22,880 bases of DNA from Candidatus Hermodarchaeota archaeon (lineage in GTDB: Archaea > Asgardarchaeota > Lokiarchaeia > Sigyniarchaeales > SOKP01). The DNA is taken from positions 1 to 22,880 of the forward strand of contig JBHLLG010000046.1 in the NCBI GenBank assembly GCA_048885925.1, read 5' to 3'. The position numbers and the translations under genes were made by a program. Positions 1-22,880 of the stretch are shown here, in pieces (the stretch's first letter is position 1; each line of letters opens with the position of its first letter). The notes under the pieces are model-generated. The model searched no databases. It was not told the DNA's origin and worked only from the letters and a program-made list of their open reading frames with translations.

Positions 1-312
1 GTTAGTTTTGGAGCAATTCAAGGTCGTATTAAAACTAAACCATGCACTCTATTAAGGATTGAAACTGATGATCTATTTGGTGAGATGAAGGCTATTTTAG
101 CAGAAGGAACTTATACAGAGGATCCTTTAGAAACGTTTGGCGGATATGGAGTAATTAAGATACCTAATTTACAAGATTTACTTAAGAAGTTATGTTTTGG
201 TGGTTTTGCTCACCATGTTGCTGCTTCATTATCAGAAGTTGGAAGCATCGTAAAGGAAGTTTTAATTAATTATTTAGGATGGAATGTTATTTTCCATAAT
301 GAAAATTTATAA
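1..312 (+). CDS. L-fucose/L-arabinose isomerase family protein, C-terminal part (5'-truncated by window)
   Basis: Frame is open from base 1 (VSFGAIQGRIKTKPCTLLRIETDD...) into the 85..312 ORF. The segments TFGGYGV...LQDLL...GFAHHVA and YLGW match the C-terminal domain of FucI/AraA-like sugar isomerases. Confidence 0.75.
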   Translation, partial: VSFGAIQGRIKTKPCTLLRIETDDLFGEMKAILAEGTYTEDPLETFGGYGVIKIPNLQDLLKKLCFGGFAHHVAASLSEVGSIVKEVLINYLGWNVIFHNENL

Positions 313-319
313 CAATCTT

Positions 320-1423
320 TTAAATCCTTTTTATATTTACATTTTTATTGAAAAATCCTGTTTCTATTAAATCTTTCTTTTCTTTGTTCAAATGCGCTAA
401 CAATTCGAATGGATATCCCTTTTCTTTTAAATTATTCTGTCTTTTTTGATAGTTCGATACTCTTTTTCTAGTTAGATATATTGAATATTCAGAGATATCG
501 CATCCAATCCACCTACGGTTCAACTTTTCAGCTACTACTAGAGAAGTTCCTGAACCGCAAAAAAAATCAGCAATTAAATCACCTTCATTAGAACCTATTT
601 TCACTATTCTTTCTAGCAATTTATGATGTTTTTGAGTAGGAAATCCTGTCCATTCTTTTGAAGCTGGTTGTAAACATGGAATCCGCCATACATCATCCAT
701 CTTTTTGTCAGTTACGATTCTATAAATTACATGTCCATTCTCATCTTTTACGTTTTTTAGAACGCCATTTACCATCTCTCTCTTTAATTGCTTTCTTGGT
801 TTTTTTCTAGGTATTCTCATTTGATTGAATGTATAGTTATTCGATTTTGAATATACCAAAATTGTATCATAAGCTCTAGGAAGATTCTTCTTTCCCGCGG
901 AATACTTGTTATAGTAATACCAAATAATACTATTTACAAACCGATTTTCCCCAAAAACTTCATCTAAGATCATCCGTATATAATGATTTGCATGCCAATC
1001 TAAATGAATAAACAATAAACCGTTTTGTGAGAGTAATTTTTTAAATAAAATAATTCGTTCATACATCATTTGAAGATAGGAATCTAAATCCTTACCCCAG
1101 TAATCATAATAAGCTACAATCTTAGAAGTTTTACCTTTTTCCTTAATTTCGATATTATAATTTGATCCAGAGAAGAACGGGGGATCTATATAAATTAAAT
1201 CTATTTTTTCTTCAAAATGATTCAATAAAAAAAACAATACTTCTAAATTATCTCCCCAAAAAAGTTTATTTTTCCAAACTTCCGAATTTATAGCATTTTT
1301 AGATTCGTTTTTACTAGAGTATGAATAAAGTTCGAAAGTTGAAAAAAAATGTAAATAAAATTTTTTTAAATCTTCAAGTTTAGAGGAGTTGTCTTTTTTA
1401 TCCTCCCAAATTAAATTAACCAT
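320..1423 (-). CDS. Site-specific DNA methyltransferase, N6-adenine/N4-cytosine family (beta class, Mod-like), apparently orphan
   Basis: Catalytic motif IV DLIYIDPPF precedes the SAM-binding motif I DFFCGSGTS. Also NKLFWGDNL, FPTQK and RRWIGCDIS, all typical of N6_N4_Mtase. Confidence 0.92.
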   Translation of the reverse strand: MVNLIWEDKKDNSSKLEDLKKFYLHFFSTFELYSYSSKNESKNAINSEVWKNKLFWGDNLEVLFFLLNHFEEKIDLIYIDPPFFSGSNYNIEIKEKGKTSKIVAYYDYWGKDLDSYLQMMYERIILFKKLLSQNGLLFIHLDWHANHYIRMILDEVFGENRFVNSIIWYYYNKYSAGKKNLPRAYDTILVYSKSNNYTFNQMRIPRKKPRKQLKREMVNGVLKNVKDENGHVIYRIVTDKKMDDVWRIPCLQPASKEWTGFPTQKHHKLLERIVKIGSNEGDLIADFFCGSGTSLVVAEKLNRRWIGCDISEYSIYLTRKRVSNYQKRQNNLKEKGYPFELLAHLNKEKKDLIETGFFNKNVNIKRI

Positions 1424-1429
1424 TATTTT

Positions 1430-2140
1430 CTAAATTTCTTTATTTTCTAAAAGGGCATCAAATTCTCTATCTGAAAGAAATCCTTTTGTCATCATAATTT
1501 CTTTAATTCTTTCGGTAAGCTGAGGTACTCCCTTCGCTTCTGAAATCGTTTTTTCAAGTGTTGCGACTTTTTGAGTTAGTTCATTTAATTTTTCGATTTT
1601 TGCATCTCTTTCTTCTTTAAGAGTTTCAATTTCGATAAATTTCTCTGATGTAGATTTTTTTAACTCTTGCTTAAGATCTACGACCTCATTTACTCTCTGC
1701 TGTAAATCTGCTTGGATTGATTCTTTCTCTTTTTTTAATTTGTTCATAGTGTTGCTTTCTCCTGCTTTCAATTCTTTTAATTCACTTTCTAACTCTGTAA
1801 CCTTAGAATTAGACTCAGATAGTTTTTTTTCTAAATCGGTTTTTGAAGTTTTGAATTTATTAATTTCAGCATCAGCATAGAGTTTTTCTTCTTTTATCCT
1901 TTCAAAATTCTTCTTTGTGGTAATATAATTATAATTTATCTCTTCATATTTTTTTTCGATTTCGGTTAATTTTTCTTTTGTGGAATTATAATCGGTTGAT
2001 ATTTTATCAAATTCTTTAGTTTTTTGAGATAATTGTTTCTCTAAACTATTAATCTTTGATCTAAGATCTAATAAAATTTTGCCTTCAATGGATAATTTCT
2101 TCTCTGGGCGTTCCTCTGCTTTAGCCCAATCTATTGACAT
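1430..2140 (-). CDS. Coiled-coil protein with conserved head and tail, paralog A (function unknown)
   Basis: About 236 aa, K/E-rich heptad pattern. Start moved from TTG 2149 to ATG 2140 because the paralog also begins MSIDWAK and a GAGG SD-like site lies 9 nt upstream. Confidence 0.85.
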   Translation of the reverse strand: MSIDWAKAEERPEKKLSIEGKILLDLRSKINSLEKQLSQKTKEFDKISTDYNSTKEKLTEIEKKYEEINYNYITTKKNFERIKEEKLYADAEINKFKTSKTDLEKKLSESNSKVTELESELKELKAGESNTMNKLKKEKESIQADLQQRVNEVVDLKQELKKSTSEKFIEIETLKEERDAKIEKLNELTQKVATLEKTISEAKGVPQLTERIKEIMMTKGFLSDREFDALLENKEI

Positions 2141-2145
2141 TTTTG
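2121..2145. repeat. 25-bp exact direct repeat, copy 1 (copy 2 at 3013..3037), spanning the start codons of the coiled-coil paralogs
   Basis: ttagcccaatctattgacatttttg occurs at 2121..2145 and 3013..3037, a footprint of tandem gene duplication. Confidence 0.9.
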
Positions 2146-2186
2146 CCAACCTCGTTACATATTATTTTTTTTTTACTTTGTTTTTA

Positions 2187-2200
2187 AATTATAATTTCTC
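2187..2200 (-). promoter_or_regulatory. Putative BRE-TATA promoter of coiled-coil paralog A
   Basis: Minus strand GAGAA-ATTATAATT. The ATTATAATT 9-mer lies 47-55 nt upstream of the ATG, exactly as in paralog B. Confidence 0.5.
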
Positions 2201-2303
2201 GATACTATATATTTATTTTCTTAAAATTGATAATTTATAAATTTTACATTAAAGTACCTAGAATAGATTGAATACTATTATAATAATTAAATGAAATAAT
2301 TTT

Positions 2304-3032
2304 TTAATCTTGAATCTCTTGAAGCAGTGAGTCAAGTTCTTTATCACTTAAAAATCCTTTTCGCATCATGATCTCTTTAATTTTTTCAATGATTTTATTT
2401 GCATTGATTACTTTAGCCATTTTGGTTTCAAATTGCTTGAATCTTTCGATTTCATCATTTGTATGCTCTTTTTCCTTTGCTAATTTCTTTTTTAGATTAT
2501 CAATTTCTTCATCTCTGGCTTTTAATTCAGCTTTATGATTTCGAATTTCCTTATCTTTACCCAAGAGTTCATTTGATTTACTTAATAATTCTTCTTCTTT
2601 ACTTTGGATTTCTTTATCCCTTATTAAGATTTTTTCTTCCATTTTAAGAGCTTTTCCAACAGATTCATTTAATTGGTTTTCAAGATTTGTGATTTTAGTT
2701 GTTGCTTCATTTATTTTTCCTTCCAAATTTGCTTTATTATATTTTAATTTTTCTAACTCTATTTCATTATGTAGTTTTTCCTCTTTGATCAGGTCAAATG
2801 ATTTTCTAGCCTTAGATTTTTTTTCTGTTAATAACGTTAAGCTTACTTCACGACCAGCTAATTTTTCTTGAGTTAGTATCAATTCTTCTATTGTATTATC
2901 TAATTTCTTTTTATTTTCATTTAGACGTTGCTCTAGATGGTTTAACTTAGATCGTAATTCTAATAAAATCTTTCCCTCTATTGATATTTTCTTATCAGGT
3001 CGTTCTTCTACCTTAGCCCAATCTATTGACAT
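2304..3032 (-). CDS. Coiled-coil protein with conserved head and tail, paralog B (function unknown)
   Basis: 242 aa. Shares the N-terminus MSIDWAKxEERPxKKxSIEGKILLxLRSKxNxLE and the C-terminus IKEIMMxKGFLSDxExDxLL with 1430..2140. Confidence 0.87.
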   Translation of the reverse strand: MSIDWAKVEERPDKKISIEGKILLELRSKLNHLEQRLNENKKKLDNTIEELILTQEKLAGREVSLTLLTEKKSKARKSFDLIKEEKLHNEIELEKLKYNKANLEGKINEATTKITNLENQLNESVGKALKMEEKILIRDKEIQSKEEELLSKSNELLGKDKEIRNHKAELKARDEEIDNLKKKLAKEKEHTNDEIERFKQFETKMAKVINANKIIEKIKEIMMRKGFLSDKELDSLLQEIQD

Positions 3033-3078
3033 TTTTGAACCTTGCTACGTAATATATAATTGTGTCAATATTTAAACT

Positions 3079-3092
3079 AATTATAATCTTTT
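3079..3092 (-). promoter_or_regulatory. Putative BRE-TATA promoter of coiled-coil paralog B
   Basis: Minus strand AAAAG-ATTATAATT, with the 9-mer 47-55 nt upstream of ATG 3032. An AAGGT SD-like site precedes the ATG. Confidence 0.5.
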
Positions 3093-3164
3093 ATAAAAAA
3101 TAATTATTTTAGTAAAAGAAAATATTGAATCCTTAAAATAACATAATATTTCATCTTATAATAA

Positions 3165-3965
3165 ATGGTAAAAATTACAATTGGTACAGCAGGGTGGGAA
3201 TATAAAGATTGGAATTTAGTTTTTTATCCAAAAAAAATGGAAGCTTCCCAACATTTAGAATATTTCTCAAGGTATTTTGATATAGTTGAAATCAATTCAA
3301 CTTTTTATAATTTACCTTCTGAAGATATGGTATTTAATTGGAAAAATCGTGTACCAGATAATTTTCGCTTTATCATTAAAGTATGGCAAAAAATAACACA
3401 TGAGCTTGATGATTCAGAAAAAGATTTCAAGATTATTGAATTTTTTAGTAGATTTGTCATCTTAAAAAATAAAATTTTCAGCTTTCTTCTGCAATTTCCG
3501 CCTTGGTTTAAATATAATGAAGAAAATTTAAAAAAGTTAACAAACTTAATCGAAATACTTCCATCTGAATATAAATATATCATTGAATTACGTGATAATT
3601 CATGGTTTAAGCCTGAAATTGTTTTTAATTTTATTGATGGGAAAAATCGAATACTTGGAACAACATATATGCCTGGAATTATCCCCCATTATTTGATGAA
3701 TCAAAATTTTTATTATATAAGATTGATTGGAGATAGAGAATTAACTGTTTTTAATCGTATTCAAAGAGAGCAGATTAAAGCCATGAACGATCTTTCTCAG
3801 AATGTTCAGAATTTAAGAAAAAATCCTAATATCTATGAAATATTTATAATTGTTAATAACCACTTCCAAGGATTTGCTCCCGCTTCTGCCAATAATCTAA
3901 AGAAGAAATTTGGGGTGCTTTATCACATATTAAATGTACAAAAAAATTTAATTGATTATATCTAA
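3165..3965 (+). CDS. DUF72 (YecE-like) TIM-barrel protein
   Basis: IGTAGWEYKDW..FYP, YF.IVEINSTFY..P, FRFIIKV...ITH, LLQFPPWF, ELRDNSW, YIRLIG and NNHFQGFAP are the canonical DUF72 motif series. Confidence 0.92.
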   Translation: MVKITIGTAGWEYKDWNLVFYPKKMEASQHLEYFSRYFDIVEINSTFYNLPSEDMVFNWKNRVPDNFRFIIKVWQKITHELDDSEKDFKIIEFFSRFVILKNKIFSFLLQFPPWFKYNEENLKKLTNLIEILPSEYKYIIELRDNSWFKPEIVFNFIDGKNRILGTTYMPGIIPHYLMNQNFYYIRLIGDRELTVFNRIQREQIKAMNDLSQNVQNLRKNPNIYEIFIIVNNHFQGFAPASANNLKKKFGVLYHILNVQKNLIDYI

Positions 3966-4067
3966 AATATATCCTTTTTTGAGAATTTAAATAAACTCTT
4001 TTCATAATCTTTATTTAACCTTTTTATTTAAGTAAGTTTTAAATATAGTGAATTTGACTATATTTTT

Positions 4068-5297
4068 ATGGAAATTATTGATAATATAAAGAAATTATTT
4101 AAGAAAGAGAATTGGCGTCTGCTTGTTCTTGTATTATGGCTTCTAATTGGTGTAACTATAATTCAATTTCTTCCAATAGTAGGAATATTTATCTTTTTAC
4201 CCTTCCTTACGTTTTTGATGTTTTTATATTTACTTTCCCTTGTCTCTAAGAAAAATGTTATGGAATATCCAACATGGAAAATAATATTGTTACTAGTTTT
4301 ATCTTTACCGCTTCTATTATTATTATCGATTGTTCTTATTGTTCTATTCGCTTTTTCAATAATATCCTATTTTTTCTTTACATCTTGGTTCATTTTATAC
4401 GCGTGTTATTTAACAGGAATGGGAATAGATAAAAAATTGCTAAAATATCCAAAATCAGGGCCAATTCTTAGAATATTAATATTTATAGGAGGGATTATAG
4501 GTTCTTTACTATTATTATATCTATTTATAATTGGCCCAACCTTATTTGATTTTTCTGCTATCTCAACAGTAAAAATACCTCTTTTTTTAAACCTTGTATA
4601 TATAATAGTTGGATGCGTAATTATCGGATTAGCAATTTTTGGATTAATTCTAATGTTCAAAAAAATATTCAATACTTGGTTAGGTACTTTTTTTATTCTT
4701 GTAGCTGTTTATTCACTGTTTTTAGTAGTAAAAATTTATCTAGGGCTTGATATTGATGAATCAAGTGATCAAAATGTTCCTATGAGTGTAACAGAAACTA
4801 TTACAGCAATTGGTATGTTGTTAGTTGATTTACTTATTTTAATATACTCTCTAAGTACACTTATGGGTTCTAATGCAAAATTTCTCGCTAAAAGATTTAA
4901 GCGAATGGGAATCGATACTGCGATAGTTTGGTTGATCTTTTCAAAAGTTGCATATGAATTCATTCATCACTTTCCTTATACTTTGTTTGAAAAAATAAAG
5001 GTACCATGGATTAACGCACTATCAGCTTTAAATAATGATTTAATTAATCTCGCTAAAAATATTGCAGTATTGACTTTCTTCATAATTCTTCTATTAATAA
5101 TTGGAATATATGAAATTAGAAAATTCAATAGACAGCAGAGAGATTTGAAAAAATTAGTTTCAGAAGATATATCTCAACTCTCTTCTATTGAAGAACTAGA
5201 ACTCCCTATTGAGGATAATACAGCTATTGATGATATTAAAGAATCTATTTCTAATGGAAGAATTAATGATAATAGATCTAATAGTGATTCTGTATAA
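4068..5297 (+). CDS. Multi-pass membrane protein of unknown function with acidic C-terminal tail
   Basis: 409 aa with roughly 9-11 hydrophobic segments, then a low-complexity D/E/N/S-rich tail. No recognisable motif. Confidence 0.8.
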   Translation: MEIIDNIKKLFKKENWRLLVLVLWLLIGVTIIQFLPIVGIFIFLPFLTFLMFLYLLSLVSKKNVMEYPTWKIILLLVLSLPLLLLLSIVLIVLFAFSIISYFFFTSWFILYACYLTGMGIDKKLLKYPKSGPILRILIFIGGIIGSLLLLYLFIIGPTLFDFSAISTVKIPLFLNLVYIIVGCVIIGLAIFGLILMFKKIFNTWLGTFFILVAVYSLFLVVKIYLGLDIDESSDQNVPMSVTETITAIGMLLVDLLILIYSLSTLMGSNAKFLAKRFKRMGIDTAIVWLIFSKVAYEFIHHFPYTLFEKIKVPWINALSALNNDLINLAKNIAVLTFFIILLLIIGIYEIRKFNRQQRDLKKLVSEDISQLSSIEELELPIEDNTAIDDIKESISNGRINDNRSNSDSV

Positions 5298-5333
5298 ATA
5301 AGAAATCAAAATCTATGTTATCAGTGAATTAAA

Positions 5334-5343
5334 TTTTTTTTTT
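5334..5343 (+). terminator. Possible archaeal oligo(dT) terminator
   Basis: T10 run about 37 nt downstream of the 5297 stop codon. Confidence 0.35.
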
Positions 5344-5457
5344 AAAATTATAATCTGGTATAAATTACAAATTTCTCATAGATTAATAGTTTAATAATTA
5401 GTTTTATTAAACAATAATTCAAAAATTATCATACTTAATTTCTAATGAGTGTTTGGA

Positions 5458-5976
5458 ATGAGTAATTTTGAAGTTGACTCTAAGGAAATCTTTCTCAAGA
5501 AGTTTGAAAAATTAGCTTTAAAGATTGAACAGCTCACAGATGAAATTTCAAAAATGAAAATGAAATTAGATAAAAATTATAAAGTTAATAGAACATTCGG
5601 GCTAAAAACAGTGAGAAATTCTGAACCATTGGATTTTGCCAGAGATGTTATGGGAATTGGGAGCCCTACTAAGAGATATTTATTATCATTAAGAGCAATA
5701 ACTGAAGAATGGAAAGGAAGAAAAAATGATATTTTAATTACTATTAGACAACAAGAAAAAGAAACTCATATGGATTTGAAGGCTCTTGGGATTAGAATTC
5801 CTATAAATGATATTAAAAATATAAGTATTTTGGCTAAGCAAATTCTCTCAATTTTATATATTTCATGTGAGTTACGTGGATTGCCGATTAATGAAATCTT
5901 GAGAGAAATAATATCTGAGATAAATGAAGAAGGAAATAAAATAGTCCAAGAAATTAAACAGAAGATGATTTTTTAG
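5458..5976 (+). CDS. Hypothetical protein: N-terminal coiled coil plus possible PC4/Sub1-like nucleic-acid-binding domain
   Basis: Clean ORF (ATG 5458 preferred over GTG 5449). The segment EEWKGR..ILITIRQ...LKALGIRIP resembles the PC4 signature EFKG..vDIR....KGISL. Confidence 0.6.
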   Translation: MSNFEVDSKEIFLKKFEKLALKIEQLTDEISKMKMKLDKNYKVNRTFGLKTVRNSEPLDFARDVMGIGSPTKRYLLSLRAITEEWKGRKNDILITIRQQEKETHMDLKALGIRIPINDIKNISILAKQILSILYISCELRGLPINEILREIISEINEEGNKIVQEIKQKMIF

Positions 5977-5981
5977 TAATT

Positions 5982-6005
5982 TTCGTGAAACGATGATTTC
6001 ACGAA
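5982..6005. promoter_or_regulatory. Perfect 9-bp inverted repeat (TTCGTGAAA-6 nt-TTTCACGAA): operator or hairpin
   Basis: Directly visible. It sits 5 nt after the 5976 stop and about 50 nt upstream of the ogt ATG. Confidence 0.55.
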
Positions 6006-6053
6006 TAAATTTCATTAAAAAATTTTAAATTTTAATAATTATGGTTATAAAGC

Positions 6054-6602
6054 ATGAAGTTTCTTAATTTTTCTTCTCCGTTTGGTCCTTTCACAATAGT
6101 ATGGAAAGGTAAAGAACCAGCTTTACGACTACAACGTATATTTCTTAGCGATCCGAAAACAAAATCTGAAGAAAAAGCACATGAATTATTTAAACTAATA
6201 GAAGAAGGATCATCTTCATCAATTATAGCGCTTGCTGAGAATATAAGACTGTTTTTAAGAGGTGAAGAGGTAGTGTTTGAGCTGAAAAACATAGATTTTA
6301 CGATTTGTTCTAAAGTTCAAGAAAAGGTACTCCAGGCAGAATATCGAATTCCAAGAGGTTGGGTAAGCACATATAAACAGATTGCGAATCATATAGGAAT
6401 AAATAATGGAGCAAGAGTAGTTGGAAATTCTCTAGCAAAGAATCCGTTCCCAATTATTATCCCTTGTCACAGAGCTATCAAAACAAGTGGAGATCTTGGA
6501 GGATACCAAGGAGGTATTAATATGAAACGTAAACTATTGGAGCTTGAAGGAATCGAGTTTTCTGAAAGAGGAAAAGTTATTACCGATAGAATTTATTACT
6601 AA
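6054..6602 (+). CDS. ogt: Methylated-DNA--protein-cysteine methyltransferase (MGMT/Ogt)
   Basis: SPFG N-terminal motif, IPRGWVSTYKQIA, ARVVGNSLAKNP, active site IIIPCHR, LGGY.GG...KRKLLELEG. Confidence 0.95.
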   Translation: MKFLNFSSPFGPFTIVWKGKEPALRLQRIFLSDPKTKSEEKAHELFKLIEEGSSSSIIALAENIRLFLRGEEVVFELKNIDFTICSKVQEKVLQAEYRIPRGWVSTYKQIANHIGINNGARVVGNSLAKNPFPIIIPCHRAIKTSGDLGGYQGGINMKRKLLELEGIEFSERGKVITDRIYY

Positions 6603-6663
6603 TCAGAAAAATAACTCTTTTAAAATTAAAAAATTTGAAAATTCGATTTCATTCTGGTTAATT

Positions 6664-7179
6664 ATGGCAATAAAGGAAGTATTGATATTAGGAAATCCTA
6701 AATTAAGAGAAAAATCATTAATTATTAATGATTTTAGTCTAGATTTTGTTCAAAATCTAAGGGATCTTAATGATACTCTTACTTATCTTCAAGAAACAAA
6801 AAAACTTGGTAGAGCAATCGCAGCACCTCAAATAGGAGTCAAAAAAAGGTTAATATATTATCAATTGCCAAATAAATCTTTCTATATGGTGAATCCGAAA
6901 ATTACTTGGAAAAGCGAAGAGATGATAAATGTTTGGGATAGCTGCTATAGTTTTGATATAGCATTCTTTGTCGAAATTCAAAGACATAAAACCATTAAAG
7001 TGGAATATCAAGATAAAAATGGAAATTTAGCATTAGAGGACTTTTCTGATGATCTTTCAGAATTAGTTCAGCATGAAATTGATCATCTAAATGGAATTTT
7101 AGCAACTGATCATCTAAAAGACGTAAAAAAAATAATAATGAGAAGTGAATGGGAAAGGAGGTTTAGGAAAAGTGAATAG
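6664..7179 (+). CDS. def: Peptide deformylase family protein with non-canonical motifs 1 and 2
   Basis: Start re-assigned to ATG 6664 (MAIKEVLILGNPKLR, a typical PDF N-terminus). Motifs are GRAIAAPQIG, WDSCYS and QHEIDHLNGIL. Confidence 0.88.
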   Translation: MAIKEVLILGNPKLREKSLIINDFSLDFVQNLRDLNDTLTYLQETKKLGRAIAAPQIGVKKRLIYYQLPNKSFYMVNPKITWKSEEMINVWDSCYSFDIAFFVEIQRHKTIKVEYQDKNGNLALEDFSDDLSELVQHEIDHLNGILATDHLKDVKKIIMRSEWERRFRKSE

Positions 7180-7858
7180 GATAGGTATTTTGGGAGGAAT
7201 GTCTTATGAATCTACGATTAAATATTATGATTTGATTCTTGAGAAGTACTACGAGAAATTCCATGATTATAATTATCCTGAAATTATAATATTCAGCTTA
7301 AATTTTCAAAAGATAATCGATTTAGAACATGAACGTGATAAATCTTACTATATAGAATATTTAATGGAAGGTATTAATTCATTAGAAAAGGCGGGAGCAA
7401 CTTTTATAGCAATGGCAGCAAATTCTCCTCACGCAGTATACGAAGATTTGGAAAAATTTTCAAAAATTCCAATCTTAAGCATTGTAAAAGCTACAGCTGA
7501 AAAAGCAAAAAAGGAAAATATGAAAAAACTATTATTATTAGGAATAAAATTCACAATGCAATCCACTTTTTATCATAATTATTGTAGAAAAATTGGTATT
7601 GAAGTAATTAGTCCTTCAGAAGAGGAGCAAGATGTAATAGATAAAATTATTTTTGATGAATTAGTCATCGGATTTTTTAAACAAGAGAGTAAAAAAACAC
7701 TTATCCAAATTATTGGAAATTATCAAAATGTGGATGGTGTTATATTAGGGTGTACTGAATTACCTTTAATTTTAACTCAAAATGACACAAGCATTAAATT
7801 ATTAGACACAATAGAACTCCATGTAGAAGCCATTCTTAACTATTATTTCTCTTCATAA
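7172..7858 (+). CDS. Aspartate/glutamate racemase family protein (first catalytic Cys replaced by Ala)
   Basis: IGILGGMS.ESTI.YY, LEKAGA.FIAMAANSPH, LLLGIKFTM, VILGCTELP, DT..LH. Probable GTG start at 7172 overlaps the deformylase stop by 8 nt. Confidence 0.88.
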   Translation: MNRIGILGGMSYESTIKYYDLILEKYYEKFHDYNYPEIIIFSLNFQKIIDLEHERDKSYYIEYLMEGINSLEKAGATFIAMAANSPHAVYEDLEKFSKIPILSIVKATAEKAKKENMKKLLLLGIKFTMQSTFYHNYCRKIGIEVISPSEEEQDVIDKIIFDELVIGFFKQESKKTLIQIIGNYQNVDGVILGCTELPLILTQNDTSIKLLDTIELHVEAILNYYFSS

Positions 7859-7909
7859 AGTTTTTTTAGGTCCTAAGTGCTATTTATTATAATGATATCC
7901 TAAGGGTAA

Positions 7910-10183
7910 TTGCTTATTGGACGATTTAAACTTACAACAGTGAAATTTAAGGATCTGGCACCAATTTTATTAGTAATGGTATTACTATTCATATCGACTG
8001 CATGTGCCAATATGCTTATTCCGAGTTATGCAGTAATACAACAAGAGTTTAATATCCCTGAAGCATTAATAGCGATTCCTGATGCTTTTTTTGTATTAAT
8101 AAGTGCTTTTTTTGCATTATTATGGGGATATTGGGCAGATCGAATTGATAGAGGAAAAGTGCTTATAATAGGAGCATTTTCTTGGACTATAGGGATGTTT
8201 TTAACTGCTTTTTCATCCACCTATTTTATGTTAGTAATTTCAAGAGTATCAAGCGGAGCAGGATTAGGGTGTGTTTTGCCGGTAGGGTATTCAGTAATTT
8301 CAGATGCGATTCCTTCTGAAGAAAGATCAGGTTGGTTTGGTACTTTAGCCATTTTAAGTTCTATTTCTAATGGCGCTGGACAAGGATTGTCTTCATTTTT
8401 AGGTCCAATTTTCACATGGCGTTTTCCATTCCTTCTCTTTTCAGTAATAAGTGTAATAGTTATTTTTGTTCTCTTTTTTGCAAAAATTCCTAAACGTGGA
8501 GCAGGTGAAGATGAACTTCTAGAGTTAATGGAGTTGGATTTAGATTATAGTTATCGTATTTCCAAGGAAGATCTTGGAGATATTATAAAGAAAAAAACAA
8601 ATCTCCACTTAATTATTCAGGGATTTTTTTCCATCATTCCTGGTACCGTACTTGTATATTTTACGACTTCTATGTTGATGTTTCAATATTTCAATCAAAT
8701 TCCTTCAGAAATACGCTTGCAAACCGCGACTATTTTTGCTGGCATGATTGGAATTGGATATCTTCTTGGTAATGCTGTTTTTGCTCGTTTAGGAGATGTA
8801 TTATTTCGCCGAAATAAAAAAAATAGAGCTAGATTAGCTACTATATGTTTGATATTATCAATACCTTTTGCTGTTGTATTGCTTCTTTCATTAAGACCAA
8901 TTGATCCAACCACTCTTAATATAAATTATCCTGTATCAATTCCAACTGAAGATCTTTTTTCTTATATTATACGTACTATTAGCCAAATATTTATAGCCTA
9001 TCCTACCTATATTATCTTTTTTATTTTTGCTCTAATGGCATCAATGTTAGGGGCTGGACCAGTAGCAAATAGAAGTGCTATAATGATTGATGTTAATATG
9101 CCGGAACATAAGGGTACAGCTGCTTCCTTCTTTAAACTTTCCGAGCAAATAAGTAAAGGGATAACATTATTATTATCATATTGGCTTATATTTCTACTAG
9201 GAAGTATTTTTAATATGATATTTTTTACGATATTTTTTTGGATTCCAGCTGCAATATTATGGTTATTGGCGAGCAGAAGTGTAGAAAAAGACATGAGGTA
9301 TAAATCTCGGATTCTCTCTGAAAGAAAACAAGTTAGTTTAATTGATTATATATTTGAATTAGAAATTCAAATGGATAGAGCTATTCAAAAAGTTCAAGAC
9401 TCAAAATATTACATTAGAACTGATCCTAATAAATTCAATAAATTACTCGATGACGCCTTGAAGATCTTTAAATTCTGCGAAAAAGAAGGAGTATCACGGA
9501 GTATCACAAATATAGAAAAAAAGGCTCATATTATGTACTTAAGAATACTTTTAGTCAAACAAGAAACAAATAAAATATATAAACAACTTGATAACGAAGA
9601 TATAACTACTCAGGAAATGAATCAATTACAAAATGAATTGAGACAGCTTTTCTATAAGATTGGAGGTTGGGATAAAAGTACATTTGGAGAAATTCAGACA
9701 TATTATGAAGATGCTTATTTAAAAATTATTGAGGCAAGACTCAATAGTACAAATCATTTAATAAAAGGATTAGGAAAAATTGATGAAGCAATTAAAATCT
9801 ATGAACGAGTGAAATCTCTTTTAAATGAAAGATTAGAGATTGTCAATGAAAAACCTGATTTATCTGAGGAAGAATCAATTGTTAAAGATAAAGAACAAGA
9901 ACTATTGGATAAATGCTCTAAATCATTAAATGCTACACTTAAATTAAGAGAAGAATTAGAAAATGCATTTGATTATTTAGAAGAAGAAGGAATTCAAAAA
10001 GAAGATTTAAGGAAAATTTCAGATCTTACTCAAGAATACAATGTTCAAATTTATGATGTAATTGTAGATACGTTTCAGCATGATAAAAAGACAAAAAAGA
10101 TATTATTAGAAACTTCCAAGAAAATTGTAGACCTTTTTAACCAGTATGAAATGTGGAAAGAGACTGATTTTAAAGTTTTTTAG
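7910..10183 (+). CDS. MFS transporter with a ~290-aa C-terminal soluble helical extension
   Basis: About 12 TM helices with motif A (WGYWADRIDRG), SR..SGAG.G, D..PSEERSGWFG, TWRFPF and a second-half loop LGDVLFRR. After about residue 460 the protein is hydrophilic and helical. Start could be GTG 7940. Confidence 0.9.
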   Translation: MLIGRFKLTTVKFKDLAPILLVMVLLFISTACANMLIPSYAVIQQEFNIPEALIAIPDAFFVLISAFFALLWGYWADRIDRGKVLIIGAFSWTIGMFLTAFSSTYFMLVISRVSSGAGLGCVLPVGYSVISDAIPSEERSGWFGTLAILSSISNGAGQGLSSFLGPIFTWRFPFLLFSVISVIVIFVLFFAKIPKRGAGEDELLELMELDLDYSYRISKEDLGDIIKKKTNLHLIIQGFFSIIPGTVLVYFTTSMLMFQYFNQIPSEIRLQTATIFAGMIGIGYLLGNAVFARLGDVLFRRNKKNRARLATICLILSIPFAVVLLLSLRPIDPTTLNINYPVSIPTEDLFSYIIRTISQIFIAYPTYIIFFIFALMASMLGAGPVANRSAIMIDVNMPEHKGTAASFFKLSEQISKGITLLLSYWLIFLLGSIFNMIFFTIFFWIPAAILWLLASRSVEKDMRYKSRILSERKQVSLIDYIFELEIQMDRAIQKVQDSKYYIRTDPNKFNKLLDDALKIFKFCEKEGVSRSITNIEKKAHIMYLRILLVKQETNKIYKQLDNEDITTQEMNQLQNELRQLFYKIGGWDKSTFGEIQTYYEDAYLKIIEARLNSTNHLIKGLGKIDEAIKIYERVKSLLNERLEIVNEKPDLSEEESIVKDKEQELLDKCSKSLNATLKLREELENAFDYLEEEGIQKEDLRKISDLTQEYNVQIYDVIVDTFQHDKKTKKILLETSKKIVDLFNQYEMWKETDFKVF

Positions 10184-10188
10184 AATTT

Positions 10189-10455
10189 CTAATTACAAAA
10201 TTCTCCCATTAATAAATCGTGCATTTGAAGTTTTTCTTCTTGGGATAGCTCTCGGGATTTTTTTCCTTTATGATAGGTATAATCAGGGTTTTCTGGAGTA
10301 AAACATAGGTTAATCAAAAAAATAAGGCAATTTCTTATCCTTAACGAGTTCGATATTTCTTTATCGAGATCCTTCATTAATTTAATTAGGATTTTATACT
10401 TGGAAACCTCACTATTGCTAGAAGCTTTTAAGATTTTATCGTAACAATCGTCCAT
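10189..10455 (-). CDS. Small hypothetical protein (88 aa)
   Basis: ATG-started ORF in an otherwise empty space, convergent with the MFS gene, with plausible helical composition. Confidence 0.6.
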   Translation of the reverse strand: MDDCYDKILKASSNSEVSKYKILIKLMKDLDKEISNSLRIRNCLIFLINLCFTPENPDYTYHKGKKSRELSQEEKLQMHDLLMGEFCN

Positions 10456-10602
10456 TTTAAGAAGGGAATCTCTGAATTTATTTCTATTTTTATAATCTAT
10501 TCAATGCTTAAGCTGATAGATATTAAAATATATATTTATAAATATCTCTTTTCCATTTTCTCATAGGAAAAAAGGTATTTTAATAACTTTTTTATAATTG
10601 AA

Positions 10603-10878
10603 TCATTCATTCATTATTTCCACAAAAATTATTCCCATTCTCTTAGGAAATATTCCAATTCGATCTCCATTTTTAACTTCCCTTTTATCTCTGGAATATT
10701 TATGATTTACAAAAATATGACTAATTTCTTCTTGTGTTATGTTCAATTTATTTAAAACATCTGAAACCGTTTCGATTCCCTCCACATCAAAATTTAAAGT
10801 ACCTGAAATACATGTATTATCTTTTAAATGTGGCAACTTTTCTCTTAAATCCCCATATAACTTAATTGTAATAACCAT
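10603..10878 (-). CDS. MoaD/ThiS-like beta-grasp (ubiquitin-like) protein lacking the C-terminal GG
   Basis: ITIKLYGDLRE, TVSDVL.KL.I, IFVN, VKNGDRIGIFP pattern. Ends KRMGIIFVEIMNE instead of PVxGG. AAGGT SD-like site upstream. Confidence 0.8.
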   Translation of the reverse strand: MVITIKLYGDLREKLPHLKDNTCISGTLNFDVEGIETVSDVLNKLNITQEEISHIFVNHKYSRDKREVKNGDRIGIFPKRMGIIFVEIMNE

Positions 10879-11133
10879 ATTATATTAACCTTAAGCCTTG
10901 TCAATTCTATTTGATTAACTATATATTTCCTATTATTTATCTTAAAAAATGAATAAATGACACTACTTATGAATACAACAAGCCAGATTTAATATAAGTT
11001 TAAGTTTTATATATTAAAAGTAATTATCAAACAGTAAAAAGGAAGTCTAACTTAGTCTAAAAACCTAAAAATATAAATACTGTTAAATTTAATTAAAATT
11101 GTATTGCTAGAGAAATTATTAGACTATTTATTA

Positions 11134-11139
11134 GAGGAG
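11134..11139 (+). promoter_or_regulatory. Shine-Dalgarno-like site
   Basis: GAGGAG 4 nt upstream of ATG 11144. Confidence 0.55.
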
Positions 11140-11143
11140 TAAT

Positions 11144-11689
11144 ATGGACGAGGCTATTGATATAAGAGAACTTTTTTTAGATATTTTGGACATAGTTAAA
11201 TTTGAGCTTCGGTTTTATAAGGTAAAATCCAGCCCTCTTTTTGAGCGAATCGTCAAAACAAGAATTTTTCAGCAAAAACTCCAGAAATTGAAAGATTTTA
11301 TTAACCAGTATTTTGATATAATGTATAAAGATGAAGAGAGTCCAATAAATCAAGCAGCTCTTCAAACACAGCTTTCTAATATTGCTAGATTGACCAATTA
11401 TTATGATGATCTCTCTGATTTTTACACTGATCATACAAAAATAATGATTACAAGAGAAAAACTACAAGGATTAATAGATTATTCGCATATCGAGATACTT
11501 TTCCTTATATTCACTAATATTTTGGATTGGGAGCATTATAAGAGCTCTTTAATATTTCCTCAAGATAAGAATAAAGAGAAACTTTTAAAAGAATTTCTTG
11601 CGAAGATAGCAAGCACTGAGATAAAAGATATTGAGGATATTGTAGATTTAGAACAAACAATTGATTCATTTATCCATAGTGTTGCTTAA
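11144..11689 (+). CDS. Hypothetical all-helical soluble protein (181 aa)
   Basis: ATG with SD site and amphipathic helical pattern. No motif recognised. Confidence 0.75.
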   Translation: MDEAIDIRELFLDILDIVKFELRFYKVKSSPLFERIVKTRIFQQKLQKLKDFINQYFDIMYKDEESPINQAALQTQLSNIARLTNYYDDLSDFYTDHTKIMITREKLQGLIDYSHIEILFLIFTNILDWEHYKSSLIFPQDKNKEKLLKEFLAKIASTEIKDIEDIVDLEQTIDSFIHSVA

Positions 11690-11769
11690 ACTTAATGAAT
11701 TAGGAAAATCTTATAAACACCTTTTTTTCCCAATTATAATTTGGAGATTAAAAAATTGAATTAGAATAA

Positions 11770-12759
11770 TCATACCCTTAAAGGAAAGGTATGGTCAGGG
11801 ATAATAGGCTCTAAGTTTTTAATAGGGATTTTTGATCCCGTTCTTCTTTTTACTACTTTTTTGAAGATAATAGCTTTGACATGAATTTTTATAATTCTGA
11901 TAGGGCATCGAATCATAAATCTCATATTATTATTAGGCATTTTTCTAAGTTGAAGAAAATTAAGAAAGAAATTTCTAGCTTTTCCCTGTAAATTTGGCCT
12001 TTCAAAAGAAGTAAAGCGATCAACAATTTTATTTAAATTATTTGAATCTCGATAGCAGTAATAATTTGAAGCCTTTAAAGCCCACTTTATCGCATTTAAC
12101 TGATATTTTATGGAATTTAAGTTTTTGAGGAATGAAATTGCCAAAGCAAAAAGGGAGATCATAAGATTCATAACAGTACTTCTGATTATGTCAATCATAG
12201 TAATTTGAATATTTGGTCTAATCTTTTCTCTTAAATCATCTCCATATAGAATTGAGCTATTTGTTAATATATTTCCTAAAACAATCCTTCGAGGAGCGAA
12301 TACTGTGGAAAAAACTCTATTGACTCTAAATATCTTATGAAAGACAATATCTACCCAATATTTTTTTTTAGTTAAAAAATGGCTCACAAATATACCTGTT
12401 GTTTGGTTAATAACACCTAATATCTTCCTGGGAAGAGTTTCATCAAATTCTCTGAATTTATGTTTGATTTCCAAAGCAATAAAATATTTTTCTATTTCTT
12501 TAATGTGATGATTTGAGACTCTATCTTTAAAAATAACTAAAAGGTCGCAATCAGATAATCGAGTAGCTTCATTATCATTTTTTGCTAATTGGCTCCCAAA
12601 TAATAAAATTGATAAGACTTTATTAACTCCGACTTCTCTATTAATTAGTGTTATAATATCTTTAATATAATTTTGAGACTTTTCATTAAGATTATTCAAT
12701 CTATCTGATATTTCTTTCTTAATTTGATTATTACTCTCAAAAGATCTAGTTTTTTGCAC
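11770..12759 (-). CDS. Pol-beta superfamily nucleotidyltransferase (MNT-like) with a large basic helical C-terminal domain
   Basis: hhhFGS...SDCDLLVIF signature (GS...DxD) and ILYGDD closing the NTase core. Start codon (GTG) uncertain. Confidence 0.82.
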   Translation of the reverse strand: MQKTRSFESNNQIKKEISDRLNNLNEKSQNYIKDIITLINREVGVNKVLSILLFGSQLAKNDNEATRLSDCDLLVIFKDRVSNHHIKEIEKYFIALEIKHKFREFDETLPRKILGVINQTTGIFVSHFLTKKKYWVDIVFHKIFRVNRVFSTVFAPRRIVLGNILTNSSILYGDDLREKIRPNIQITMIDIIRSTVMNLMISLFALAISFLKNLNSIKYQLNAIKWALKASNYYCYRDSNNLNKIVDRFTSFERPNLQGKARNFFLNFLQLRKMPNNNMRFMIRCPIRIIKIHVKAIIFKKVVKRRTGSKIPIKNLEPIIPDHTFPLRV

Positions 12760-12944
12760 TGTAGATCATTGAAATAAAATTAGTATTGATATTGTGAAAG
12801 TCTTTTTTTTAATAGATTATAATTACAAGACTAAATTTGATTTTTATTTTAAATAATTTTAATATAGATAGCTATTCTATTAAAAATTTGTTTTATGAAG
12901 AACATTAAACTTTTTAAATTTTAGAATGGTTTTTAACAAATCAA

Positions 12945-13736
12945 TTAACGAAAATATGAATCTGGACCTATATCTTCTCGAGGTGGTTTCATAAATTGAT
13001 CTGCTTGTTTTTTGAATGATTCAAAAATATGTTCCATTTCTTCTATTTTTTCATTAAGCTTACTGAAATCCATTTCTATAGAAAAATAATCTTTTAGTAA
13101 AGAAACTAAAGCTTTTGAAGAGCGTGGATCTAAAGTCATCATTGGTAAAGGTAGAGTTTCTGCAAGCAAACATATTCCTGGAGCAAAATCATTTGCCCCT
13201 GCCCATGCTGGTAAAATGCCATTAGCTCCTGAAATATATCCCCCTTCATAGAGAATAGTATTTTCGAATTTCAAAAAAGATTGAACTAAGTCCTGATTTG
13301 TACCACAAACATAAACTAAAGGAGTATCATGAACTTTATCAGTAATCATAGCTCCAGTACTCACATACATTTTTATCTTTCCCCCAGTGACTTGATGCAT
13401 TTCTTCACAAAACCTTTTTGAAAACTCAAAAACCCCTTCAGGATTCTGAGGTTGATAAGAACTAGTAAGAATGAAAAAATCGTTTCCACCTTCTTTATCT
13501 GTAGCTTTATAATACAATTTTGCAGTAGGTATTTCTAATGAGCCCTTCTCAACAGTCGCTTTTGGAGGAAAATCAAAACACTGAAAACTCATAAATTCCT
13601 CCGCATTAATTGAATCTTTTATGGATGTAATTGCCAATTTAGCGACTAGGGCAATTCCTGGCCATCCTATTAAGATAATTGGATTTTTAATGTTCTCTTT
13701 TTCTATATCAAATTTTTTTTCAATATTTATATACAT
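12945..13736 (-). CDS. PAC2 family proteasome assembly chaperone
   Basis: NPIILIGWPGIALVAKLA, DFPP, YQPQ...G.FEF, ISGANGIL, GICLLAET, DPRSSKALV, IEMDFSKL, and a C-terminal acidic/Tyr tail (PDSYFR). Confidence 0.9.
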   Translation of the reverse strand: MYINIEKKFDIEKENIKNPIILIGWPGIALVAKLAITSIKDSINAEEFMSFQCFDFPPKATVEKGSLEIPTAKLYYKATDKEGGNDFFILTSSYQPQNPEGVFEFSKRFCEEMHQVTGGKIKMYVSTGAMITDKVHDTPLVYVCGTNQDLVQSFLKFENTILYEGGYISGANGILPAWAGANDFAPGICLLAETLPLPMMTLDPRSSKALVSLLKDYFSIEMDFSKLNEKIEEMEHIFESFKKQADQFMKPPREDIGPDSYFR

Positions 13737-13754
13737 TTTTTTTATTTCTTTTTT

Positions 13755-14852
13755 TTATTCACTAATAAATGAAAAACTTTCTCCACATTTAGGACAAAAT
13801 TTCTTTGGTGAACTAATAAAATGTCCACAGAAAGGGCAATAAAAATTACCTTTAATTTGTGTTCCTAGTCGTGGTTCATTATTTTCACTAACTATATATG
13901 ATTCTTGTTGTTGTGGATATTCTTCTTGGTCGAATTGGCTGTTAGGATAATATTCATATTTGGTTTGAAAATCTGAATCTTTTTTGGCCTTTAAAGATGA
14001 AAATAGCGCTGTTAATAAACAAATCCACAACGGAGCAAATAGAATATCTATTATACTATAGATTATTTGAAAGAGAATTAACATGCCATAATTTCTAGTT
14101 GCAGGATCATACCAGCTATTTCTATTCGCAATAAATGAAGCTGAATCTGCATTTATGGCAATATCGATAACAAAAGAATAAATAAAGCTAATTATTGAAA
14201 TAATAATTACATTAATTATAAAAAATCCAATAATTTTCCAAAAAGCACCTCTTGCTATCTCACGAGCTTCCTTTATAGGATTTTGATTATCTTTTATTTT
14301 ATTATCTTTAATATTATAAGTAAACACTAAAAAAATATAAAATCCAAATATGATAATTGCCGGGATAAATAATAAAGAACTAATTGGCAAACATATTCCA
14401 ATTATTAAAATTACTAAAAGTATTTTTTTATTAAAAGCAGATTTGAATGATTCTATAAATCTTGTATCCTCTTTCATATATCTCCTAAAAACATAATTAC
14501 TGACTGAGCACATGGCAATTGTAATGATAATCGCCCCTAAAAGATTTTGAAGAAAAAATTGTGCAAGACTCATAAAAATAAAGGAAGACAATATATTCGA
14601 TTCACTTTCAGTAAGAGGAACACCTCCAACCAAATCTTCCATTATTTCGCTAGCTGTTATTCCTAAAGAGTCAATTTTAAATGTTAAATCTGTAAATAAA
14701 AAAACATCTAAAACAATGAGTATAAGTTGAAAAAGGGCGAGTGGTACGATAATATTTCGATAAATTTGAAAAAATAATTTGAAACCGTCTGAGAGAATTT
14801 CACTAAAACTCTTATTTGCCAAATTTGCCAATCGATAAGAATCAATCTCCAT
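13755..14852 (-). CDS. Multi-pass membrane protein with C-terminal zinc ribbon
   Basis: About 6 hydrophobic helices, a Q/E/Y-rich linker, then CPFCG-x9-CPKCG at the C-terminus. Stop lies 18 nt before the PAC2 start. Confidence 0.85.
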   Translation of the reverse strand: MEIDSYRLANLANKSFSEILSDGFKLFFQIYRNIIVPLALFQLILIVLDVFLFTDLTFKIDSLGITASEIMEDLVGGVPLTESESNILSSFIFMSLAQFFLQNLLGAIIITIAMCSVSNYVFRRYMKEDTRFIESFKSAFNKKILLVILIIGICLPISSLLFIPAIIIFGFYIFLVFTYNIKDNKIKDNQNPIKEAREIARGAFWKIIGFFIINVIIISIISFIYSFVIDIAINADSASFIANRNSWYDPATRNYGMLILFQIIYSIIDILFAPLWICLLTALFSSLKAKKDSDFQTKYEYYPNSQFDQEEYPQQQESYIVSENNEPRLGTQIKGNFYCPFCGHFISSPKKFCPKCGESFSFISE

Positions 14853-14994
14853 AATCCTTATAAAAAAATCATGCTATTTTAAAATTTATTATAATTTTTT
14901 ACACAAAGATATAATTTAATAAATGATTCATTTTTATAGAAGTAATTTAATCAATTAAGTATTATCAATCACAATTCAATCAATTTGTACATTT

Positions 14995-16881
14995 ATGATT
15001 ATTAAAAAAAAACGTTCTCGTCAAATTCCAGGTATAATTTCGTATATGGAATTATTTTCATCAAAAAAACTAGCTTATTCTATGTTTTTTCTCACACCAG
15101 TTATACTGGGTTTAATTTCTTTGTTGTTTAATTACTTCTTAATAATTAGATATATTGACCTACTTCATTTTATTCGTTTTATTTTTCTTTTTTGGGTTAC
15201 TTCAGGTAGTGGTACTTTTTTTTCCATAGTATTTTATTCAAAAAAAGCGCCTATATTAAGGGCACCACCAAAAGGGTGGACAATTCAAATGAATACCTTT
15301 TTCAGTGTTATAATGGAGATTACATTCATATTTGGTCAGGTTGTCGCAATTCTATTAAATAACATTTGGTTTCAAGAGGTTTTTCTTATTTTAGGGACTA
15401 TCCTTTCATACATTGTTGCATTTGTTATTTATTTTTCATTTACAACAGTGGGACGACCAGGTTATTTAATTTTATCTTTAGTTCAACCTATCGCAGCTAT
15501 AATTCTTTATAGTCTTTATGCTGGAAATTTTGAAATTGATTTTATTATCAAAGCAATGATTTTTTTTGTAGTATGCGCTCTATTATTTGCAGTTCCCTAT
15601 AGAAGAGGTCTATTTCAAGTAAGTAATATTTTTAAAGAAGTAACTGGAATGGGGGGATATCCTTTTATAAGAGCATTTATTCTTTCAATGCTAACTGAAG
15701 GGAATGATGATCTAATTGAAAGTTATTTTGACAAGGTTGGTATAGAATCCGATGCAAAAATCCAATATATTTTTATCCGAAGTGTAAAAACCAAAAAATT
15801 AAAAGGATTTTTTGTTATTCCAAATATTCATTTTGGACCTTTTAAAACTTGTGGCTCATCCGCTTTGCCAGAATATATATACCAAGAATTTAACGAAATT
15901 CCTGGTACTACTGTTTATCATACCACTAATGATCACTCTCAGAATTTAACCACTCAACGATATGTTAAAAAAATAATTAAGAAAATCAAAATAGATGTCA
16001 ATGAGATTAAAACGGATAATGAAATTAAATGGATTAAGGAAGTTAAGGGTTTTACTCGAAAAATTTCTAATTCAGCTAAATTAATTGGTACAGAAATAGG
16101 GAATGTTCCAATTGTGTTTATAACTAGACATCCACTCCCTTCCGATGATATTGAAAAAGATGTCGGAGAGGATATACGAAAGATTGCTTTTTATAACAAT
16201 TATGATGATATAATTGTTATAGATTCTCATAATGCAATTATTGGTGATGAGATTTTAATAAAAAAAGACTCCATCGAGGCAAAAGATTTGATCGACGTTT
16301 CAAAAAAATATATGGAGAGTGAGAACATAAAAAACATTCCAAAAGTTCCAATGTTATATGGGGTAGCAAAGGATAGTTTGAGTGAATATTCTGAAATTCA
16401 AGGGATTGGAGGAGGGGGCCTAGTAATTCATTTATTTAAGAATTCAAAAACTGGACAAAAAACTGTTTTTATACATTTTGATGCTAATAATGCCTATGTA
16501 GATATCAGATCTTATATTCTCAATGAATTGCAAAATAGAGGAATAGAACGAGGAGAAATTACTACATCAGATTCACATACAGTTGCACGCCAATTTTCAG
16601 AGAGAGGTTATTCTCCAATAGGAGATAAAATTAAAATTGATTATATTCTTGAAAAAATAGATACATTAATTAAAATTGCTGAAAAAGATTTAGAGCCAGT
16701 TGAATTTTTTTATAAACATTCAATTGAGAGGGTTAAAATTTGGGGCAACCCTCAGTATTTTAATGCTATACTTGATACACTTAGAGAGTGCCTGAAAGTT
16801 TCTCAAAGTTTATTAACAATAAGTTTAATTGCGCCAACATTCTTTTCATTGATATTATTGATATTTTTATATAATATCTAA
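14995..16881 (+). CDS. DUF2070 family membrane protein (predicted metal-dependent hydrolase-like domain)
   Basis: About 6 N-terminal TM helices, a soluble domain with PNIHFGPF..CGSS.LP, H...DH, SDD, IDSHNA, DANN and TSDSH, and a final TM helix. Confidence 0.88.
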   Translation: MIIKKKRSRQIPGIISYMELFSSKKLAYSMFFLTPVILGLISLLFNYFLIIRYIDLLHFIRFIFLFWVTSGSGTFFSIVFYSKKAPILRAPPKGWTIQMNTFFSVIMEITFIFGQVVAILLNNIWFQEVFLILGTILSYIVAFVIYFSFTTVGRPGYLILSLVQPIAAIILYSLYAGNFEIDFIIKAMIFFVVCALLFAVPYRRGLFQVSNIFKEVTGMGGYPFIRAFILSMLTEGNDDLIESYFDKVGIESDAKIQYIFIRSVKTKKLKGFFVIPNIHFGPFKTCGSSALPEYIYQEFNEIPGTTVYHTTNDHSQNLTTQRYVKKIIKKIKIDVNEIKTDNEIKWIKEVKGFTRKISNSAKLIGTEIGNVPIVFITRHPLPSDDIEKDVGEDIRKIAFYNNYDDIIVIDSHNAIIGDEILIKKDSIEAKDLIDVSKKYMESENIKNIPKVPMLYGVAKDSLSEYSEIQGIGGGGLVIHLFKNSKTGQKTVFIHFDANNAYVDIRSYILNELQNRGIERGEITTSDSHTVARQFSERGYSPIGDKIKIDYILEKIDTLIKIAEKDLEPVEFFYKHSIERVKIWGNPQYFNAILDTLRECLKVSQSLLTISLIAPTFFSLILLIFLYNI

Positions 16882-16984
16882 CTTCCTAAAAAATGCTTAA
16901 TAATAAAAAAAATTTCAAAATTTATATAATTCAAACTCTTAATCTTTATTTATAGAAATAAAACATAATCAAGATTAAAAAAAT

Positions 16985-17710
16985 ATGTCAATCAGTCCAT
17001 TAGATATTGTAAATGGAGTTTTTTCTATAATTTTTGTGTTAATCTCTTTATTTGTTGGTTTTATAATACTTTCAAGATACTTTAAATATAAAGAAAGGAT
17101 TTACTTAATGGTGGGCATGACATGGGTATTAATTAGCGAACCATGGTGGCCATCAACCGTATCTTTTTTGATAGCATTAAGTAATGGCGTAGGAATTCCT
17201 TCAGAAGTATACTTTCTAATAGGTAATATTTTTATTCCTCTTGCTGTAATTTTTTGGATGTTAGCCTTTACAGAGTTTTTATATACTGAAAAACGCAAAT
17301 TAATTCTTCTAATTTTTACTATTGTTGGTATAATTTTTGAGATATTATTTTTCACCTTTCTCTTCGTGGATCCAAGTTTAATAGGTGAATTGAATGGTCC
17401 TGTTGACGTAAATTATAATTCTTTTATAATGGTTTTCCTAATTTCATATCTATTAATTGTTGTGATCAGTGGCTTTTTATTTGCTAATCTTTCTCTCAAA
17501 TCTAAAGATTCAGAAGTTAAACTGAAAGGGAAATTATTGATAATTGCTTATATTACTTTTTTAGTTGGAGCATTATTAGACTCAGCAATAACTCTAAATG
17601 AAGTTATAATCATTATTACAAGATTAATTTTAATAACAAGCTCTATTTGTTGGTGGGGAGGATTTCTATTACCTAAATGGATGAAAAGGTATCTTTTAAA
17701 AAAAAGATAA
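16985..17710 (+). CDS. Stand-alone seven-transmembrane protein (sensor/receptor-like, no output domain)
   Basis: Seven hydrophobic segments counted by eye. Basic loops follow TM1, TM3, TM5 and TM7 (suggesting N-out/C-in), and the protein ends GFLLPKWMKR. Confidence 0.8.
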   Translation: MSISPLDIVNGVFSIIFVLISLFVGFIILSRYFKYKERIYLMVGMTWVLISEPWWPSTVSFLIALSNGVGIPSEVYFLIGNIFIPLAVIFWMLAFTEFLYTEKRKLILLIFTIVGIIFEILFFTFLFVDPSLIGELNGPVDVNYNSFIMVFLISYLLIVVISGFLFANLSLKSKDSEVKLKGKLLIIAYITFLVGALLDSAITLNEVIIIITRLILITSSICWWGGFLLPKWMKRYLLKKR

Positions 17711-17838
17711 CTTGTTCTTAATTTATTATTTTTTCCTCATTCATCTATAATATTATTGTAATATTTCTGTATTATTTAGATTCATATTTTCTTTCATATC
17801 TTTTTTTTTTATTAAAACACCTAATTTAATGATATGAA

Positions 17839-18366
17839 ATGTTGAGTTCTGAAATAGATCGCCTGGTAAAAATTACATTTATTGGAGCTCCAGCAGTAGG
17901 AAAAACTACTATGTTGAAGCTTTTGTCTCAACAAACCATAGATCGATTATATATTCCAACACATGGTTTAGATCTAAAAACAATTAAGCTTGATGATTAT
18001 TTTTTACGCGTTTGGGATCTAGCAGGCCAAAGTTCCTATTTAAGGACATATTCAAAAGATTACCTTTTAGGATCAGATATTATTTTTGTAGTTACAGATT
18101 CAACACCAAGAAATGTATTGAATTCAAGGGAATTGATAAACTATGCTTGTCACTTTGTAGGAAGGGATTGTCCTATCATTGCAATTGCTAACAAGCAGGA
18201 TATGGTTAAAAAGGACGGACGAATGGATGCAAAACGGGTTGAAGATGTACTTCATATTAGAACACATGGATTAACAGCAATAAATCCTTCAGAACGAGTA
18301 AAATTGATGAGTATTATTAAAAAGGAATTAGATAAAGTTGCAATTAGGAGGAGACTAAAAGATTGA
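17839..18366 (+). CDS. Ras-superfamily small GTPase (Arf/Rab-like, Asgard type)
   Basis: G1 GAPAVGKTT, G2 YIPTHG, G3 WDLAGQ, G4 ANKQD, G5-like LTAI. No CAAX and no N-terminal myristoylation Gly. Confidence 0.93.
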   Translation: MLSSEIDRLVKITFIGAPAVGKTTMLKLLSQQTIDRLYIPTHGLDLKTIKLDDYFLRVWDLAGQSSYLRTYSKDYLLGSDIIFVVTDSTPRNVLNSRELINYACHFVGRDCPIIAIANKQDMVKKDGRMDAKRVEDVLHIRTHGLTAINPSERVKLMSIIKKELDKVAIRRRLKD

Positions 18367-18920
18367 ATTTTACTGAAAATGAGATATTTGGAGCTGCCTT
18401 AATTGGATTTGATATGATTGATGGCCCTTTCTTAAAATGGAAGAAGGAGTACGAAAAAAATAAGGAGGGCGTAAGTTTAGACGATTTTGCTATGAATTTT
18501 TATTTAGCATTTCGTGGTGGCAATGATTCTGTGAAAAAACCTCGAGCTATATTATATGATAAATTTTATATAGTAGCATTTCCAAGAGATTTAGAACTTT
18601 GTTGCTTATTTATGAAACCAAAAGATCTTGAGAATAATATTAATCAATTGAATAAAATTGCTTCCAGAATAATAACTGAAATGGAGACTGATGAAGATGG
18701 TGGTACAGATACTCAAGATTCTGATGAAAATGCAATTGAAGAAATTGAAAGATTGATTCTGAATTTACTAAATGGAACAAAGATGACAACTCCAGAATTA
18801 CGGCGGTATTTTAAGCTTTCTAACAGTCAAATCTGGAAAATAATGTCAGATCTGGAAAATTCTAAAAAAATTAAACGAGCGGATAAAAAAGGAAGATCAA
18901 TACTTTGGACAGCAATTTGA
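18363..18920 (+). CDS. Longin/uDENN-like domain fused to a C-terminal winged helix-turn-helix
   Basis: TTG start overlaps the GTPase stop (TTGA). N-terminal IFGAALIGFDMIDGP, then a helix, three strands and a helix; acidic linker; then ILNLL...MTTPELRRYFKLSNSQIWKIMSDLE..KKI.R...GRSILW. Confidence 0.75.
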   Translation: MNFTENEIFGAALIGFDMIDGPFLKWKKEYEKNKEGVSLDDFAMNFYLAFRGGNDSVKKPRAILYDKFYIVAFPRDLELCCLFMKPKDLENNINQLNKIASRIITEMETDEDGGTDTQDSDENAIEEIERLILNLLNGTKMTTPELRRYFKLSNSQIWKIMSDLENSKKIKRADKKGRSILWTAI

Positions 18921-18950
18921 ATTAGTTTATCAATCATATTTTCTTCAATG

Positions 18951-19763
18951 TCATCTTACTCTATGATCCCACTGTCTTATGTTTTTTGTATAGTACCTTG
19001 AAAACATTAAATAACAAATGTCAGGTAACTCTTCATCTAAATTATTTACAGCAATAAATCTTAGTATATGATTAATCAAGAAAATGCCAACAAATTCTAT
19101 ATGATAACTATCAATATTAATTGAGAGTTTATCGCCTGAAAATGCAATATCTAATCCGGTTTCATCATTCCATGTTATTTCAATGAAAATTTGTGAGAAA
19201 AATTCTTTTTTAATATGCCAATTATTTTCTTCCTTCCATACTTCGACACCGAGAAAAGAAGATAATTTCTCTTGATCTTGAGCTTTTAGGAGGTTAAATG
19301 GAGCACTTCTTTGTTTTAATACTGTCTCCATTAATTCCGTTTTTGTATTAAAATTCTTTTCAAATGGATCGAGTCCTTTAATTTTTCTTTCAATAATATC
19401 TATAACAATATCAATAAATGTAGCCATATCCTCTCCTGGAACCCAGAAAACGCGCTCTCCTGAGAAGTAAAATTTAAATTCAGCTTCAATCCCATCTCCA
19501 AATTCATCTCCGAAATATGAGTAAGATAAATGAATATTTACTTCAGGAAACATCTCGAGAGAAATCGTCCAATCTTCATTGAATCCAATGTTTTCAATTT
19601 TTCCCCCTAATTCATTATATACGATATTTTTCAATACATTCCTATCTAAATCTGTAAAAAGATGAACGTTCATTTTACTTATATCTTCAAGCTCTTTCTC
19701 ATGCGGTCCACGTACACCTGTAGCATCAATTTGTCCTATCGTCCAAAATTTGCTTTGGTGCAT
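18951..19763 (-). CDS. Hypothetical protein with two tandem DUF3786-like alpha/beta repeats
   Basis: Repeat 1: LGG....DWTISLEMFPEVNIHL....GDEF....EFKFYFSGE....GED. Repeat 2: LGV....NWHIKKEFFSQIFIEITW....LDIAFSGD. The family call is from recalled pattern only. Confidence 0.65.
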   Translation of the reverse strand: MHQSKFWTIGQIDATGVRGPHEKELEDISKMNVHLFTDLDRNVLKNIVYNELGGKIENIGFNEDWTISLEMFPEVNIHLSYSYFGDEFGDGIEAEFKFYFSGERVFWVPGEDMATFIDIVIDIIERKIKGLDPFEKNFNTKTELMETVLKQRSAPFNLLKAQDQEKLSSFLGVEVWKEENNWHIKKEFFSQIFIEITWNDETGLDIAFSGDKLSINIDSYHIEFVGIFLINHILRFIAVNNLDEELPDICYLMFSRYYTKNIRQWDHRVR

Positions 19764-19774
19764 AAAAGCTGTAA

Positions 19775-21076
19775 TTAATTCTTTTTTTTGAATTTTCCTA
19801 TAAAAAATCCGTGAGTATGATGAATTGAAGGAAATAATCTCCCTGTTCCGGGGATTATATCATTATTTATCCTATAACTTGGAGAAAACCACTTTGGCAA
19901 ATCCATTGGTTTTAACTGGCTAATAATGTCTAATATTTGATATTCTCCTTCTTCAGGATAAAGACTACAAGTAGAATACACTAAAATTCCATTAGTTTTA
20001 AGTAAATCTAGCGCACTTCGTATTAATTTCTTCTGTAATACAAGATTTTGATGTAAAAATTTCTCATTTTGACGCCATTTTAATTCGGGGTTTGCTAAAA
20101 AAGTACCAGATCCCGTACAAGGAGCATCTAGTAAAATACAATCAAAATAATTTTGGTATCGGATGGGGAAAAGAATACTATCCGTGTTTATGAGATGTAC
20201 ATTCAAAATATTATACTCACTCAGTAATGATTTCATAATCCATATTCTCTCGGTATCAAAATCACCTGCAATAATGTGCCCTTGATTGTTCATAAATTGA
20301 GCGATAAAGCTTGTTTTTATTCCGGGAGCTGCACACATATCTAAAATTTTATCTTTCCTTTTAGGACTTAACACTTGGATTATAGCTGTTGATGCTTTAT
20401 CTTGAAAGATTAATTGCTTATTTTTGTAAAATGAATTTCTCATAACTTTTTTCTTTTGCGAGCGAGGAATCCATAATAATCCTGGAATGTTAGAATCGGA
20501 ATGAAATTTAATACCTTCATTATGAAAACTGTTCATGATTTGTTCTAATAATTGTATTAAACTACAATTTCCATGGAGAATGTTAATCCGAACAGGAATT
20601 TCGATTTTATTTGTTAACCCATCCATATAGTTTATATTACTTTTTAAAAATTCAATATCCATTACATTTGAAAGATGTTCAATCATGAAACTCGGGATAG
20701 CTTCTAATATACTTGTTTTTTCTTTCTTATCTTTATTAATGAGGGCTTTATCCCAAGAAAATGTTTTGACAGTTTTAAGAAATTTTTTATCAACTATTTG
20801 TAATTCATTGGCTATTGTTTTCTCAGATGCATTTTCCCATAATAATCTATAAATTGCTAATAAATAAGCTGATAATTTATAAGGTTCTAAAAGTTCAACA
20901 TTTTTAAGAGATCTTTTGGCTACAAAATTAATTTTGTTCCAAAAGCGAATAATTTCGTTATAATAATAAACTACTTTGGCTTTTTTCCGGATATTTAAAG
21001 GTAAAATGTTAATAGTTCCTCTTAAAAACTCTGAAATCAGCTTAAGTATAGCTTGTATATCACTATCACTGATAAT
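19775..21076 (-). CDS. RsmB/NOP2/NSUN family RNA (cytosine-C5) methyltransferase; probable non-AUG start extends it to about 433 aa
   Basis: QDKAS, LDMCAAPGIKT, LLDAPCTGSG and VYSTCS (both catalytic Cys present). Frame is open upstream of ATG 20686 to an in-frame TAA at 21131-21133. Exact start is uncertain (ATT 21079, ATT 21076 or ATC 21073). Confidence 0.88.
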   Translation of the reverse strand: MISDSDIQAILKLISEFLRGTINILPLNIRKKAKVVYYYNEIIRFWNKINFVAKRSLKNVELLEPYKLSAYLLAIYRLLWENASEKTIANELQIVDKKFLKTVKTFSWDKALINKDKKEKTSILEAIPSFMIEHLSNVMDIEFLKSNINYMDGLTNKIEIPVRINILHGNCSLIQLLEQIMNSFHNEGIKFHSDSNIPGLLWIPRSQKKKVMRNSFYKNKQLIFQDKASTAIIQVLSPKRKDKILDMCAAPGIKTSFIAQFMNNQGHIIAGDFDTERIWIMKSLLSEYNILNVHLINTDSILFPIRYQNYFDCILLDAPCTGSGTFLANPELKWRQNEKFLHQNLVLQKKLIRSALDLLKTNGILVYSTCSLYPEEGEYQILDIISQLKPMDLPKWFSPSYRINNDIIPGTGRLFPSIHHTHGFFIGKFKKKN

Positions 21077-21121
21077 AATTAGCCTCGTAGAATCATTATT
21101 AAATATTAATATACTAAAGAG

Positions 21122-21130
21122 AAAAAAAAA
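21122..21130 (-). terminator. Possible oligo(dT) terminator of the surface-protein gene
   Basis: T9 on the minus strand 20 nt after the stop at 21150. Confidence 0.35.
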
Positions 21131-21149
21131 TTATTATTTATTTTATTAT

Positions 21150-22880
21150 CTATTCTACTTGAGCTAGAATTATTAGTCCTTTTCTTCTTAATGAGATAAT
21201 ACAACTTATAATCTCATCTCTAGACGCCTTTCTTCCAGCTAATGCATAATTTATAAGATTCGAGACAAAGAAAAATTTACGTTCTCTCTGAATTTCTTCA
21301 GCAACTTCCATAAGCACTTTTTCTAACCCTTTCAGCTTAATTACTTCATAATGCTTTCCCAATTGGAGCGGATAAATCAACGAAATATTGAAATATTTTT
21401 CAACTAGATTATCTGTTTCTCTAAATGGTGTAATGTCACCATCGAAATCTGTCAATAAAAAGCCAAAATTCTTCTCAAAATTTTCTGTGAATAACCATTG
21501 ACTCTCTTTTAATGTTTCAGAAGGAGTACCATCTAATATTAAAGCAACTCTGACATAGTTTCCATCCGTAATTATAATTTTGAAATCATAATAATCCATT
21601 TCAAAACCTTTACCTTTTGTATCCGTCTCGGAACCTTTCTTTATCTCACTTTTAAACTGTGAAATCGCTTGTAGAAATCCAGAGATTAGATCAGAATCAA
21701 TACCTTCTAATGATATTTGTTTATTATATATTGATACGCCTACGTCCTTATTTATAATCATAATATAAGAGATTTTTACTAAATCATCTAAAATTTTAGC
21801 TTCTCCAGCCCAGAATCTTCGTAATTTGGAATGTTTAATATGCCGATAAGTAAGAATTGAAGCAATTGCAACCGAACCTATAATTATATATGGTAAAAAT
21901 TTAATGAAATTATCCATGAATAGAATAAAATCATCTACAATTCGGATATATCCTGAAACTACCTCTGCCTCTGCATATAATCCTGCTTCAGCAAATCGAG
22001 CACGAATAGTAAACCTTTTTCCAGTGCTTTCAAATTGTAAGGGGGCAGTTGCCACACCTAATTCATTTGATACTGCAGTTGTTTCATAAATAGGGATACC
22101 ATTGGCATTTAAGACTTCAAAAATTATTTCAAAATTCTCCAGTGGGTAACCGTTGGCTTCTATTATTCTTATAGAAAAGAATTTAGTTCCAGTTTTATAT
22201 TGGGAAGCTGGTAGTTCAATGAATTCAAGTATTGGTAAAATTTTAAATATTTCATACATACCATTTACATCAAATCTAATTGAATGCCATAATGTAGTAA
22301 TATTAAATTCAAAATATCCTTGTGAAAGAAATGCATTATCTATTTCTCCTTCCCAAATACCACTCCCAATTCCTGTGTCAATTACATCTATATCAAAATT
22401 TCTTAATCTTATATCAGATGGTCTTATTGAGTTACTATTAAGACCTAATCCTATAGAACATGAAATATCAGAGTTTATTGCGTTTTGAATATAAAAATTT
22501 GCACTGAATTCATTAATGGAAACATTGAACCCATAATCAAATGTGCTATTAGTAATAAACTCTAAACGCAATCTAACTTGATTATTTTCAGACTCATTTA
22601 GTAATTGTAGGAATATCCAAGTAAAACCAGCTTCATAGGGAAGTATTATTGTAGTTTCATTCCTATTAGCAAATTGCGTTTCATCACTTATATTAAGCCA
22701 TTCTGCTTTATTTTGAGTCTCATCAAGAATGTCAAAAGTAGTATTTCCTTTATAAAGTTGAAGGACAGCTTTGGTAAGGTTATAAGGATCAGACGTAGTA
22801 TTTGAGGTGATTCTTAGTTCTATGAATGGAATAATAGGATTTGGATAAGATACAAGCCAATCATAATAATCGATATTCCA
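21150..22880 (-). CDS. Large single-pass cell-surface protein, C-terminal part: beta-rich/Ig-like ectodomain, TM helix, cytoplasmic longin domain, winged helix (5'-truncated by window)
   Basis: Frame stays open from 22571 to the window end. Ig-like YPLEN.EIIF....TNELG.AT-type segment; TM FLPYIIIGSVAIASILTY followed by basic residues; longin-like YIMIINKDVGVSIY...DSDLISGFLQAISQF...MDY.DFKIII.DG.YVRVALIL; terminal helical domain ending IISLRRKGLII. Confidence 0.85.
   Translation of the reverse strand, partial: WNIDYYDWLVSYPNPIIPFIELRITSNTTSDPYNLTKAVLQLYKGNTTFDILDETQNKAEWLNISDETQFANRNETTIILPYEAGFTWIFLQLLNESENNQVRLRLEFITNSTFDYGFNVSINEFSANFYIQNAINSDISCSIGLGLNSNSIRPSDIRLRNFDIDVIDTGIGSGIWEGEIDNAFLSQGYFEFNITTLWHSIRFDVNGMYEIFKILPILEFIELPASQYKTGTKFFSIRIIEANGYPLENFEIIFEVLNANGIPIYETTAVSNELGVATAPLQFESTGKRFTIRARFAEAGLYAEAEVVSGYIRIVDDFILFMDNFIKFLPYIIIGSVAIASILTYRHIKHSKLRRFWAGEAKILDDLVKISYIMIINKDVGVSIYNKQISLEGIDSDLISGFLQAISQFKSEIKKGSETDTKGKGFEMDYYDFKIIITDGNYVRVALILDGTPSETLKESQWLFTENFEKNFGFLLTDFDGDITPFRETDNLVEKYFNISLIYPLQLGKHYEVIKLKGLEKVLMEVAEEIQRERKFFFVSNLINYALAGRKASRDEIISCIISLRRKGLIILAQVE

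What the first reader, a model, noticed from the sequence alone, without database searches (positions are those of the whole stretch)
16985..18920. Candidate Asgard membrane-to-DNA signalling module: 7TM protein + small GTPase + longin-wHTH
Seen: three co-oriented genes encoding an output-less 7TM protein, a small GTPase with intact G1-G4, and a partner translationally coupled to it by a TTGA overlap. Known: longin/uDENN domains are the GTPase-binding platforms of eukaryotic GEF/GAP complexes (DENN, TRAPP, Mon1-Ccz1, FLCN, NPRL2), and Asgard genomes encode many small GTPases and longins. Inference: the 7TM protein could sense a ligand and switch the GTPase, with the longin-wHTH protein as a GTPase-controlled DNA-binding effector, a GPCR-like logic built from pre-eukaryotic parts. 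Caveat: 128 bp with a T10 tract (17801-17810) separates the 7TM gene from the GTPase, so its membership is the weakest link.
Basis: partly seen in the sequence, partly recalled or inferred. Interest (0 to 1): 0.85.

Follow-up and report, generated by a model that had tools for sequence, protein, structure and literature searches.

The report
Asgard GTPase paired with longin-wHTH partner
An Arf-like small GTPase gene in an Asgard archaeon is always fused into one tight operon with an unannotated protein that joins a longin-like GTPase-platform domain to a DNA-binding winged helix, whereas the neighbouring 7TM membrane gene is just a local neighbour.

Summary
The interpretation splits.

Supported: the GTPase and the 185-aa downstream protein form a conserved two-gene unit. 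All 41 full-length orthologues examined, across three taxonomic depths, lie directly downstream of the orthologous GTPase, and most junctions overlap by 4 nt. The partner has a longin-order alpha/beta N-domain with an invariant (F/M)D-x3-GP motif (49 of 49), an acidic linker and a confident wHTH. It has no Pfam family, and every named relative listed is "hypothetical". The complex prediction gives weak support only (0.45 against 0.01).

Not supported: 7TM membership.
- It is syntenic only within the genus.
- It is unlinked in other families.
- It belongs to a multi-copy family whose other copies are not near GTPases (0 of 4).
- In two genomes an opposite-strand gene separates it from the GTPase.
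- A genome-unique conserved 31-nt element and a TATA-like block lie between it and the GTPase.

Best reading: a GTPase/GAP-type-longin switch wired to DNA binding, probably autoregulated. It is a new variant of a known kind.

The parts
16985..17710 (+). 7TM membrane protein (241 aa). It is a neighbour and is judged NOT to be part of the module.
   Evidence: ORF; hydropathy and positive-inside pattern; no Pfam or NCBIfam family. It belongs to a multi-copy family: 5 copies in this genome and 2-7 per same-genus genome. It is syntenic with the GTPase only within the genus.
17729..17734 (+). T6 run shortly after the 7TM stop codon; a candidate archaeal oligo-T terminator for the 7TM gene (inference).
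   Evidence: Sequence. Most same-genus loci show a T-run of 8-10 nt at the corresponding place, just upstream of the conserved block. That oligo-T tracts terminate archaeal transcription is recalled general knowledge.
17758..17788 (+). Conserved 31-nt non-coding block containing an imperfect inverted repeat (TAATA ... TATTA) followed by AGATTCATATT; a candidate operator or upstream promoter element of the GTPase operon.
   Evidence: It is near-invariant in the alignment of 19 same-genus upstream regions, while the flanking spacer drifts. The 11-mer is visible with at most 2 mismatches in all 23 same-genus loci printed. The degenerate 30-nt pattern has one hit in the 3.9-Mb genome at up to 1 mismatch, and that hit is this site.
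17805..17819 (+). T/A-rich conserved block (it includes the end of the T10 tract and TTATTAAAA) centred about 26 nt before the ATG; a candidate TATA box of the GTPase operon's own promoter (inference).
   Evidence: Conserved columns T106-A120 of alignment A4. The spacing rule for archaeal TATA boxes is recalled knowledge, and no transcription start site data exist.
17839..18366 (+). Arf-like small GTPase (175 aa), basic (pI 9.5), with no Gly2 and no C-terminal lipidation motif.
   Evidence: Pfam Arf, Roc and Ras above cut-off. The best solved relatives are Arl3, Arl2, Rab1 and Arf1 (E 3e-14 to 1e-10). G1-G4 are invariant in 18 orthologues. pI and termini.
18347..18354 (+). Purine-rich GGAGGAGA inside the 3' end of the GTPase gene, 9-16 nt before the TTG start; a Shine-Dalgarno-like site for coupled translation.
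   Evidence: Sequence. GGAGG-like motifs occupy the same place in nearly all same-genus loci and in many distant ones.
18363..18695 (+). N-domain of the partner protein (residues 1-111): longin-order alpha/beta fold (b1-b2-a1-b3-b4-b5-a2), acidic (pI 4.9).
   Evidence: AlphaFold2 model from 29 sequences, with N-domain block pLDDT 61-89. Foldseek neighbours include AP-3 with Arf1, MK-D1 Roadblock2, LAMTOR subunits, DENND1A with Rab35 and the TRAPP core, at E 3e-3 to 2e-2. No Pfam hit in any of 29 members.
18408..18428 (+). F16-D17-x3-G21-P22 motif at the b1-b2 turn and the start of b2.
   Evidence: (F/M)D-x3-GP is present in 49 of 49 family members. It is absent from 14 Roadblock ORFs and 2 longin ORFs of the same genome, and it occurs in 8 of 5719 ORFs genome-wide. 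It has the same position and spacing as C9orf72 W33-D34 / G38-P39, as given in PMC12290439.
18696..18722 (+). Acidic, sequence-variable linker (about residues 106-128; low-confidence part 111-119).
   Evidence: 7-12 D/E and 0-2 K/R in all 14 orthologues, although the sequence is not conserved. pLDDT is below 50 at residues 111-119.
18723..18920 (+). C-terminal winged helix-turn-helix (residues 121-185), basic (pI 9.7), with conserved K/R in the wing (R172, K175, R178).
   Evidence: Model block pLDDT 73-88. Foldseek matches to ArsR/SmtB repressors (SrnR, SqrR, HlyU, CzrA) at rmsd 1.0-1.7 A over 55-58 columns. Distant family members pass the Pfam cut-offs for HTH_DeoR, HTH_11, HTH_5 and HTH_24. 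Basic columns.

Best explanation
The functional unit is a two-gene operon, not three genes. It encodes an Arf-like small GTPase (17839-18366) and, translationally coupled to it, a 185-aa partner (18363-18920). The partner joins a longin-like, GP-motif N-domain to a DNA-binding winged helix through an acidic linker.

Proposed mechanism, with each step marked:
(a) The two proteins are made together in fixed proportion. This is shown by the overlapping genes.
(b) The N-domain docks on the GTPase as longin and Roadblock platforms do, using the invariant (F/M)D-x3-GP turn. This is inferred. It is supported by the universal gene linkage and by a weak-support complex prediction.
(c) The N-domain acts on, or reads, the nucleotide state, most likely as a GAP-type longin. 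This is inferred from the motif only.
(d) The nucleotide state of the bound GTPase gates DNA binding by the basic wHTH. The acidic linker may act as an autoinhibitory element. This is inferred.
(e) One DNA target is the conserved, genome-unique inverted-repeat block upstream of the operon, which would give autoregulation. This is inferred from conservation.

The 7TM gene upstream is an unrelated neighbour whose position is kept only by genus-level collinearity.

My sub-estimates are: the two proteins bind, about 0.75; the wHTH binds DNA, about 0.55; the N-domain has GAP-type activity, about 0.35; the 7TM gene is not part of the module, about 0.9.
For: Linkage: the partner lies immediately downstream of the orthologous GTPase, co-oriented, in 22 of 22 same-genus loci and 13 of 13 loci from three other families of the order, and in 6 of 6 full-length forms from other classes. 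That is 41 of 41.

Junction: of 43 loci, 29 overlap (mostly by 4 nt, ATGA or TTGA), 11 have 0-5 nt, and 3 have 10-49 nt. This is, with L029 and L030 corrected. A GGAGG-like site lies upstream of the downstream start.

Fold: mean pLDDT 78.5, longin element order, confident wHTH. Foldseek returns GTPase-platform proteins for the N-domain and ArsR/SmtB repressors for the C-domain.

wHTH: relatives P0127-P0129 pass the Pfam cut-offs (for example HTH_DeoR at 31.7 bits against 21, and HTH_11 at 32.6 against 25).

Motif: (F/M)D-x3-GP occurs in 49 of 49 members and in none of the 16 Roadblock or longin ORFs of the same genome. PMC12290439 (passages) reports a GP motif at this position as specific to the GAP longins C9orf72, SMCR8, FLCN and NPRL2, whose clients are Arf and Rag GTPases.

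Complex prediction: verdict 'weak support'. The score is 0.45 (runs 0.68, 0.36, 0.45) and the best of 3 controls is 0.01. The mark was reached by 58 of 80 solved complexes and 2 of 110 mismatched pairs, but at 0.60 or under by only 7 of those 80 and by both mismatches that passed. The runs agree in at least 41% of contacts, and the partner's pLDDT is at least 73. My own alignments and a riding GTP and Mg differ from the calibration.

Cis-element: the conserved 31-nt block at 17758-17788 is unique in the genome. A TA[AT]TATC half-site lies within 200 nt upstream of the GTPase in 11 of 20 distant loci against 2.8 expected. With one locus per genus the figures are 7 of 14 against 2.0, P about 0.001.

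7TM exclusion.
Against: - No experiment and no expression data exist for this locus.
- The complex score is in the band where, by the tool's own calibration, a pass is more often wrong than right unless the guess was likely beforehand. Solved GTPase-longin and GTPase-Roadblock complexes exist, so the pass may partly reflect memory of such complexes.
- The N-domain matches no longin or Roadblock family by sequence. There is no Pfam hit in 29 members. It is absent from the genome's Robl_LC7, Longin and NPR2 hit lists. hhalign against the genome's own Roadblock proteins gives probability 0.1%.
- No Foldseek hit reaches E<=0.001, and FLCN, SMCR8, C9orf72 and NPRL2 are not among the 50 listed.
- No invariant arginine exists in the N-domain. 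The only nearly invariant basic residue there is K/R25, at 93%.
- Standalone N-domain forms are next to the GTPase in only 1 of 14 loci. The N-domain by itself therefore does not enforce linkage.
- The half-site word was defined after I had looked at the sequences, and related genomes are not independent.
- wHTH domains can also mediate protein-protein contacts.
- The window protein's own HTH hits are below Pfam cut-off (HTH_27 at 15.5 bits against 22.2).
Confidence: 0.55

Rival explanations
1. The partner is purely a GTPase regulator (a GAP or GEF platform like MglB, C9orf72-SMCR8 or NPRL2-NPRL3). Its winged helix serves dimerisation or protein-protein contacts and does not bind DNA, as the WH repeats of NPRL2 and NPRL3 do in GATOR1.
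For: The GP motif sits at the GAP-longin position. A longin domain followed by wHTH repeats is the NPRL2/NPRL3 architecture (PMC3747258, passage). The window protein's own HTH hits are below Pfam cut-off. The gene linkage is explained equally well.
Against: The closest structural matches of the C-domain are DNA-binding ArsR/SmtB repressors, at rmsd 1.0-1.7 A. Relatives pass the cut-offs of DNA-binding HTH families. The domain is basic (pI 9.7) with conserved K/R in the wing. A conserved, genome-unique inverted-repeat element sits upstream of the operon.
Confidence: 0.22
2. One reading: the 7TM protein senses a ligand and switches the GTPase, which controls the longin-wHTH effector. This would be a three-part, GPCR-like membrane-to-DNA module.
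For: The genes are co-oriented, and the 7TM gene lies upstream of the GTPase in all 22 same-genus genomes: within about 130-330 bp in 20 of them and 1.4-1.9 kb away in 2. The predicted N-out/C-in 7TM topology fits. An actinobacterial precedent exists for a membrane sensor working with a Roadblock protein, an HTH protein and a GTPase (the conservon).
Against: No membrane gene lies next to the pair in any of 13 other-family loci, and no 7TM gene was noted in the 6 other-class loci. 7TM homologues are unlinked there: 166 kb or 1.4 Mb away, or on other contigs. None of the 4 paralogues in this genome is near a GTPase. Opposite-strand genes are inserted between the 7TM gene and the GTPase in G007 and G023, while the conserved upstream block stays with the GTPase. 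The whole DUF2070-7TM-GTPase-partner-p270-RsmB block is collinear in the genus, so adjacency at that depth carries little information. The GTPase has no lipidation or amphipathic N-terminus that would take it to a membrane.
Confidence: 0.06
3. The two proteins do not touch. The wHTH protein is simply a local transcription factor co-transcribed with the gene it regulates, and its N-domain senses a small molecule, as the GAF domain does in CodY. It would not sense the GTPase.
For: CodY (a sensor domain plus a wHTH) appears among the Foldseek hits to the whole model. Standalone N-domain forms are mostly not next to a GTPase (1 of 14). The complex support is only weak.
Against: Translational coupling with 4-nt overlaps is kept across classes. 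That pattern is typical of subunits needed in fixed proportion (general knowledge). The linkage is to one specific GTPase orthologue out of about 36-55 small GTPases per genome. The N-domain's structural neighbours are GTPase platforms. The controls in the complex job scored 0.00-0.01 against 0.36-0.68.
Confidence: 0.12

Closest known systems
Eukaryotic longin-domain GAP subunits (C9orf72-SMCR8 for Arf; FLCN-FNIP and NPRL2-NPRL3/GATOR1 for Rag) and the 'GP-motif' Asgard longins of PMC12290439
   Same: The N-terminal longin-order fold. A Gly-Pro at the end of the b1-b2 loop or the start of b2, preceded four residues earlier by an aromatic-Asp pair, as in C9orf72 W33-D34 / G38-P39. NPRL2 and NPRL3 also carry wHTH repeats after the longin domain (PMC3747258). 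The client here is an Arf/Arl-like GTPase.
   Different: There is no sequence-detectable homology (no NPR2 or other longin Pfam hit). There is no invariant arginine finger. The protein has a single wHTH and no DENN or NPRL-specific domains, is only 185 aa long, and is encoded in an operon with its GTPase. These proteins were not among the 50 listed Foldseek hits. I could not see Data S1 of PMC12290439, so I cannot tell whether this family is among its 15 Asgard longins.
Actinobacterial G protein systems (conservons: CvnA-D / MfpB-E)
   Same: A prokaryotic operon that links a Ras-superfamily GTPase to an alpha/beta platform protein (Roadblock/MglB-type GAP) and an HTH-containing protein. The HTH protein, DUF742/MfpC, was shown to be a GEF and is suggested as a possible effector. 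These systems have been proposed as analogues of G-protein-coupled signalling (passages and abstracts).
   Different: Here the platform and the HTH are fused in one chain. There is no histidine-kinase partner. The GTPase is Arf-like with a DxxGQ G3 motif, not MglA-like. There is no Robl_LC7 or DUF742 match. The lineage is Asgard archaea, not Actinomycetota.
MglA-MglB (bacterial polarity switch) and archaeal or Asgard Roadblock proteins (for example MK-D1 Roadblock2, PDB 9jq8)
   Same: A small GTPase with an adjacent gene for a small alpha/beta platform. MK-D1 Roadblock2 is among the structural neighbours.
   Different: The element order is longin-type, with no N-terminal helix. hhalign probability against the genome's own Roadblock proteins is 0.1%. 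MglB has no DNA-binding domain. Tran et al. state that MK-D1 GTPase genes do not generally lie in operons with Roadblock, longin or TRAPPC3 genes (PMC10933270, passage), so this pair is an exception.
ArsR/SmtB- and DeoR-type wHTH transcription factors
   Same: The C-terminal three-helix bundle plus beta-hairpin wing. The rmsd is 1.0-1.7 A to SrnR, SqrR, HlyU and CzrA. Distant family members pass the HTH_5, HTH_DeoR and HTH_11 cut-offs.
   Different: There are no metal- or effector-binding helices, and the sensor module is a longin-like domain. The window protein itself scores below the Pfam cut-offs.

Membership tests
Ras-superfamily small GTPase, Arf family (PF00025) | G1 GxxxxGK[ST], G2 Thr, G3 DxxGQ and G4 NKxD motifs | tested here: met
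   GAPAVGKT 16-23, T41, D60-G63-Q64 and N118-K-Q-D121, all invariant in 18 orthologues.
Ras-superfamily small GTPase, Arf family (PF00025) | Profile score above the curated cut-off | tested here: met
   Arf 64.5 bits against a cut-off of 22.3. Roc (54.5) and Ras (46.2) also pass, so the subfamily assignment is soft. The best solved relatives are Arl3 and Arl2.
Ras-superfamily small GTPase, Arf family (PF00025) | N-terminal amphipathic helix with myristoylated Gly2 (canonical Arf; recalled feature) | tested here: not met
   The N-terminus reads MLSSEIDRLVK, with only about 10 residues before b1 and no Gly2. The protein is Arf-like, not a canonical Arf.
Longin domain | Element order b1-b2-a1-b3-b4-b5-a2(-a3) with no N-terminal helix (as described in PMC10933270) | tested here: met
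   Model: E8-17, E21-29, H39-51, E62-64, E69-75, E78-84, H89-111. A distinct a3 is not seen. Model confidence in this domain is moderate (block pLDDT 61-89).
Longin domain | Sequence-profile membership (Pfam Longin, Fuz_longin, NPR2 and related families) | tested here: not met
   No such hit in 29 members at E<=10. The locus is absent from the genome's PF13774 and PF06218 hit lists.
Longin domain | Structural similarity to solved longin domains | tested here: inconclusive
   Foldseek hits to the AP-3 chain, DENND1A, TRAPP and COPI, but also to Roadblock/LAMTOR proteins, all at E 3e-3 to 2e-2 and none at or below 1e-3. The query was the two-domain model.
GAP-type longins (C9orf72 / SMCR8 / FLCN / NPRL2) | GP motif at the end of the b1-b2 loop or the start of b2 (PMC12290439) | tested here: met
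   G21-P22 is invariant. (F/M)D-x3-GP occurs in 49 of 49 members and in none of the 16 other Roadblock or longin ORFs of the genome.
GAP-type longins (C9orf72 / SMCR8 / FLCN / NPRL2) | Catalytic arginine finger next to the GP motif | tested here: inconclusive
   There is no invariant Arg in the N-domain. K/R25 is at 93%, R/K75 at 79% and R/K51 at 72%. In the CSW complex the arginine comes from the partner subunit, so absence is not decisive. Activity was not tested.
Roadblock/LC7 (MglB-like) | Robl_LC7 profile match and an N-terminal helix before b1 | tested here: not met
   The locus is not among the 21 PF03259 hits in the genome. hhalign probability is 0.1%. The model has no N-terminal helix.
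Winged helix-turn-helix DNA-binding domain | Three helices plus a beta-hairpin wing; profile membership | tested here: met
   H121-136, H143-147, H154-166 and wing E170-176/E179-184 at block pLDDT 73-88. ArsR/SmtB matches at rmsd 1.0-1.7 A. Relatives P0127-P0129 are above the Pfam cut-offs. The window protein itself is below cut-off. DNA binding was not tested.
Actinobacterial conservon (AGPS) | Sensor histidine kinase, Robl_LC7 protein, DUF742 protein and MglA-type GTPase in one operon | tested here: not met
   There is no kinase in the window ORFs around the pair. There are no Robl_LC7 or DUF742 hits. The GTPase is Arf-like.
   0 of 13 other-family loci. Homologues are unlinked. 0 of 4 paralogues are near a GTPase.

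The most novel reading that the evidence does not exclude
This operon is a direct GTPase-to-DNA switch and a minimal archaeal counterpart of the eukaryotic longin GAP complexes. On this reading a GP-motif longin, of the same class as C9orf72, SMCR8, FLCN and NPRL2, is matched by operon structure to its client, an Arf-like GTPase. Instead of acting on membranes, it transmits the nucleotide state to a winged helix that binds a dedicated operator. This would answer the open question raised in PMC12290439 of which Asgard GTPases partner with the GP-motif longins. It would also imply that longin-plus-WH regulators of Arf/Rag-type GTPases began as transcription-coupled switches before they were recruited to endomembranes.
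Probability: 0.2. Interest if true: 0.85.

Novelty: new variant of a known kind. Interest (0 to 1): 0.62.

Why it matters
Asgard genomes encode dozens of small GTPases and dozens of longin and Roadblock proteins. Who pairs with whom is largely unknown, however. Tran et al. 2024 state that operon structure generally does not help in MK-D1. The 2025 longin-GAP study explicitly asks which Asgard GTPases serve the GP-motif longins.

This locus offers one GTPase-partner pair fixed by an overlapping operon across several Asgard classes, and each member is small enough (175 and 185 aa) for direct biochemistry. If the partner binds DNA under GTPase control, it would be a GTPase-gated transcription factor in archaea. 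It would also link a eukaryote-type GTPase regulator fold to prokaryote-style gene regulation.

Showing that the 7TM gene is only a neighbour is also useful, because it removes a tempting but unsupported 'archaeal GPCR' story.

Tried and rejected
- **7TM as part of the module:** rejected on synteny, paralogue neighbourhoods, inserted opposite-strand genes and the intervening conserved regulatory DNA.
- **Roadblock/MglB identity of the N-domain:** rejected.
- **Paralogues of the N-domain in the genome:** none found. The HMM's next-best ORF scores E 0.27.
- **Defence-system identity:** PADLOC gave only P-loop-level and weak wHTH-level hits, E 2e-3 to 4e-3.
- **Sigma-70 promoter and intrinsic-terminator scan:** not applicable to an archaeon. 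It found 17 promoter-like sites against 14.6 expected and 0 terminators, so I ignored it.
- **The 11-mer AGATTCATATT alone:** not enriched in the window, with 5 matches against 3.3 expected at 1 mismatch or fewer. Only the full block is specific.
- **My by-eye guess of a helix-hairpin-helix in P0138 and P0141:** no Pfam support, so dropped.
- **ESM Atlas:** for the 7TM protein, only unnamed Promethearchaeota clusters, with HisKA_7TM at 10% of members and a score of 0.87 as a lead only. For the N-domain, the best named lead was 0.77, to a cluster in which 19% of members carry NPR2. Both are below the tool's reliability mark and I used them as leads only.
- **PDB sequence search with the family profile:** only weak HTH hits at E 0.24 or above, and no longin.
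- **RNA evidence:** no RNA holder listed. This says nothing about expression.
- **First background control for the half-site:** too lenient, because its windows were mostly coding DNA. I replaced it with dinucleotide shuffles and one locus per genus.
- **Literature searches for a described GTPase plus longin-wHTH pair:** and the passages read show none. Supplementary tables were not visible and may list the family. These are the asCOG tables of Liu et al. and Data S1 of PMC12290439.

Full report
**1. What is there.** The window is contig C46 of a 3.9-Mb, 181-contig genome. Window GC is about 25-33%. The genome carries 55 small-GTPase matches. Close relatives of its proteins are labelled Promethearchaeota or other Asgard MAGs.

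- a 241-aa hydrophobic protein (16985-17710);
- a 175-aa GTPase (17839-18366);
- a 185-aa protein (18363-18920) whose TTG start overlaps the GTPase's TGA stop.

The GTPase passes the Pfam Arf, Roc and Ras cut-offs. It is closest to Arl3, Arl2, Rab1 and Arf1 among solved structures. Its G1-G4 motifs are invariant in 18 orthologues. The membrane protein has no family, and its hydropathy and charge pattern fit seven helices with an N-out/C-in topology. The downstream protein has only sub-threshold wHTH hits.

**2. The GTPase-partner pair is a conserved unit.** A search with the GTPase found clear orthologues (75-86% identity) in 22 of 23 other same-genus genomes. The exception is G021, which is 81% complete and whose best hit is 37% identical. 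It also found 40-48% identical best hits in 13 of 16 genomes from three other families of the order.

I ran tblastn with six window proteins against the 37 loci held at that point. The partner is adjacent to the GTPase and co-oriented with it in 22 of 22 same-genus loci and 13 of 13 other-family loci. It is conserved at least as well as the GTPase (42-56% against 38-46% identity).

A profile scan of 300 genomes sampled across the phylum found the family in 92. I fetched the 20 most distant loci. All 6 full-length forms from other classes have the orthologous GTPase immediately upstream. That makes 41 of 41 full-length forms examined.

Junctions are tight. Of 43 loci, 29 overlap (mostly by 4 nt), 11 have 0-5 nt and 3 have 10-49 nt (with L029 and L030 corrected). 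A GGAGG-like motif lies 9-16 nt before the downstream start. The partner is single-copy in this genome.

A result against a simple reading is that shorter family members consisting of the N-domain alone (about 110-150 aa) are next to the GTPase in only 1 of 14 loci. Their neighbours include a Fuz_longin_1-like protein or a PF0610-type wHTH plus zinc-ribbon protein.

**3. What the partner is.** It is an unannotated family:
- The word-indexed search found 493 relatives at E<=0.001. Among the 120 listed, every named one is 'hypothetical protein' and none has a precomputed Pfam domain.
- A profile search that read all 1.84 billion representatives found only 33 clusters.

A 14-sequence alignment shows two conserved domains joined by a variable acidic linker. 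AlphaFold2 on 14 sequences gave mean pLDDT 71. On 29 sequences it gave 78.5.

The N-domain elements run b1-b2-a1-b3-b4-b5-a2. That is the longin order, without the N-terminal helix of Roadblock proteins (as described in PMC10933270). The C-domain is a three-helix winged helix.

Foldseek against the PDB gave no hit at E<=0.001, but it returned two coherent sets:
- ArsR/SmtB and MarR repressors for the C-domain, at rmsd 1.0-1.7 A over 55-58 columns;
- GTPase-platform proteins for the N-domain: an AP-3 chain bound to Arf1, MK-D1 Roadblock2, LAMTOR subunits, DENND1A bound to Rab35, the TRAPP core and COPI.

Distant full-length relatives pass the Pfam cut-offs for HTH_DeoR, HTH_11, HTH_5 and HTH_24.

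By sequence the N-domain belongs to no known family. No Pfam hit appears in 29 members. The locus is not among the genome's 21 Robl_LC7 matches, 2 Longin matches or 0 NPR2 matches. It has no paralogue by HMM, and hhalign probability against the genome's own Roadblock proteins is 0.1%.

**4. The GP motif.** The most conserved feature of the N-domain is (F/M)D-x3-GP at the b1-b2 turn. It is present in 49 of 49 family members. It is absent from the 14 Roadblock ORFs and 2 longin ORFs of the same genome, and it occurs in 8 of 5719 ORFs genome-wide.

PMC12290439 (passages) reports a 'GP motif' at exactly this structural position. The paper says it is specific to the catalytic longins of the eukaryotic GAP complexes (C9orf72, SMCR8, FLCN, NPRL2) and to a class of Asgard longins, and absent from adaptin, TRAPP and DENND longins. 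In C9orf72 the essential W33-D34 precedes G38-P39 with the same spacing as F16-D17 and G21-P22 here. Those complexes act on Arf and Rag GTPases, and the paper asks which Asgard GTPases are the partners of GP-motif longins.

NPRL2 and NPRL3 also carry wHTH repeats after their longin domain (PMC3747258).

This is a resemblance of motif and architecture, not demonstrated homology. No invariant arginine exists in the N-domain (K/R25 is at 93%), and these proteins were not among the 50 Foldseek hits listed.

**5. Do the two proteins bind?** The one complex job used the GTPase alignment, the partner alignment, GTP and Mg. It returned 'weak support':
- score 0.45 (runs 0.68, 0.36, 0.45), against a best of 3 controls of 0.01;
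- the mark was reached by 58 of 80 solved complexes and 2 of 110 mismatched pairs;
- at 0.60 or under it was reached by only 7 of those 80 and by both mismatches that passed;
- the runs agree in at least 41% of contacts, and the partner's pLDDT is at least 73.

The job differs from the calibration, because it used my own alignments and carried ligands. Similar GTPase-platform complexes have been solved, so some of the score may be memory of those. Taken with the invariant overlapping operon, I put binding at about 0.75.

**6. The 7TM gene is a neighbour, not a member.**
- The whole DUF2070-7TM-GTPase-partner-p270-RsmB block is collinear across the genus, so adjacency at that depth says little.
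- Outside the genus, no 7TM or other membrane gene flanks the pair in any of 13 loci. A divergent Cys-rich gene of about 260-280 aa recurs there instead.
- The 7TM protein belongs to a multi-copy family: 5 copies in this genome and 2-7 per same-genus genome. Its homologues in other families lie 166 kb away (G029), 1.4 Mb away (G031) or on other contigs.
- None of the other 4 copies in this genome is near a GTPase.
- In G007 and G023 the 7TM gene is 1.9 and 1.4 kb upstream, with an opposite-strand gene in between: an LRR protein and another small GTPase respectively.

**7. Conserved non-coding DNA.** I aligned the upstream regions of 19 of the 23 same-genus loci. I left out L003, L010, L018 and L035 because their offsets differ, although the block is visible in all 23.

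The alignment shows a near-invariant 31-nt block at window 17758-17788. It consists of an imperfect inverted repeat followed by AGATTCATATT, and the spacer around it drifts. A second conserved T/A-rich block lies at about 17805-17819, centred about 26 nt before the ATG. A T-run usually precedes the first block.

The degenerate 30-nt pattern hits the 3.9-Mb genome once, at this site. It is therefore a dedicated cis-element and not a general promoter word.

A related half-site, TA[AT]TATC, occurs within 200 nt upstream of the GTPase in 11 of 20 distant loci. Dinucleotide shuffles predict 2.8. With one locus per genus the figures are 7 of 14 against 2.0, P about 0.001. I defined the word after seeing the data, so this is suggestive only.

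I infer that the GTPase operon has its own promoter and an operator. The operon's own wHTH protein is the obvious candidate to bind that operator.

**8. Mechanism proposed.**
- Shown: co-translation from overlapping genes; a basic GTPase (pI 9.5); and a partner with an acidic N-domain (pI 4.9), an acidic linker (7-12 D/E and 0-2 K/R in all 14 orthologues) and a basic wHTH (pI 9.7).
- Inferred: the GP-motif face of the N-domain docks on the switch region of the GTPase. It reads or accelerates the GTP/GDP cycle, and this gates DNA binding by the wHTH. The acidic linker may act as an autoinhibitory element. One target would be the upstream block, which would give autoregulation.

The closest functional analogue among prokaryotes is the actinobacterial conservon: a sensor kinase, a Roadblock GAP, the HTH-containing DUF742 GEF and a Ras-like GTPase. 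Every membership feature of that system fails here.

**9. Limits.**
- There are no expression data, and no experiment exists.
- N-domain confidence in the model is moderate.
- A domain-only structural search was not possible.
- Supplementary files that might list this family could not be read.

**10. Verdict.** The novelty class is a new variant of a known kind: a GTPase with a longin-type platform, here fused to a wHTH and fixed in an operon. Interest is 0.62.

Noticed in passing
window 16985-17710; G000 C65:11329-12054, C15:31-633, C1:16293-16997, C10:59587-60261: The 7TM protein is one of five paralogues in this genome. Its family has 2-7 copies per same-genus genome and weaker relatives across the order. 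It has no Pfam family. The nearest named Atlas lead is HisKA_7TM, at 10% of a cluster's members and a score of 0.87.
   Followed up: partly
L024:5777-6559, L026:4020-4835, L027:1233-2075, L028:4097-4918, L029:163-945, L030:5616-6392, L031:1353-2123 (also L021:3534-4427): In other families of the order, a Cys-rich protein of about 260-280 aa (motif GPNC-x-DP-x2-CHGDCCF) is encoded divergently from the GTPase operon and shares its upstream region. The two copies tested have no Pfam hit. It could be a co-regulated partner.
   Followed up: partly
L055:2987-3382; proteins P0139, P0145; L054:3015-3353: Some N-domain-only family members end in a polybasic tail. L055 has a run of ten Arg and is the one standalone form that keeps the GTPase upstream. 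The tail could replace the wHTH as a nucleic-acid- or membrane-binding element.
   Followed up: no
proteins P0138, P0141: The same N-domain is fused to a different C-terminal domain of about 80 aa with no Pfam match, so the output domain has been swapped.
   Followed up: partly
L063:3740-4171, L064:3689-4120, L065:3636-4067: In family f23 the standalone N-domain gene sits divergently next to a 143-aa Fuz_longin_1-like protein (24.5 bits, cut-off 26.1). This hints at a heterodimeric longin pair.
   Followed up: partly
L054:2529-2852, L056:2224-2541, L055:3928-4269: In families f19 and f13 the standalone N-domain gene is next to a divergent wHTH plus zinc-ribbon regulator of about 105-113 aa. 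The one copy tested (L054) hits PF0610-like_N at 48.2 bits and Zn_ribbon_PF0610 at 54.4 bits. This may be a split version of the platform-plus-HTH arrangement.
   Followed up: partly
window 18951-19763 (-): A 270-aa protein convergent with the operon is conserved in position and sequence (65-77% identity) across nearly all same-genus loci. It is single-copy and has no Pfam, NCBIfam or PADLOC family.
   Followed up: no
window 17884-17907 (GTPase residues 16-23): The P-loop reads GAPAVGKT. Pro18 and Ala19 are invariant in 18 orthologues, at the positions I recall as Ras Gly12 and Gly13. This is an unusual P-loop and may constrain how a GAP can insert a catalytic residue (the Ras numbering is recalled).
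   Followed up: no
L015:3-1319 (G007); L019:276-833 (G023): Lineage-specific insertions lie between the 7TM gene and the GTPase. G007 has an LRR protein with a weak TIR-like C-terminus (LRR_8 92.5 bits; TIR_2 17.6 bits, below cut-off). G023 has an additional Rab/Ras-like GTPase.
   Followed up: partly
proteins P0144 (1617 aa) and P0151 (587 aa): Two long proteins match a short part of the N-domain profile (positions about 41-105) in 11 and 8 repeated stretches. They could be repeat proteins built from this element, or a compositional artefact.
   Followed up: no
protein list: Proteins 76-92% identical to the window's partner carry NCBI MAG labels from several different Asgard candidate phyla (Odin-, Hod-, Thor-, Hermod-, Lokiarchaeota and Promethearchaeota). 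This suggests inconsistent taxonomic labelling of these MAGs.
   Followed up: no
window 14995-16881: A 628-aa DUF2070 membrane protein (281 bits) lies upstream of the 7TM gene and is collinear with it across the genus.
   Followed up: no
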